Positions 1-64,000 are shown, counted from the stretch's first letter. The stretch is 64,000 bases of DNA from an uncultured Methanosarcinales archaeon (GCA_964396095.1 CAYNCK010000024.1:8079-72078); one strand, 5' to 3'. Notes: generated from the sequence alone by a model not told the origin. Program-made: numbers and translations.

Positions 1-2
1 CA

Positions 3-548
3 TTGTCGAAAAAACTAGCCAATAAGTGTGATTTATATTATCTGGATGTCAATAAATTTGTGTCTCAAAAAAGATTGTATGAAGGCTACGATAAAAAAAG
101 AAAATCCAAGATTGTTGATATCAAGAAATTGAACAGGGGTTTACTTCAATTCATAAATTATTTTAAAAAGAATGATGGTAAAATAAGATTATTGGATTTG
201 CGCCAATTGTCAAGCGCGAGAAGCACTGCCACATCAAGTTTGTCGAAACTGCCAGGAAAAATATTTTTCAATAAAAAATACTATGGAATAATCATAGACT
301 CGCACCTTTCCCATTATCTTCTAAGAAAATATGTTAATTTATGCATAATTACAAAATGCGATATTACGGAATTAAACAAAAGGCTAAAGAACAAGAAATT
401 CAGTAAAAATAAAATAAAGGAAAACATCCAGTCAGAGATATTTGACATATGCCTGAATGAATCCAGGCAAAGAAAGCATAAAATCATTGTCGTAGACACA
501 ACAAAAGATTTTAAAATAAGCGCAATAGTCAGAAAAATGGGTGTGTAA
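3..548 (+). CDS. Fap7/AK6-type adenylate kinase-like NTPase, 5' end cut by window edge
   Basis: The frame is open from the window edge, so the P-loop is expected upstream. LYEGYDKKRKSKIVDIKKL, GIIIDSHLSH and CDITELNKRLKNKKFSKNKIKENIQSEIFDICLNES follow the Fap7/AK6 layout, with a ~25-aa insertion. Confidence 0.55.
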   Translation: MSKKLANKCDLYYLDVNKFVSQKRLYEGYDKKRKSKIVDIKKLNRGLLQFINYFKKNDGKIRLLDLRQLSSARSTATSSLSKLPGKIFFNKKYYGIIIDSHLSHYLLRKYVNLCIITKCDITELNKRLKNKKFSKNKIKENIQSEIFDICLNESRQRKHKIIVVDTTKDFKISAIVRKMGV

Positions 549-549
549 T

Positions 550-1698
550 ATGCTGTCACAAAGGGTTAAAAACATCGCGCCGAGCGCTACTCTGTCGATA
601 GATGCAAAAGCAAAGCAGCTTAGGAATGACGGAAAAGACGTTGTTATATTCGGCGCAGGGGAGCCTGATTTTAATACTCCTGAAAATGTAAAGCGGGCTG
701 CTAAGAAAGCAATTGACGACAATATTACAAGATATACTCCTGTAGGGGGAATGCCGGAGCTGAAGAATGCAGTTGCCGACAAATTCAAAAAATACAACAA
801 AATCATCTATGATACTTCTGAAATACTCATAAGCTGCGGTGGGAAGCACTCGCTGTACAACATAGCAATGGCTGTCCTCGACAAGGGTGATGAATGCATT
901 TTGCCTGTTCCTTACTGGGTTAGCTACGAGGAGATGATAAAGCTAGCAGAAGCAAAAGTCGTTCTTTGTGATACAGATAGCAAATTTAAATTGACTGCGG
1001 AAAATGTTGAGCAAAAAATAACCAAAAATACCAAGATGCTGATACTCAACAGCCCGAGCAACCCGGCAGGAGCTGTAGTGGATCCTTCTGAAATAAGAAA
1101 AATAGCAAAGCTTGCTGTTGAAAACAATTTTTATGTTGTTTCAGATGAAGTCTATGAGTTTTTTGTTTACGGTAGGGAGCACTTAAGCATTGGGTCGTTG
1201 AATGACGAGATTAGAAATTTGACAATAACTGCAAATTCTGTCTCAAAAACCTATGCAATGACAGGCTGGCGCATAGGCTACTGCGGGGCAAATAAAGAAA
1301 TAATAAGGGCCATGGACAACCTTCAAAGCCACTCGACAAGCAACCCCAGCAACATAGCACAAATGGCGGCAATTGAGGCATTGAGCGGTCCCCAAGACAG
1401 CGTGCAACAGATGGTCAGGGAATTTGACGAGAGAAGAATATTCATGCACAAAAGGCTTAATGAGATTGACGGAATTTCTTGCGTTGAACCTGAGGGCGCA
1501 TTTTACGCTTTTCCAAATATAAGCGAAACTGGGTTTACTTCAATTGAATTTGCATCAAGATTGCTTGACGAGGCTCTTGTTGCTGTTGTGCCTGGAATGG
1601 CATTCGGCTATGACAAGTGCATAAGGCTCAGCTACGCAACATCTATCAAGGAAATAGAAAGAGGGATTGACAGGATTGAAAAATGGCTGAAGAAATGA
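550..1698 (+). CDS. aspC: Aspartate aminotransferase (class I PLP-dependent aminotransferase)
   Basis: Motifs NSPSNPAGAV, SVSKTYAMTGWRIGY (PLP lysine context) and IRLSYATS; ~383 aa. ATG at 550 is preferred over GTG at 541; it lies 2 nt after the upstream stop. Confidence 0.85.
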   Translation: MLSQRVKNIAPSATLSIDAKAKQLRNDGKDVVIFGAGEPDFNTPENVKRAAKKAIDDNITRYTPVGGMPELKNAVADKFKKYNKIIYDTSEILISCGGKHSLYNIAMAVLDKGDECILPVPYWVSYEEMIKLAEAKVVLCDTDSKFKLTAENVEQKITKNTKMLILNSPSNPAGAVVDPSEIRKIAKLAVENNFYVVSDEVYEFFVYGREHLSIGSLNDEIRNLTITANSVSKTYAMTGWRIGYCGANKEIIRAMDNLQSHSTSNPSNIAQMAAIEALSGPQDSVQQMVREFDERRIFMHKRLNEIDGISCVEPEGAFYAFPNISETGFTSIEFASRLLDEALVAVVPGMAFGYDKCIRLSYATSIKEIERGIDRIEKWLKK

Positions 1699-2063
1699 AA
1701 ATAAAAATATTCTGCAATGATATTGGATCAGAGGCGGAGCTTGAGGACAGCGAGACAGCTAGATACATCTACAGCATGCTGCCTCTTGACGGTGCTGCGA
1801 ACAGATGGGGGGATGAAATTTATTTTGTCATTCCGGTAAGGCTTGAAGCAGAAAAGGATGCAACAGAAGTTGTTGAAAAAGGCGACATAGCTTACTGGCC
1901 GGAAGGGTGCTGCTTCTGCATTTTTTTTGGAAAAACCCCTGATTCAACAGAGACAGAAATAAAAGCAGCATCAAAAGTGAATATTTTCGGCAAGGTCAGG
2001 GGCGACCTGTCGGTTTTTAAAAAAATTAACAACGGAGACTTGATTATTGTCGAGCAGGCATGA
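1683..2063 (+). CDS. Cyclophilin-like fold protein (TM1367/DUF369-like)
   Basis: ANRWGDEIYF and GDIAYWPEGCCFCIFFGKTP are the family hallmarks as I recall them; 126 aa. An alternative ATG at 1695 forms an ATGA overlap with the aspC stop. Confidence 0.7.
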   Translation: MAEEMKIKIFCNDIGSEAELEDSETARYIYSMLPLDGAANRWGDEIYFVIPVRLEAEKDATEVVEKGDIAYWPEGCCFCIFFGKTPDSTETEIKAASKVNIFGKVRGDLSVFKKINNGDLIIVEQA

Positions 2064-3172
2064 AAAAACAGCTTTCTTCTGTAGACTTGCATTATCTTGT
2101 AAACGAGCTTGAGGTATTGAAAGACTCAAAGATAGATAAAATCTACCAGCCCGAGAAAGAAATAATAATTTTTGGATTCTACAAGACAAATTCAGGTAAA
2201 AAGTTTCTCAGGATTAACGTAGGCCAGTCTGCCTGCATTGTAGAGGAAAAAGAAGCAGGTGAAACCCTCGGCTTTGGCATGTTCCTAAGAAAGCATCTTG
2301 AAGGATTTTTTTTATCTGATATTGGGCAAATTAATCCCGAGAGAATCATCAAGATATCGTTCAGTATAAAAGACGAGAAAAAATATCTTTACCTAGAATT
2401 TTTTGGCAGGGGAAATGCGATACTTTGCGACGGGCATAATGTCATCCTTAATGCCCTGGAGCATCATGAGTTCAGGGAGAGGGTTGTCAAGCCTAGGCTT
2501 AAGTATGTTTATCCTGTCATGAATTATAATATTTTTGATTTAAATGAAAATGATTTGATTAAAATATTTACTAATTCAAAAAAGGAAAGCCTTGTGACAG
2601 CATTGGCAACAGAGCTCGGGCTTGGCGGGTTATATTCTGAAGAGGTATGCCTGCTTTCCAATGTGGATAAAAACATTAATCCAAAAAATATAGGGGAGAA
2701 GCAAACCAATCCGATAAAAAATTCAATTAAAAAAATAATAACTCATAAAATTGAGCCATTATGTATTTTTGAAGATGCCAAAATTATAGACTTTACGCCT
2801 TTTGGATTGAAATTTTATTCTGATGAAAGATACCAAAAGCAGGGATTTTCTACATTCAGCGAAGCAGTTTCATTCTTCTATTCCCATTTCAAAGAGGAAA
2901 AGGAAACGGAATTCGACAAAAAGCAAAAATCACTGCAGCACATTATAGAGCAGCAAAAATCAGCCGTTGAACAATTAAAAAATGAGGAAAGGGATTTTAG
3001 GCATAAAGGCGAGATTGTTTATCACAATTACAACACCATAAAGGAGATACTTGACGAAATCAACAAAGCATCTAAGAAATATTCGTGGAAAGAAATTAAA
3101 GAAAAATTAAAAGGGCATAAAATGATAATGGAGATTAATGAGAAGGATAGGGAGGTTGTTGTGGAGATATGA
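2060..3172 (+). CDS. NFACT-N domain protein (RqcH/Rqc2/FbpA-like), lacking the C-terminal NFACT-R/C half
   Basis: The N-terminus (LSSVDLHYLVNELEVLKDSKIDKIYQP ... FLRKHLEG ... INPERIIKISF ... LEFFGRGNAILCD) matches the NFACT-N pattern. It is followed by a coiled-coil-like region and ends at 370 aa. ATGA overlaps occur at both ends. Confidence 0.7.
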   Translation: MKKQLSSVDLHYLVNELEVLKDSKIDKIYQPEKEIIIFGFYKTNSGKKFLRINVGQSACIVEEKEAGETLGFGMFLRKHLEGFFLSDIGQINPERIIKISFSIKDEKKYLYLEFFGRGNAILCDGHNVILNALEHHEFRERVVKPRLKYVYPVMNYNIFDLNENDLIKIFTNSKKESLVTALATELGLGGLYSEEVCLLSNVDKNINPKNIGEKQTNPIKNSIKKIITHKIEPLCIFEDAKIIDFTPFGLKFYSDERYQKQGFSTFSEAVSFFYSHFKEEKETEFDKKQKSLQHIIEQQKSAVEQLKNEERDFRHKGEIVYHNYNTIKEILDEINKASKKYSWKEIKEKLKGHKMIMEINEKDREVVVEI

Positions 3173-3588
3173 AAATTAAAATTTTTGTCTGGGCGCTGCT
3201 ATGGGTAGTTCCATTTTGTCTTCTCAGTTGCATTGTTTTTTTAGTAAGAATTTTTGATAATCAATATGATAAGAAACATTTAATTCCATTAGGTAAATTT
3301 TTACAGGAAAAACATGGGCTAAGCTCAAAAAAAATTATTTTTAAAATATCTAAAAAGGGTTCTGGTACTAATGTTGTAATATATAATAAAAAATATGCCG
3401 TATATGTTAAAATTGTTAAATCCAGAATATTGATACATGAATTAGAGCATATAAGAAATGGCAGTGCTGATGAGGCATTTAAGCTAATTCCCAAATTAAC
3501 GCCAATTTTTACAATTTTATTCAAAATACCAAAAGAAATAAAATCATTTTTAAAAGAATTAACATTTTGGCCTGAAATAAAAATTTAA
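3169..3588 (+). CDS. Small membrane-anchored protein with HExxH motif (putative metallopeptidase-like)
   Basis: N-terminal hydrophobic helix (IFVWALLWVVPFCLLSCIVFLV) and the ILIHELEHIRNG motif. Translationally coupled (ATGA) to the NFACT gene. No other recognisable motif. Confidence 0.35.
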   Translation: MKIKIFVWALLWVVPFCLLSCIVFLVRIFDNQYDKKHLIPLGKFLQEKHGLSSKKIIFKISKKGSGTNVVIYNKKYAVYVKIVKSRILIHELEHIRNGSADEAFKLIPKLTPIFTILFKIPKEIKSFLKELTFWPEIKI

Positions 3589-3642
3589 CCTGAAAATCTT
3601 TTTTACCGCAACCTTTTTAAACCGTTTATTCTTCCAAAGTAC

Positions 3643-3756
3643 TGGACGGCCATAGGGGCTTGGTTCCATCCGTTCCCATCTCGAACACGGCAATTAAGCA
3701 AGCCTCCGTTTCTGTGTGTACTGCACTTACGTGTGGGAAATCAGAAAAGCTGTCCA
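3643..3756 (+). rRNA. rrf: 5S ribosomal RNA (archaeal type), not linked to 16S/23S in this window
   Basis: GGACGGCCATAGGGGC...CCGTTCCCATCTCGAACACGGCAATTAAGC...GTACTGCACTTACGTGTGGGAAA...GCTGTCC. Conserved loop C and loop E-like segments are present. The terminal helix GGACGGC/GCTGTCC pairs with one G-U. A T-rich tract follows. The ends are approximate (+/- 3 nt). Confidence 0.9.
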
Positions 3757-3763
3757 CCTTTTC

Positions 3764-3888
3764 TTTAATTGTTAGGAATTTCCCATCGCTTGTGATGATT
3801 GGGTTTTTGAAAACCAATATGCTAAAATTTTAAGGGAATTCATAACTTTAAAAATACCCCGCCCTTGGGGCGATTGGGATTTTTATTT
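3764..3888 (+). repeat. Copy A of a ~125-nt structured intergenic repeat (long hairpin + GC hairpin/T-tract)
   Basis: Aligns over its whole length with 32252-32376 in the same orientation. Arms GTTAGGAATTTCCC / GGGAATTCATAAC enclose two small hairpins. Then CGCCC-TTG-GGGCG is followed by GATTTTTATTTT, which is terminator-like. It starts 8 nt after the 5S rRNA. Confidence 0.6.
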
Positions 3889-3987
3889 TATTGTTAATTT
3901 TAATGCAATTTATCTTTTGAATTTTATTTGGCGTGGCCAATTGTCACAGGCAGGGGGATTCATAACATTTAATTCTTTAGAATAAAT

Positions 3988-4788
3988 TTATCTCAACTTT
4001 TCCAAATCTTTCTTTGAATGAATGTGCACTTCTTTCTCAGAGCTCAAATGCCCGTTCAGCAGACCTTTCTTCGCCAATTCAGGAAATACGTTAAATTCAA
4101 GGCTTTCCCCTGAATACTCGAATATCTGGGGCTCTGTGACGAATATAGGCGAGAAAACAAGGTAGATGTCTGATTTCTTTGGCTTTTGGGTGAACGAAAG
4201 CACTTTGTTCCCTTCAACCCTGACAGTCCCCTTTTCGCTTGGCTTTGATGATGTGGTAAGCATTATTGTTGCTGTGGCGCTCTGCTTTATGTGGTCATTC
4301 CACAATTCATCTATGCTTATTTTGCCAAAAATAATGTCCCCATAAACAACAAGAAAATTAGTGCTGACTTTGCCTTTCAAATGCCTCAGAGAATCTGCTG
4401 TCCCATTGGATGATCTCTCTTCTATATAACTTATTTTAACTCCCCGGTCAGTTCCATCTTTCAGCACCTCAAATAATTTCGTCAGCAAATTATGCCTTGC
4501 AACAACAAATATTGTCTTAAAATTATTCTCCCTTAGCTTTTTAATAGCCAGCCCTATCACGCTGGAATTTTTAATTCTTGCAGTGCACATATACTCATTT
4601 CTTGAAATCCTGAGCTTTTCTTCACTGCCGCCGAGAAGGATGACTGCAGTCTTATTTTCCCCAAGAGCATTCTTCACAAGATGCTCTATTACCTGCGACC
4701 TGTTCCTTATGTATATGTTGTCTACTATTGAGTCTATATCATCAAGGATTTTCTCGTTTATTGTTATTGATATTTTGGTTTTTGCCAT
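3988..4788 (-). CDS. Ribbon-helix-helix (CopG-like) domain fused to a sugar-nucleotidyltransferase-like domain with degenerate catalytic signature
   Basis: The N-terminus KISITINEKILDDIDSIVDNIYIRNRSQVIEHLVKNAL is RHH-like. The remainder follows the NTP_transferase layout (VILLGG..., ISYIEERSSNGTADSL, FLVVYGDIIF). However GGSEEKLR replaces the canonical GGxGTRL. Confidence 0.6.
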   Translation of the reverse strand: MAKTKISITINEKILDDIDSIVDNIYIRNRSQVIEHLVKNALGENKTAVILLGGSEEKLRISRNEYMCTARIKNSSVIGLAIKKLRENNFKTIFVVARHNLLTKLFEVLKDGTDRGVKISYIEERSSNGTADSLRHLKGKVSTNFLVVYGDIIFGKISIDELWNDHIKQSATATIMLTTSSKPSEKGTVRVEGNKVLSFTQKPKKSDIYLVFSPIFVTEPQIFEYSGESLEFNVFPELAKKGLLNGHLSSEKEVHIHSKKDLEKLR

Positions 4789-4813
4789 TTTCTATTGTTT
4801 TATATTTTTACTT

Positions 4814-5146
4814 TTAGCGCATTTTAAATTCCCTTACTATGTGGTGTTTTTCTAACAAATATTTTCTAATTTTTTGGCGCCGCAAATGACCTTTATGCCC
4901 TTTTTGCTTTATTGTAATGTGACTTGCGCTAATAGCCATTCTAAATAATTCGCTTTTAGCTGGGTTACGCTGATATTTACGCCTGAATTTGTTGATCAAT
5001 TTATTGAATTTTCTATCTGCCTTGAGTCTTATCCTTATGGAAAGAAATATTTGCTTTTGTAGTATTTTTAGTATGGACTTTATTATGATATATGAGCCTA
5101 CTATTAATCCTAAAATTAATAATAAATTCTGTGTAGTGTACTCCAT
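4814..5146 (-). CDS. Small basic protein with N-terminal transmembrane helix, unknown function
   Basis: LLLILGLIVGSYIIIKSIL is followed by a Lys/Arg-rich tail. Same strand as the RHH fusion gene and immediately upstream of it. No recognisable motif. Confidence 0.35.
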   Translation of the reverse strand: MEYTTQNLLLILGLIVGSYIIIKSILKILQKQIFLSIRIRLKADRKFNKLINKFRRKYQRNPAKSELFRMAISASHITIKQKGHKGHLRRQKIRKYLLEKHHIVREFKMR

Positions 5147-5208
5147 TTCAATAATTAATCATTCTTAATATTAAACTTCTTTAGTGTATCCACGGAATTA
5201 TTAGGTAC

Positions 5209-5225
5209 GATAAAGTAGGATAAAG
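5209..5225. promoter_or_regulatory. Direct repeat GATAAAG-N3-GATAAAG abutting the TATA-like box of the ugd operon
   Basis: GATAAAG occurs at 5209-5215 and 5219-5225 (10-bp register). The TATA-like ATATTTAAATAT at 5231-5242 lies ~20 nt before ATG 5262. The site is in the divergent intergenic region shared with the RHH-fusion operon. Weak statistically in AT-rich DNA. Confidence 0.25.
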
Positions 5226-5261
5226 GTAAGATATTTAAATATATTTCTATTTTCAGGCATT

Positions 5262-6563
5262 ATGAAAATCGCAGTTGCTGGTGCAGGCTATGTGGGGTTG
5301 GTGACAGGAGCGTGCTTTGCAGAGCTCGGCAATGATGTTGTATGCGTTGACATAGATGAGTCCAAGATAAAAAAGCTCAACCATGGGCAAATTCCTATCT
5401 ATGAGCCCGGATTGCACGAGATGATTACAAGAAACTTAAAAGAAAAAAGACTAGTCTTCACCACAGACTTAAAGATTGCAGTAAAGAATTCTGAAATGAT
5501 ATTTATTTGCGTAGGGACACCTCCAAAGGAAAACGGAGAGGCCGATTTGAGCCATGTTGAGGATGTCGCAAGGACTATAGCTGAGGTAATGGACTCCTAC
5601 AAGGTTATTGTTGAAAAAAGCACAGTTCCTGTCGAGACCGGCAGCAAGGTTGCTAAATCAATTAGGGATTACAACATCCACAAGGTCGATTTTGACGTTG
5701 TGAGCAACCCGGAATTTTTGAGGGAAGGCAGCGCCGTAACAGATTTCATGCATCCTGACAGGATTGTCATAGGATGCGAAAGCGAAAAAGCAAAGGAAAT
5801 CATGCAAAGGCTTTACGCGCCCCTGAAAGCGCCTATTCTTTTCACTGATATAAAAAGCGCTGAGATAATAAAGCATGCCTCCAATTCGTTTCTTGCTGCA
5901 AAAATCTCATTCATCAATGCAATTGCAAGCATATGCGAGCTTGCCGGAGCTGACGTCGAGAAAGTCGCTGAAGGGATGGGGCTTGACAAGCGAATCGGAA
6001 GAAGCTTCCTTAATGCAGGAATTGGATACGGGGGTTTTTGCTTTCCAAAGGACGCAGAGGCCTTCATCAAGATATCTGAAAAGCTTGGATATGATTTTAG
6101 GCTTCTCAAGGCTGTGCAGGAAATAAACCAAAGCCAGAAAAAACATTTTGTAAAAAAAATAGAAAAGGCATTATGGGTTGTAAAAGGAAAAACAATTGGA
6201 ATTCTCGGGCTTGCATTCAAGCCAAATACAGACGACATGAGATTTGCCCCTTCAATTGAAATCATAAAAGAGCTTCAAAAAGAAGGCGCAAAAATAAATG
6301 CATACGATCCTAAGGCCTCTGAAAGGGCAAAGGAAATTTTCAATGATATAAATTATTACAGCAATCCTTATGAGGCTGCGAAAAATGCAGATGCCTTGGT
6401 TATCATAACAGAATGGCCGGAATTCATCAAGCTTGACATGAAAAAACTGAAGTCAGTGATGAGAAATCCTCTGGTGATAGACGGCAGGAACATGTACAAT
6501 CCTGAGGAGCTTAAAAAAGAAGGATTCAAATACATCAGCATCGGCAGAAAGGACGTGGCTTGA
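5262..6563 (+). CDS. ugd: UDP-glucose 6-dehydrogenase
   Basis: MKIAVAGAGYVGLVTGACFAELGN (Rossmann fold), NPEFLREGSA and GGFCFPKD (catalytic Cys context); 433 aa. Confidence 0.9.
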   Translation: MKIAVAGAGYVGLVTGACFAELGNDVVCVDIDESKIKKLNHGQIPIYEPGLHEMITRNLKEKRLVFTTDLKIAVKNSEMIFICVGTPPKENGEADLSHVEDVARTIAEVMDSYKVIVEKSTVPVETGSKVAKSIRDYNIHKVDFDVVSNPEFLREGSAVTDFMHPDRIVIGCESEKAKEIMQRLYAPLKAPILFTDIKSAEIIKHASNSFLAAKISFINAIASICELAGADVEKVAEGMGLDKRIGRSFLNAGIGYGGFCFPKDAEAFIKISEKLGYDFRLLKAVQEINQSQKKHFVKKIEKALWVVKGKTIGILGLAFKPNTDDMRFAPSIEIIKELQKEGAKINAYDPKASERAKEIFNDINYYSNPYEAAKNADALVIITEWPEFIKLDMKKLKSVMRNPLVIDGRNMYNPEELKKEGFKYISIGRKDVA

Positions 6564-7298
6564 ATGGATGCAATAATATTGGCGGCAGGCTATGCAACAA
6601 GGCTTTACCCTCTTACAGAAAACACCCCAAAGCCGCTGCTAATCGTGGCCGGCAAGCCGATTATAGAGCACATCATATCAAAGCTTGACGGCATAGCTGC
6701 AATAAGCACAGTCTATATTGTGACAAACGGCAAATTTGAAAATAATTTCAAAAAATGGCTGAATGATTTTGATGCACAAAAACCAATAGAGATAATATGC
6801 GACGGCACAAACAGCAACGAGGACAGGCTTGGGGCTCTTGGCGACATCAACCATGTTATAAATTTAAAGAATATAGATGGCGAGCTTCTTATTGTTGCAG
6901 GCGACAATCTTTTTGAGCTGTCATTAATGGATGTTGTTAATTACTTTAAAAAAAGAAACTCCAATGTAATAGTTTTGCATGACGTAAAAGATAGTGAATT
7001 GGCAAAGCACTACGGAATTGTCGAAACAAGCGGCGATCTTGTAATCAACTTCGAAGAGAAGCCGCAATCGCCAAAATCTACCCTTGCATCAACAGGAATA
7101 TATTTATTTCCAAACAAAACAATTGAGCTTATAAAGAAATACATTGCACAAGGCAATAATCCTGACAAGACAGGGAGCTTTATAGAATGGCTTCACAAAA
7201 GGGAAAAGGTATATTCATTCGTTACTGATAGGAAATGGTATGACATCGGAAATTTTGAGCAGCTTGAAAGCGCAAACAGGGATTACAAAGTGAAATGA
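6564..7298 (+). CDS. Sugar-1-phosphate nucleotidyltransferase (UDP-/dTDP-glucose pyrophosphorylase-like)
   Basis: [26 protein letters not shown] signature and LIVAGDNLF. The start abuts the ugd stop. Confidence 0.8.
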
Positions 7299-8224
7299 AA
7301 AAAATTCTAGTGACAGGGGGGGCTGGCTTTATCGGAAGCCATCTGTGTGAATTTCTTTTGGAAAAAGGGTACAAAGTCATTGCAATGGACAATCTCATTA
7401 CAGGCAGCATAAAAAACATTGAGCGCCTCAGAAGCAGCGGTAATTTTGAATTTATACATCAGGATGTAAGCAAGCACATTGTTGTCAATGATGGCTTGGA
7501 TTTTGTGCTGCATTTTGCCTCTCCTGCAAGCCCGATTGACTACCAGAAAATCCCTATACAAACCTTGAAGGTGGGGAGCCTCGGCACTCACAATACTCTT
7601 GGACTTGCTCTTGCAAAAAATGCAAAATACCTTCTTGCATCAACATCGGAAGTTTATGGCGATCCATTGGTAAATCCCCAGCCTGAAAGCTACTGGGGCA
7701 ATGTCAATCCGATTGGACTGAGGGGATGTTATGATGAAGCTAAGAGATTTTCAGAGGCACTAACAATGGCTTACCATAGGATTCATGGGCTCGACACAAA
7801 AATAGTTAGAATATTCAATACTTACGGCCCGAGGATGAGAAAAGACGATGGAAGGGTTGTCCCGAATTTCATAGAGCAGGCCTTGAAAAATCTTCCAATG
7901 ACTGTTTATGGAGACGGAAATCAGACAAGAAGCTTCTGCTATGTAAGCGACTTAGTTGAAGGAATTTACAGGCTTATGCTTTCGGATACTAACGAGCCTG
8001 TCAATATTGGCAATCCGGAGGAAAGAACAATTCTTGAATTTGCAGAGTTAATAAAAAAACTTACCAACACAAAAAGCAAAATAGTTTTTGAGCCACTGCC
8101 TGTTGATGATCCGCATGTAAGGTGCCCAGACATATCAAGGGCAAAAAAAGAGCTTAAGTGGAATGCAGGGGTTGATATCGAAGAAGGGCTGAAAAAGACG
8201 ATTGAATGGTTTAAGTCAAATTAA
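7295..8224 (+). CDS. uxs: UDP-glucuronate decarboxylase (UDP-xylose synthase)
   Basis: [23 protein letters not shown], the YDEAKR catalytic Tyr/Lys motif and [11 protein letters not shown]; 309 aa. ATGA overlap with the upstream gene. Confidence 0.85.
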
Positions 8225-9339
8225 AATCTTGCCTTGTCAAGCATGCCTATAATCCGGTTGTTTATTCCTGATTTGTTCCTGAAGCCGAAATCAAAAAATG
8301 CTGCAAAATCAGAATGCTTAAGCCGTGATGCAAGCTCTGCCTGTTTATTCAGTATTCTTATTCTTTCGCCAATAACATCACTATCCTTAAGCTCATAATC
8401 AATGCTGCCAGCCATGTTACTTCTTATGTAGCTGCTGATGAGTCCATTATTCTTTGCATATTCACAAATCTGCGCAGATAATTCCAATGGAAGGATTGAA
8501 TAAAATTTTTTGCCTGATTTAATCAAGTCCGACATTTTTTTCAATGCATCATCCCTATTCCATTCTTTTGAAAACAGGCTTCGGTTTTTAATTCCGTTAT
8601 ATATTATCTGGTTTCCTGACATTATTTTTACAATTCCATCCTTAATCAACAACGCCTTAAACCTTTCTGTTATTTCCAATGTGATTGCTGCAGCATCTTT
8701 GTTTAGCGAAGCAAGCAAATTAAAATCTTTTTTCTCAAACCAGTTTTTTCTTAAACTGTCTATGAGCTTCAGCTTTTCATTCCAGCCGCATTTTTCATTT
8801 GTAAGGCTTTCAAGAATGCCTGTGCTGTATTTCAATGAGTTGAGCCTTAGCAAGGTATTTCTCACATTTATTTTTTTTGTCACAACCTGCTCAAGAAAAT
8901 CCCTTGGATAATGCCTTACTATTATATCATTGAGGAGAGTAGTGTCTGCATATTTATTTTCAGCAGGAGTAAGGTTTTTTATTCTTATGTTTTTTCCGTA
9001 CAAAAGCTTGAAGCTTGTGTTCCTGTAGACATATCTTACGCTTTGAAGCGATTCCTTGTCAATGAAGATAAACGGATGTGACATAAGGTATTTTGTTTTT
9101 GAGTTAAGAAAGTAATAGCTTCGCTTGAAAATTGGCATGGGTTTTTCTGCATTATTACTAAAAACTAGTAGCAAGTCCATGTCTGAAATTCCCGGAACAG
9201 AAGGGTCGCCCCAGTTGTAAATTGATGTAAGATTCCGTATTTTTGAATATTTTTCAATCACGATGCTTGCAGCTTTCTTGTAATCTAAGATGCCGCACTC
9301 TACTGGCAGGTTAAAAAACTTATAATTTTCTTTTTGCAT
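8221..9339 (-). CDS. Pol-beta-type nucleotidyltransferase-fold protein, unknown substrate
   Basis: [18 protein letters not shown] fits the G[SG]-x(n)-D-x-D NTase signature and is followed by a long helical region. Last gene of the flippase operon. Confidence 0.5.
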
Positions 9340-10618
9340 TTTTCTTTATTTTGCCCCATGCCTCTTCAGAAAGGCTGAGCATATTTTTTATTATTTTCTC
9401 AGAATTAATTTTATTTGAATTGTTAAAAATATCCATGACCTTGGAGTTTAGCCTGTAATAAAGGAGCGGATTTTGCTTTGAAAATAATCCCGATAAATGC
9501 AGTTTCCCCGAAGGCTTCCATTTTTTTCTTATGGAACTTACTTCATCAATGATTTTCCACGTTGTTTCAGGAAAATCCCTTCTTGCTATGTCAAATGCAA
9601 ATTTTTTGTAAACAAGAGTTCCCTTTGCCTGCAAGTATAATGACGGAAATAATGTAATGCTGTGCAGCAGCGTCTTTGTATCATAGCTTCCAAGCCTGAA
9701 TATTTTTTCTTCATTCAGCCTTCTGAAATAGCTTACAAAATAAAATAGCCTTTCCATCGCCTCGCTTGAATAATCCCTTGCTGAAAATCCCATTATCTTG
9801 TCGTCTTCAAAAAATGATCTTGCGTATTTCAGAACAGGTACTGGAAAATAAGCCTGGCAATAATTGCCTATGTCATATTCGCTAATTATTATAGTGCCAT
9901 GGTGCTGCAATGGGTCAATTTTGTAAAAATAATATCTCATACGATAAATCTTATTCCTCAGCTCAAGCAACAATTTTGGATCACTTATGGTTTCTTTTGA
10001 GACAAAGCTTAATGTGTCAACATCACTCCAGCCCTTGATGTAGTCATTTGTCGCAAGGCTTCCGTGAAGGTAGAATCCTTTAAGGTGCTGCCTCAGGTTT
10101 TTGTCTGCATATTCCTTAATCTCTTTCAGCGGCTTTAGGTACTCCAGGTCATTTTTGACATAATCATTTAAATTAAATTCCTCACAAGCTAATTTTTTGA
10201 TCAATTTCAAATTTTTGTTTTTTATTTTAGAAAGATCCCGGTACAATGCCGATAATATTCCTGCAAAATTGCTATTGCCTATTTTTTTGTTGAATTTGGT
10301 GATGCTGTTGCTGAAATCATGGCCGTTATTTTGCAAAAATAACGCAACTTTCTCCAGACTTCTTATTTTTCTAATATTATTTTTTGATATGTCCTTTACG
10401 GCAGGATAGAGCAGATACCCCTTGTAAGAAAACCCGCCGTTAAGGAACGAGTGCAGAAGCGAATTCAGCTCGTTCTGCAGAAACCTTGCTGCATAATCGG
10501 AATCGATGCCTCCGCTGTTCAAATTTTGGTCGACAAAATATTTGGGAATTATATGCCTAAGCAAAAGTTCTTCGTCATCAGCAACAAAATAATCACAAAT
10601 TTGCCTGAATTTTTTCAT
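9320..10618 (-). CDS. Pol-beta-type nucleotidyltransferase-fold protein with ~185-aa N-terminal extension, unknown substrate
   Basis: FYLHGSLATNDYIKGWSDVDTLSFV fits the hGS...D-x-D NTase signature. Overlaps both neighbours (20 and 26 nt). Confidence 0.55.
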   Translation of the reverse strand: MKKFRQICDYFVADDEELLLRHIIPKYFVDQNLNSGGIDSDYAARFLQNELNSLLHSFLNGGFSYKGYLLYPAVKDISKNNIRKIRSLEKVALFLQNNGHDFSNSITKFNKKIGNSNFAGILSALYRDLSKIKNKNLKLIKKLACEEFNLNDYVKNDLEYLKPLKEIKEYADKNLRQHLKGFYLHGSLATNDYIKGWSDVDTLSFVSKETISDPKLLLELRNKIYRMRYYFYKIDPLQHHGTIIISEYDIGNYCQAYFPVPVLKYARSFFEDDKIMGFSARDYSSEAMERLFYFVSYFRRLNEEKIFRLGSYDTKTLLHSITLFPSLYLQAKGTLVYKKFAFDIARRDFPETTWKIIDEVSSIRKKWKPSGKLHLSGLFSKQNPLLYYRLNSKVMDIFNNSNKINSEKIIKNMLSLSEEAWGKIKKNAKRKL

Positions 10619-12035
10619 TCCTGAAAATCCTCCTTACGATATCATAATCCTTGCCGTCAAATGCCCTTAGGGCAAGCAAAACCGCGAAATAAACAAGAGC
10701 TGAAAATATAATTGTTAAAACCAATCCGAAGATTGAAAGCCGGATAAATGCATACATGGCTAGTGAGGCTATGGCGGGCTTTGCAAGCAGCCTTGTGAAA
10801 TTGAAAAAATAAAAGCTCTTTGAAACATACCAGAAATACAGGACAATCAAAAGTATTTCTGTTATAAAGGTAGCCCACGCTGCGCCGACATAGCCGAATT
10901 TTGGAATCAGCGCAATATTGAGCCCTATATTGAAGACTGCAGTTATTCCCTGCCCAAGCATCCTTTTTCCCTGCTGGTCTATTGATGAAAGTACAGTTCC
11001 AAGAAGGAAGTTTATGAATTTTATGAACAAATACCATCCAACAATCTGCAGCACAATTATTGCCTCAAAGTATGATTTTCCATATAAAAAATAAACTATC
11101 CTTGACGCAAGCACGTACGTTCCTACTGAGATCGGAAGCCCGATGATGTAAAGGTATTTGAAAGACCTCTCATAAATCAGCCTTAATTCGGATTTCTTTT
11201 CCTTGAAGTATCTTGACATTACCGGATATATTGCATTTGTGTATACAGTTGGTATGAACTGAATTGCAAGCGCGATGTTGTAAGCCACGCTGAATATTGC
11301 AACCTGTGAGTCATTTGTCATCTTTGAAAGGATAACGCTGCTTATGTTGAAATAAATGCTGCCGAATACTAGGGCCAATCCAAATGGCAGTGATTTTTTG
11401 AGCAGGCTTTTCATGAATTGAATGTCAATTCTGATTTTTAATTTTATGAATTTTTTTGATGCAACTGCAAAAGCCGCAATTACGGCAATGAATTCTGTTG
11501 CAACAAAAGCATAGCTGAATGCAATAACGCCATAACCGTTGAATAAAAGGTAGAGGCTTGATGCAGCCAGCAATGTCATCTTGAATATTTTTAGGCACGA
11601 ATCGTAAAACATCATCTCAAAAGCCCTGAATATAGAGAAGAAAAGCTCGGTGAAAGTTAGCAGTATAGTGTATGCCCAAATTATATAGACAATCTGCCTT
11701 GTATCCTGAGGGAAGTTGAGAAGATTTAATGCGGCAAATATTGCCAAAAATGTCAAGATTGACAGCAGAATTTTTGCAAAAAACGCATTGACAAAATATT
11801 TTGATGCAGACTTCTTGTCCCGTGCAATTTCCCTTATCAGAAGGGTGTTTATTCCCATGTCAGCAAGGAATATTGCAATCAGGGAAAGCGACAGCGCAAA
11901 GCTGAATTTGCCGAAATGATCCTTGCTCATAAGCCTCGCAGCATACAGCATGACAATGAATTGCAGCAGCCTTGACACTATCTCTGATGCGCCCGAATAG
12001 AGGCTGTTTTTGTATATCCTTCTCGCCGTTCCCAT
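10593..12035 (-). CDS. Polysaccharide/oligosaccharide flippase (Wzx-like, MOP superfamily)
   Basis: About 12-14 hydrophobic helices across ~480 aa, with the typical N-terminus (LYSGASEIVSRLLQFIVMLYAARLM). ATG at 12035 is preferred over TTG at 12047. Confidence 0.8.
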   Translation of the reverse strand: MGTARRIYKNSLYSGASEIVSRLLQFIVMLYAARLMSKDHFGKFSFALSLSLIAIFLADMGINTLLIREIARDKKSASKYFVNAFFAKILLSILTFLAIFAALNLLNFPQDTRQIVYIIWAYTILLTFTELFFSIFRAFEMMFYDSCLKIFKMTLLAASSLYLLFNGYGVIAFSYAFVATEFIAVIAAFAVASKKFIKLKIRIDIQFMKSLLKKSLPFGLALVFGSIYFNISSVILSKMTNDSQVAIFSVAYNIALAIQFIPTVYTNAIYPVMSRYFKEKKSELRLIYERSFKYLYIIGLPISVGTYVLASRIVYFLYGKSYFEAIIVLQIVGWYLFIKFINFLLGTVLSSIDQQGKRMLGQGITAVFNIGLNIALIPKFGYVGAAWATFITEILLIVLYFWYVSKSFYFFNFTRLLAKPAIASLAMYAFIRLSIFGLVLTIIFSALVYFAVLLALRAFDGKDYDIVRRIFRNEKIQANL

Positions 12036-12132
12036 ACGAAAAACCAATAAATGAAGCTATAAAAATGTTTGCTAACGTCTAAGCCTTAAAAGATGCAAAC
12101 CTTTTTATTCTGTTTTGTTTCATTAAAGCATC

Positions 12133-13302
12133 ATGAAAATATGCATAATCTGCACGTCTTACCCGCGATACAAAGGAGACTATTGGGTGCCGTTTATGCA
12201 CTCATGGGCAAGGGAGCTTGCAAAAACAGAAGACGTCACAGTAGTTACATCAGGAGGCCCGGGCACAAAGGATTTCGAAATTGTTGACAATGTTAAAATT
12301 CACCGCTTCAATTATTTCTGGCCAAAAAGGCTGCAAAGGCTGACTTACAAGGGGGGCATGAAGGAAAGCGTCAAGCAGGAATTGCTGCCAAAGCTGCAGA
12401 TGCCGTTTTTTATGCTGGCATTTATGCTGAAATCATGGAAAATAGCAAGGAAATGCGATGTAATCAATGCCCATTGGACATTATCGGGAATTGCCGCTAT
12501 GCCTTTGAAGATGTTCTGCAAGAAGCCGATTGTATTGACAGAGCACGGCGGAAGCATAAGAGGGTTGCCAAAATCGCTAAACAAGTTCGTTTTTAAAAAA
12601 GCAGATGTCATTACATCTGCACATAATGACATGATAGAATTGATAAGCAAAATGGGGTTCAATAATGTTGTAGATATCAAGAATTTCCTGAACGAGGAAA
12701 AATTTCTTAAGAACCACGACAGGGGAAAAATCAGGAAAGAGCTCAATATCAAAGAAAAGCATGTTGTTACATTCATTGGCAGGTTTGAAGAGCTGAAAGA
12801 CCCGTTGACTTTTGTCCGGGCTATTCCAATGATAATAAAAAAAATTAAAGGCATTAAATTTATTATGGTTGGAGACGGCCACTTAAAAAATGATATAGAA
12901 AATGAGATTAAAAAGCTCGGCATTGGAAAGCATGTCCTGCTGCCGGGCCCTACTTTTGAAGTTGACAAATTCTATTCAATTTCTGAAGTTTTCGTCGCAT
13001 GCAGCTCAACTGAAAACTGCTTTAGCACCACAATACTTGAAGCAATGCTGTCAAAAATTCCGTGCGTGATTACCAAAGCAGGCATGACAGAAAAATTCTT
13101 CGTGCATAAAAAAGATGCATACCTTGTTGAAAAGAAAAATCCCCGGAATTTGGCAGATGGAATAACCTATTTGTTAAAAAATAAAAAATTAAGAAAAGCC
13201 TTGTCAAAAAATGGAATGGAATTTCTTGAAATGAACGGCTTTAGGAACAAAGTTATAATAAAAAAAATTCTGAAAACACTGAATGAAGTACAGAAAAAAT
13301 AA
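12133..13302 (+). CDS. Glycosyltransferase family 4 (GT-B)
   Basis: C-terminal Glycos_transf_1-like block FIGRFEELKD ... CSSTENCFSTTILEAMLSKIPCVITKAG ... YLVE. Confidence 0.85.
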   Translation: MKICIICTSYPRYKGDYWVPFMHSWARELAKTEDVTVVTSGGPGTKDFEIVDNVKIHRFNYFWPKRLQRLTYKGGMKESVKQELLPKLQMPFFMLAFMLKSWKIARKCDVINAHWTLSGIAAMPLKMFCKKPIVLTEHGGSIRGLPKSLNKFVFKKADVITSAHNDMIELISKMGFNNVVDIKNFLNEEKFLKNHDRGKIRKELNIKEKHVVTFIGRFEELKDPLTFVRAIPMIIKKIKGIKFIMVGDGHLKNDIENEIKKLGIGKHVLLPGPTFEVDKFYSISEVFVACSSTENCFSTTILEAMLSKIPCVITKAGMTEKFFVHKKDAYLVEKKNPRNLADGITYLLKNKKLRKALSKNGMEFLEMNGFRNKVIIKKILKTLNEVQKK

Positions 13303-13304
13303 TA

Positions 13305-14069
13305 TTACAGAAATTTTGGCTCGTAGCTTATTTTGTACTCTTTCCTTAATTCCTTCATTACTTGGTCCAAAGTCCTGAATTCAAAGCCGTCTCTTGTGCT
13401 AAAATACTCCTGTATTGTCCTGCCCCATTTTTTGAAAGGAGTTGGGTGCGTCAGGACTATCAAAAGCCCGTTTGTTTTCCTGCAGGCATCAACAATGTCG
13501 GAGTAAATTGCCTTTATATTCTCGCCCTCGCCCTTGTACAAATTTATAAACTCAATTTCAGGCAAATGTGGAAATTCAATCAGCCCTAGGTCAGTGAGGA
13601 ATGGCTTGAAAAGGCTTATTTTTGTCCAGTTGTCATAGCTCGAATCAGCCTTGAAGTGGTCCTTTATAAGCTTCAGGTCAGGCAAATGATATTGATGGGC
13701 CCTGACTATCTCGGTCTTTTTTCCAATCAGCTCATCAATAATATTCTTTTCTTCAACAACATTTTTGATTCCGTTCCCAATAAAATTAGCATGGTACTGG
13801 AAGTCCCATTTGGAATTATTGCTTATCCATTTTTTTGAAGGGTGCGACATAGCAAGCAAAAACATTGTGGATTTTATTCCGTATTTTTTCTCAATGTCAA
13901 CAATGTTGTCAATATTCGGCTCATATCCTTCATCAATGTCATGTGTAAATACGATTGTTGGATTTCTCATCTCCAGGCTTTTCTTATAATGATCAAGATA
14001 TTTTGTTTTAGCGTATTTTTTTCTCAGCCTTCTTACCGAGGCTGCAAGGAGGTAATGGAGGTATTTCAT
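13305..14069 (-). CDS. Putative polysaccharide deacetylase-like (CE4-like) protein
   Basis: IVFTHDIDEG, STMFLL and VRAHQYH weakly resemble CE4 motif order. ATG at 14069 (MKYLHY), 1 nt after the upstream stop, is preferred over 14102. Confidence 0.4.
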   Translation of the reverse strand: MKYLHYLLAASVRRLRKKYAKTKYLDHYKKSLEMRNPTIVFTHDIDEGYEPNIDNIVDIEKKYGIKSTMFLLAMSHPSKKWISNNSKWDFQYHANFIGNGIKNVVEEKNIIDELIGKKTEIVRAHQYHLPDLKLIKDHFKADSSYDNWTKISLFKPFLTDLGLIEFPHLPEIEFINLYKGEGENIKAIYSDIVDACRKTNGLLIVLTHPTPFKKWGRTIQEYFSTRDGFEFRTLDQVMKELRKEYKISYEPKFL

Positions 14070-14070
14070 T

Positions 14071-15165
14071 TTATCCCAAGAATTCTTTAATCCTTTGTGC
14101 AACAGTTTTTATCTGTTCTTCCTCAAGTTCAGGATACATAGGGAGTGACAAAATTTCATCAGCATATTTTTCAGCAATTGGAAAGCTTCCTTTTTTGTAT
14201 CCCAATTGAGCATAAGCTTCCTGAAGATGTATCGGAGTCGGATAATGAATCCCGGTCTGTATTCCTTTTGAATTAAGGTGCTCAATTAATTTTTGCCTGT
14301 TTTTGACCCTTATAACATACAAATGATAAACGTTCTTGTTATAGTTTTTTTCAACCGGAAGTATAACCTCGCAGTTTTCAAGCAAATCATTGTATATTGA
14401 TGCATTTTTTCTTCTCATCTCCGTCCATGTGTCAAGATGCTTTAGCTTTACCCTCAGAATTGCGGCCTGCATTTCCTCAAGCCTGTAATTGTAGCCTATA
14501 TATTTGTGCACGTGTTTTTTTACCTGTCCATGGTCCCTCAAAGCCCTTAATTTTTCATAAAATTCTTGGTCATTGCTTACAATTGACCCTCCTTCGCCAT
14601 AAGCGCCAAGATTTTTTCCCGGATAAAAGCTAAAGCAGCCAATATCAGAAACAGGAACTCTTTTTCCATGATGCTCTACCCCATGAGCCTGGCAGGCATC
14701 TTCAATTACTATCAAACTATACTTTTTTGCAATTTCAAGTATCTCATTCATTTCAGCGCTCTGGCCGTAAATATGAACGGGAATTATTGCTTTTGTTTTT
14801 TTTGAGATTGCTTTTTCAAGCTTTTTTGGATCCATGTTGTAAGAATCTTCATCAATGTCTGCAAGTTTCGGAGTTGCGCCTGTATAGGAAATTGCAGCGC
14901 ATGTTGCAATGAAAGTGTTTGGAGTTGTTATGACTTCATCCCCTTTCCCAATGCCTTTTGCAGCCAAGGCAAGATGAAGTGCAGACGTTCCTGAATTCAG
15001 CCCAACAGAAAATTTTGCATTGCAGAAAACAGCAAATTCTTTTTCAAAGTTGCTCAGCTGCTCGCCCAGGATGAAGCTAGAGGAATCCAGCACATTCTGT
15101 ATGGCTCTGTCAACATCGCCCTTGATTGAATCATACTGGGCTTTTAAATCTACGAATTTTATCAT
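14071..15165 (-). CDS. DegT/DnrJ/EryC1-type PLP-dependent sugar aminotransferase (WbpE-like)
   Basis: FILGEQLSNFEKEFA, GLNSGTSALHLAL, IEDACQAHG and FSFYPGKNLGAYGEGG (PLP lysine). Confidence 0.9.
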   Translation of the reverse strand: MIKFVDLKAQYDSIKGDVDRAIQNVLDSSSFILGEQLSNFEKEFAVFCNAKFSVGLNSGTSALHLALAAKGIGKGDEVITTPNTFIATCAAISYTGATPKLADIDEDSYNMDPKKLEKAISKKTKAIIPVHIYGQSAEMNEILEIAKKYSLIVIEDACQAHGVEHHGKRVPVSDIGCFSFYPGKNLGAYGEGGSIVSNDQEFYEKLRALRDHGQVKKHVHKYIGYNYRLEEMQAAILRVKLKHLDTWTEMRRKNASIYNDLLENCEVILPVEKNYNKNVYHLYVIRVKNRQKLIEHLNSKGIQTGIHYPTPIHLQEAYAQLGYKKGSFPIAEKYADEILSLPMYPELEEEQIKTVAQRIKEFLG

Positions 15166-15389
15166 TTTTAATTAGGTTTATTTGATTTTTATTTAATTTT
15201 AATGGGATTTATCGTATTGGATTATTTTTAGTAATGGATTTTTCAATTATGGGTCATTTTCTGTAGCATATTCTGATACCTATATTCTTTTTGTAATTTT
15301 TTCCTAGCGCATTGAGAGCTTTTGCCATTTAAATTTTTAAAAATAATCATTAAAATAACTTTTTATTTAATGTTAATACTTATTAAATT

Positions 15390-15866
15390 TTATATCAAAT
15401 CCTTAATTTTTCCGATTACTTTTGCAGGATTCCCGACAGCAATTGAATTTGCAGGAACATCCTTTGTCACAACGGATCCTGCGCCTATCAGTGCATTTTC
15501 ACCTATTGCAACCCCGCAGATTATTGTAGCATTTGCGCCTATGCTTGCCCTTTTCCTTACAGTTGTCTTGGCGACTTCCCAGTCATCCGCGGATTTGATG
15601 GTTCCATCTTTGTTAGTGGCTCTTGGCATTTTGTCATTTGTGAAGCATGCATGCGGCCCGATAAAAACATTGTCTTCAATAACAACCCCTTCGGGGATGA
15701 ATGCAAATGCCTCAATCTTGCAGTTCCTGCCTATCTTCACATTTTTTTGAATCTCGACAAATGCTGCGATTTTTGTGCCCTCTCCAATCTCGCAGCCGTA
15801 TAAGTTGACAAGATCCTTGTGATGTATAATTAAGTTTTTCCCGAGCTTGACTTCATTGCTAATCAT
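15390..15866 (-). CDS. Left-handed beta-helix (hexapeptide) sugar N-acetyltransferase (WbpD-like)
   Basis: Hexapeptide repeats throughout ([51 protein letters not shown]). Confidence 0.85.
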
Positions 15867-16902
15867 TTTGGATCACGACTTTTGTCCCATCATTCTTCAA
15901 AGATTTTTGCACGGCTTCCAAAACCTTCACAACCCTCAATCCTGAATTGCCGTCTGTCAATGGCTTTTTATTATTTTTTATGCAGTCAATGAAATGATCT
16001 GCCATTATGCTTAGTGGCTCTTTGCTGTCAATCTTCGGCGTAAAAATATCCCCTGTCCTGTATGTCAGCGCCCATTGCTCATATGTGTCGTAATGCGGCA
16101 TAGCCGGTATATTATTTTTTTGTATTGTAACACCTTTGTCATATATTTTTATCTTTTCATCCTGCAGTATGTCGTCAAAAACAAGCATCTTTTTGTTTCC
16201 TACAATTGTAGTCCTTCTGATCTTGCACGGGTCAAGCCAGGATATATGCATGTTTGCTGTTATCTTGTTTTCAAAATTAAGGCTTATATGGGCGTCATCT
16301 TCAATGCCGTCCCTTATGTATGACTGCCCTGTTGCCATCACGCTTAATGGCGTGTTGCTGAGATAGTACAAAAGCATTGATATGTCATGCGGCGCAAGAT
16401 CCCACACTACATTTACTTTTTCCTGGAACAATCCCAAATTTACCCTTATCATGTCAATCGTGAGAATCTGCCCAAGCTCTCCTTTTTCAATTATATCTTT
16501 TATTTTTCTCACAGGGCTGCTGTATTCAAAAGTATGGTCAACCATCAAGACTTTTTTATTTTTTTCAGCCAGTTTTATCAGCTCAATTGCATCCTTCGAG
16601 CTGTTTGTTATGGGCTTTTCTATAAGGACATGCTTTCCAGCATTCAAGGCATCTTTTGCGATTTTATGATGAGTTTCAATTGTTGTTGCAATTACAACCG
16701 CATCAACATTTTTGTCTTCAAGAAGTTCCTTATAGTCTTTTGTTGCCTTTATTTTTGGATAAATGTTTTTTATATGGCTCAGCCTGGACTCATTTAGTTC
16801 AGCGCAATAAGTCATTTCTGAATCAGGAATGCTGTTGAAGTTCCTTATAAGGTTCGGGCCCCAGTATCCGCAGCCGATTATTCCAAGTTTTACCATATGC
16901 AC
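15859..16902 (-). CDS. Gfo/Idh/MocA-family NAD-dependent sugar oxidoreductase (WbpB-like)
   Basis: [19 protein letters not shown], the EKP motif (VLIEKPIT) and a C-terminal alpha/beta domain. Overlaps the acetyltransferase gene by 8 nt. Confidence 0.85.
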
Positions 16903-16946
16903 AGGTAAATATTAGGTATTTAAAAAGATATACTAAACCAAATAAA

Positions 16947-18491
16947 TCAAACAGAACTCTCAACAGCGGCCTTTTCTCCAATATTCTTATTCAGCTTATT
17001 GCTGTATATTAAGTTATTCTTGATCTTCCTCACAGCAGACCAGACTTTTATACCGGCTTTTTTCATTATTCCTCTTGTCGGCTTTGGAAGCCATGCCCAG
17101 TAAGCGAGTGTTCCCAAAACATTGCCGAATTCCTTTCTTGCAATGTACTTTATGACAAATTTTTCGCCAATTTCTAGAGCTTTTTTTCTGTCTTCCTGTG
17201 AGAATTCCGCAGTTTCAATTATTGGCTCTCCGTCCCAGACGCCGAGGTTATTCTGGTATTCCTCTTCCGTCATTGTAAACCAGCCGTTCTTTTTTGCAAT
17301 GTCATAAAATTCAGTCCCGATATAAGGCAAGGCAGAATAAAACCTTACCTCTTCCAGTGGAAGCTCCTGCGCAAGCTTTAGCGTCTGCTTGAAATTTTCC
17401 ATGTTGTCTCCAGGCAGTCCAATTATGAAAAATCCGCCTGCAGGCAGCCCAGCTTCATGCGCAAGCTTTGCAGCCCTTTTGATTTGCTCAACTGTGGCCC
17501 CTTTTTTCATCTTGTTCAAAACATCCTGCACTCCTGACTCAATTCCAAAAGCAATGTAAATGCACCCTGCCTTTTTCATCTTCTGGAACAATTCAAGATC
17601 AGTCTTGTCAACCCTGATTCCGTTTCTCAAGTCCCACTCTATTTTCAAGCCTTTTTCCACAATAAGGTCGCATATTTTCTTGACGCGATTCATGTCAAAA
17701 TTAAATACATCATCATTGAATGCAAATCTTCTGTACCCGTAATTCTTATACCAGTGCTCAAGCTCGTTTGCAACATTTTCAGGAGACCTTGCCCGAAAAG
17801 TTCTTCCCATTGTGAGAAATATTGAGCAGAAAATGCAGCGATGAGGGCAGCCCCTTGATGTGACGATAGGTAGTTTCTTGTCCATGTATTCCTTGAGTTC
17901 GAATAAGTCAAACGCAGGCCTTGGAAGCTCGTCAAGGTTGTCAAGGAAAGGCCTTTCAGCATTAAGCACAAATTCATTTCCTTTCTTGAATCCTATGCCA
18001 AGAATATTCTCCAATGGCATACCTTCCAGAATTTCCTTCAGGCCCATTTCCCCTTCCCTTAAAACAGCAATGTCTGCGCCGGATTGTTTAAGCACTTCTT
18101 TTATTGTCGCAGAAGTGTGGGGTCCTCCGATTAAGACCTTAATATTGCTGCCGAGTTTTTTTACTTCCTTGATAAGCACGTAAACATCGTCATGCCCCTG
18201 CGTCACGGTTGTAGTTGCAAAAAAATCCGGCCTGAATTTTTTAACATAGTCAATGACATACTTGTCGTCATATCCAAATCTCATGTCAATTATTTTTGTT
18301 TCATATCCGCACAAGTCCCTTGAAACTCCTGCCAAAATTGCAATTCCGTAATGGGGGGAAGTTGGCTTGCCCATGATGCCGACAAGTCCGGGAATCACAA
18401 AAAGAATCTTCCCTTTGATTGAGGGAGCATGCAGCAAAACAGACTGTTCAGTAGAAACTTTATGCATAGGCGCATTATTGTTATCTTCCAT
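16947..18491 (-). CDS. B12-binding-domain radical SAM protein (class B rSAM), paralog 1
   Basis: N-terminal Rossmann-like region (KILFVIPGLVG ... VLIGGPHTS), the cluster motif TSRGCPHRCIFCS, then GIESG and FIIGLPGD. Confidence 0.85.
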   Translation of the reverse strand: MEDNNNAPMHKVSTEQSVLLHAPSIKGKILFVIPGLVGIMGKPTSPHYGIAILAGVSRDLCGYETKIIDMRFGYDDKYVIDYVKKFRPDFFATTTVTQGHDDVYVLIKEVKKLGSNIKVLIGGPHTSATIKEVLKQSGADIAVLREGEMGLKEILEGMPLENILGIGFKKGNEFVLNAERPFLDNLDELPRPAFDLFELKEYMDKKLPIVTSRGCPHRCIFCSIFLTMGRTFRARSPENVANELEHWYKNYGYRRFAFNDDVFNFDMNRVKKICDLIVEKGLKIEWDLRNGIRVDKTDLELFQKMKKAGCIYIAFGIESGVQDVLNKMKKGATVEQIKRAAKLAHEAGLPAGGFFIIGLPGDNMENFKQTLKLAQELPLEEVRFYSALPYIGTEFYDIAKKNGWFTMTEEEYQNNLGVWDGEPIIETAEFSQEDRKKALEIGEKFVIKYIARKEFGNVLGTLAYWAWLPKPTRGIMKKAGIKVWSAVRKIKNNLIYSNKLNKNIGEKAAVESSV

Positions 18492-18601
18492 TTTATTGTA
18501 TGAACAAGCCTATTATAGTTTATAAACATTTCTACCTACGGCTCACAAAAATAACTATTTTGCTATTAGAGAATATGCATTCAGTTTATTAGTAAATGTA
18601 T

Positions 18602-19774
18602 TTACTTCATCTTTTTCAAAGAATTATTTAATTTTAATGCTATCCTGCCCCATGTGCTTTCCTTAAGGTTTTTTCTGTAATTTATCTTTCCTTTGGAAAT
18701 CTGCGCTTTGATTTTTTTTACCATGTCATTTTTGTCATCCGGATTGCAGAGGCTTCCCTTGTAATTTCCCAAAATGAATTCAACATCACCGAGACGTGTA
18801 GCAACTATAGGGGTGTTGCATGCCATGTACTCAACAACCTTGTATGGGAAGCAGTATTTTGTGAAGTCATTTTCCCTGTTTGGCACAACGCATACATCTG
18901 CCGCATTGATCAGCATAGCAACTTTATTCTGCGGCAATGAGCCGAGATATTTAACCCCTTCCTGGGTTAAATCAGGCTCGTTGGCTTTTCCTTTAGTAAA
19001 AAATCCCCTTATCAGATGCAAAAATTTCTGAAAGTCATTGTATCTAAGGCTTGTATCGCTTCCTTTTCCGTAAACAAATCTTCCCGCAATAACCAGCTTA
19101 AGGTTTTTTATTTCTGTTTTCAGTTCCCTGAATGTTTCAATCAGCAAATCTATCCCTTGCCTTGTCTGGATGCTTCCCGTGTACGCGATTATTTTTTCAT
19201 CCTTAAATCCAAAAGCTTTCCTGCATTTTTTCCTGTCCATCGGCCTGAACAATCCCGTGTCAACTCCGTTTTGTATTACTACAACATCTTTTTTTCTTAT
19301 AGAGCCGAGTTTGTTTTTCAACGAATTGCTTACAGTAGTAATCATGCCTGCGTTCTTGACAACATGGCTGTCAAGAACCCTGTAAAACGGAATCCTGAAC
19401 ATGTCGTATGTCTCATAATTATCGTGCAGGTCATAAACAAGCCTTACATTGTATTTTTTTGAGTAGAAATAGCCTATAGCTCCCCATAAAGGGTCGCTTG
19501 TAGCAATAATGAAATCATATTTTTCATTTCTTAACTTATTGTTTAATTCCCTTAAAAAACTTAGAAAATAAAAAAAACTGAATGGCCTTATTGAGACATA
19601 AATGCCGTGCAGCTTCAAATCCTTAGTTTCAAATTTCCTGTAATCAGCAACAAGAAAATCAATATCATTGTCCAGCTCTTTTAATGCGCTAAAAAGCCTG
19701 GTTTGCCTGCCAAAATCCTCGTCTATTATGTCTCTTGTTGCAGTATACCTGCTTGTAAGAACAAGTATTTTCAT
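18602..19774 (-). CDS. Glycosyltransferase, GT-B fold (GT4-like)
   Basis: MKILVLTSRY, IAYTGSIQTRQGIDLLIE and VCVVPNRENDFTKYCFPYKVVEYMACNTPIVATRLGD. Confidence 0.75.
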   Translation of the reverse strand: MKILVLTSRYTATRDIIDEDFGRQTRLFSALKELDNDIDFLVADYRKFETKDLKLHGIYVSIRPFSFFYFLSFLRELNNKLRNEKYDFIIATSDPLWGAIGYFYSKKYNVRLVYDLHDNYETYDMFRIPFYRVLDSHVVKNAGMITTVSNSLKNKLGSIRKKDVVVIQNGVDTGLFRPMDRKKCRKAFGFKDEKIIAYTGSIQTRQGIDLLIETFRELKTEIKNLKLVIAGRFVYGKGSDTSLRYNDFQKFLHLIRGFFTKGKANEPDLTQEGVKYLGSLPQNKVAMLINAADVCVVPNRENDFTKYCFPYKVVEYMACNTPIVATRLGDVEFILGNYKGSLCNPDDKNDMVKKIKAQISKGKINYRKNLKESTWGRIALKLNNSLKKMK

Positions 19775-19775
19775 C

Positions 19776-20660
19776 TTACTTCCTGTTCATATCCGCTATA
19801 AACCCGAATATAATTATCTGCAGGCCAAGGCTTAAAACCAGCACGTCTAGCATCATGAGGCCAAGATGCCTGAATGCGCCGTTTCCAAAAAACTGGAAGT
19901 AAACAAGATAAAGCCCGAGAACAAATCCAACAAAAAATATCATACTGCCCACAATCCCAAAAAATTTCAGAGGCTCAAAATCCCGGTATACTCTTATTAG
20001 GTTAATGAAAGCCCTTACTGCGTACCCAAACGGGTTGGAGATGAGCCTGCTCTTGTCTTTTCTTTTTGCGAAATAAATAGGGACTTCCTTTATCCTGAAT
20101 TTCTCCTTTACTGCCCTTATTATCTGCTCCTGAGTATAGGTATGAGTTGAATTTATCTTCACATTTTCAGCAACCTCCCTTGTAAAAGCCCTAAAGCCGG
20201 TCTGCGCGTCAGAAATACTGATTCCAGTTATCTGCGAGACAACCTTTGAAAAAGCAATGTTGCCCAGCCTTTTTACAAGAGGCATCTGCTCTATTGTTCC
20301 TAAGAACCTGCTTCCAAGCACCATGTCATAGCCATTCTTAATCTCCTTCACGAGTTTTGGAATATCCTTGGGAAGATACTGCATGTCGGCGTCAATATGC
20401 ACTATAACATCTGCCTTTTGCTCTATGCATTTTTTCAGCTCTGTTCGGAAGCACTCAGCAAGCCCGTAATTTTTTGGATGGGAAAAAACAATTGCGCCTG
20501 CCTTTTTTGCAGCGTTTCTGGTGTTGTCAGTGCTCCCGTCATCAACTACGATAATCTTGAAATTATAGCCTTTGCCTTTCAGCGATTTCTTTATCCTGCC
20601 GATTACATTGCCGATTGTATCTCCTTCATTATAGGCAGGGATTGTAACTATTACGTTCAT
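19776..20660 (-). CDS. GT2 polyprenyl-phosphate sugar synthase-like glycosyltransferase with C-terminal TM helices (GtrB/DPM1-like)
   Basis: VTIPAYNEGDTIGNVI, VVDDGSTDNT, HIDADMQY and VLGSRF. Two C-terminal hydrophobic helices, as in GtrB/ArnC. Confidence 0.85.
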   Translation of the reverse strand: MNVIVTIPAYNEGDTIGNVIGRIKKSLKGKGYNFKIIVVDDGSTDNTRNAAKKAGAIVFSHPKNYGLAECFRTELKKCIEQKADVIVHIDADMQYLPKDIPKLVKEIKNGYDMVLGSRFLGTIEQMPLVKRLGNIAFSKVVSQITGISISDAQTGFRAFTREVAENVKINSTHTYTQEQIIRAVKEKFRIKEVPIYFAKRKDKSRLISNPFGYAVRAFINLIRVYRDFEPLKFFGIVGSMIFFVGFVLGLYLVYFQFFGNGAFRHLGLMMLDVLVLSLGLQIIIFGFIADMNRK

Positions 20661-20738
20661 ACCCGCACTTAAGGTAAAATATTTATATACCTTTCTGTTT
20701 TTTTCGGATGCTTAATACTGATTAATTAGAGTTGAAAA

Positions 20739-21452
20739 ATGACAGCAATAAAAGATTATGTTAATTTCTTCAAATTAGCAAGGAAAAGGGAAAGATCAAG
20801 CGATGATTATTTTGAGTTTGAAGCGTTCCAGTCATCGCTTGTAATCAGGTCGCTGAAAAAAAGAGGCATAGCCTTCAGCAAAATGAAAATTCTCGATGTA
20901 GGCTCTGGGAGAGGGGGGTATGCATCCATGCTTTCAGATGAAAATGCAAAAGTCGTGTCGCTTGACATAACAAGAGAATTTTTCCTTAAAACAAAAGCTG
21001 TTGAATTTGTGCAGGGGGACGCAGCAAGGCTTCCATTCAAATCCGATTCTTTTGATTTTGTTTTCTGCTCAAGTCTTATAGAGCACGTCAAAGATTCCGA
21101 TGAGATGGTAAATGAAATTAAGAGGGTTTTGAAAAGAGACAGGATGTGCTACCTAAGCTTCCCTCCCTTCTGGAGCCCTGTAGGCTCTCATCAGTTCAAG
21201 CCGTTCCATTATCTTGGCGAGAAAGTTGCCGTAAAGCTTTCAAGAAAATTTTACCATGTAAGAAGCCATACTTATGGTGATTATTACGGAAAATTATACA
21301 TAAGGACAATAAAACAAGTCAAAAGGATTATTATTGCGAACAATATGGAAATTCTGTCGCTTACAACAAGAATGTCGCCAATCAATTTTGCAAAAATTCC
21401 GATAGCCCGGGACTTCCTGACATGGCATGCGGAGTTTCTTATAAAAAAGTAA
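20739..21452 (+). CDS. Class I SAM-dependent methyltransferase
   Basis: Motif I ILDVGSGRGGYA, then VSLDIT and FDFVFCSSLIEHV. Confidence 0.8.
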   Translation: MTAIKDYVNFFKLARKRERSSDDYFEFEAFQSSLVIRSLKKRGIAFSKMKILDVGSGRGGYASMLSDENAKVVSLDITREFFLKTKAVEFVQGDAARLPFKSDSFDFVFCSSLIEHVKDSDEMVNEIKRVLKRDRMCYLSFPPFWSPVGSHQFKPFHYLGEKVAVKLSRKFYHVRSHTYGDYYGKLYIRTIKQVKRIIIANNMEILSLTTRMSPINFAKIPIARDFLTWHAEFLIKK

Positions 21453-21492
21453 GTTATATATACGCATTGGTTTTTCTCCGATAGGGGATTTG

Positions 21493-23604
21493 ATGTACGC
21501 TTCAAGCATTATTTTGTTCTTTTTGTATTGCTACGGGTTTGGCCTAGGTTTAGGTATGTTTGTAAAGGAATCGGAGGATTTTTTTGAAAGGCATTTGATG
21601 CGCATAGGCATTGGCCTGGGGGCAGTAGCTGCTTTTGGCTTGCTGCTGAATTTGATAAAAATTCCGCTTGACTGGAGAATTTTTACCGCAATCAGCATAG
21701 TTCCGATTATTATTTTATTATTGAAAAATCTGAAGAAGATTTCATCAGTATTTAAGGGCATAAAGCTTAACGTCTATGTCCTGGTCATGCTTGTTATATT
21801 TTTCCTGACATTGCATATGTACATGAAGGGCGCTTTTGCCTACCCTTACCTTGAAGATGATGATTCATGGAGCCATGCTGTCGGCGTGAAATATGTTTCT
21901 GTTGAGAAGACGATTTTTGACCCTGCCAACAGGATACAATACATCGATCCTTATCCTCCTTTATACGACATGCTTATAGGAATTCTTCACCAGACAAATG
22001 ACTCTGTTTTCTGGTCGCTGAAATTCTTCAACGCATTAATAATATCTCTAAGCATAATATTCTTTTATTTTTTTGCAAAGGCTTTTTCAAGCAGCTCAAA
22101 AAAGGCATTGTTTTCTACATTCATCCTTTTTTCAGTCCCCGCTTTCATGAGCCATTTCATCTGGGCAATTTCTCTAACAATGCCTTTGTTCTTTGTCGCA
22201 TTTTATGCCATTGAAAAAATAAAGGACGATAGGAAATGGATAATTGTGTCTGCAACAGTCATTGCAGCTGCCCTTACATCTTCACCATCGCACAGCACTT
22301 ATTTTGGATTGTTTTTTGTTATTTATTTTATTGTCAAAACATTGTCTGAGAAAAAATTCATGTTTTATCATTTAATTGCCTGTATTTTTGGAGTATTGCT
22401 TTCATTTGCCCTTTGGTGGCTGCCGATGATTCTTAAGCATGGTGTTGAAGCAACCCTGAGGGGGGTGGGCCTGCATGCAGGAGGCAGCGTGCTTAGCATT
22501 GGAGGGACCGGTGACAGGGTTTATTCATTTTCAGATTTTCTTTGCGGATTTGATTCTGGTTGCTATAATGGCTCCAATACAATAAACAATCCAGTCGGAA
22601 TCGGCATAGCTGTTATTTTTCTTGTTTTTGCCGCGCTGGTATTTTTTATCTATAACTCAAGGCAAGAATTGAAAAAAAGCAGGATGACCATAATCATTTC
22701 TTATGCAGTTATTGCATTGCTGATTCTATATTTTTTAGGAAGCACATACCTCAAGTATATAGACACAAAAACCACAAGAGCGTTGGCACAAGGATCTGTC
22801 CCATTTTTTGATTTTCTCTCTGAGCAAAGGTTTCTCGTCATAACTTTGCTGTTATTTGTTTTTGTGCTGTTGCTAGTTATTATTTCGCAATGGAAAAATT
22901 CAGATAAAAATTCAAGTTATATTGCTGTAGCCCTCGCATGGCTTGCTTTTGGCTTTTATGCAGTAAGCGCGGGCCCATTTGAATACAAGCTTTCATCTTT
23001 CAGGGCATGGATGATTCTTGCGATTCCGGTTTCCATAATTGCAGGGGAAGGAATTTATTTTATCCAAAGCCTTGCAAATTCAATTGCAAATGGAATTATT
23101 CGAAACAAAAATATTTCAGCTGCACTTTCTTTGATAGCGATTTGCTTGATTGCATTTGCTGTTGTAAAGACTTCATTCATCCCAAAATATAAAGTTAATA
23201 CCGCCCAGTGGGGCTCAGGGGGCTTCTGGACTTATATTCAGGACTCTTCAGGAAAAGTGACTTCTCCGGAATTAAGCGGCTATCTGTGGCTTAAGGACAA
23301 TATTCCGTCTAATGCAAAAATATTTACTTTCTCCAATGACGGAATTATAATAGGATTTGACAAGTTCATCTGCCATTGGTGCACAGATGTTGTAGAATAC
23401 CAAAAAAGCGGATTCAACCAAAGCGCTGAGGAGAATTACAACTGGCTTAAAAAGGAACAGTACCAATATATTATTATAGATGCGCAGGCAGCAAAAAAAT
23501 TTGGATATAATGAAACATCTGGCAAGCTTCGCGGATTTATAAATTCAACAAGATTCAAGCCGATTTTCGGCAATAACGGCTTTGTTATATTTGCAGTGGC
23601 CTGA
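21493..23604 (+). CDS. GT-C fold polytopic membrane glycosyltransferase (ArnT/PMT-like)
   Basis: More than 12 hydrophobic helices. Acidic first-loop motif YPYLEDDDSWSHA. C-terminal soluble region. ATG at 21493 is preferred over TTG at 21490. Confidence 0.7.
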   Translation: MYASSIILFFLYCYGFGLGLGMFVKESEDFFERHLMRIGIGLGAVAAFGLLLNLIKIPLDWRIFTAISIVPIIILLLKNLKKISSVFKGIKLNVYVLVMLVIFFLTLHMYMKGAFAYPYLEDDDSWSHAVGVKYVSVEKTIFDPANRIQYIDPYPPLYDMLIGILHQTNDSVFWSLKFFNALIISLSIIFFYFFAKAFSSSSKKALFSTFILFSVPAFMSHFIWAISLTMPLFFVAFYAIEKIKDDRKWIIVSATVIAAALTSSPSHSTYFGLFFVIYFIVKTLSEKKFMFYHLIACIFGVLLSFALWWLPMILKHGVEATLRGVGLHAGGSVLSIGGTGDRVYSFSDFLCGFDSGCYNGSNTINNPVGIGIAVIFLVFAALVFFIYNSRQELKKSRMTIIISYAVIALLILYFLGSTYLKYIDTKTTRALAQGSVPFFDFLSEQRFLVITLLLFVFVLLLVIISQWKNSDKNSSYIAVALAWLAFGFYAVSAGPFEYKLSSFRAWMILAIPVSIIAGEGIYFIQSLANSIANGIIRNKNISAALSLIAICLIAFAVVKTSFIPKYKVNTAQWGSGGFWTYIQDSSGKVTSPELSGYLWLKDNIPSNAKIFTFSNDGIIIGFDKFICHWCTDVVEYQKSGFNQSAEENYNWLKKEQYQYIIIDAQAAKKFGYNETSGKLRGFINSTRFKPIFGNNGFVIFAVA

Positions 23605-23623
23605 ATTATTTTGCAGAAGCATT

Positions 23624-24367
23624 TTAATTATATTTTCCCATAAAGTCCCATATCCTTATTTTTAACAGGTCTATCGGGTCGAATAGCACGCATTTTACAA
23701 AATTTATTTTTGAGTCCGGGTTATTTATCCAAACAACAGGCACTTCCTTCATCTTAAGCCCAAATTTTTTTCCGAGATATATAATTTCGGCATCGAACAT
23801 GCCCCCGTCAAGCCTCTGCTTTCTGAATAAAATCTGAGCACTCTTTTTCGTGAAAAGCTTGAAGCCGCACTGGGTGTCTTTTGGGGGATGCGTAAAAGTA
23901 AATAGGACAGCATGAGCATAAATTTTTGCAAGGAAAGCAAACAATCTCCTGTAGAAAGGCTGAGCCACCTTAACTTTGCCTTTATCCAGGCTTCTTGAGC
24001 CGAATGCAAAATCATACCCTTTTTTTATGTAATGCATCAGGCTGTCAAGCTCCTCTATTGGTGCAGACAAATCAGCATCTGTAAACAGGACATAATCGCC
24101 TTTCGCACTGAGCATTCCAGCTTTGGTCGCATAGCCCTTTCCTTTGTTTTTTTTGTATCCTATTACCCTTAGGCTTTTGTGATTTCTGGAAAAATTCCTT
24201 ACAACATCCACTGTGTCGTCTTTGCTGCCGTCGCTTACAACAATAACCTCGAAATTTAATTTCTTGACCTTGGAATAGGATAATATCTTTTCCAGAGACG
24301 GGACTATTCTGTTTGACTCGTTATACGCAGGTATGACGATAGAGAGCGATATATTCTTTCCCATCAT
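23624..24367 (-). CDS. GT2 polyprenyl-phosphate sugar synthase-like glycosyltransferase (Alg5/DPM1-like)
   Basis: LSIVIPAYNESNRI, VVSDGSKDDT, FTDADLS, FGSRS and QCGFK. Confidence 0.85.
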   Translation of the reverse strand: MMGKNISLSIVIPAYNESNRIVPSLEKILSYSKVKKLNFEVIVVSDGSKDDTVDVVRNFSRNHKSLRVIGYKKNKGKGYATKAGMLSAKGDYVLFTDADLSAPIEELDSLMHYIKKGYDFAFGSRSLDKGKVKVAQPFYRRLFAFLAKIYAHAVLFTFTHPPKDTQCGFKLFTKKSAQILFRKQRLDGGMFDAEIIYLGKKFGLKMKEVPVVWINNPDSKINFVKCVLFDPIDLLKIRIWDFMGKYN

Positions 24368-24420
24368 GCCTGAGTTTTAATGAATGTTTAAAAATATTGT
24401 GAAAATGAAATAATCATTCA

Positions 24421-25131
24421 TTATTTCCTGCAATATCCTATAATGCTGAGCCCAAAAGGGAGCTGCACGCCATTTTTTATCAAAGAATTCTCAATCTTGA
24501 AAATCGAATAGAAAAAAGAATGAATAATTTTCGGGAATTTGATGTGGTCCGCTTTGCTTGATTTCTTTTTGAGGATTCTTAAGAGCGCAATCTGGGGAAA
24601 AAGTACAGAGTTCCAGTAGTTTAGTTCCAGGCCATGAAATTTTTCCAGCAATTTTCTTAAAATTTTTTTGCTGTATCTCCTTTTATGGTCCAGCGCCCTG
24701 TCGTGGCTGCTGAATAAAAATGGGTATGCGGGTACCGAAAAAACAAGATAGCCGTCTTTCTTAAGCACCCTGTTTGATTCTGAAACTGCCTTTTTGTCGT
24801 CATATATGTGCTCGAAAACATCAAACGATACAACAATGTCAAAAAAATTATTTCTGTATGGGATATTGCAGGCATCGGCCGCTTTCTTTTCAATGCACAA
24901 TTCTTTTGGCACAAGCTTCAAAACATCTTTGCTTATGTCAATCACATAAACTTCACCATACTTGTTAAGAACCTCCAAGTCGTAACCGCTTCCTGCCCCG
25001 ATGTTCAGTATCCTGAGCTTTCCTTTTTTTGATTTTGTAAGTCTTGAGAGAAGTATTTTAATTAGATCCTTCTTGCCCCTCAGCCAGCAATGTGTCATCG
25101 GCTGCCCTCCAACATAATCTGCGTAGTCCAT
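24421..25131 (-). CDS. Class I SAM-dependent methyltransferase
   Basis: ILNIGAGSGYDL, VYVIDIS and FDIVVSFDVFEHI. The start abuts the stop of the upstream GT-C gene. Confidence 0.8.
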   Translation of the reverse strand: MDYADYVGGQPMTHCWLRGKKDLIKILLSRLTKSKKGKLRILNIGAGSGYDLEVLNKYGEVYVIDISKDVLKLVPKELCIEKKAADACNIPYRNNFFDIVVSFDVFEHIYDDKKAVSESNRVLKKDGYLVFSVPAYPFLFSSHDRALDHKRRYSKKILRKLLEKFHGLELNYWNSVLFPQIALLRILKKKSSKADHIKFPKIIHSFFYSIFKIENSLIKNGVQLPFGLSIIGYCRK

Positions 25132-26859
25132 TTATTTCTTTATATCATATACAAATATTGTGTAGCCAATGCTCTTTATCGGTTTATATTTGCTCAGCCA
25201 CTCGAAGCAAGATTCATTAAGCAGATTGTAGCCGTGAAGATTGGAGGCGCTTATTGCAATTATACCATATTTTTTTGAGCAATCTTCTTTATATTCATCT
25301 AATCCAAAATTCGGAGCCCATGGAATATAATCCTCCATTGGCAGAGGCTCATATGATATATTATAATATGAAGGGTCAAAAGCTCCATGATAGCTTAGCC
25401 AGATTTTTTTGATGCCGTTAATTTCTATATAACTTTTCATGCCATTTAAATCCTGCCCAAAATCTAGATTTGATGAGAGCAGATATTTATGCCCGTTTGC
25501 ATGCCCAATAATTTCATTGAAATACGCAATGTAATGCGGCATAATAAAAATTGTTCCTATTATATACCATGCCAGAAGTATAAAAATAATCCATCTAAAA
25601 ATAGTGTTGTTCTCTTTAAATCTTAGATTCATAATCCTTGAGCTGAACAGAAATACGAAAGGCATTATGGGCAGAATATGCCTCAATCCAAGATTGAAAT
25701 TTGTTATTATAAAAATTCCCGCAAAAAACAGGATTGGCAGCAATATGAACAGATCGCTGAAATCCTTCTTCTTTGACTTGAAATAAAAAAATAATGTAAC
25801 TACAAAAAAAATAATCAATGGCAGGGGATTTTTTATTAGCAAAACCTCAAAAAAATAGTACCACTTGCCTCCATTGTAAAGCTGCCCGTTTATATATCCC
25901 AGTTTTACTTTTGACGACTCAACCCGGTACTGTCCAGCAAAACCTGCAGGGTACTGCGGCATTGGAATCTTAACATCATTTATGAAAAAATTAGCGAGAT
26001 GGTTAAATGTGCTTCCTTTTGCAAAATTCTTGTCAATGGCAGAATGCATTGCATTGACATACCTATCCGGAACAGATTCCGCAATTGAACCAAAGCTGAA
26101 GAAATATGTAGAATAAAGCACAAAAAAACCAATTGCCATGATGATCATGAAATGCAAAAAATACCTCTTTAGCAGTTTTTTTTTGTTTTTATTTTTCCTA
26201 TATGCCGATGCCAAAAAAAGTATAAGCATTATCGGAATAAGAAATATGGCTGTGAATTTTGATGCCATTGCAAAGCCGAAAGAAACTCCTGCAAGTGCGA
26301 GCCTTGCTTTTGTGTATCCTTTTATAAGCAGTTTCCAGAGCAAATAAATTGTTGTGAATACAAAAAAGGCAATAAGGAAATCAGTAAAAACTAAAGTATT
26401 GTAAGACAAAATTGTAGGTGAAAATGAATATAAAGCTAACGCAAAAAATGCCGGTTTTATGCCATAAATCTCCTCAGCAAATAAAAATAGCAGAATGCCC
26501 AATATAACGGACAGAATCAGGAATGGCAGCCTGGCATAGATTGTGATTTTTTCAACATCATTTCCTGACTTGAAAATCATGTCCTCAGAGCATTGGTAAT
26601 AGCCGAAATCAATGCAATTCTGGTAGGAATACGGAAGATTAACTTTGGTGAAAAGCAAAGGAAGGCCGGTTAAAAGAAATGTCAGCGGAGGGTGCAAAAT
26701 AACCATGCGTGTGTCAAGATGCTTAACAAAATAATAGCCAACAGCAATGTACGCAGGCTCGTCTATGACAAGATTATTATTCAGCAATGCATATAATGAC
26801 TGGGCTAGAAAAAGCAAAAGAAGCATTGATGCAAACAAATATTTTTTGCCATTACTCAT
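25132..26859 (-). CDS. GT-C fold membrane glycosyltransferase (GT39/83, ArnT/PMT_2-like)
   Basis: LVIDEPAYIAVGYYF and ILHPPLTF motifs in the first loop/helices, about 12 helices, and a C-terminal soluble domain. Confidence 0.8.
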   Translation of the reverse strand: MSNGKKYLFASMLLLLFLAQSLYALLNNNLVIDEPAYIAVGYYFVKHLDTRMVILHPPLTFLLTGLPLLFTKVNLPYSYQNCIDFGYYQCSEDMIFKSGNDVEKITIYARLPFLILSVILGILLFLFAEEIYGIKPAFFALALYSFSPTILSYNTLVFTDFLIAFFVFTTIYLLWKLLIKGYTKARLALAGVSFGFAMASKFTAIFLIPIMLILFLASAYRKNKNKKKLLKRYFLHFMIIMAIGFFVLYSTYFFSFGSIAESVPDRYVNAMHSAIDKNFAKGSTFNHLANFFINDVKIPMPQYPAGFAGQYRVESSKVKLGYINGQLYNGGKWYYFFEVLLIKNPLPLIIFFVVTLFFYFKSKKKDFSDLFILLPILFFAGIFIITNFNLGLRHILPIMPFVFLFSSRIMNLRFKENNTIFRWIIFILLAWYIIGTIFIMPHYIAYFNEIIGHANGHKYLLSSNLDFGQDLNGMKSYIEINGIKKIWLSYHGAFDPSYYNISYEPLPMEDYIPWAPNFGLDEYKEDCSKKYGIIAISASNLHGYNLLNESCFEWLSKYKPIKSIGYTIFVYDIKK

Positions 26860-26986
26860 ATTTATTCCAAAAATGAGTACGCATTTTTATAGGTTATGGA
26901 AAATACAGTAAGCCATACTTGATTATTAAATAATATTCCCTTAATTTTTATTATAAATTTAATTCAATAATAAGAAGCCGAAGAAA

Positions 26987-28492
26987 TTAAGTTGAAGATT
27001 TTGCTGTACCGCCAATAAGCCTTTTTAGGCTTTTTGAGAGGAACAATGAAAAGCTTCTCTCTGTCTTTGTCTCCTGCTTTGAAGTCAAAATATTCCTCAT
27101 CATCCTTAGCTGCTTGAACGGATGGTATAAGCTCTTGTAAAAATAGAATGTCTTGTAGACTCCTGCAATCCTTTGGTTGGCAATCTCCCTGTCAGGATAC
27201 CAGTCAGGAAGATCATTTACGTTTGCGCCTGCATCCTGCTCCATCAACGCTGGATCTATGTCAGCAAAATATTTCTTTGTTATTGGAGTGTTGGGATATG
27301 GTAGCATCGGTGCAGGGCAGATTTCATCAAGGCCTGCCTTTGCCAGCCTCTTAACATAATTTGTGGTAAGTGTGTAATCCTCTTCTGTCTCCGCCTTTGC
27401 GAGTCCAGTTATGATAAAGCAGCCTGTCTTTATTCCAATCTTGTGGCATATATTGACGAGCTTTACTATAAGCTCCAAGTCAATGAACTTGCTGTAAACC
27501 TCTTTCAAAAGCCTTTGCGAGCCCGATTCAGGCGCGAAAATCAGATATTTGCAGCCGGCATCCTTGAATAATTGCAGATTTTCCTCGTTCATCTTTTCCG
27601 GCCTAACTCCGCTTGGAGTTGTCCATGTTATCTTAAGTCCCCTATTTATTATCTCTTTGCAGATTTCAACAGCCCTGCCCATGTTAAGCGTGAAATTGTC
27701 GTCGTTTATCTCAAAATGAGTAATTCCATGTTTTGTTATGCATTCCTCAATCTCATCTACAAAATTCATCGGGCTTCTTGCTCTCCATGTTCTCTGCCAG
27801 AAAACAATGCTTGCGCAGTAAGAGCATGTCAAGGGGCATCCTCTCGAAGAAGTGATTGAAGTGAATTTGTTTACAACAGGCCCGTGAGAAAATTTCCTTT
27901 TCCAGTAGTTCTCCAGGGGTATCAAGTCCCTTGCCGGGAATGGAATTTCATCAAGATTCTGCACAAATTTTGTTTTTTTATTTACCTTGATTTCCTTGTT
28001 GGAATCCATAAACGACAGCCCGTCCAATTGCGAGTAATCTTTTCCGGTTGATAGGCATTCAATTAAATCATAGCAAGTCGCTTCGCCTTCTCCAAGAACA
28101 GCAAAATTTGCGCCATGCTCAAGATAAAAATCAGGATGCATTGTTGGGTCATTTCCTCCGACAATAATTGCGGTATCCGGAAATTTTTCCCTTATCCTTT
28201 TCAGGATTTCAACATACATTCTTTGCTGGGTTGAGAAATTGGTTGCAACAGTTATGTAATCCGCCCTTGGGTTTATCTTAGAGACTATCTGATCAAAATT
28301 CAGCCCAATATAGATTATATCGCCCCACTTATTCTTCTGGAATATGCCTTCTCCAACAGCATCAATAACCTGGACATCAAAGCTTTTTCTTAAATAACCT
28401 GCAAGATATGCAACGCCCATCGGAACAGCCAAAGAAACTGTAGGTTTCTCTATTAATGGGGGGTTTATAATGGTAACATTTACATTATTCAT
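26987..28492 (-). CDS. B12-binding-domain radical SAM protein, paralog 2
   Basis: N-terminal Rossmann-like region (IIVGGNDPT), SSRGCPLTCSYCAS, APESG and FIITGL. Confidence 0.85.
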   Translation of the reverse strand: MNNVNVTIINPPLIEKPTVSLAVPMGVAYLAGYLRKSFDVQVIDAVGEGIFQKNKWGDIIYIGLNFDQIVSKINPRADYITVATNFSTQQRMYVEILKRIREKFPDTAIIVGGNDPTMHPDFYLEHGANFAVLGEGEATCYDLIECLSTGKDYSQLDGLSFMDSNKEIKVNKKTKFVQNLDEIPFPARDLIPLENYWKRKFSHGPVVNKFTSITSSRGCPLTCSYCASIVFWQRTWRARSPMNFVDEIEECITKHGITHFEINDDNFTLNMGRAVEICKEIINRGLKITWTTPSGVRPEKMNEENLQLFKDAGCKYLIFAPESGSQRLLKEVYSKFIDLELIVKLVNICHKIGIKTGCFIITGLAKAETEEDYTLTTNYVKRLAKAGLDEICPAPMLPYPNTPITKKYFADIDPALMEQDAGANVNDLPDWYPDREIANQRIAGVYKTFYFYKSLYHPFKQLRMMRNILTSKQETKTERSFSLFLSKSLKRLIGGTAKSST

Positions 28493-28535
28493 TAAGCCAT
28501 ACAGTCTTGTAATATCTTTATAAATTTTTTCATTT

Positions 28536-28549
28536 TTAACAATTGTTAA
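28536..28549. promoter_or_regulatory. Perfect 14-bp palindrome TTAACAATTGTTAA in the divergent rSAM-rSAM intergenic region
   Basis: Read directly. Related to the 16-bp motif at 28634 and 38900 (core TTAACAAT-N-GTTAA). A further half-site-like TTAATATTGTTAA lies at 28552-28564. Confidence 0.4.
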
Positions 28550-28633
28550 TTTTAATATTGTTAATCAAAACATCTAAAAACCAAAGTACTTTACCCATGC
28601 TTAAAAAACCACAGAAAAGAATTTAAATAGTAG

Positions 28634-28649
28634 CTTAACAATAGTTAAG
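28634..28649. promoter_or_regulatory. 16-bp inverted repeat CTTAACAATAGTTAAG (operator-like) upstream of rSAM paralog 3
   Basis: Identical 16-mer to 38900-38915. Arms CTTAAC/GTTAAG. Flanked by TATA-like AATTTAAATAG (upstream) and TATTTAAAA (downstream). Lies 31 nt before ATG 28681. Confidence 0.5.
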
Positions 28650-28680
28650 TATTTAAAACACAAGAGAGGTGCTTTTCAAG

Positions 28681-30096
28681 ATGAAAGTTTTACTTATAAC
28701 CCCACCATATCCAAAAGACAGGATTTTTAGGAAATCAATGAAGAATCTTGGAGCTGTATTGCCTCCTTTAGGTATAGCTTACATAGCTTCAATGCTTGAA
28801 AAAGATGGCCATAATGTGAAGATTATCGACGGCCCTGCATGGGCAACTATTCTTGGCTATGATTTTACTGATCTGGAAAGGGACATAAAGGAATTTGCCC
28901 CTGATGTTGTAGGAATTTCAGCGTCAACCTCTCAAATAGACCATGCAAAAAGGGCAATTTCAATCGCAAAATATGTAAACAAGAAATGCGTTGTCATACT
29001 TGGAGGCACCCTTATAAGCGCTGACCCAAAGGCTTTGCTGAAATTCGAGCAGGTTGATTTTGGAGTCTACGGGGAAGCAGACTTGACCTTTTCTGAAATT
29101 TTGAAAACTGTTGAAGCCAAAAAGTCTGTTGAAGGCATGGAAGGGGTAATCTGGAGAGAAAATGAAGATGTAAGATTCCTAAAGCCAAAGGTAATTACAG
29201 AATTAGACCAGATTCCAATGCCTGCAAGGCATCTTTTAAGGATGGAAATATATAGGCCATCTCCTGCAAATTACAGAAGATTGCCAGCCACAACAATAAT
29301 GACATCAAGAGGCTGCCCTTACCAATGCATTTTCTGCTCAAGGCCGACAGAAGGCACTGCATTTCGGGCGCATTCTGCTGAAAGGGTTGTTGCTGAAATA
29401 GAGCAGCTCACAACAAAATACGGCATAAAAGACCTGCAGATTTTTGACGACACATTCAGCTTGATTCCAAGCAGAGTTGAAAGAATTTGCAAATTGCTTA
29501 TTGAAAAAAAGATTGACATAAGCTGGAACTGCATGACCAGAGTTGACAAGATAAATCCCGAATTGCTTGCATTGATGAAAAAAGCAGGCTGCTACGAAAT
29601 TGGCTTTGGAATCGAGTCAGGCTCTGACAGGATATTGCAATTCATCAAGAAATCAACAACAACAGAGCTGATAAGGAGGGGAGTCAAAATGACAAAGGAA
29701 GCTGGAATTGATGTCAGGGGATTTTTCATGATTGGCTTTCCTACAGAGACAAGACAAGAGATTCTTCAGACAATCAGCTTTGCCAAAGAGCTTGATGTTG
29801 ATGTTGCTCAGTTCATGGTTTCAACTCCATTCCCCGGAACTGAAATGTGGGAGATAGCAAAGCAGAATGGAAATATAAATGATGATGACTGGAACAGCTT
29901 CACGTTTTACGCTCCAGACAAGATGCCATTCTCTTCAAATTTATTGAGCGACAATGAACTGCTTTCACTTTACAAGAAAGCCTACAAGTCATATTACTTA
30001 AGGCCAAAGTTCATGCTTAGGCAGCTGATGAAAATGAAATCTCCAGCAGATATAAGCAGGTACTGGCTTGCAGCAAAAGGAGTCCTTGGATGGTAG
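28681..30096 (+). CDS. B12-binding-domain radical SAM protein, paralog 3
   Basis: MKVLLITPPYP, ILGGTLIS, TSRGCPYQCIFCS, GIESG and FMIGFPTE. ATG at 28681, with GAGAGGTG ~12 nt upstream, is preferred over GTG at 28669. Confidence 0.85.
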   Translation: MKVLLITPPYPKDRIFRKSMKNLGAVLPPLGIAYIASMLEKDGHNVKIIDGPAWATILGYDFTDLERDIKEFAPDVVGISASTSQIDHAKRAISIAKYVNKKCVVILGGTLISADPKALLKFEQVDFGVYGEADLTFSEILKTVEAKKSVEGMEGVIWRENEDVRFLKPKVITELDQIPMPARHLLRMEIYRPSPANYRRLPATTIMTSRGCPYQCIFCSRPTEGTAFRAHSAERVVAEIEQLTTKYGIKDLQIFDDTFSLIPSRVERICKLLIEKKIDISWNCMTRVDKINPELLALMKKAGCYEIGFGIESGSDRILQFIKKSTTTELIRRGVKMTKEAGIDVRGFFMIGFPTETRQEILQTISFAKELDVDVAQFMVSTPFPGTEMWEIAKQNGNINDDDWNSFTFYAPDKMPFSSNLLSDNELLSLYKKAYKSYYLRPKFMLRQLMKMKSPADISRYWLAAKGVLGW

Positions 30097-30105
30097 ATAA
30101 TTAAA

Positions 30106-30372
30106 TTATTTATATGCCCTGTCATGATGCTCAAATTCTACTAATTGAACTGCATTTCTTTCTTTATCTATTTTGAAAATCAAAACAAAAGAGCCCGAGA
30201 TATGCACTCTTCTTAAATGCTGCATTGGAGATTTTAATGGTTTGTAATGATGAGGATTTTGCAAAATCTCATTAATCTTCTTATTGATTGCATCAGGAGT
30301 TTTTTTATCTTTTTTGTATAATTTACCAAAAGCTTTATTTAAATTTTCAGCAACTTCCAAAGAATAAGCCAC
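30106..30372 (-). CDS. RelE/ParE-family type II toxin
   Basis: 88 aa with PHHYKPLKSPMQHLRRVHISGSFVLIFKIDKERNAVQLVEFEHHDRAY, the typical RelE-like C-terminus. The GTG start overlaps the antitoxin TAG by 1 nt. Confidence 0.8.
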   Translation of the reverse strand: MAYSLEVAENLNKAFGKLYKKDKKTPDAINKKINEILQNPHHYKPLKSPMQHLRRVHISGSFVLIFKIDKERNAVQLVEFEHHDRAYK

Positions 30373-30605
30373 TAGCCAACACCATACTGCTCGGCGAAAT
30401 TCCTTACCTTGACAAATTTGCCCTTCTCTGCCTTCTTTATCCTTTCAATGAACTCCGGCTTAAGCTCCGGCTCATTTGCATTTTCTATATAATACTCTAT
30501 AACCGCTTTAACAGCTTCTGACTTGCCCTTCAATCCCAATTTAGCCTTGACTATATTAAGCACCCTGTTTTCATTTTCATCAATTTCAATCAATGCCTGC
30601 ACCAT
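30372..30605 (-). CDS. Antitoxin-like small protein (DUF2683-like)
   Basis: 77 aa. MVQALIEIDENENRVLNIVKAKLGLKGKSEAVKAVIEYY resembles the archaeal DUF2683 pattern as I recall it. Immediately upstream of the RelE-like toxin and overlapping it. Confidence 0.6.
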   Translation of the reverse strand: MVQALIEIDENENRVLNIVKAKLGLKGKSEAVKAVIEYYIENANEPELKPEFIERIKKAEKGKFVKVRNFAEQYGVG

Positions 30606-30615
30606 ATAACCTCAC

Positions 30616-30647
30616 CTAAGTTTGTCTAAGTTGGACTTATTTATAAA
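30616..30647 (-). promoter_or_regulatory. Promoter/operator region of the RelE locus: TATA-like box plus tandem AACTTAG repeats
   Basis: Minus-strand reading: TTTATAAAT (30639-30647), then AACTTAG-ACA-AACTTAG (30616-30632), then GGTGAGGT (30609-30616) 3 nt before ATG 30605. Confidence 0.4.
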
Positions 30648-30771
30648 GGTTGCTGTTTTTAGTGACGAATATAGAATGGCTAATCCTATGGATCAAGAGG
30701 GATATAAGAATATCGATTATGCCAACTTCAACAAATAAACTTTTAAATATCCCTTATGTTTCTCCTGTATT

Positions 30772-31506
30772 ATGAAAAAGCCAGACATTACAATGTTTTT
30801 TCCTGCTTACAATGAAGCTGAAAATATACCAAAAATGCTCAATTCTGCAGTTAAAGTCCTGAAAGATGTTGCAAATGAATATGAAATACTTGTTGTTGTT
30901 TACGGAGGCTCAACAGACGGAACTATAGATACCGTGAAGAAATTTGAGAAAAAGAATAAAAAAATAAGGCTTCTGATTCAGCCAAAAGAAAAAAAAGGGA
31001 TAGGATATGCAAAGATTATGGGATTTACAAATGCAAAATACCCTTATATATTTTATGCTGATTCTGACAACCAGTTTGACCTGAATGATTTCAGGAAATT
31101 TCTGCCTTACATAGGAAAGTACGACATAATTGCAGGATACAGGATTGAAAGGAATGACCCAAAGACAAGAATAGTAATCTCGAAAATATATAATTCTGTA
31201 ATGAAGGTTTTGTTCGGCGCAAAGGAAAAGGACTTGGACTGCGCATTCAGGCTTGTCAGCAAAAAGGTTATAAACAGCATAAGCTTGACATGCTCGACAG
31301 GACTGGCGACGACAGAGATACTTGTGAAGGCAAGGAAAAAGGGCTTTAGTATAAAAGAAGTCGGAGTCAACCATTATCCGAGAATCTTGGGCAAGCCGGT
31401 TTTCGAGTGGGAAATCGGATTGAATTTGCCGAAGCCTAAAGTTGTAATGAATATTTTGAAGGAAACGGCAAAGCTGTGGATTGACATGCGCATAAGGGGA
31501 AAATAA
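30772..31506 (+). CDS. GT2 polyprenyl-phosphate sugar synthase-like glycosyltransferase
   Basis: TMFFPAYNEAENI, GGSTDGT, FYADSDNQF, IIAGYRIER and LDCAFRL. Confidence 0.85.
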   Translation: MKKPDITMFFPAYNEAENIPKMLNSAVKVLKDVANEYEILVVVYGGSTDGTIDTVKKFEKKNKKIRLLIQPKEKKGIGYAKIMGFTNAKYPYIFYADSDNQFDLNDFRKFLPYIGKYDIIAGYRIERNDPKTRIVISKIYNSVMKVLFGAKEKDLDCAFRLVSKKVINSISLTCSTGLATTEILVKARKKGFSIKEVGVNHYPRILGKPVFEWEIGLNLPKPKVVMNILKETAKLWIDMRIRGK

Positions 31507-31507
31507 A

Positions 31508-31681
31508 ATGGCAGGATTAATCTGGCATGCAAGGAATTTTTTCAGGCTCCTGTGGAATGTTCACATTCGCCATAGATGCCCCGTCTGCAAGAAAAAAATA
31601 ATCGAAACAAATTATCCGGAAGAGTTCATCCAGCAGGCAAAATGCTCTGACAAAAAGTGTGGCTGGGGATGGAACAGATGA
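31508..31681 (+). CDS. Unlisted 57-aa ORF with zinc-ribbon-like CxxC...CxxxxC motif
   Basis: My translation: MAGLIWHARNFFRLLWNVHIRHRCPVCKKKIIETNYPEEFIQQAKCSDKKCGWGWNR. It starts 1 nt after the GT2 stop. Its TGA overlaps the ATG of the next gene (ATGA at 31678-31681). It is below the 60-aa cutoff of the ORF track. Confidence 0.5.
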   Translation: MAGLIWHARNFFRLLWNVHIRHRCPVCKKKIIETNYPEEFIQQAKCSDKKCGWGWNR

Positions 31682-32241
31682 GCCTTTTTGAATCAGCAAT
31701 AAAATCCCTCCTCCTCATAAAGGCAGCCAAAATTAATGATTGCTGCAGTGAATTTCTCAGTGGAAAAGTTCTTGATGTGGGCTCTGGAAGATGCTATATT
31801 GCAGACGAAATACTGTCAAAAAACAACCTCAGTGTGACATGCCTTGACGTTAATGATTTAAGCCAGACAAAAATGAAGGTTGTTGTCTATGACGGGTTGA
31901 ACTTTCCTTTCAAAAACAACGAGTTTGACTCTGCATTGGTGGCCTATGTTTTCCACCATTGCGAGGATCCAATAAAAGTTCTGAAAGAAGTTATCAGGGT
32001 CTGCAAAGGCAACATAGTAATTTTCGAGGACACAAAACCATCCTTATTCACAAATTCAATGGATTTTTTGGCAAACAAGATAAGGGGAGTTGAAACTCCG
32101 TTTAAGTTCATGACAGAAAAGCAATGGCTGGCCATTTTTAAAAAGTTAAATTTAAAAGTAATGGCAGTTAAGCACAAGGTAGAGCAGGAGTGGTTTTACC
32201 CATTGGTGGAGCATACAATGATAGTTGTAAGGAAAAAATAA
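31678..32241 (+). CDS. Class I SAM-dependent methyltransferase
   Basis: VLDVGSGRCYIA, TCLDVN and FDSALVAYVFHHCEDP. ATG at 31678 (ATGA coupling) is preferred over GTG at 31657. Confidence 0.8.
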   Translation: MSLFESAIKSLLLIKAAKINDCCSEFLSGKVLDVGSGRCYIADEILSKNNLSVTCLDVNDLSQTKMKVVVYDGLNFPFKNNEFDSALVAYVFHHCEDPIKVLKEVIRVCKGNIVIFEDTKPSLFTNSMDFLANKIRGVETPFKFMTEKQWLAIFKKLNLKVMAVKHKVEQEWFYPLVEHTMIVVRKK

Positions 32242-32251
32242 CTAAGTTTAG

Positions 32252-32376
32252 TTTAATTGTTAGGAATTCCCCATCACTTGCGATGGATGGGTTTTTAAAA
32301 CCAATACACTAAACTTTTATGGGAATTCCTAACATTAAAAATACCCCGCCCCTTAGGGCGGTTGGGATTTTTATTT
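32252..32376 (+). repeat. Copy B of the ~125-nt structured intergenic repeat
   Basis: A perfect 13-bp stem GTTAGGAATTCCC / GGGAATTCCTAAC encloses CCATC-ACTTGC-GATGG. Then CCGCCC-CTTA-GGGCGG is followed by TTGGGATTTTTATTT. Begins ~10 nt after the methyltransferase stop. Confidence 0.6.
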
Positions 32377-32778
32377 GATTTTAACAATGTAATAAATAGG
32401 CGAGGTGGCTCGACTTGGCAATAGGAGAGACGCCGAGCACTAAATATTGTGAGCGAAGCGAACAGATTAAAAATAATTCAAAGTAAGATACAATCAAATT
32501 TTGTAAATAATTTTCCACAAATTAAATATCCTTACTTACTGTCTGCCTGGACATGTAGGAAATGAAACATTTCCGAGCACACTCAAAAATTTTCAATTTT
32601 CGATTATTGGGCACGTCCAATATCACTCAAAGTGAGATTTGAACGTTAAGTGAGAATAAATAAAATCCATAAACGATTGAAACAAACAATATACAATAAA
32701 TAATAAATAAACTCATTAAAAAATCAATAAACAAAATTCAAATTAAAATATACAAATCAAAATTAAAAAACCAATAAA

Positions 32779-34248
32779 ATGAAATCACAAAAGGACTTTC
32801 CGGCAATTGATGCTTATGAATCGATGTTTGGGAGAAAGGTTGAAGAAACTGAAAGCTTCATGCCGAGCATTCTTCCATTGAACCTAAACAAGCAGCTGAT
32901 CCATTCAGTGATGGGGAAAGCCAAAAAGGAAAAGAAATGGGTTCTTGCTTTTGTCATAGGCACAAAGCCCTGCTTCTACAAGTTCTACGGCTCGATTGTT
33001 GCTGCGAACAAGGCAGGAATTCCAAGCTTCATAATAAATTCAAACCAGCATTACGATGATGTCTTGACTCATGGGCTTACAGAATTCAATCTAAAAAGCC
33101 AGGTTGCATGCAACCTATCTATAAGGGGCGACTTGGCTCAAAAATCTGCAGAGCTTATGCTGAAAGTAAGCTGGCTTGCACGCTACCTAAAGAATGAATG
33201 GCCCGATGTGACTGTTGTCCCTGTTGTCTTAGGTGACACAATTATGACGGCGATTGTTCCTGCTGCGTGGATGTTTGCACGGCTTGAAAAAGCTATACAG
33301 GTTGAAGCCGGACTGAGGTCAATGGCTCCTGAAGTCATGAAAAGATACAAGGATGTTGACATTGAGACTTTCATAGACCAGCAGTTTTACGGCAAATGGC
33401 TGTTGCTGAGGAACGAGCCGTTTCCGGAGCAATGGGATACCTTTACATCAGCTGCAGGGAGCGAATATTTGTTTGCTCCTGTAAATCTCAACAGAGACCA
33501 TTTGATAAGGGAAGGCTATCCTGAAAAAAACATCTGGGTTACAGGCGGGGTTGTTGTTGACGCGCTTGAGCTCAAAAGAAAAGAGAAATCTGAAAAAAGC
33601 GTTTTTAATGTATATCCTCAGCTTGAAAAAGGAAAGTGGCTCAGGGTTGACATTCACAGAAGGGAAAATTTGACTCCGAGAAGGTTCAAGTCAATTATAG
33701 GGGCAGTTGAAGAACTTGTCATGAAAGGGTACAATCTGAATTTTATCGAGATGAGCGCAACAAGAAGCGCTCTTGACTTCTACAAAATGAGAGGGGTAAT
33801 AGAAAAGCTCAAGAAAAAGAAGAACTTTTTGCATACTAATGTATGGCCCGAATATGCCCATGTCATTGAGTTTTTTCAGTCAAAAAACTGCCTTGCTGCA
33901 TTAACAGACTCCGGAGGCGTTCAGGAGGAGCTCAACCTAATTGGAAAAGCATGCCTGACCTGCAGGCTGAGCACCGACAGGCCCGAAACAGTTTTTGATG
34001 CAAAAAGCAACATTCTATCTCCGCCAATAAGCAAAGAGTACCTTGTAAAAATCATCAAGCACATAAATTCTGATGAGGAGCTTGTAAAAAAAATGAACAT
34101 GCCAAAAAAGCTTTACGGCAACAAGGCAGGCCAAAAAATAATATCAATTGTTTCTGAACTTATAAAAAAGAAGGACCATCCGTTTAAATGGGCACACGAA
34201 GTGCTGGGATTGTGGACAGAAGAGGAAAAAGGTGTTAGATATCTCTGA
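32779..34248 (+). CDS. UDP-N-acetylglucosamine 2-epimerase family protein (WecB/WbpI-like) with N-terminal extension
   Basis: FVIGTKPCFYK, the hallmark LTDSGGVQEE, and STDRPE; 489 aa, long for the family. Confidence 0.8.
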   Translation: MKSQKDFPAIDAYESMFGRKVEETESFMPSILPLNLNKQLIHSVMGKAKKEKKWVLAFVIGTKPCFYKFYGSIVAANKAGIPSFIINSNQHYDDVLTHGLTEFNLKSQVACNLSIRGDLAQKSAELMLKVSWLARYLKNEWPDVTVVPVVLGDTIMTAIVPAAWMFARLEKAIQVEAGLRSMAPEVMKRYKDVDIETFIDQQFYGKWLLLRNEPFPEQWDTFTSAAGSEYLFAPVNLNRDHLIREGYPEKNIWVTGGVVVDALELKRKEKSEKSVFNVYPQLEKGKWLRVDIHRRENLTPRRFKSIIGAVEELVMKGYNLNFIEMSATRSALDFYKMRGVIEKLKKKKNFLHTNVWPEYAHVIEFFQSKNCLAALTDSGGVQEELNLIGKACLTCRLSTDRPETVFDAKSNILSPPISKEYLVKIIKHINSDEELVKKMNMPKKLYGNKAGQKIISIVSELIKKKDHPFKWAHEVLGLWTEEEKGVRYL

Positions 34249-36505
34249 TTTCAATCCGTCTAAAAAACCAAGGCAGCATATTTTTGCAGTTTTTCTGTTG
34301 TTTGCAGTATCCTTGATTTTTTTTCATAGTATAATCTCTAATAGTACCTTGCTGGATAATGTCCATCACATAAACAATCTTGCATTTCTCTCTTACAGCA
34401 TAAAAGACGGGATTTTCAACCATCACGAATTTCCGTTATGGACTCCTTATTTCTTCAGCGGCATTCCTTTGATAGCAATTCCGGAGCATTACATCTTTGA
34501 CATGAACCTTGTTTTAATTCTTCTCTTCAGAGATATTTATCTCGCAATGAACATGTCAGTCATCATTTATTTTTTTGCAGCAGGGCTTGGAATGTATTTT
34601 CTAGTTTTTGAGATGATAGGCAGCAAAAAATCTGCATTTATATCTGCCTTGATTTATATGCTAAATGGATTCATGCACACCTTTTTGATTGGCGCCCATA
34701 TAAACCTCCTTGAAAGCTATGCATTGATTCCGTTTGCAGTTTTATTCACCATAAAGGCATTGAAGGAAAAGGAATGGATCGCATATTCTATTCTTGCAGG
34801 GGCTTTCCTTGCAATGCAGATTTTGATGGGTGGCGTTATTTTTTTCTTTTACACGGCTGTATTGCTTGGATTGCTGATTGTATATAATTTTGTTTTAAAT
34901 CCAAATCTTAAAAATATTAAAAGGATAACATCTGCTGTGGCCATTATTGCTTTTGTCATGCTCGGTCTGTCAGTAGTTAAATTATTGCCGACAATAGAGT
35001 TTGTCAGGCAGTCATCAAGGGCATCGGCAGTCAGCTATGGGGAATACCTTGGCAACCCTTTGAATATTAAGAATGCATTTAATATTTTTATTTATAACAT
35101 CGGCTACAATGATATTTCAGGAGCTCTTGGAATTGTTGGGTTTGCACTTCTTCTGCTTGGATTGATGTCGTTCAGGAAAAAATACCTGATTTTTTCAATA
35201 ATTATTGTTGTTCTTGGCATCTTGCTTGCTGCAGGCACCCCTATTGCTAAATTATTCTTCAATTATGTTCCAGGATTCTCGCAGATGAGGCACATTGAAC
35301 GAGCCCTTGTGTTTTTTGTTTTGGGAAGCTCGGTGGCAATAGGATATGGTTCATTAAATTTGTTCTCAAAATTGCAAAACAAAAAAATTTCAAAATTTAT
35401 TATTAATGCAGTTTTTATTTTGCTTGTTGTTGCTATATTTTCAGAAATGTTTCTATTTCAAAACAAATTTGCAGTCGTGAAAGTTGTCAATCCAGATGAT
35501 ATCGGGCTTTTGCAGCACATTAGCAAAGACAAGGATTTGTTCAGGACAATGAACCTTGGATTAAAGGAGATTGTTGGCACTTCAGGCTATGTTTACTATG
35601 CTCAAAAAGGAATTGAAGATGCGAAAGGGGGAGGGGGCATCTGGACAGACGATTACATAAATTACATTGCCATCTCTGAGCAGCTTAACCCTTCAAGATT
35701 ATGGGGATTAATAAATGTCAAGTATGTCGTTTCAGACAATCCGGTCGATATTCCAAATATTGAGTTCATAGGAAAATTCAATGAATGCAAGGATTGCGGA
35801 ATCTGGCAGGCATTCGGGCCTTACCTGTACCTCAACAAGGATTATGTTGAAAAAGCGTATTCAACTGACAAGGCAGTCCTAGTTGTCGGGGATGGCAAAT
35901 CAGCAAAAGATACTATTTATTTTCTAATTTCAAGAAATCCAAACCCATCTAATAGCGTTATAATTCAGGGGGGCGTAAGCATTAATGATTATTCCTCTCA
36001 AGATTTAAGAAAATTTTCTGCAATAATCCTCGGCAAAGGCTCTGCTGATCAAAACAGCCTTGCATTGCTCAGAAATTACCAGGCATCCGGAGGAACAATT
36101 CTTCCTGATGTCCTAAATGACAAGTCGGTTATTGACCAGAATGACATTAATGATTTGTTCCATAAAATAAACGGCACCCATGAGCATATTGATATAAAAT
36201 CATTTTCCTATAATGATGCTGCACTGGACATTTCGGGCAAGAAAGGTTTTGTCGTTTTTGGGGAAAGATATGCATTCTTTCCCGGCTGGAAGGTAATGCT
36301 TGACGGCAAAAATGCAGAAATCATGAAGGCAAACAACTATATCACCAGCATTTACATTGACGGGAATTATAATGAGATGAAATTCCAATACAAGCCAGCT
36401 TCATTTTATAACGGGCTTTACATAACTCTTGCAGCTTTATTTTTAATTATTATTTATTTTTCATTTTTAGCATACAAAAGAATTAATGCTAAAAAAGCCC
36501 TGTAG
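34232..36505 (+). CDS. YfhO-like GT-C membrane glycosyltransferase
   Basis: HHEFPLWTPYFFSGIPLIA resembles the YfhO N-terminal signature. It has more than 10 N-terminal helices, a large soluble domain and a final C-terminal TM helix (LYITLAALFLIIIYFSFLAY). The only in-frame start is GTG at 34232, overlapping the epimerase by 17 nt. Confidence 0.65.
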   Translation: MLDISDFNPSKKPRQHIFAVFLLFAVSLIFFHSIISNSTLLDNVHHINNLAFLSYSIKDGIFNHHEFPLWTPYFFSGIPLIAIPEHYIFDMNLVLILLFRDIYLAMNMSVIIYFFAAGLGMYFLVFEMIGSKKSAFISALIYMLNGFMHTFLIGAHINLLESYALIPFAVLFTIKALKEKEWIAYSILAGAFLAMQILMGGVIFFFYTAVLLGLLIVYNFVLNPNLKNIKRITSAVAIIAFVMLGLSVVKLLPTIEFVRQSSRASAVSYGEYLGNPLNIKNAFNIFIYNIGYNDISGALGIVGFALLLLGLMSFRKKYLIFSIIIVVLGILLAAGTPIAKLFFNYVPGFSQMRHIERALVFFVLGSSVAIGYGSLNLFSKLQNKKISKFIINAVFILLVVAIFSEMFLFQNKFAVVKVVNPDDIGLLQHISKDKDLFRTMNLGLKEIVGTSGYVYYAQKGIEDAKGGGGIWTDDYINYIAISEQLNPSRLWGLINVKYVVSDNPVDIPNIEFIGKFNECKDCGIWQAFGPYLYLNKDYVEKAYSTDKAVLVVGDGKSAKDTIYFLISRNPNPSNSVIIQGGVSINDYSSQDLRKFSAIILGKGSADQNSLALLRNYQASGGTILPDVLNDKSVIDQNDINDLFHKINGTHEHIDIKSFSYNDAALDISGKKGFVVFGERYAFFPGWKVMLDGKNAEIMKANNYITSIYIDGNYNEMKFQYKPASFYNGLYITLAALFLIIIYFSFLAYKRINAKKAL

Positions 36506-36507
36506 CT

Positions 36508-37410
36508 TCAAATTGATTTTAAAATTCCTTCCTTAAAGCCCGTGAACACGAAATTCAGGTCTTTTTTAATTTCTGAATTGTCAAGTTTTTCCCTCAGAGG
36601 AAAATACCTTAACTGCTGCGTTGTCAGGCTCGGGTTTGGAACAATTATCTCGTAAAAAGCAACAGCAGGCTTCAGCAGAAGCATCGGAACATGAATTTTT
36701 ATTACTTTTTTATCCATGGCATCAGCAATCATATCAATAATTTCATTTAGCGTAATCGCTTCATCACAGCAAGCATTGTAGGTTTTTTTCTTTTTTAAAA
36801 CAAGGCATTTAATTATTATTTCGACAATATCGTTCACAAAAACCGGCTGGAAAATATAATCTCCTGTGCCTATTACGGGAATAATTCTTGATTTTTTTAC
36901 CATTCCCGCAAGCTCGATGATGAATTTGTTGTCGCCTTTGCCGTAAATAACTGTCGGCCTTAATATTGTATAATTGATTTCGGATTTTTTTATTTCAATC
37001 TCAGCATCATGCTTGCTTTTGCCATACTCGGTCATTATTTTCCTTCCTGCCAAATCACTGCTTATGAAAATGAAATTATTGATTTTATTTTTTTTGGCAA
37101 TTCTCAGCAGGTTTTGCGTGGATTTCACATTAGAGTCAAGATAATCCTTGAAAGAATTTGATTTTATTATTCCTGCCAGGTGAATGATGCTAGAAATTTT
37201 TATTTTTTCAAGCGATTTTTCCAGCATATTGAAGTCAGTTAGCTGGCAAATAATTACTTTTATTTTATTGACTTTAAGATATTTTATGAATTTTTTGTCT
37301 GAAGATTCCCTCAGGATGCAGCATAGCTCATATTTTTCCCCGACAAGCTTTGAAATTAAATTCCTGCCAACAAAGCCGGAAGCCCCAGTGACTAAAATCA
37401 TGGTATTCAC
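36508..37410 (-). CDS. NAD-dependent epimerase/dehydratase (extended SDR)
   Basis: MILVTGASGFVGRNL and YGKSKHDAE (YxxxK). 4-nt overlap with the upstream rSAM gene. Confidence 0.8.
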   Translation of the reverse strand: MNTMILVTGASGFVGRNLISKLVGEKYELCCILRESSDKKFIKYLKVNKIKVIICQLTDFNMLEKSLEKIKISSIIHLAGIIKSNSFKDYLDSNVKSTQNLLRIAKKNKINNFIFISSDLAGRKIMTEYGKSKHDAEIEIKKSEINYTILRPTVIYGKGDNKFIIELAGMVKKSRIIPVIGTGDYIFQPVFVNDIVEIIIKCLVLKKKKTYNACCDEAITLNEIIDMIADAMDKKVIKIHVPMLLLKPAVAFYEIIVPNPSLTTQQLRYFPLREKLDNSEIKKDLNFVFTGFKEGILKSI

Positions 37411-38855
37411 AATTGCTTTATCAAAACACCGACATCCTTTAAAAATCTCCCGTTCAGAACTTCTCTGATCAAAAATCTCGGGCTGAAATAAAACCTGTTG
37501 AATGCGCTGGTGACTTCCTTCTCAAGATATTCCTGGGTTATTTCGTCAGATACCTGCATTGCGGCGCTGTATCCCCCAAGCATGTCAAGAGTCTCTGACT
37601 TAAGCCATTTGTTTTCTTTTGCCATGTCATAAAGCTGCGTGCCGGGAAAAGGGGTTGCAATCTTGTATTCCACCTGGCTCGGCAGCAATTTAAGGCTGAA
37701 ATCAATTGTTTCCTTGATTGTCTGCTTTGTCGACCCGGGTAATCCAAGTATGAAAAAGCACGTTGTTCTTATTCTGTTTTTGTGCAGCAGCATTACTGTC
37801 TCAAGAATCTTGCCAGTATCCAATGGCTTCCTGTTGATAAGCTTCAGTATTTCCGGATGTATATCCTCTACGCCAAGATTGACACATTCGCATCCCGCTT
37901 TTGCAAGAAGCTCGATGGTTTCTTTTTTCAGCAATTCTGGCCTAGTCTCGAATGCAAACCCTACTTTTAGCTTGCTTTCAATCAAAAGATGGCACAAATC
38001 CTCAACTCTTTTCTGGTTCAGCGAAAACAAAGGATCCCTGAAGAAAAATCCTTTTGCGCCAAATTTTTCATAATCATACTTCATCTCATCAAAAATATTT
38101 TTTGCATCCCTTGCTCGCCACTTCAGCCCCTGGTTTGCAGGATATGGGCAGTACCCGCATCCGTAAGGGCAGCCTCTTGAAGCCTGGATTGTAACTAACG
38201 GTGTTTTTGAAACCATGGGAAAGTATCTGTACTTTTTGTATGGAAACAGGCTCCAGTCAGGGAAAGGCAATTCTTCAAGCTGCTCTTTCTCCAGCCTTCC
38301 TGACTGCTCTGTCTTTACAACTTCGCCTTTTTCTACATAAGCAATGTTTGAAATATTTTTTAGATTTTCACCGTTGCAGATATTTGCAATTGAAGTTTCA
38401 ACCTCTCCGAGAATTCCGATGTCAAAATTCGGCATGAGAAGATTTGGCCTTTCATTTATCATTTCCCCTTCAACAATTATCTTGACATTTTTACAGCTGT
38501 CCTTTATTTGCTTTGCAACAATATCCCTTTCGAATATAAAGCAGCTTGCAGAGCATGCCATAACAGCATAATCCGGCTTGAAGGCAGTTATTTTTGGCAT
38601 TATATCGTCTAATTTCAAGTCCTCTGTTGCGGCATCTATCACCAAAAGCTCGAATCCTTTCTGCTTTAGTATTGTTGCTGCATAAACAAGCTGTAATACA
38701 GGAATATGCACATAAGAATTCTTCATCTTGGTAACCATTGTAGAAAGAATGTTGGAGCTGAGGCTATTCTTGACACCCATCCCGCCCATCAAGTCCCTGT
38801 TGATATGGTTTTCATCAGGGCTCGGAGGGTTTAAAACAAGCACTTTAGCTGCCAT
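37407..38855 (-). CDS. B12-binding-domain radical SAM protein, paralog 4
   Basis: AAKVLVLNPPSP, an N-terminal Rossmann-like region, ASRGCPYGCGYCPYP, GVEDI and FILGLPGS. ATG at 38855 is preferred over 38894. Confidence 0.85.
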   Translation of the reverse strand: MAAKVLVLNPPSPDENHINRDLMGGMGVKNSLSSNILSTMVTKMKNSYVHIPVLQLVYAATILKQKGFELLVIDAATEDLKLDDIMPKITAFKPDYAVMACSASCFIFERDIVAKQIKDSCKNVKIIVEGEMINERPNLLMPNFDIGILGEVETSIANICNGENLKNISNIAYVEKGEVVKTEQSGRLEKEQLEELPFPDWSLFPYKKYRYFPMVSKTPLVTIQASRGCPYGCGYCPYPANQGLKWRARDAKNIFDEMKYDYEKFGAKGFFFRDPLFSLNQKRVEDLCHLLIESKLKVGFAFETRPELLKKETIELLAKAGCECVNLGVEDIHPEILKLINRKPLDTGKILETVMLLHKNRIRTTCFFILGLPGSTKQTIKETIDFSLKLLPSQVEYKIATPFPGTQLYDMAKENKWLKSETLDMLGGYSAAMQVSDEITQEYLEKEVTSAFNRFYFSPRFLIREVLNGRFLKDVGVLIKQL

Positions 38856-38899
38856 TTTGTTTTGAAATAATTGAAAGAGAGATACACACAACATCTGCC

Positions 38900-38915
38900 C
38901 TTAACAATAGTTAAG
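38900..38915. promoter_or_regulatory. 16-bp inverted repeat CTTAACAATAGTTAAG (operator-like) upstream of rSAM paralog 4
   Basis: Identical to 28634-28649. It lies 44 nt upstream of ATG 38855. On the minus strand, TTTATAAATA lies 12 nt further upstream. Confidence 0.5.
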
Positions 38916-39272
38916 CACGGCAAGTGTATTTATAAAGTTTGTGATAGGCATCTGTAATAATAGGAAGTTTTAAATAAATGCAGATTGGAATTAATTCACT
39001 GCAAGCTCTGTACCAGAATTCAAGCGAGGCGATTGTAAATGCTTTGGTTGTGAATAATATTAATCCTTTGAATGTTTCTCGGCAGCTTAACAACACGCAA
39101 GAACTAATCCAGTCAACACAAGGATTATATCTGAACACATCCGAGCAGGCCTTTGTGATTATCGAGAGCAATTTCTCCAATTCTATTTTCTTTCTGAGGA
39201 ACGCTTCAAAGCTCATTGTTTTTTCCCATTTCATGACTGTCTTTAGGCTAAAATCAGAAAGATTTATATACT

Positions 39273-39308
39273 TCCGTAAAAACGGATTATATAATCCGTA
39301 AAAACGGA
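39273..39308. promoter_or_regulatory. Operator/promoter of the MNT-HEPN locus: two TCCGTAAAAACGGA inverted repeats around a TATA-like centre
   Basis: TCCGTAAAAACGGA occurs at 39273-39286 and 39295-39308. Together they create the perfect 18-bp palindrome ACGGATTATATAATCCGT (39282-39299). The site ends 11 nt before ATG 39320. Confidence 0.6.
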
Positions 39309-39319
39309 ACACAATAAAA

Positions 39320-39940
39320 ATGCTTACAAAACCGCAGATAAGGATATTCGGGCAATTTTTGAAGAATGTATTCGCTGAATATACTTACAAGGAAATAAAG
39401 GAGATGTCCAAAGAGAAATCAAGCGACACCTTCCATTGCGCAATACAGAAATTCAAGGACGAGGGGCTGGTGAATGAAAAGATAATCGGGAAATCAAAGC
39501 TCTATTCTATTGCGCTTTCAAATGAAGCAAGTTATAATTATCTGGCAATAGCTGCCATGGGAAGGCTTAACAAGCAAGCTAGGTTAATCTTGCAGAAGCT
39601 AACTGAAGAAATAAACAGGTACACCTTATTTTACTCTCTAGTTGTTTTCGGCTCTTATTCAGACGGCACCCAAGATAAAAAATCTGACTTGGACATAGCA
39701 ATTATAATTGAATCAAAGAAGAAAGAGCACGAGGTCAAGACGGCTATTAACTCAATAGCTAAAATTTCACTCATAGAGCTAGACTGCCATGTCATAACAA
39801 AAGAGGAGTTTCTTGAAATGCTAAAAGCAAGCTATGAAAACCTTGGCAAGCAGATAGCAAGGAAAAACCTTCCAATCCATAACAATTATATATTCTATGC
39901 AATAATCAAAGAGGGAGTTGAAAATGGATTCAGACATTAA
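39320..39940 (+). CDS. Minimal nucleotidyltransferase (MNT) with N-terminal wHTH-like domain; antitoxin-type partner of HEPN
   Basis: The NTase signature VVFGSYSDGTQDKKSDLDIAII. The N-terminal ~90 aa are helix-turn-helix-like. Overlaps the downstream HEPN gene. Confidence 0.75.
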   Translation: MLTKPQIRIFGQFLKNVFAEYTYKEIKEMSKEKSSDTFHCAIQKFKDEGLVNEKIIGKSKLYSIALSNEASYNYLAIAAMGRLNKQARLILQKLTEEINRYTLFYSLVVFGSYSDGTQDKKSDLDIAIIIESKKKEHEVKTAINSIAKISLIELDCHVITKEEFLEMLKASYENLGKQIARKNLPIHNNYIFYAIIKEGVENGFRH

Positions 39941-40409
39941 ACTGTTCATAGAAAGGTCAAAGAATGAAATGGACCTGGCAAATGTTGTTTACATTGTCAC
40001 AGGCAACAAGAGGATGCAGATAGAGGAATTTCATCTTGACAGTGCGCAGACATTCTACAGCGGCGTCATTGCCCATTCCTATTATTCAATATTTTATGCA
40101 GCTAAAGCCTATCTTTTGATGAAAGGCATAAAGACAAGGCTGCCAAGCGAGCATAAGAAAACTTTCGACCATTTCAGGGATTTGGCATCAAAAGGCGTGA
40201 TAAAAAAAGACCTTATCAAAATCTATGAGCAGGAATACATCAAGGCAGAGGAACTGCTCAGGATATTCAAGTCTGAAAAAGGCAAGAGAGGGCATTTCAC
40301 ATACCAAAGAATAGCCCAGGCAAACAAGGAGCCGTCTGACATCAGCATGAAGAATGCAGGAATTTTCTTTAAGCACATATACAATCTCTGCGAAAAGCAC
40401 ATCGCATAA
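39924..40409 (+). CDS. HEPN domain protein (toxin-type partner of MNT)
   Basis: The helical pattern AHSYYSIFYAAKAYLLMKGI ... SEHKKT is HEPN-like as I recall it. The gene pairing with an MNT supports the call. The start could be TTG 39918 or ATG 39924. Confidence 0.65.
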   Translation: MDSDIKLFIERSKNEMDLANVVYIVTGNKRMQIEEFHLDSAQTFYSGVIAHSYYSIFYAAKAYLLMKGIKTRLPSEHKKTFDHFRDLASKGVIKKDLIKIYEQEYIKAEELLRIFKSEKGKRGHFTYQRIAQANKEPSDISMKNAGIFFKHIYNLCEKHIA

Positions 40410-40620
40410 GCGACAATTATGCTTCTTTTATGCGCAGCAGATTATATCTCGTGGAGATTACCAAATTTATTTTGCTTAATGGAAACAACATCGACTAGAA
40501 AGTAATTTAATCAATAAAAAGTTAATATTTCAGCCTGCAAAATTCTGCATATGACGATTAGCCTTGAAATCTTGATTAAAAGCAGAAAATTTAAATTTCT
40601 AAGCTTTATTTTGTTGTTTA

Positions 40621-41571
40621 ATGACCAAGAAATTTTGGATATTGTTGATTTTATTATTAAATATCTCCCTAGCTGAAGGAAGCGGATTATTTAGTACTGA
40701 CGGCAAACCAATACCAAATTATGAACTATATTTTTATACCCACAATAAGACACTGTGATACTTTAAATCAGGACTTGATGGATCATTTTACCCAAGAGAA
40801 GGCATAATTCCAGAAAATGATGTTGTGCGTTTGTCAATATGCAAAAATTCCACCTACACTCAGGGGAAAAAAGATATTGAGAATAGGGCAGATTCAAAGC
40901 TGCTTTGTGATGGAGTTATCAATGCAAATTTTTATACTGCCTTAAAAAATATTACAAACTTAAATATAAATATTGATAATAAAAATGATGGGCGGGAGAT
41001 TTCCAGACTTTCTATAGGTTGTGGGGGTGGTGGAGACTTATATTGCTCACATACTCTTTCAAACTTTCAGCTATCTACTAATAATTCTATTATATTATTT
41101 AAGAAAGAATATTTTTTAAATTTTTCAGACCAAGATACAAATCTTAATATCGGTCAACTTAAGCTAGAACAAGGAGTATACTCCCTATCTACTTTTGCCA
41201 CCAATGGGAAAGATTCAAGATTATTTTTAGTGCAATTTAATGCTTACGAGTATAATATTACTAATCCTTACTGCTGCGAAAAAGTCAAGGCAGTTGTCAA
41301 TACAACCAAATCAGGATGATTATTGGCCGATGGCAACACAACAACTACACAATTCTTAGGTCCCAATGAAACCATAGGCATACCAATTGTCAATTTTAGC
41401 GAAGGTGCTAAATGCAATCCAAGTAAAATAGAAATTAATTTCTTTAAAATTGAGAATCTTAATGTGAATATAACTCTATTTGAAATACTTTCATTTTCAT
41501 TATTTTGGGGTTTAATGCTTTTTGGTGGCATTTATCTTCATAAGAAAAAGTCATCAAAGCCTAAAACTTAA
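40621..41571 (+). pseudogene. Secreted, C-terminally membrane-anchored Asn-rich surface protein; single frame interrupted by two in-frame TGA codons
   Basis: Signal peptide MTKKFWILLILLLNISLAEG. TGA at 40756-40758 and 41317-41319 are both in the same frame as ATG 40621. C-terminal TM ILSFSLFWGLMLFGGIYL followed by KKKSSKPKT. About 12 N-x-S/T sequons. Confidence 0.55.
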
Positions 41572-41602
41572 TCCACAACATTAATTATTTCTAAACAATT
41601 TA

Positions 41603-41732
41603 GCACTCCTCACATAATTTTCTTTCGGCACACTTCAAAATTCAAACTAGTTTTTTTCTTTATTGCACTCTCCAACGCTAATTTTCTTTCTTAGGCACGC
41701 TCCAAAGCTTCATTGTGTTTTCCATTTTTAAT
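41603..41732 (+). repeat. Four degenerate direct repeats (25-38 bp) beginning GCACNC...
   Basis: Units start at 41603 (GCACTCCTCACATAATTTTCTTTC), 41628 (GCACACTTCAAAATTC...TTTTTTTCTTTATT), 41665 (GCACTCTCCAACGCTAATTTTCTTTC) and 41695 (GCACGCTCCAAAGCTTCATTGTGTTTTCC). A similar stretch, GCACACTCAAAAATTTTCAATTTTC, occurs at 32577-32601. Confidence 0.35.
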
Positions 41733-41937
41733 GTCGCTTTCGCTAAAACATCATGGCTTCTCCGCTGCAAGTCACCTCCAAGAAAATTTTGCAATGAAAG
41801 TGAATAAAAATCTCAGGAAAACATGCAGTTGAATATAAATTAAATAATTAAGTCATCTGCGGCATATCCTTTCCAAAAACCAAATCTTTTATAAATCAAC
41901 ATAAGTTCTTTCACATAGTTTAGTGGGGTTTTATTTC

Positions 41938-43575
41938 ATGAAGTTTGAATCAAAGCATCTTGAGTATTTGTGCCTTTTCTTCTTTATAGGATTATTGCTT
42001 TACACTGGCATGGGTGTTGTTCTTGACTACAGGCTTTCACATTTTGCTCCTTACGGCTATATGGCATCAGATGCATTCTGGGATTTGGCGCAGCAGATGT
42101 ATCTGCAGGATTCAGGCAATTACCGCTTTATGCCATATTACATGCGCGCAGGATTCAAAGACACAATCGGATTCCATATGCCTATTTTTGCCCATACTGT
42201 TGTCTTGTTTTCAAATGCAAGCGGCATTCCTGTGCATGATGCAAACCTCATAATTGCTTTTATCTTTTCTATTGTCTCATTGATGATATTCTATCTGATA
42301 ATGAGGAATTTCAACAAAAACATTGCAGTCATTGCTTTGTCGCTTGGCACTTTTCTTTACATGAAGAATTTCATGATATTTTATCCCTGGGGTGTTTGGG
42401 ATATTATAGAAACATCCTCATTTTTTCTTGCTGCCCTGTGGGCATTGGACAGGCTTGAAATAAAGAGAATTTACATTTTGCTTGGGATATTTATTGCAGG
42501 AGTCATGCTCACGCATATTACAGAATCATTTTATCTGGGTTTTTTCATTTTGGTTTTTCTAATAATAAAATTCCTGAAAAAGAGGCTTGAAATTTCAGAC
42601 ATAGCAAGGGTTTTTATTGCAGGAACGCTGGCTTTGGCTTTGGCTTTTTACTATATTGTTATATTCAAATTCGGCTACGGCCATAATTCCTCTGATTTTT
42701 CATTCTACATAAATATTTCAAATCCTGAATGGTATGATGTTGTCATAACCCATTTCGGATATGCGCTTCCTTTGATTGCAGTTGGCGCACTCATTTCAAT
42801 TTACCTTGTTTTCACAAAAGAAAAATATTTTGCGCCTTTGGCTGGATTGCTGTTCCTTTTTGCAGGCTATACAAATTTTATCTCGGTTCTTGGCCCAAGA
42901 GCGCTCCAGATGCGCTCATTGTGGCCTGTTGAGCTCTCGGTTTTTTTTGGAATATCAATATATTTTATTTTAAAAATATTCATTAAGAATTGGAAGCTAT
43001 ATATCTCAGTTGCAATAAGCGTGATTCTTGCAATTGCTTTTGTCAATGCTTACCACACAGCAACGCCGCAGCAGGGGCTTATGGATGACGAGCACTGGAA
43101 GGCATTTACATGGTTTTGGAGCAACACAGACCCTGATGCAAGGCCGCTGTTCTTTTACGGAGACTCTTATACGCAGGAAGCAGTTACCTTCACGACAAAA
43201 AGAAACGGCTACAGAGTCGATACTGATGATTTTGTCAATGCCCTCAAAAACAGGACAATAAAAAGATATTACAGCTCAACTGTCGCCGCAGCTGATGACG
43301 GCGACCTGCAGTACAGGATTTCATTCTTCAAATACGGCTACCATTACCATGAAGAAGACCCTGCAAAATTCTCAGGCCCTCAGGATATCTGCAAGTTTGA
43401 CTATTTTGTCTTTGACAAGGCTGCAAGGCAGCTTGTCCTTGCCCAATATAACCTTTTGATTGTATCAGAGCTTTTGAAAAAAGATTTCATAAAAATAGCA
43501 TTTGAAAACAGCGAAGTGCTGGTTTTGAAGAACAATAAGCTAGGAGCAGATTGCATTGAAAAAAGAAATTTTTAG
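41938..43575 (+). CDS. Polytopic membrane protein with C-terminal soluble domain, GT-C-like (paralog of 44234-45862)
   Basis: More than 10 helices. First-loop acidic motif YMASDAFWDLAQ. Post-TM segment HWKAFTWFWSNTDPDARPLFFYGDSY. ATG at 41938 is preferred over GTG at 41923. Confidence 0.5.
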   Translation: MKFESKHLEYLCLFFFIGLLLYTGMGVVLDYRLSHFAPYGYMASDAFWDLAQQMYLQDSGNYRFMPYYMRAGFKDTIGFHMPIFAHTVVLFSNASGIPVHDANLIIAFIFSIVSLMIFYLIMRNFNKNIAVIALSLGTFLYMKNFMIFYPWGVWDIIETSSFFLAALWALDRLEIKRIYILLGIFIAGVMLTHITESFYLGFFILVFLIIKFLKKRLEISDIARVFIAGTLALALAFYYIVIFKFGYGHNSSDFSFYINISNPEWYDVVITHFGYALPLIAVGALISIYLVFTKEKYFAPLAGLLFLFAGYTNFISVLGPRALQMRSLWPVELSVFFGISIYFILKIFIKNWKLYISVAISVILAIAFVNAYHTATPQQGLMDDEHWKAFTWFWSNTDPDARPLFFYGDSYTQEAVTFTTKRNGYRVDTDDFVNALKNRTIKRYYSSTVAAADDGDLQYRISFFKYGYHYHEEDPAKFSGPQDICKFDYFVFDKAARQLVLAQYNLLIVSELLKKDFIKIAFENSEVLVLKNNKLGADCIEKRNF

Positions 43576-43921
43576 CAGGCTGAAAAAGGAAGTGGGTTAT
43601 ATCCTAATTATCTTTTTGATAATCTTAGCCATTTTTAATTTTATTTTCTACAAGGAAATCTTTTTGGTAAAATTAAGCGCTGTATTTTCATTCTTCTGGC
43701 TTTTTATTTTGCCGGGATATGCAATAATGCTCTACTGGAACGAGAAGCTTGAATTTATTGAAAGATTCATCATAGGAATCGCTGCAGCAGCTGCAGTAAC
43801 AGGAATTTCGAGCTATTATCTTGGACTGCTTGGATTAAATTTAAAGTACAACATATATTTGCTTCCCATCATCCTCATTGTTGCAGGAATATTTTTCGCT
43901 TCAAGGAAAAACATTGACTAA
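43556..43921 (+). CDS. Small 3-4 TM membrane protein (LPGY motif)
   Basis: FWLFILPGYAIMLYWNEKLEFIERFIIGI. Overlaps the upstream large membrane protein by 20 nt. The start codon is uncertain (TTG 43556 / GTG 43592). Confidence 0.45.
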   Translation: MKKEIFSRLKKEVGYILIIFLIILAIFNFIFYKEIFLVKLSAVFSFFWLFILPGYAIMLYWNEKLEFIERFIIGIAAAAAVTGISSYYLGLLGLNLKYNIYLLPIILIVAGIFFASRKNID

Positions 43922-44253
43922 TTCTTCTTTTTGAATTTTCCGGCTGCAAAAGCCAGAATTAAAAGTATTGCAAATATCATTATTATGGAAATTTTGAATG
44001 ATATTAAAAACCCCGTCAAATATACCAGCGCAGGAAATATTGTTAGTCCTAGGATTATTGAAAATACAAACTTCTCTCCGTCATTAAGCTGGAAATTATT
44101 GAGCATGATATAAAACGGCAGAGCCATTAATACAATTCCAATTACAATCCATATCCCGGTCATTTCGAATAAATAATAGGCGAATCCAACTGACGCTATT
44201 GCTGTAATAAATGCGAACATCATCAATACCTTGTCATATTTTTTTAGGATCAA
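43918..44253 (-). CDS. Small 3-4 TM membrane protein (LPFY motif), paralog-like of 43556-43921
   Basis: MALPFYIMLNNFQLNDGEKFVFSIILGL. Overlaps the upstream large membrane protein by 20 nt, and converges on 43556-43921 with a 4-nt overlap. Confidence 0.45.
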   Translation of the reverse strand: MILKKYDKVLMMFAFITAIASVGFAYYLFEMTGIWIVIGIVLMALPFYIMLNNFQLNDGEKFVFSIILGLTIFPALVYLTGFLISFKISIIMIFAILLILAFAAGKFKKKN

Positions 44254-45862
44254 GCTTGAACACCCTTATATTGTTTTGATTGTAAACGATAGTATGATTT
44301 ATTAACATTTCTTTCTCAAAAAGCTGCATTGCATTAAATGTATTCTGATCTTTCATAGGCCCAATCATTGTATAGTCCATCATTACATACCACTGTTGTG
44401 ATTTTATAACATCTTCCTTGTTAAGCAACAAATAATAAAACCTTGTCACGTGCTGCGATGCAGCTCCCATCCATCTTATCTTCTTCGCTGTAGCAGAAAC
44501 AAAATTATCCTGGTATGGGATGCCTATTATTGTTATGTTATATTCTTTTGGAACATTTACAAGCACCCATTGCGCTGCCAGGTACTCTTCGTTGTTCAAA
44601 GAAACAAAAAATCCGTCATTTGTGTATGGATTGTATGTATTTTTAGTGAGGATATTTGATGCAAGCGCCATGTTAACGGAAATTGCAAAATAAATGAAAA
44701 CTGCCGCAAGCCCGTATTTCAGCAGCTTGTTGAAATTATACGGCAGCTTGACAAACGACGAAAGATAAACAGCGCCTATTGCTGCCAAAGGAGCAAATAT
44801 ATGCGCGGATGCAGACAAGGACCTGTGCAAAAAAGAAGCCTTTCCCAAAATATCGCGGTGAAGCACAAGATAAAGGCTTACAAGCCAAGCAAGCATAAGC
44901 AAATCCTTTTCTTCCCTTCTCCAAAGCAGGAATAGAATTCCAATCAGCAAAAATGGCAAAGTCCACAATCCATGCATCTGTCCGAATGAAAAATAGCTTT
45001 CAGGAACGCTGCCAGCATAGTCTTTAGGATTTAAACTCCATTGGAATAATCTTGAAAAGTCAAAAGAGCTTTGTGGATTTCCGCTTGCAGCTGGCTTGTT
45101 GAAAAGCTGCGGGAAAATATTGAATGTCTGGTATGGGAACATGAAAAATAAAATCAGGAAAATTATCGCAGCAATTGAAAAATGCCTGAAACTGAAAATA
45201 AATCTTTTCTGCTTTATGGACAGAAATATGTAAAGCACAATCAATCCAAAAACAGAATGGAAAAAGGCAAGAGGATGTATCCAGATATTTATTCCCAAAA
45301 GCAAAGCCGTAAGGTAAGCATAAATTGGCTTTTCCTTCTCAGTGCAATACCTGTAGAAGCAATACAAAATTATTGGAATAAATGCATAACCAAATCTTTC
45401 AGGCCACTGCCCCCATAAGTACGGCATGAAGTCCCTTGGAGAGAAAATCAGCAGCAAAGACGACAAAATTGCAGGCAAAAACCCGAATAATGAGTTGACA
45501 ACAAAATAAGCCGTTATTATGATGAATGAAGCCATAATTGTATTTAACAGGAATACGGGCACAACCCGATCTCCACTGATAGATTCCATAATTCCAAGAG
45601 CAGTGTGAAATGGGGGCGGGTACCACAAAGTATGGGGCTTGAACCTGTTGTCCATTCCATACCTCAAGTCAATATAGGGCGGGAGGTTAATGAATGACCT
45701 GTCGTTGTATGACATGTAGTCAGCAACTTCAAAATGCGACATTGCATCATATTCTCCGTATGGGAGCTTTCTATCCTGCAAAGGCTGGCTCCAAAAATAA
45801 ATGCCAAAAAGATATACTGCCAAAAATATCAAAGTCTGCAGGTAATTTTTATTCAGTTTCAT
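44234..45862 (-). CDS. Polytopic membrane protein with C-terminal soluble domain, GT-C-like (paralog of 41938-43575)
   Basis: More than 10 helices. First-loop segment LPYGEYDAMSHFEVADYM aligns by eye with APYGYMASDAFWDLAQQM of the paralog. Also contains LWYPPPFH. Confidence 0.5.
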   Translation of the reverse strand: MKLNKNYLQTLIFLAVYLFGIYFWSQPLQDRKLPYGEYDAMSHFEVADYMSYNDRSFINLPPYIDLRYGMDNRFKPHTLWYPPPFHTALGIMESISGDRVVPVFLLNTIMASFIIITAYFVVNSLFGFLPAILSSLLLIFSPRDFMPYLWGQWPERFGYAFIPIILYCFYRYCTEKEKPIYAYLTALLLGINIWIHPLAFFHSVFGLIVLYIFLSIKQKRFIFSFRHFSIAAIIFLILFFMFPYQTFNIFPQLFNKPAASGNPQSSFDFSRLFQWSLNPKDYAGSVPESYFSFGQMHGLWTLPFLLIGILFLLWRREEKDLLMLAWLVSLYLVLHRDILGKASFLHRSLSASAHIFAPLAAIGAVYLSSFVKLPYNFNKLLKYGLAAVFIYFAISVNMALASNILTKNTYNPYTNDGFFVSLNNEEYLAAQWVLVNVPKEYNITIIGIPYQDNFVSATAKKIRWMGAASQHVTRFYYLLLNKEDVIKSQQWYVMMDYTMIGPMKDQNTFNAMQLFEKEMLINHTIVYNQNNIRVFKLDPKKI

Positions 45863-45945
45863 AATCTTAAGCCATTAAGTTGGATTTATAAAGATTTGTC
45901 TGCATTCAAGGAAAAAGCTTTAAAACAGGCTTGGAATAGTCATTC

Positions 45946-46947
45946 ATGATGAACATACTTATAATCAAGCTTGGAGCAATAGGCGATGTAATTAGGACAA
46001 CTTCCATACTTCCAGGCCTTAAATCAAAATTCAAAAACTGCAAAATTGACTGGGTCACAAAAAAAGAGTCGTTTGATATTTTAAAGAACAATAAGCTGAT
46101 TAATGAAATGTGCCTTATTGATGATGTAAATAAATTGAATAAAAAATATGATTTGGTTATTGGCCTTGACGACGAAGATTCTGCTTGCGAATTGATATCA
46201 AAAATAAAATCAAAAAAAATAATCGGCGCTTATTTTGATGAAAATAATAAAACCTATACAAGTGATTCTTCTGAATGGTTTGACATGGGCTTGATATCCA
46301 GGTTCGGAAAGCAAAAAGCGGATGAATTGAAGGCTAAAAATCAGAAAACCTATCAGTCAATAATGTATAGGATTCTTGGCTTGGAATACAAAAAGCAGGA
46401 GCCAATCCTGAATTTGGATAAAAAATCACTGGATTTTGCTGAAAAATTTGCATCGAAAAACAAAATCAAAAAATCCAGTTTGGTTGTAGGAATAAATACT
46501 GGCGCAGGAGGGAGATGGCATGACAAGAAATTAAGCGAAAAGGCAGCTGCAGAACTGATTGACAAGCTGAATAATTTAAAAAATGTGAAAATAATCCTTT
46601 TCGGAGGTCCTGAAGAAGAAGAGAGAAATAAAAAAATAAAAAAACTTGTCAAAACAGAGATCATAGATGCCGGCTGCAATAATTCTCTCATGGAATTCTC
46701 TTCTTTGGTTAACTTATGCAATGTTATTGTCACAAGCGACAGCCTTGCATTGCATGTCGGTGTTGCCTTGAAAAAGAAAATTGTCTGTTATTTTTATCCT
46801 ACTTCCGCAAGCGAGATTGAATTGTACAGAAGAGGAACAAAAATAATATGGGAAGGAAAATCCTATTGCTCTTACCAGCCCAAATGCGACTTTCCTCCGA
46901 AAATAGAAATTGGGAAAATTATAGGCGCAGTTAATTCTTTAATTTAA
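45946..46947 (+). CDS. Glycosyltransferase family 9 (heptosyltransferase-like)
   Basis: The N-terminal NILIIKLGAIGDVIRTTSILPGLK signature, GINTGAGGRW and VTSDSLALHVGVAL. Confidence 0.8.
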   Translation: MMNILIIKLGAIGDVIRTTSILPGLKSKFKNCKIDWVTKKESFDILKNNKLINEMCLIDDVNKLNKKYDLVIGLDDEDSACELISKIKSKKIIGAYFDENNKTYTSDSSEWFDMGLISRFGKQKADELKAKNQKTYQSIMYRILGLEYKKQEPILNLDKKSLDFAEKFASKNKIKKSSLVVGINTGAGGRWHDKKLSEKAAAELIDKLNNLKNVKIILFGGPEEEERNKKIKKLVKTEIIDAGCNNSLMEFSSLVNLCNVIVTSDSLALHVGVALKKKIVCYFYPTSASEIELYRRGTKIIWEGKSYCSYQPKCDFPPKIEIGKIIGAVNSLI

Positions 46948-47958
46948 AAAATTTCAGGTAGCCAAAAATTCCAGTAGCCAATAAAATTATTGCGCCAATA
47001 TACATACCGGAAGGTAATTGTTTTGTATTTATGTCCTGAACTGCCATGCCGGTTATCTGGCTTTTTTTGCTTTGGTTTTCAGATTCTTGTTTGACAGAAT
47101 TCACTTTTGTTTCTTTTAATTGTTCATTATTTTTATTTTCAATATTCTGTGTAATTTCACATTTTTGTGAAGTAGATGGCGATTTGCTTGCATCAGGACA
47201 TTTTGCGTCCTGTGAATGCTGGGGAACTTTAACAAAGCTGCAGTCACGTGACTGAATTCCATTGGAGCATGCTGTCCAGTCTCCGCATTTCCACCCACAA
47301 TTACATATCCGCCATCAGATGTTTGTATAGAAGAAGAAGCAGATATCCTAGTAGAGCTGGAAATAGTTTTATTCCATTGAAAATTTCCATCAGAGTCTAT
47401 TTTATAAATATCAATATCGATATTTTGTGTACTTCCGTCTATATTACTTACAACAAAATACCCATCAGAGGTTTGCTTCACACCAGCTGTCGCTGAATTG
47501 AAACTGCCACTGACGAGAAGGGAGGTATTCCAAATTCTATTACCATCAGAATCTATTTTGAGCAGTTTTATACTACCCTGCCAGGAACCTATGTCTGTGA
47601 GACCATTTACAGATATTATATATCCGCCATCAGATGTCTGCTCAATTGAGGGAGTGCTTTCAACAATAGAAAAATTAAATGTGTTATTCCAAATTTTATT
47701 TCCATTAGAATCGGTTTTTATTAATCGTAAATCCGTTTCATGGGAACCTGTAGCTGGTTCAGTTGTAGTATAATTTGACCCCAAAATTCCAGCTATTATA
47801 TAACCTCCATCATTTGTTTGCTTAACTGATTGGCCGGAATCATTTCCCAAACCCCCATAAGTTCTGTTCCACTCAATTACTGCAGGAACTTGTGCAGAAA
47901 CAATACTACAATAAATTACAAAAAATAATATTAATAAGATTACAGGCTTAATAGCCAT
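46931..47958 (-). pseudogene. Secreted repeat (beta-propeller-like) surface protein with Cys-rich module and C-terminal TM anchor, split by a 1-nt frameshift
   Basis: ORF 47116-47958 has a signal peptide and about five repeats of the form QTSDGGYII...L.K.DSDGN..WN.T. After ...YVIVGG its tail becomes nonsense. The -1 frame is open from 47314 to 46934. It reads KCGDWTACSNGIQSRDC...linker...MYIGAIILLATGIFGYLKFFKLKN. Adding one A to the run at 47288-47290 fuses the two frames. Confidence 0.6.
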
Positions 47959-48048
47959 TGATTAACCCCCCAATCGTTAAAAAAGAGCATTCTATTTAAA
48001 TATTGCCATGAATTATCTTTATAAATAGCCTATCTATACTAATACACA

Positions 48049-48765
48049 ATGAAAACCTATGTAATGATTCCAACCTATAACGAAAGAGAAAACATCAGGA
48101 ATCTGATAGGTGAAATCCTGAAACTGAAAATTAAGGACCTGCATATTGTTGTTGTTGACGACAATTCACCTGACGGAACATGGAAAGCTGTTGAGGATAT
48201 TTCAAGGAAAAACAGGAATGTTAATCTTTTGCTTAGAAAATACAACAAGGGAAGGGGCTCTGCAGGAAAAGACGGCTTCATCTACTGCCTTGAGCATAAT
48301 GCCGATGTTGTCATAGAAATGGACGCGGATTTTTCGCATGACCCAAGATATATCCCTTCAATGATTAAGGAATTAAAAAATGCAGACCTTGTTCTTGGCT
48401 CAAGAAGAGTTTCAGGCGCTAAAGAAATTGGAAGGGGATTATTTAGGAGATTTGTAACTTCAGGCGCAAATTTTTACACAAAAACAATGCTCGGAATTAA
48501 AGTCAGGGACTGCAATTCCGGATTTCGGTGCTTCAAAAGAGAAGTTCTTGAGGGAATTGATATTCATTCACTCGAGTCAAAAGGCCCTGCAATCGTGCAG
48601 GAAGTTCTTTTCAAGGCTCATCTCAAGGGATTTAAAATCAAGGAAATGCCGATAACATTCATAAACAGGACAAAGGGCCATTCAAAGCTCGGCATTCCGC
48701 AATTGGCGCAGGGTTATTTTATGGTGATGAAGCTGAAAGCAAAAAATGTTTTAGGATTGATATAA
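48049..48765 (+). CDS. GT2 polyprenyl-phosphate mannose synthase-like glycosyltransferase (DPM1/Ppm1-like)
   Basis: VMIPTYNERENI, VVDDNSPDGT, EMDADFSHDP, VLGSRR and CNSGFRCF. Confidence 0.85.
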   Translation: MKTYVMIPTYNERENIRNLIGEILKLKIKDLHIVVVDDNSPDGTWKAVEDISRKNRNVNLLLRKYNKGRGSAGKDGFIYCLEHNADVVIEMDADFSHDPRYIPSMIKELKNADLVLGSRRVSGAKEIGRGLFRRFVTSGANFYTKTMLGIKVRDCNSGFRCFKREVLEGIDIHSLESKGPAIVQEVLFKAHLKGFKIKEMPITFINRTKGHSKLGIPQLAQGYFMVMKLKAKNVLGLI

Positions 48766-48894
48766 ATAATTTTTACTAAATTATTGTTTAAATTAAAAGT
48801 AATGCGTCGAGAAATAAAGTTAAACATGAATTGCAAAAGATTGTTGGCATTATCTAAAACATAACTAAAACCAGCATTGAAATAAAAACCAAAA

Positions 48895-49905
48895 ATGAAA
48901 ATAGCGATTTTAACCCCGACATTTTCTTATTATAGCGGGATTGACAGGGTTGCAGAAATGCAGGCAATAGAATATTCAAAAAAAGGCAATCAAGTTACAG
49001 TTTTCACCCTGGAAGCAAACCTTAAGCCCAAGGGTTACGTGCTTGAAGTGCTTGGAATGCCAAAAACGCCTTTTCTTCAGAGGCTGTACAGGCTGTTTTT
49101 CTTTATAGATGTTAATAAAATAAAAAATACAGCAATTAAACTGAAAGATTGTGACTTGATAATCTCGCATTTTTATCCTATGAACTGGATTGCAAACTGC
49201 GCAAGCAAAAAATACAATGTTAAATATATTTACTACAACCACGGCATCGGTTACAGTAATTTGTTCGGGAATATTTTTGAGAAATTTTACATGAAATTAT
49301 TTGGCTTCTTAAACAAATTGTCTTTGAAGAATGCAAGCTCTGCAATTTCAATAAGCAAGTTCATGCAAGCCGAGCTGAAAAGAGAAACAGGAATCAGCAG
49401 CAGGGTTGTCTACGATAAAATTGACACCAGCAGATTCAAGAAAGGAATTGACAGAAGCAGGATAAGGAAAAAATTCAGCATTAAAGGCAATGAAAAACTA
49501 CTGCTATTTGTCGGAAGAATTTCTCCGCATAAGAACATACATACTTTGATTGAAATATTCAATATTGTGAATGAAAAACTTCCTAATGCAAAATTGCTGG
49601 TTGTGGGAAAGCCAGCTTTTCCTTCGTATTATGAAAAATTAAAAAATATGGCGAACAGGAATGTCATTTTTGTGGAATTTGTGGACGACAATGACCTGCC
49701 ATATTATTATGCTGCATGCGATTTATATGGTACGGCATCATTATGGGAGGGATTTAACCTGCCGATTGCAGAGGCCCAGGCCTGCGGCAAAAGAGTTGTT
49801 GCTTTTGACGTCTGCTCGCATCCTGAGGTTGTGAAGGGAGGCATATTGGTAAAAAAAGATGACAAGCGGGCATTTGCAAGTGCAATTATAAATATATTAA
49901 AATGA
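48895..49905 (+). CDS. Glycosyltransferase family 4 (GT-B)
   Basis: LLFVGRISPHKN, LVVGKP and ASLWEGFNLPIAEAQACGKRVVAFD. Confidence 0.85.
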   Translation: MKIAILTPTFSYYSGIDRVAEMQAIEYSKKGNQVTVFTLEANLKPKGYVLEVLGMPKTPFLQRLYRLFFFIDVNKIKNTAIKLKDCDLIISHFYPMNWIANCASKKYNVKYIYYNHGIGYSNLFGNIFEKFYMKLFGFLNKLSLKNASSAISISKFMQAELKRETGISSRVVYDKIDTSRFKKGIDRSRIRKKFSIKGNEKLLLFVGRISPHKNIHTLIEIFNIVNEKLPNAKLLVVGKPAFPSYYEKLKNMANRNVIFVEFVDDNDLPYYYAACDLYGTASLWEGFNLPIAEAQACGKRVVAFDVCSHPEVVKGGILVKKDDKRAFASAIINILK

Positions 49906-51401
49906 AAAAATTCAGCGAGCTGGATAAATGCAAGAAGCATTCGATTATTGTAATTGTAATGTTCTCTTTAATTGTATTATCCTTAACTTCTGCCTATCAC
50001 GTTTCAGGTGATGGGTGCTGGCACATCCCTGCTGCAAGGTTCATTGCTGAAAACAAAAAATTCCCGCTGTTCGAGCCTCTTGGAAGGGACGAGCCATTCT
50101 GGAGCCCTCCATTGTATCATATTTTTGCCGCAGCTGTTTACGGAATTTTCAACAGCATCAGCCATAATGCAGCGGATTTTGCAGTAAAATTTGTTTCACC
50201 TGTTTTTGGTATAATGTCATTAATATTATCTTTTTTAATAATTAATAAATTATTTAAATCCAAAATTGCATTTTACTCAGCAATTTTCCTTGCATTTGTT
50301 CCAATATTCATAGACTACGGCATTTTGAGCTATGTGGAAAGCACGCTCACCTTTTTTGTTTTGCTGAGCATTTATTTCCTTTTAGAAGACAAGGTTGTTT
50401 TGTCAGGAATTGCAGCAGGGTTGTCAGTTCTTGCAAAATACAACGGATTATTCATCCTTCCACTTCTGATTTACCTGATTTATAAGAAATCAGATAATAA
50501 AAAAATATTCTATAAAAAATCCATTACACTTCTATTTATTGCAATTGCCGTTTCATCCCCCTGGCTAATAAGGAACTGGATTTTGCTTGGAAATCCAATC
50601 TGGCCGTTCCTTAACTTCGTATTCCACGGCTTTGCGCCAAAATCATATTCAGCGGCAAATTTTTCATATATTCTGCATCCAAACACAATAATATTTACCT
50701 ATCTTGGAGTTTTTGGAGTCCCAGACGGGAATTACCATTCAATTTCATATTTTAACCTGCCTTACATGAATATTTTGCTGATTGTATGGCTGGCAGGAAC
50801 GCTTATTTTTTTCACGCCATTGATTTTAGGAATTTTCAGAATTATAAATGACAGAAAAAATAAAATAAGAAAAATTCTATCCATGTGGATTATTCCATTT
50901 ATATTGCTCTTCTTGCTTTATATCATTAATGTAGGCTGGTCAGTTTCAAGAATAATTCTTCCTGCATTTCCTGCAATAGCCGTTTTCTGGGCAGTCGGAT
51001 TTAAAAAATTTGCATCCATTTCAAAATCAAAATTAATTCTGGTTTTGTTTATTTTGGTTATTGCCGGGCTGGTTTCGTCAGAAATAATAAAATTTAGTTT
51101 TGCTGCACATGAATGGGATAAGTACGAACTAGATTTTAATTGGGTTAAATCAAATACCAATTCAGGTTCTATTTTCATCGCAAACGGCCAGTGCGTCCCT
51201 TATAACATAGAAAGAACATCGTTATATGCAACTGATGAAAATATTAAAGAAGCAGATTACATCTGGGTTAACCAGAACTTCAATCTTGACAAGGTGTCAA
51301 TTTACGACGATAAAGCATTAAGCTTCATCAAGTCCCAGAATTATAAAATTGAATACAGAAACAAAAATACAGGAACTATAATTTATTCAACTAAACAATG
51401 A
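49902..51401 (+). CDS. GT-C fold membrane glycosyltransferase (GT39/83-like)
   Basis: ATGA-coupled to the GT4 gene. About 12 helices. First-loop motif GRDEPFWSPPLYH. Short C-terminal soluble domain. Confidence 0.75.
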   Translation: MKKFSELDKCKKHSIIVIVMFSLIVLSLTSAYHVSGDGCWHIPAARFIAENKKFPLFEPLGRDEPFWSPPLYHIFAAAVYGIFNSISHNAADFAVKFVSPVFGIMSLILSFLIINKLFKSKIAFYSAIFLAFVPIFIDYGILSYVESTLTFFVLLSIYFLLEDKVVLSGIAAGLSVLAKYNGLFILPLLIYLIYKKSDNKKIFYKKSITLLFIAIAVSSPWLIRNWILLGNPIWPFLNFVFHGFAPKSYSAANFSYILHPNTIIFTYLGVFGVPDGNYHSISYFNLPYMNILLIVWLAGTLIFFTPLILGIFRIINDRKNKIRKILSMWIIPFILLFLLYIINVGWSVSRIILPAFPAIAVFWAVGFKKFASISKSKLILVLFILVIAGLVSSEIIKFSFAAHEWDKYELDFNWVKSNTNSGSIFIANGQCVPYNIERTSLYATDENIKEADYIWVNQNFNLDKVSIYDDKALSFIKSQNYKIEYRNKNTGTIIYSTKQ

Positions 51402-52350
51402 ATTTTGGCCTGAAAAGGTATTTCTCGGAAAAAATATTCAATATATAATAATCATCAGCTTTTCTCAGCTTTTGGGCGTGTTTTCTCTTTTTCAATATAA
51501 AATTGAAATTAAAAATTACAAATAAAATTGCCTTTATCCTGGCAAATGCCAAATCAAGCCTTAAGGTAATAAGATCCTTTACGACTGCAATAAACCTTAA
51601 AAGCAAGACATAAGGCAGATACATAAGAATATTCTTCCATGATAAAACCTTGAAAAATGTAGTGAGCAGGTTCCTTTCCATCAGGTAAGCGGAAAATGAT
51701 TTGCTTGATTTCTGCATTGTAACAGCATGCATATGGTGCAACACAGCATCAGGGGCAAAAACGACCTTTTTTGCAAGGAGCCTTATCCTTAATCCCAGGT
51801 CAACATCCTCTGCATAAATAAAATAGTCCGGGTCGAACAAATAGCCAAATTTTTCAACAAAATCCTTTCTTACCAATCCAACTCCAAGGTATGGAATCTC
51901 TTTTATTTCATTATTTTTATTTCCTTTTATGTGCCCGTTGTAAAATGCCCGTGAAATCCATGTTCCTCCTGATTCCAGCTTTTTATGGTAAAAATTTACA
52001 AGCTTCGGCGCAGCCATTGCAATATTTTTTGCATTAATCGCCTTTACAAGATTTTCAATGCAGTTCTTGTCAATCTCCATGTCGTTGTTGAGAAATAAAA
52101 TATACTCGCCTTTGCAGAACTTCAATGCAGAATTTATCCCCGAATATCCGAGGTTTTTTTTATTTTGGACCAATCTAACATTTCTGAAATTTTTTTTCAG
52201 AAATTCCTGGCTTCCATCACTTGAGTTATTGTCTACAATTATTATCTCAAAATTCTTATAATTTGACTTTTCAAGCGAAGAAATAATTCTTTTTAGGAGG
52301 TTTTTCCCGTTGTAATTCACTATTAATGCTGAAACAAGCCCTTTTTTCAT
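51391..52350 (-). CDS. Glycosyltransferase family 2 (non-DPM1 subtype)
   Basis: VSALIVNYNGKNLL, IIVDNNSSDGS and LFLNNDMEI, with a C-terminal hydrophobic segment. Confidence 0.8.
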   Translation of the reverse strand: MKKGLVSALIVNYNGKNLLKRIISSLEKSNYKNFEIIIVDNNSSDGSQEFLKKNFRNVRLVQNKKNLGYSGINSALKFCKGEYILFLNNDMEIDKNCIENLVKAINAKNIAMAAPKLVNFYHKKLESGGTWISRAFYNGHIKGNKNNEIKEIPYLGVGLVRKDFVEKFGYLFDPDYFIYAEDVDLGLRIRLLAKKVVFAPDAVLHHMHAVTMQKSSKSFSAYLMERNLLTTFFKVLSWKNILMYLPYVLLLRFIAVVKDLITLRLDLAFARIKAILFVIFNFNFILKKRKHAQKLRKADDYYILNIFSEKYLFRPKFIV

Positions 52351-52880
52351 TTCTTGGCAACCTTCATAGTGAAGTCTATTTTTAATATAATCTCGCCAAG
52401 AAGGTAGCTTACCAAATGCCTCAGGTCAATCACATTTGGAAACAATGACTTTGGAACAGGCAACGGCGGAATAATCCATCCTATTTTTGACGGAATCAAT
52501 TTTATTTTTCCCATAATGAACCCGGGATATGAGTCATAGCTCCTCTTTTTTTCTGTGAAAAATTTCATCCCGTCAATATTGAAGAAATAATTATGATTTG
52601 GATAAAAAGCTCCTGAAGAATGCCAGTAAGGCACGATAATCCTGACAATTGCATTGTTTTTGCAAATCCTTCTGATTTCCTGCATTGCACTGAACAAATC
52701 ATTAACATGCTCAATTACATCCTGCCCGTACACTTCATCAAAATAACTGCTTGGGAAAGGCCACGGGTACTTGTCAAGGTCGTGAACAACATCAACTCCC
52801 TTATGTCTTGACTTGTCCAGATTAACATAGCCTTTTCTAATGTCCATTCCGCATCCGAGATTTAGTTTTCTTGGCTTCAT
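52347..52880 (-). CDS. Class I SAM-dependent methyltransferase
   Basis: LNLGCGMDIRKGYVNLD and FDEVYGQDVIEHV. 4-nt overlaps with both neighbours. Confidence 0.7.
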   Translation of the reverse strand: MKPRKLNLGCGMDIRKGYVNLDKSRHKGVDVVHDLDKYPWPFPSSYFDEVYGQDVIEHVNDLFSAMQEIRRICKNNAIVRIIVPYWHSSGAFYPNHNYFFNIDGMKFFTEKKRSYDSYPGFIMGKIKLIPSKIGWIIPPLPVPKSLFPNVIDLRHLVSYLLGEIILKIDFTMKVAKK

Positions 52881-53593
52881 TCTATCTTATATTTTTTCCA
52901 TCTTTTTGTTGAAAGGCTCATGTCAACCGTCAACATGGGCCCTTTGTATTCCTGCAAAGTCATCTTACCCACATTTTTTGAGCCTGCAAGCACAGCCAAT
53001 TCATGCATGCTCATTCTTTTGCTGCCTACAATATGCACTATGCCCTTTATTTTCTTCTTGCATACATCCAAAATTCCATCTGCAACATTGTCGCTGAACA
53101 GATAAGTGCCAAACCTGTCAACAAATGCTTTAGGGTATTTCCACTGCCCTTTTGGCACAAAATTAGTTCTTATGATGCATGTGTTTTCATATTGCCTTGA
53201 AACAATCTCTCCGCATAATTTTGTGATTGAATAGTAATTTTTAGGTGAAGGAGCATCGTCTTCTGTGTAATATTTTTCTTTTTCACCTGAAAAAACACAT
53301 GCGGTTGACATGTAAATCAGATAGCAGTTGTTGTTCAGCTTTTTTAAGGCATTCACGATATTTTGAGTGCCTTCGGCATTTGTGAGCCATGCCTTTTCCT
53401 TATTTTCTTCGCATTCCCTTATTCCAACCAATGCAGCAGTATGTATCAGGATTTCAGGCTCGTACTTCAATATAATCTTATTCACAGAATCAGTAATATC
53501 CATTTCTTTATGAATTGGGAAATATGCATCTTTGAAAACTTTTTTCAATGATTTCCCTAATGCACCGCTTCCGCCAGTTACAAGCACTTTCAT
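52877..53593 (-). CDS. RmlD-like sugar-nucleotide reductase/epimerase (SDR)
   Basis: MKVLVTGGSGALGKSL, IHTAAL and YSITKLCGE (YxxxK); 238 aa. Confidence 0.7.
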   Translation of the reverse strand: MKVLVTGGSGALGKSLKKVFKDAYFPIHKEMDITDSVNKIILKYEPEILIHTAALVGIRECEENKEKAWLTNAEGTQNIVNALKKLNNNCYLIYMSTACVFSGEKEKYYTEDDAPSPKNYYSITKLCGEIVSRQYENTCIIRTNFVPKGQWKYPKAFVDRFGTYLFSDNVADGILDVCKKKIKGIVHIVGSKRMSMHELAVLAGSKNVGKMTLQEYKGPMLTVDMSLSTKRWKKYKIE

Positions 53594-53713
53594 AAAGCAT
53601 AAAGTACAATATTGCCCTTTTTAAAGCTTGTTGGAAATAGGGCGTTACACTAAAGTCATCAAAATATCAAAACAAAAACCTTTAAATAGGCATTACTTCC
53701 CTTTATTTCATAA

Positions 53714-55258
53714 ATGAATGAGGGAAAAGAACAGCTGGATTTCGTATTTATTTCTACAGCTTCTGATATACAGTGTTACAGCATCAGGAGAGTGTCTGCG
53801 TATTTGAAAAAGCACGGGTTCAAAACTAAAATGGTATTTTTGCCGCAGCCTTTTTCCAAGCGGTATTCCGATCAAGTGCTTGAGCAAGTTGTGGACATAT
53901 CAAAGGATGCAAAACTAATTGGCATCTCTCTTATGAGCAACTACTGGCACAATGCGGTTCAGCTGATTAAATCTCTCAGGAGCAAATCCGATTCTTTAAT
54001 CATAGGCGGGGGCCCTCACCCAAGCACAAATCCCGACCAATGCCTGGAGGAAGTCGATATGATATGTGTTGGGGAAGGGGATGACACTTTGCTTGAGCTT
54101 ATGAAGAGGATTAAAGCCGGCATTACAGACTACTCAGGAATACCCAACCTGCAGTATAAGCAGAACGGCCAGATTATAAAAAATACGCAGGAGCTTTTTG
54201 AAAAATCAGACGAAATTCCGATTCCTGATTATGACCTTGAAGATCATTTTGTTCTTTTTGAAAACAAGATACAGCCAATGACTTACGACTTGTTCAGGTG
54301 TTTTCACGGCCACGATTACATGACGATTTTTGCTTTTGGCTGCCCTTATACATGCAGCTACTGCATTCATAATATATACAATAAAAGGTTTAAGTTTAGG
54401 TTCAGGAAGAGGCCGGTTAAAAATGTGATTGAAGAGCTTAAGTATGTCAAGCAAAAATTCCCTTTCATCAACAGGCTAAGGATTGAAGATGACACTTTCT
54501 TCTTTTACAGCAAGGAGGAAATGGAATATTTCAGGGATGAGTTCAAGAAATATATCAATATTCCGATTTATGTCTGCGGCGGCCAGCCAATGGTGATTAA
54601 AGAGGAATTGATGAAGCCGATGGTTGAGGCAGGCATGAACAGGATAAGGATGGGCATAGAGACTGGTGCAGAAAGAATACAAGCCATGTACCAAAGAGTC
54701 ATATCAAACAAGAAAATACTTGAAGCCTGTAAAGTAATAAACAAATTCAAGGAAGTAACAGTGACATACGATTTTATAACAGATAATCCTTGGGAGACGG
54801 AAGAGGAAACTTTGCATACACTTAAGTTTATTCTTGAGATTCCGCATCCTTACAGCTTAAGCGTTTTTTCACTTACATTTTACCCAAACACGGACATACA
54901 CCTTCAGGCTATTGCCGATGGCATAGTGAAGAAAGATGAGGATACCCTTGCAAAGCATTATTGGGGTGTCAAGAATAATTACCTGAATCTGATGTACTAT
55001 CTTTGTGATGTCAGGTGGATTCCAACAAGATTCAAGGCATTTTTGCTGAACGACAATGTGAGGAATTCCAAATTCAAGCCCATCATTATGGCTTTCCTAA
55101 GATTAAACAGGATTGTGAAGAACAGGAGCTCCTTGTTCAAGTACTTATGGAGTTATGTTACGGAATTGGATTACACAAGAATTAAATTCTCCATAAAAAA
55201 ATATTATAATGACTACAAGTACTATTATTCATTAAAAAGCAATGTGCTTGGAAACTAG
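53714..55258 (+). CDS. B12-binding-domain radical SAM protein, paralog 5
   Basis: N-terminal Rossmann-like region (LIIGGGPHPS ... ICVGEGD), FAFGCPYTCSYCIHN and GIETG. Confidence 0.8.
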   Translation: MNEGKEQLDFVFISTASDIQCYSIRRVSAYLKKHGFKTKMVFLPQPFSKRYSDQVLEQVVDISKDAKLIGISLMSNYWHNAVQLIKSLRSKSDSLIIGGGPHPSTNPDQCLEEVDMICVGEGDDTLLELMKRIKAGITDYSGIPNLQYKQNGQIIKNTQELFEKSDEIPIPDYDLEDHFVLFENKIQPMTYDLFRCFHGHDYMTIFAFGCPYTCSYCIHNIYNKRFKFRFRKRPVKNVIEELKYVKQKFPFINRLRIEDDTFFFYSKEEMEYFRDEFKKYINIPIYVCGGQPMVIKEELMKPMVEAGMNRIRMGIETGAERIQAMYQRVISNKKILEACKVINKFKEVTVTYDFITDNPWETEEETLHTLKFILEIPHPYSLSVFSLTFYPNTDIHLQAIADGIVKKDEDTLAKHYWGVKNNYLNLMYYLCDVRWIPTRFKAFLLNDNVRNSKFKPIIMAFLRLNRIVKNRSSLFKYLWSYVTELDYTRIKFSIKKYYNDYKYYYSLKSNVLGN

Positions 55259-55315
55259 TCGATAATTCTGCTTTTGTAGGAAAAATTTATAAAACAATCC
55301 CTGTTGGTTTTTAGG

Positions 55316-56599
55316 ATGAATACAATAACTATTGTTGGCCTTGGGTACGTCGGCCTGCCTCTTGCTTGCTTGTGCGCTGAAAGAGGCAATAAAGTCTATG
55401 GGTATGAAATTGACCAAAATAAGGTGGGTTTGATTAATAATGGCACAAGCCCGATTGAAGATGAATACCTTGCAAACAAATTAAAGAATTTAAAAAATAA
55501 AATCCATGCAACAGCAAATCCAGGTGACTGCATTCCAAATTCTGAAGTTGTAATAATTTGCGTTCCAACCCCCGTTGACAATAACAATGCCCCTGACCTG
55601 ACTGCATTGATGGGTGCAGTTGCGTCAGTCTCAAAATTCATAAAGAGGGGGACTTTGCTCGTTATAGAATCAACAATTTACCCGGGCACAATCGAGGAAG
55701 TTGCGCTTCCTATATTAAAAAAGCAGAAATTTGATGTCTATAAAAATGACATTCTTGTTGCGCATTGCCCTGAAAGGATTGACCCCGGCAATAAAAAATG
55801 GACAATTGAAATGCTGCCAAGGGTTGTTGGAGGAATCACAAAAGAGGCAACAAAAAAAGCAGCTGAATTTTACAGGAGCATTATAAATGCCGATGTCCTG
55901 GAATTAAGCAGCGTAAAGGCAGCAGAAGCAACAAAAATAATGGAAAACACTTTTCGCGATATAAACATAGCATTTGTCAATGAGATGGCCCAGAGCTTTG
56001 ACAAGGCAGGCATTGATATTATTGAAGTAATCAAAGGCGCTTCAACAAAGCCGTTTGCCTTCATGCCGCATTACCCTGGCGCAGGAGTTGGAGGGCACTG
56101 CATTTCAGTTGACCCGTATTATCTAATAGAAAAAGCAAAACAGCTTGGCTTCAACCACAGGTTTTTGATTCTTGCAAGGGAGATAAACAACGGCATGCCG
56201 CATTATACAGTTGAACTGTTGGAAAATGAGCTTAAAAAATTAAAAAAATCCCTGAACAAAGCAAAAGTCGGTGTTCTTGGATTGGCATACAAGGCAAATG
56301 TTGATGATATAAGGGAAAGCCCTGCATTTGACATAATAAATATCCTGAATTCAAAAGGCGCAGATGTTTTTGTATTTGACCCTCATGTAAAAAAAGGCAG
56401 CAATGTAAAAGACTTGGATGAACTCCTGAACAAAAGCGATTTTATAATTCTTGCAACAGACCACAATGAATTCAAAAATATGGACTTAGATAAATTAAGA
56501 AAATATAAGATTCTAGTTTTTATCGACGGCAGGAACTGCATTGATAAAGATAAAATAAAATCAATGGGAATTCTGTATCACGGGATTGGGAGAAGCTGA
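55316..56599 (+). CDS. UDP-N-acetyl-D-hexosamine (GlcNAc/ManNAc) 6-dehydrogenase (WbpA/WecC-like)
   Basis: ITIVGLGYVGLPLA, CPERIDPG and GAGVGGHCISVDPYYL (catalytic Cys). ATG at 55316 is preferred over TTG at 55304. Confidence 0.85.
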   Translation: MNTITIVGLGYVGLPLACLCAERGNKVYGYEIDQNKVGLINNGTSPIEDEYLANKLKNLKNKIHATANPGDCIPNSEVVIICVPTPVDNNNAPDLTALMGAVASVSKFIKRGTLLVIESTIYPGTIEEVALPILKKQKFDVYKNDILVAHCPERIDPGNKKWTIEMLPRVVGGITKEATKKAAEFYRSIINADVLELSSVKAAEATKIMENTFRDINIAFVNEMAQSFDKAGIDIIEVIKGASTKPFAFMPHYPGAGVGGHCISVDPYYLIEKAKQLGFNHRFLILAREINNGMPHYTVELLENELKKLKKSLNKAKVGVLGLAYKANVDDIRESPAFDIINILNSKGADVFVFDPHVKKGSNVKDLDELLNKSDFIILATDHNEFKNMDLDKLRKYKILVFIDGRNCIDKDKIKSMGILYHGIGRS

Positions 56600-56624
56600 T
56601 TAACCATTTCTTTTAAAACTATGA

Positions 56625-57758
56625 TTAAATATTTAACCAATAAAAAATCAAGAGTAATAAGAGTAGTAACCAAATTAAAGGTCTAAAAAATAGTTTATTC
56701 AATCTATCATTTTTATTTCTCAAATCAAAAACAAACAATCCAATTAAAAATGCACCCATACTAACAAGGTGCAAAATGGTAAATTCATTAACTGGCAGTC
56801 CAAAGCTTAAAAATCCTAATATTAATGTTGAAATGAAAAATAAAGAATAGTCATAAAAAATAAGGGATATACTGGATTTAGGCTGATAAGCTACAAAAAA
56901 ACTTATAAAAACTATTAATATTAAAATGGAACCAATCCAAAATGGTTTTAATGAAACTTCCCTTACCAAGTCCAATTTTATATGAAAGTATTGATCTTTG
57001 CTCATATCAATCTTATAAATTGCCGTTTTACCAGAATTAACACTTTCTTGAGCTTGTTGTAGACTATTAAATGGAGGTTTATCTCTTGTACTTTCAACTT
57101 TAATATTTTTAATAGCAAAGTAAGGAGGTGCATTAATAAATAATTCATATTCGGAGTTTTGACTTGATTGTAAGAATAGTTCTATTGAATAAGAATCAAT
57201 AGGAAAATATTTTGGTGGTCTAGTAAAATTTACATAGTCACCTTCAAGAACAAACTCTTGATGAAGATCTATTGGAGTTTTGTTTATTAAATAATCAGGA
57301 ATATTAAAATCAATCTTTTGTCTTAGAAAAGGTCCACTAGTGGTTTCTCTGGAGAGGGATGCTGTATTTATTTTACTATAAAAAAAAGTACTCCAAGATG
57401 TTAAAATTACACCATTTAGAGTTACAGAAACTGACTTAATAAAATTATTACCTTTAACTATTATTCCATCTATAAATCTAGGATCGGAATTATTGGCACG
57501 ATTTGTTACCTGAGCTATACTTGATTCAATTGGAATAAAATTAGTCTGTTCAAAGATTTTTAGGTATTTTTTTACAAAGAAATCATTGGGAATTTCAATA
57601 TTTATTTTAGTAAAATTTAGACTATTTGGTGGCATAGTAAATGTTGCAGTGTGTGCGACTTCGTATGTTTCTTTATTAGTCCTATAAATATACAATACAG
57701 AAACAATAAACAAAATTAAATATATAAGCCCGAGAAGGTATTTATATTTTATTTTCAT
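56625..57758 (-). CDS. Membrane protein of unknown function (N-terminal TM, ~250-aa external domain, C-terminal TM bundle)
   Basis: Hydrophobic segments at both ends; no recognisable motif. Confidence 0.4.
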   Translation of the reverse strand: MKIKYKYLLGLIYLILFIVSVLYIYRTNKETYEVAHTATFTMPPNSLNFTKINIEIPNDFFVKKYLKIFEQTNFIPIESSIAQVTNRANNSDPRFIDGIIVKGNNFIKSVSVTLNGVILTSWSTFFYSKINTASLSRETTSGPFLRQKIDFNIPDYLINKTPIDLHQEFVLEGDYVNFTRPPKYFPIDSYSIELFLQSSQNSEYELFINAPPYFAIKNIKVESTRDKPPFNSLQQAQESVNSGKTAIYKIDMSKDQYFHIKLDLVREVSLKPFWIGSILILIVFISFFVAYQPKSSISLIFYDYSLFFISTLILGFLSFGLPVNEFTILHLVSMGAFLIGLFVFDLRNKNDRLNKLFFRPLIWLLLLLLLIFYWLNI

Positions 57759-57812
57759 ATTGTAACAGTAATAATTAATTTTTTGAAGCTGTATGTTTTG
57801 AGTTCTTCCTGA

Positions 57813-58397
57813 TTAATTATTATTCTTTAACAAATAACTTAAAATAACTCCAACGCTTCTGTATTCCCCTATATTTCCATTCAGGCACATGTCTTTCACT
57901 TCATCAAAAGTTTTCCACTCAACGTAAATCTCCTCACTAAATCCCAATTGCTGGCCTTTTTCGTTCTCTTCAAAATCATCAACAATGAAATAAAACAAAT
58001 CCCATTGGACAGTCAGGCCTGCACTTGAAGTTAAATAATGACTTATGTTCTTTGCAATCAATCCGGTTTCTTCAAGGCACTCTTTCTTTGCAGCCTTTGT
58101 TGCATGCTTCAGTATGTCAGAATCCTTAGCAAGAGCTTCCTTGTATTCTTTCAGCGAATCAAAAACCTTGCCTCCCGGAAGCCTGTAATCATACGCATTT
58201 AATTCAAAGCGAAATTCCCTGGTAATCAGCATTTTACTGTCTTTTATTATAATCAGCCTGACGCCAGGCGCTCTTCGTGCAATCTCAATATTGGATGATT
58301 TTTCACCGGAAATAAAATTCTTTTTTATAATCTCGAAGGTTTTTCCTTCGAACAATAATTCTTCATTGTTTGATTGATTTACCATAGAATTAATCAC
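57813..58397 (-). CDS. NUDIX hydrolase with expanded Nudix box
   Basis: LPGGKV ... (~20-aa insertion) ... AAKKECLEETGL approximates Gx5Ex7REUxEExGU. 4-nt overlap with the upstream SDR gene. Confidence 0.65.
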   Translation of the reverse strand: MINSMVNQSNNEELLFEGKTFEIIKKNFISGEKSSNIEIARRAPGVRLIIIKDSKMLITREFRFELNAYDYRLPGGKVFDSLKEYKEALAKDSDILKHATKAAKKECLEETGLIAKNISHYLTSSAGLTVQWDLFYFIVDDFEENEKGQQLGFSEEIYVEWKTFDEVKDMCLNGNIGEYRSVGVILSYLLKNNN

Positions 58398-59326
58398 TCA
58401 TAAAACAATTCTTCTTTTCCAAGATTATCTTTGTACCAGTTGTATGTTTTTGCCAGCCCTTCCTGAATATTAACCTGAGGCTTCCATCCAATTGATTTCA
58501 GTTTTTCAATTGACGGAACCCTTTTCATTATCTCCCTTTCCTTTGTCCTTGTTTCTTTTCCAAAGCTTACAATTTTCGGCTTCAGATTCTTTCCTGAAAT
58601 TTTAATTATGAGTTCAGCAAGCTCTTTCATTGTAATCTGGTCGGTGTTTGCAATATTATATGCTTCTCCTTTCACGCCATTCTCCATCACCTTTTCAATC
58701 CCGCTCACGATATCTTCTATGTAAGTAAAGCACCTGACTTGAGACCCATCACCAAATACAACAGGCGCTTCGCTGTTCAAAACTTTTTGTATAAAGATTG
58801 ACATAACCCATTCAAATCCCTGCCCGGGGCCATAGACATTGAACAGCCTTACAGGATTAATGTCCATATTGTGCTCCTGCACATAGCCCTTGGCATACAT
58901 TTCAGCTGTCAATTTTGAAACTCCGTAAACGCTAACAGGGCTTTTCGGGCTGTCCTCTTTTAACGGAATCTCCCTGGCTTCGCCGTAAACTTCAGAAGAG
59001 GATGTATAAACAATTTTTTTCACGTTTGTATTTAGTGCGCATTTGAAAACATTCACAGTTCCGTCGATATTTACAGCCAAAGTATGAAGCGGCTTTTTGT
59101 CGGAATTAACAACTCCAAGTTCTGCAGCGAGATGGTAAATTGCATCGCAGCCCTCCATCTCCGGCTTTAAATCTTCAAGTACGGATTTTTTTACAAACTC
59201 GAGCCCATCGTGCTTGAACTTTATCGGCTTTATATCTATGACTTTTACGTCATTGCCTCCATTAAGAAGATGCCTTACCAAGGTGTGGCCTATAAATCCA
59301 TTTCCCCCTGTAACCATTATTTTCAT
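58394..59326 (-). CDS. NAD-dependent nucleotide-sugar epimerase/dehydratase (GalE-like SDR)
   Basis: MKIMVTGGNGFIGHTL, TSSSEVYG and YGVSKLTAE. Confidence 0.85.
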   Translation of the reverse strand: MKIMVTGGNGFIGHTLVRHLLNGGNDVKVIDIKPIKFKHDGLEFVKKSVLEDLKPEMEGCDAIYHLAAELGVVNSDKKPLHTLAVNIDGTVNVFKCALNTNVKKIVYTSSSEVYGEAREIPLKEDSPKSPVSVYGVSKLTAEMYAKGYVQEHNMDINPVRLFNVYGPGQGFEWVMSIFIQKVLNSEAPVVFGDGSQVRCFTYIEDIVSGIEKVMENGVKGEAYNIANTDQITMKELAELIIKISGKNLKPKIVSFGKETRTKEREIMKRVPSIEKLKSIGWKPQVNIQEGLAKTYNWYKDNLGKEELFYE

Positions 59327-59363
59327 GTTGTGCCTGAAAACTGCGATTGTTTATAAATTTAAT

Positions 59364-60521
59364 TTATTTTTTAGGAATTACCCCATTTTTTCCAAGATAA
59401 TCATAAATTAAATCCGCTGCAAGCTCATGCCCTTTTTCATTCCAGTGCCCGTCAATATTGAAATAAAAAGTGTTGTTGATGTTTTTCTGCCGGAAATAAG
59501 GAAGCAGGTCAAGAAATCCAATTTTATTTTCAGCTGCAAATTTTGCAGCCAGTTTTTGAATCTTGTCAGGCTCCAGATTTTTTTCATCAATATTGTTTTG
59601 CTTTGCAAATTCAGCCAGCTTATTTTTGTCAACCTGTTCCCTGTTCGGAATAATTACCATAAGCAGGGGAATCTTGTTTTCATCGGCAACACTTTTTATT
59701 TCATCTATTAAAAGGAAAGCTTTTTTGATTGCCCCGCCCGCTTCAGCAGTTGTGTTTTTGTAGAGCATATCAGCAATCGTAACGTCCCTTTTCACATTAT
59801 CACTGCTGCTTATCTTGGATTTTGAAAGGAATAATCTTATTAGAAAATTATTTTTTGAGTTTTCAATAATCACTGTTTGTGTTAAGGCGCACAAATGCGA
59901 ATATCTGCTGCAATACAGCAAAAAGCTTTTCGCCCATGATATTTTCACAGGAATATTCTCAACAAGCTTTTCGTTTTCCACTGAAACAAGGGGAGTTATA
60001 GCATTTTCAGCAACATCTCTTGAAGAAAAGTCAAGCAAAATCAAGTCAGGATTATATTTCAAGCCCTCGGTTCTCAAATAAAATAATTCCTGCGCCGTGC
60101 TGTAGCCGCCGACAGCCATGTTTATGACTTCATATTTTCCTTTTAATTCATTGTTGAGCTTTTTTTCTAGAATATTTTCATAAGTCTGGTTTAGCTGCAC
60201 CTGCAGTGCCTGCGAAAAAGAAGAGCCTATAAGCAATATCCTGAAAGTTCCTTTAGGCTTTTCATAGCTGTACTCGTAATCCCTTAACCCATGCGAGTTG
60301 AACTTTATTGTATTTGAAAATTCCTGCCTGTGGTAATTTGTTTCAAAATTCGGAATGTGCTTAAACATCAAAGTGCTGTCAAACTCAGTATAGTTGAGGT
60401 TCTGCGGGAAAAATATTCTTATGATTATTTCAGCAAGAAAAAGCATGATAATCACTACAATAAGCAACACAAGCAGGTTCTGTAAAATTGCCTTGAGTCT
60501 GCTGGCTTTTTTCTTTGGCAT
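59364..60521 (-). CDS. Membrane-anchored SGNH-like protein of the AlgJ/AlgX/DltD type (DxHW motif)
   Basis: N-terminal TM helix, FRILLIGSSFSQ (Ser block), and NIDGHWNEKGHELAA, which resembles the D-x-H-W signature of AlgJ/AlgX-type O-acyltransferases. Confidence 0.6.
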   Translation of the reverse strand: MPKKKASRLKAILQNLLVLLIVVIIMLFLAEIIIRIFFPQNLNYTEFDSTLMFKHIPNFETNYHRQEFSNTIKFNSHGLRDYEYSYEKPKGTFRILLIGSSFSQALQVQLNQTYENILEKKLNNELKGKYEVINMAVGGYSTAQELFYLRTEGLKYNPDLILLDFSSRDVAENAITPLVSVENEKLVENIPVKISWAKSFLLYCSRYSHLCALTQTVIIENSKNNFLIRLFLSKSKISSSDNVKRDVTIADMLYKNTTAEAGGAIKKAFLLIDEIKSVADENKIPLLMVIIPNREQVDKNKLAEFAKQNNIDEKNLEPDKIQKLAAKFAAENKIGFLDLLPYFRQKNINNTFYFNIDGHWNEKGHELAADLIYDYLGKNGVIPKK

Positions 60522-60586
60522 AATCTAAGTTTATTATATTCGGTTATAAAGTTTTCTTAAAAAATCAATAAATATCAGCTATAGCT

Positions 60587-60763
60587 GTGCCGAAAGAAAG
60601 ATTTAACATAATTAAAGATGATACAGACGACAATGCAATATTAGAATGTGCAATAGCTTGAAATGTAGATTGTATTGTTAGTAATGATAAGCATTTATTA
60701 AAGCTTAAAAAATTTCGGAATATAACTATATTAACGCCAGATGATTTTATAAATATTTATAGG
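60587..60763 (+). pseudogene. Decayed C-terminal fragment of a PIN-domain (PIN_3-like) toxin gene
   Basis: My translation: VPKERFNIIKDDTDDNAILECAIA*NVDCIVSNDKHLLKLKKFRNITILTPDDFINIYR. It matches the C-terminal ...DpdDn.fLecAia..AdyiVsgDkhLL.lk.f.gi.Iltp.eF pattern. The N-terminal ~70 aa are absent, and there is an in-frame TGA at 60659-60661. Confidence 0.6.
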
Positions 60764-60915
60764 TGCTTGCTTCTTAGCATAAGTATAATCGCTTGTGGTA
60801 TGTAAAGTTCTTCCTGCTCCTATTAAAAGAATGTTTTGTGAACTTAATTACTCATTTTTAGTCTATGCTTAATAAATAACTTTATAAATGAATATGCGGC
60901 TCTGCAGATTTAAAA

Positions 60916-61941
60916 ATGGCAAAGAATAAGCCGAAAAATATTCTTAAAAATATAATTTTGCTAGTTATAGTTCTCTTGGTTTTTCTCGCTTTACTTGAAA
61001 TTATTTTGAGGATAACCTACCCTATTTATTCAAACTATAACACTGAAATGTGGAGATATTCAGTTCTTTTGAAAAGAGCCAGCCCCAATCCAAATGTTTC
61101 CCATGAGCATATACCAAACACCGAAGCATTCCTGTACGGAGTTGATGTAAAAATAAACTCTTATGGATTCAGGGACAATGAATATTCATTGAAAAAGCAG
61201 GACAACACTTATAGGATTCTAATTTTAGGCGATTCATTCACTCTTGGGTGGGGCGTGCCAATTGATGATGCCTATTCAAAAGCCCTTGAGAAAATGCTGA
61301 ATGAAAACATAAAAGGGAAAAAATTTGAAGTAATCAATACAGCTTTGGGCAATTACAACACTCAGATGGAATACGAGCTTTTGAAGGAAAAAGGAATCCA
61401 ATTCCAGCCTGATATGGTTATAGTCGGCTATTATCCCAACGACCCTGAACTGACTGTTAAATTCGACGACAAGGGAATTTCAACATTCGTGAAAAGGCAC
61501 AGCTACATTTACGTGTTTTTCTGGGACAGGATAACCAAGCTGCAGACAAGAATTCAATTGGCAGGCAACAATGGCCCTTACACCGGCTATGTTCATAACC
61601 TGTATAAAGGCGATTTTGAAGGCAGAAAAATAATGGAAAGCTCACTGAATGGAATTATCGATTTAAGCAAAAAAAATAATGCAACTCCTGTCGTTGCTGT
61701 TCTTCCTCAGTTTTTCGGCAAATTTGAGGATTATGAGTTCAAGGAAATCTATCCTGCCGTGAGCAACATCACAACAGGAAAGAATGTCTTAGCCATTGAC
61801 ATGCTGCCGTATTTCAAAAATCATGAGGTAAGGGACGTGATTGTTTCATTTGAAGATGCTCACCCAAACAAGCTCGGCCACAGCATAATAGCAAAGGCAA
61901 TTTACGACAACATTTACGGGATTGTATCAAAAAAGAAATAG
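60916..61941 (+). CDS. Membrane-anchored SGNH/GDSL hydrolase-family protein
   Basis: N-terminal TM helix, YRILILGDSFTLGWG (block I GDS), and EDAHPNKLGH (block V DxxH). Confidence 0.75.
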   Translation: MAKNKPKNILKNIILLVIVLLVFLALLEIILRITYPIYSNYNTEMWRYSVLLKRASPNPNVSHEHIPNTEAFLYGVDVKINSYGFRDNEYSLKKQDNTYRILILGDSFTLGWGVPIDDAYSKALEKMLNENIKGKKFEVINTALGNYNTQMEYELLKEKGIQFQPDMVIVGYYPNDPELTVKFDDKGISTFVKRHSYIYVFFWDRITKLQTRIQLAGNNGPYTGYVHNLYKGDFEGRKIMESSLNGIIDLSKKNNATPVVAVLPQFFGKFEDYEFKEIYPAVSNITTGKNVLAIDMLPYFKNHEVRDVIVSFEDAHPNKLGHSIIAKAIYDNIYGIVSKKK

Positions 61942-62039
61942 CAAGGTTGCCTGTTTTTATTAATATAATTAATAAATCTATAAACATTTCAAAACACAAA
62001 GCAAAATATAAAAACACATCTTATTTTCATCTCTTAAAA

Positions 62040-62180
62040 ATGGAAAAAAGCCAAACTTTCCTTAAAAGGAACTGGAAGATGATTTTGATTATAGCGGTAA
62101 TAGTGATACTTCTTGTATTGTTCATTATCTTAAGCGGCAAAAATGTTGTATCTCCTGACTTGAGGTATTTTCCTTCATAG
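62040..62180 (+). CDS. 46-aa single-pass membrane protein directly upstream of the MBOAT gene
   Basis: MEKSQTFLKRNWKMILIIAVIVILLVLFIILSGKNVVSPDLRYFPS. An internal ATG of track ORF 61947-62180 is preferred. Its position is analogous to DltX. Confidence 0.4.
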   Translation: MEKSQTFLKRNWKMILIIAVIVILLVLFIILSGKNVVSPDLRYFPS

Positions 62181-62188
62181 GTGTTTAA

Positions 62189-63403
62189 ATGCTTTTACTC
62201 CAAGAGCCTTCAATTTTTAGGTCAGTTCTTGAGCCTTATACAAAGCTTTTATTCGGGGATTATTTCAACACAGGGCTTCTGCTGGTATTTGGGATTTTGT
62301 TTGCTTTAATTCTTTACACAATCCCAAAAAAATTCAAGTTCAAGGCAATTTTAACAGCAAGCATCATTTTTGCATTAATCTCGTCAACATTTGCAAATTT
62401 TATTTTGTTCATCATTATTGTAGTGATCCTTTTTTTCTGCTCAAATTATAATTTCAGGCTAAAAAATATTTTATTCTGGCTTACGGAGGCATTTTTGCTG
62501 ATATCAACAATGCTGGTTTTCAGGATTTTTAAATATCATTCCGCTTTCTATTCATTTGCAGCTTATTACACCATGTACCGCTCAATCCACTATTTTGTTG
62601 ACGTGAAGCAGGGCTCTTTGAAGAAAGTTGGAATTATTGATTACATAAGCTACTTGTTTTTCTTCCCGTCATTCTCCCATGGGCCTGTTGAAAGGTTTGA
62701 AAATTTAAATTTAGAGAATGTAAATAAAATCCATGTAGTATTTGGGTTTAAAAGAATCCTGGTTGGAATTGTAAAATACGTATTATTGCTTTATGTTTTT
62801 TCTAAAATACCTATAATTCCGTTCTCATTCAGTAATTTCTTGCAATGGCTCGTCTATACCGCTTACGGGAATGCCATTAAGCTTTACGTGCTTCTGTCAG
62901 GTGACATAGATATAGTAATTGGAATATCATCGTTGATGGGGTTCAAAATAAGTGAGAACTTCCCTAAATTCCCCTACATTCAGGAGACCCTGACAAAATT
63001 CTGGCAGAACTGGCAGGCAACGATTGTCAGCTGGCTCACAGCCTACGTTTACTTTCCTCTTTGCAGGAACAGGAAATATGTTTACCTGAAGACGATGATA
63101 ATAATTATGATAATAGGCTGGGCGCATTTGTTTTATTATTTTCAGGATTTCCCATCCACAGAATACATTTTGTATTACACTTTGTGGGGAATATTCTTAG
63201 GAGGCACATTTGCATTGTCAAAAGTTATTGAAAAAAAGAAAGCAGATTCAAGAAAATCAGTCGAGGCAAAGCACCCTTCAATTGCAAAAATCCTATACGC
63301 TGACAATATTTTCACAAAATCATTAAACACCTTCATTACCTTCAACATAATTGCAATTGGATGGCTTTCACCATTGTACATATTGCTGGCAAGCTTACGA
63401 TGA
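62189..63403 (+). CDS. MBOAT-family membrane O-acyltransferase (DltB/AlgI-like), with Gln at the canonical His position
   Basis: FFFPSFSHGPVERF aligns with FFPqliAGPIvR. LSGDIDIVIG aligns with FSGYSDmaIG. ENFPKFPYIQETLTKFWQNWQATIVSWLTAYVYFPL aligns with ENFn.PY.a.si.eFWRRWHISLStWlRDYlYiPL. Confidence 0.75.
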   Translation: MLLLQEPSIFRSVLEPYTKLLFGDYFNTGLLLVFGILFALILYTIPKKFKFKAILTASIIFALISSTFANFILFIIIVVILFFCSNYNFRLKNILFWLTEAFLLISTMLVFRIFKYHSAFYSFAAYYTMYRSIHYFVDVKQGSLKKVGIIDYISYLFFFPSFSHGPVERFENLNLENVNKIHVVFGFKRILVGIVKYVLLLYVFSKIPIIPFSFSNFLQWLVYTAYGNAIKLYVLLSGDIDIVIGISSLMGFKISENFPKFPYIQETLTKFWQNWQATIVSWLTAYVYFPLCRNRKYVYLKTMIIIMIIGWAHLFYYFQDFPSTEYILYYTLWGIFLGGTFALSKVIEKKKADSRKSVEAKHPSIAKILYADNIFTKSLNTFITFNIIAIGWLSPLYILLASLR

Positions 63404-63744
63404 TACTCAACATAGGGATAGACATAGAGAAAATTTCAAGGTTCAAAGGCAAAAGCAAGAGTCTGCTGGCCAGGATTCTTACTGGAAGGGAATTGAAATC
63501 CCTGAAAAATAAAAATTCACAAACAATTGCGGGAATTTTCTGCGCAAAGGAAGCAATTATCAAGGCATGCAGCATAATAGAAAAAATAAATTTCAATGAT
63601 ATTGAAATTTTTCATAAAAAGAATGGCATGCCTTTTGTCAAAATAAAAAATTTAAAGAAGATAAGCTCAAAAGATTTAAAAATAAGCATCTCGCATTCAA
63701 AGGATTATGCAGTCGCAGCTGCAGTTCTGCTAAAGGTGATTTAA
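63400..63744 (+). CDS. acpS: Holo-[acyl-carrier-protein] synthase (4'-phosphopantetheinyl transferase)
   Basis: MILNIGIDIEKISRF, FCAKEAIIKA and ISISHSKDYAVAAAVL. ATG at 63400 forms an ATGA overlap with the MBOAT stop. Confidence 0.8.
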   Translation: MILNIGIDIEKISRFKGKSKSLLARILTGRELKSLKNKNSQTIAGIFCAKEAIIKACSIIEKINFNDIEIFHKKNGMPFVKIKNLKKISSKDLKISISHSKDYAVAAAVLLKVI

Positions 63745-63972
63745 ATTAACGAAAAATTAAGGGGAATATGCACAAAAGTCTTCAACATTGCCCCAAATGA
63801 AGTATCTTCTGATATTTCAAAAGCAAACACTCCTGAATGGGATTCCCTAAGCCACCTGATGCTGTTGACCGAAATTGAAAAAGAGTTCAAAATTAAGTTC
63901 ACTGCAAGCGAGACAATCAAAATTAAATCAGTTGAAGACATTGAAGCAGTTCTAAAAGGAAAAGGGTTATAA
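63745..63972 (+). CDS. Acyl/peptidyl carrier protein (DltC/ACP-like) with no canonical start codon
   Basis: My translation: INEKLRGICTKVFNIAPNEVSSDISKANTPEWDSLSHLMLLTEIEKEFKIKFTASETIKIKSVEDIEAVLKGKGL. The DSL Ser sits at the usual ~35-aa position. It is in the same frame as acpS and starts right after the acpS TAA. The first codons are ATT AAC GAA, and there is no in-frame ATG, GTG or TTG before the DSL motif. Confidence 0.65.
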   Translation: MNEKLRGICTKVFNIAPNEVSSDISKANTPEWDSLSHLMLLTEIEKEFKIKFTASETIKIKSVEDIEAVLKGKGL

Positions 63973-64000
63973 ATTCTGGGATGTTCTTAGATATAGTGCA

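Follow-up and report, generated by a model that had tools for sequence, protein, structure and literature searches.

The locus studied here raises the question of where translation of an acyl-carrier protein gene begins when its coding frame follows the acpS stop codon directly, in the same frame, and opens with ATT. Archaeal genes are usually assumed to start with ATG, GTG or TTG, and ATT is listed as an alternative start in NCBI translation table 11. The window analyzed, a stretch of 64,000 nt, belongs to a metagenome-assembled genome (MAG) of 1.29 Mb, with 37% G+C and a completeness of 86% (contig C24:8079-72078). Two orthologous records (JAHFQA010000005.1, from the genome named here G034, and JAGVYA010000015.1) are titled Candidatus Woesearchaeota archaeon, and the host of the carrier gene is, judging from these titles, a DPANN archaeon. 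A preliminary description of the locus had proposed four explanations for the unusual frame: initiation at ATT or ATA, termination-reinitiation at TAA-ATT, programmed read-through giving an AcpS-carrier fusion, or a base-call error in the stop codon of an originally fused gene. The comparisons presented below favor initiation at AUU, positioned by a Shine-Dalgarno site and probably coupled to the termination of acpS, a reading that we consider likely. The coordinates of the features involved are collected in Table 1.

Table 1. Features of the acpS-carrier region and its neighbors, in window coordinates.
Feature	Position	Strand	Basis or remark
SGNH/GDSL hydrolase-type gene, first of the co-directional module	60916..61941	+	PF13472, E 1e-8; 80% identity to G034
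MBOAT (DltB-like) membrane O-acyltransferase gene	62189..63403	+	PF03062, 32.5 bits
acpS, holo-ACP synthase, 114 aa	63400..63744	+	PF01648, E 2e-16; TIGR00516, 71 bits vs cut-off 59.8
Shine-Dalgarno site, AAAGGTGAT	63732..63740	+	GGTG ends 6 nt before ATT
Relic GTG, ancestral carrier start	63736..63738	+	In the carrier frame, followed by ATT TAA; orthologue starts
TAA, acpS stop in the present genome and derived nonsense codon at ancestral carrier codon 3	63742..63744	+	Orthologue comparison
ATT, proposed initiation codon (ancestral Ile4)	63745..63747	+	First codon past the stop
Acyl-carrier protein gene, 75 codons + TAA	63745..63972	+	Pfam, NCBIfam, structure, fold search, dN/dS
Phosphopantetheine serine S34	63844-63846	+	Carrier frame
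Out-of-frame ATG with a 10-codon ORF, outside the gene	63768..63800	+	Absent here in G034 and L105

Direct reading of the sequence confirmed what had been described at this junction: acpS ends ...AAG GTG ATT TAA, and the next codon opens a 75-codon carrier frame, closed by the TAA at 63970-63972, with an N-terminal helix and a DSL serine at about residue 34. The product begins INEKLRGICTKVFNIAPNEVSSDISKANTPEWDSLSHL... and carries the motif W32-D33-S34-L35. It passed the family threshold of the PP-binding profile PF00550 (21.8 bits, cut-off 20.8), with residues 4-69 aligned to positions 2-66 of the 67 in the profile, and its first residue was aligned with position 4 of the NCBIfam acyl_carrier profile. 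Matches to the NCBIfam ACP equivalog models were found only below their cut-offs (29.8 vs 70 bits), suggesting that the protein is not an orthologue of the FAS AcpP. An AlphaFold model, obtained from a 52-sequence alignment (pLDDT 87.8), displayed the four-helix ACP fold, with helices predicted at residues 2-13, 34-48, 54-59 and 63-72, and a Foldseek comparison with the E. coli ACP gave a TM score of 0.85 across 71 residues. The predicted protein thus has the four-helix bundle, and the D-S-L serine at the N-terminus of helix 2, that define a carrier protein.

The absence of a canonical start, also part of the preliminary description, was verified: no in-frame ATG, GTG or TTG occurs before Ser34, an in-frame TAA immediately precedes the ATT, and the earliest canonical codon in the frame is the ATG of codon 39 (63859), already past the serine. 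As had been noted, the ATG at 63768 belongs to another frame, which is closed after 10 codons. A frameshift from this ATG was discarded as a route into the gene, given that its peptide (MHKSLQHCPK) is not ACP-like, that the ATG is absent in the relatives and that the codons for INEKL are conserved. The start position was compared across about 88 homologous carrier frames, genomic and metagenomic, of which L005-L008 and most of L016-L092 are paralogous ACPs from elsewhere (e.g. after an FkbH-like gene) and served only as controls for the start position. A canonical start was present 30-45 codons before the serine in all of these frames except for the present gene and its G034 orthologue; since all the other homologous frames possess one, the missing start of the carrier is, in this comparison, beyond chance expectation.

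A sequencing error as the origin of the TAA was given practically no weight. The source MAG has a low coverage (about 6x word depth) and the comparison was made with contigs, not raw reads, which would leave some room for an error; however, independent assemblies were identical, the Logan contigs from three metagenome runs and two studies displaying no differences, at the contig level, across positions 63717-63887. Moreover, the TAA-ATT junction was also found in G034 (JAHFQA010000005.1), whose carrier shares 76% amino acid identity with the present one, and in L105, a contig from ENA with gene calls in three samples and with nucleotide identities of 87% to G034 and 76% to the present genome. 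Both sequences come from other studies and share the TAA, while 13-24% of their bases are different elsewhere. The junction sequence is genuine, and the base-call error in an originally fused gene can be set aside.

A second concern was that the carrier could be a dead or dying pseudogene, in a module that is inactive or served by another carrier. The nonsense codon at position 3, the lack of a canonical start and the patchy distribution of the locus, which is present in 3 of the 43 species-level genomes of the genus, are compatible with such a fate, but the substitution pattern makes it highly improbable. Between the present genome and G034 the carrier showed pS 0.59, pN 0.12 and a dN/dS of 0.11, with near-saturated synonymous sites, which lies within the range of its module neighbors (0.04 for SGNH, 0.08 for MBOAT, 0.10 for the ligase and 0.13 for acpS); these partner genes are all intact and equally constrained. 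Between G034 and L105 there were 18 codons with synonymous-only differences and 6 with nonsynonymous differences. No stops or indels were observed in the 75 codons across the three lineages, even at the 37% G+C of this genome, and no second carrier of this kind was found in the 86%-complete genome. At the beginning of the gene, codons 2 and 5 vary only synonymously (AAC/AAT and TTA/CTA) and INEKL is kept, indicating that translation covers the first codons of the carrier. The frame is therefore conserved in related genomes, together with its ATT codon, and it has been maintained by purifying selection since the TAA arose.

The history of the junction was reconstructed from nine other distinct orthologue junctions, retrieved via the carrier itself and via the neighboring ligase. 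All nine had a canonical start, located three codons upstream of the ATT position in eight of them, and these eight carried AAA or AAG as codon 3. The common pattern was [A/G]TG-NNN-AAA-ATY-AAY, frequently overlapping acpS through ATGA or GTGA, as in L013 (ATG AGC AAA ATC AAC, ATGA overlap) and G021, which is the same as L014 (GTG AGC AAA ATT AAT, GTGA overlap). The other junctions were TAG GTG AAT AAA ATC AAC in L015, GTG AGA AAG ATT AAT GAA in L096, GTG ATC AAA ATA AAC GAA in L097, GTG AGT AAA ATC AAC in L098, GTG AGC AAA ATC AAC in L103, ATG GAA AAA ACC ... in L100 and L101, and ATG GAG GAA AAG CTT in L104, whose Met occupies the exact column of the present ATT. In L100, L101 and L104 the carrier has no acpS directly upstream, and the gene table of the P0004 contig lists a normal call of 78 aa before the ligase. 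The present genome, G034 and L105, on the other hand, all read GTG ATT TAA ATT AAY GAA, with GGTGATTTAA-ATT-AAY common to the three.

In the ligase tree, the present genome and G034 were sisters (support 0.93) nested among the lineages with canonical starts, which indicates that the TAA is derived and arose once. On this evidence the ancestral carrier began M-x-K-I-N, and the TAA is a nonsense change from AAA at codon 3 in a single clade; in L097, where AAA follows an Ile codon 2, a single A-to-T substitution at codon 3 would yield TAA. The comparison with the orthologues disclosed no fused ORF, only the nine junctions with an ATG or GTG start and the two relatives with TAA-ATT.

The same-frame arrangement of acpS and the carrier that had suggested a fusion was also clarified by the relatives. 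In the present genome alone, the acpS tail is 1 nt shorter (CTA-AAGGTGA vs ATGAAAAGGTGA) when compared with G034, G021 and L105, so that acpS passes its usual TGA, extends for two codons and ends at the TAA. In G034 (...AAA AGG TGA TT TAA ATT AAT GAA AAA) and in L105, the stop of acpS is the TGA contained in GGTGA, out of the carrier frame, and the shared frame is thus a private accident of the present genome. Programmed read-through producing an AcpS-carrier fusion was consequently rejected as a conserved mechanism. A natural PPTase-carrier fusion was likewise discarded, as no joined frame or conserved recoding was seen across the orthologues; outside the TAA clade, the junctions consist of separate genes with ATGA/GTGA overlaps or TAG-GTG. 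Recoding of TAA as a sense codon was ruled out as well: TAA terminates 60% of the ORFs of at least 150 aa in the genome (n = 573/963) and the carrier itself.

The pentamers most enriched upstream of the ATG starts of this genome were AGGTG (6.4x), GGTGA (4.7x) and GAGGT (4.6x), and the anti-Shine-Dalgarno sequence was deduced from this enrichment because the 16S 3' end is absent from the MAG. The spacing between GGTG and the start was most often 5 nt (24 cases) or 6 nt (17 cases), and GGTGA-N4-6-ATG occurred in 64 ORFs, many of them with A/T-rich spacers (e.g. aaaaGGTGA TTTTA ATG). In the junction, AAAGGTGAT TTAA ATT, the distance between GGTG and ATT falls within this 5-6 nt optimum, and the site is unchanged in G034 and L105. 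The same Shine-Dalgarno core and spacer (GGUGAU-UUAA) occur in the start region of P. abyssi aEF1A (GGAGGUGAUUUAAAUG), a model of a strong archaeal initiation site (PMC6237735), although aEF1A has AUG at the position where the carrier has AUU. The ATT is located 33 codons before that of Ser34, inside the 30-45 range of the Met in the family, and L017 and L020, like L104, place a Met in its exact alignment column. The AUU thus combines a frame under selection and devoid of canonical starts with a ribosome-binding site at a working distance and with retention of the codon in the relatives, and of the two codons that the preliminary description had considered, ATT provides the best explanation.

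Initiation at the other codon, ATA (codon 8), was not supported, and the same applies to the remaining downstream candidates, ATT at codon 15 and ATG at codon 39, all of which would produce a shortened protein. Public gene calls agree with a downstream start, with 37 aa here (from ATG 63859) and 52 aa in G034 and L105, and a G-rich AAGGGGA precedes the ATA at 63766. Nevertheless, the 37-aa product would be devoid of the phosphopantetheine serine and the 52-aa product of helix 1, and a start at ATA would remove half of this helix; AAGGGGA directly abuts the ATA and is not conserved in G034 or L105. Codons 1-5 are, in addition, preserved through synonymous change, and I-N-x-K is conserved in the orthologues. 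Initiation further downstream was accordingly judged very unlikely.

The position of the acpS stop is favorable for a contribution of termination-reinitiation. This process has been described for gene pairs that overlap or abut (Huber et al. 2019, PMC6728339; PMC10666635), and in H. volcanii and E. coli it operates with the stop and the restart codon -8 to +10 nt apart (PMC10666635). The distance from the acpS stop to the carrier ATT is 0 nt in the present genome and +5 nt in G034 and L105, within the working range in both cases, and the gene overlaps suggest a shared transcript. As in the coupled pairs, acpS and the carrier overlap through ATGA or GTGA in the orthologues, and here the stop abuts the restart codon; unlike the cited experiments, which involved canonical starts, the restart codon would be AUU, and the coupling is proposed from the sequence. 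Termination-reinitiation at TAA-ATT, as advanced in the preliminary description, thus survives in combination with ATT initiation. The 5-nt spacer, which includes the TAA, is identical in lineages with ~59% synonymous-site divergence; this exceeds the needs of a plain Shine-Dalgarno plus AUU model and is a hint that the stop next to the AUU has a role of its own, via reinitiation or hopping. When the identical runs in 4.9 kb with 72% identity were ranked, the 18-nt run at 63732-63749 came only sixth, and the identity of the junction across lineages is suggestive, not decisive.

An alternative that also assigns a role to the stop is translation from the relic GUG at 63736 into the carrier, either by a stop-hop, in which ribosomes decode the first AUU, meet the UAA and let their peptidyl-tRNA-Ile pair again with the same codon 6 nt further on, or by read-through, with misreading of the UAA. 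Expected products would be M-I-N-E-K... in the relatives and, in the present genome, an AcpS-ACP fusion as well. Consistent with this possibility, the ancestral GTG has been preserved in each of the three lineages, where matched codons surround the stop (ATT TAA ATT), and the whole GTG ATT TAA ATT block is unchanged despite the pS of 0.59. On the other hand, the GTG lies within the Shine-Dalgarno site and is not preceded by such a site of its own, and, if the gene were translated from upstream, full expression would be regained with seven of the nine possible single-base substitutions in the TAA, which should then have spread, yet the TAA was kept; its retention in three lineages is more in keeping with a start at the AUU or a restart beside it. 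Read-through is further disfavored by UAA being the main stop codon of the genome and by the lack of an ochre suppressor, with a UUA anticodon, among the 14 tRNAs detected with ARAGORN, a weak test given that intron-containing archaeal tRNAs are missed. Translation from the relic GUG by either route was hence deemed unlikely.

As for hopping in particular, stop-hops have been described in synthetic E. coli constructs only (Weiss et al. 1987), with a low efficiency, and no natural in-frame case is known (PMC5009743). AUU-UAA-AUU resembles these constructs in its identical take-off and landing codons. A natural, selected stop-hop over AUU-UAA-AUU, from the retained GUG or, in the present genome, from acpS, seems quite unlikely to us. 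In a variant of the same idea, reinitiation at the AUU would be obligatory after translation of the two-codon mini-ORF GUG-AUU-UAA, which would explain the retention of the stop.

Initiation at AUU, the reading that we favor, can be formulated as the following sequence of events. In the FAAL-ACP-MBOAT-SGNH acylation module, the carrier originally opened with a GTG or ATG located three codons further upstream (M-S/N/I-K-I-N...), in an overlap with the stop of acpS. An AAA-to-TAA change at codon 3, in an ancestor shared by the three Woesearchaeota lineages, cut off this start. The gene remained functional, and ribosomes now most likely initiate at the AUU of position 63745, read as Met by the initiator tRNA; a strong Shine-Dalgarno site (AAAGGUGAU) contains the relic GUG, and its GGUG ends 6 nt before this AUU. 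Initiation would probably be aided by termination-reinitiation at the acpS stop. The product would be an ACP of normal length (75 aa, MNEKLRG...), subsequently phosphopantetheinylated by AcpS. That AUU is the codon used, and how initiation is shared between the Shine-Dalgarno site and coupled reinitiation, we infer from these comparisons.

Such a start may be inefficient. In E. coli, AUU reached about 1-2% of the AUG level in one set-up (10.1101/063800), a figure of about 0.3% is cited elsewhere (PMC10666635), and the archaeal aIF1 destabilizes non-AUG initiation complexes (PMC6237735); the weakness of AUU and the action of aIF1 imply that output may be low for a carrier used stoichiometrically by its pathway. 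When the whole genome was searched for further GGTG-N4-7-ATT/ATA/ATC starts, nothing but noise was obtained besides the carrier, and relaxed start choice is hence not general in the organism. No TATA-like box, indicative of a leaderless internal transcript, was seen by eye about 25-30 nt upstream of the ATT.

The closest precedents are the AUU starts of infC (IF3) and pcnB, which in E. coli are the sole two non-canonical starts to have been confirmed (10.1101/063800). Like them, the carrier is an intact gene under selection in which AUU is the sole possible initiation codon, behind a Shine-Dalgarno site. It differs in that its archaeal host has aIF1, aIF1A and aIF2 instead of IF3, in that the gene shows no sign of autoregulation, and in that its AUU sits next to a stop codon. 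Furthermore, the carrier AUU would represent a rescue after the nonsense loss of a GTG/ATG start, restricted to one small clade and not ancient.

The genes around the carrier form a co-directional module in the order SGNH hydrolase, small membrane ORF, MBOAT, acpS, carrier and FAAL-like ligase, in which the TGA of the MBOAT gene overlaps the ATG of acpS (ATGA). The ligase (552 aa, fatty-acyl-AMP-ligase-like) starts 34 nt past the carrier stop, just outside the window; it matched NF006624 with an E value of 2e-104, below the cut-off of this model, and its nearest models were FAAL. With an adenylating ligase, a carrier, an MBOAT, an SGNH-type protein and AcpS, the module resembles Dlt (DltA-DltC-DltB-DltD) and related carrier-dependent MBOAT modules. 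It departs from Dlt in that the ligase is closest to fatty acyl-AMP ligases and not to DltA, in that the DltB model TIGR04091 matched the MBOAT far below its cut-off (E 1e-23, 84 vs 375 bits), and in that the host, a DPANN archaeon, has no teichoic acids. For DltC and DltD, no equivalog matches (NCBIfam) were found in the module, which to judge from these profile comparisons is Dlt-like in architecture only and not a member of the Dlt family.

The locus also bears on annotation: no exact 75-aa product beginning with M was present in a collection of 15 billion proteins, and an annotation relying on the truncated calls would report this acylation module as having no carrier. Should hopping be true, AUU-UAA-AUU would be the first natural in-frame stop-hop, in an archaeon, with some AcpS-ACP fusion in the present genome. 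The case offers an evolutionary before and after, with a canonical start three codons upstream in most relatives and AUU alone in the clade, and as comparative evidence it indicates that AUU, placed behind a strong Shine-Dalgarno site or beside a stop codon, can serve an archaeal ribosome well enough to sustain a functional gene.

The tail of acpS, the holo-ACP synthase gene directly upstream of the carrier protein gene, was one base shorter in the source genome than in G034 and L105, two other Woesearchaeota lineages with the same TAA-ATT junction, and in G021, an orthologous locus with a GTG start; the same shorter tail was present in contigs of three runs. As a consequence, the AcpS C-terminus reads ...LLKVI* in the source genome versus ...LMKR* or ...LVRR* in the other three, and the stop has shifted from TGA to the TAA adjoining the carrier ATT (see table).

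Sequence features of the locus (window coordinates)
Feature	Position	Remarks
Dlt-like module	60916-64000	continues in contig C24 to about 73743
acpS tail	63728-63744
SD-like AAGGGGA, then out-of-frame ATG (63768) with a 10-codon ORF	63760-63800	within carrier gene
Public carrier call	63859-63972	37 aa
Identical 28-nt run	63953-63980	final carrier codons, TAA and ATTCTGGG

The public gene call for the source-genome carrier lacks the phosphopantetheine serine, and those of G034 (L003/L011) and L105, of 52 aa each, lack helix 1; full-length 75-aa carrier products were absent from the protein collection searched. Inside the carrier gene, the out-of-frame ATG was not present in G034 or L105, which argues that its pairing with the SD-like motif is probably fortuitous. 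At the 3' end of the gene, the source genome and G034 shared a run without any difference, the third longest identical run in the 4.9 kb compared (72% identity), which includes ATTCTGGG, located in the 34-nt spacer between the carrier and ligase genes. The run may be a conserved signal, either for translation of the ligase or for transcript processing.

Only 14 tRNA genes, several of them intron-containing, were detected by ARAGORN in the whole source MAG, one of which was called Gln(CTG) or "Pyl(CTA)" according to the intron setting; standard tRNA finders in bacterial mode perform poorly on this archaeon.

In two related loci reached through ligase matches (L100 and L101; P0010 and P0011) the carrier directly follows MBOAT with no intervening acpS, and in another (L104) MBOAT lies on the opposite strand, revealing that the position of the PPTase gene varies within the module. 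The closest matches to the module's adenylating enzyme were fatty acyl-AMP ligases (NF006624, E 2e-104, under the model cut-off) and not DltA, the adenylating enzyme of the Dlt system, making a fatty or other acyl cargo possible; the module may thus place such a group, rather than D-alanine, on a surface glycan of a DPANN archaeon.
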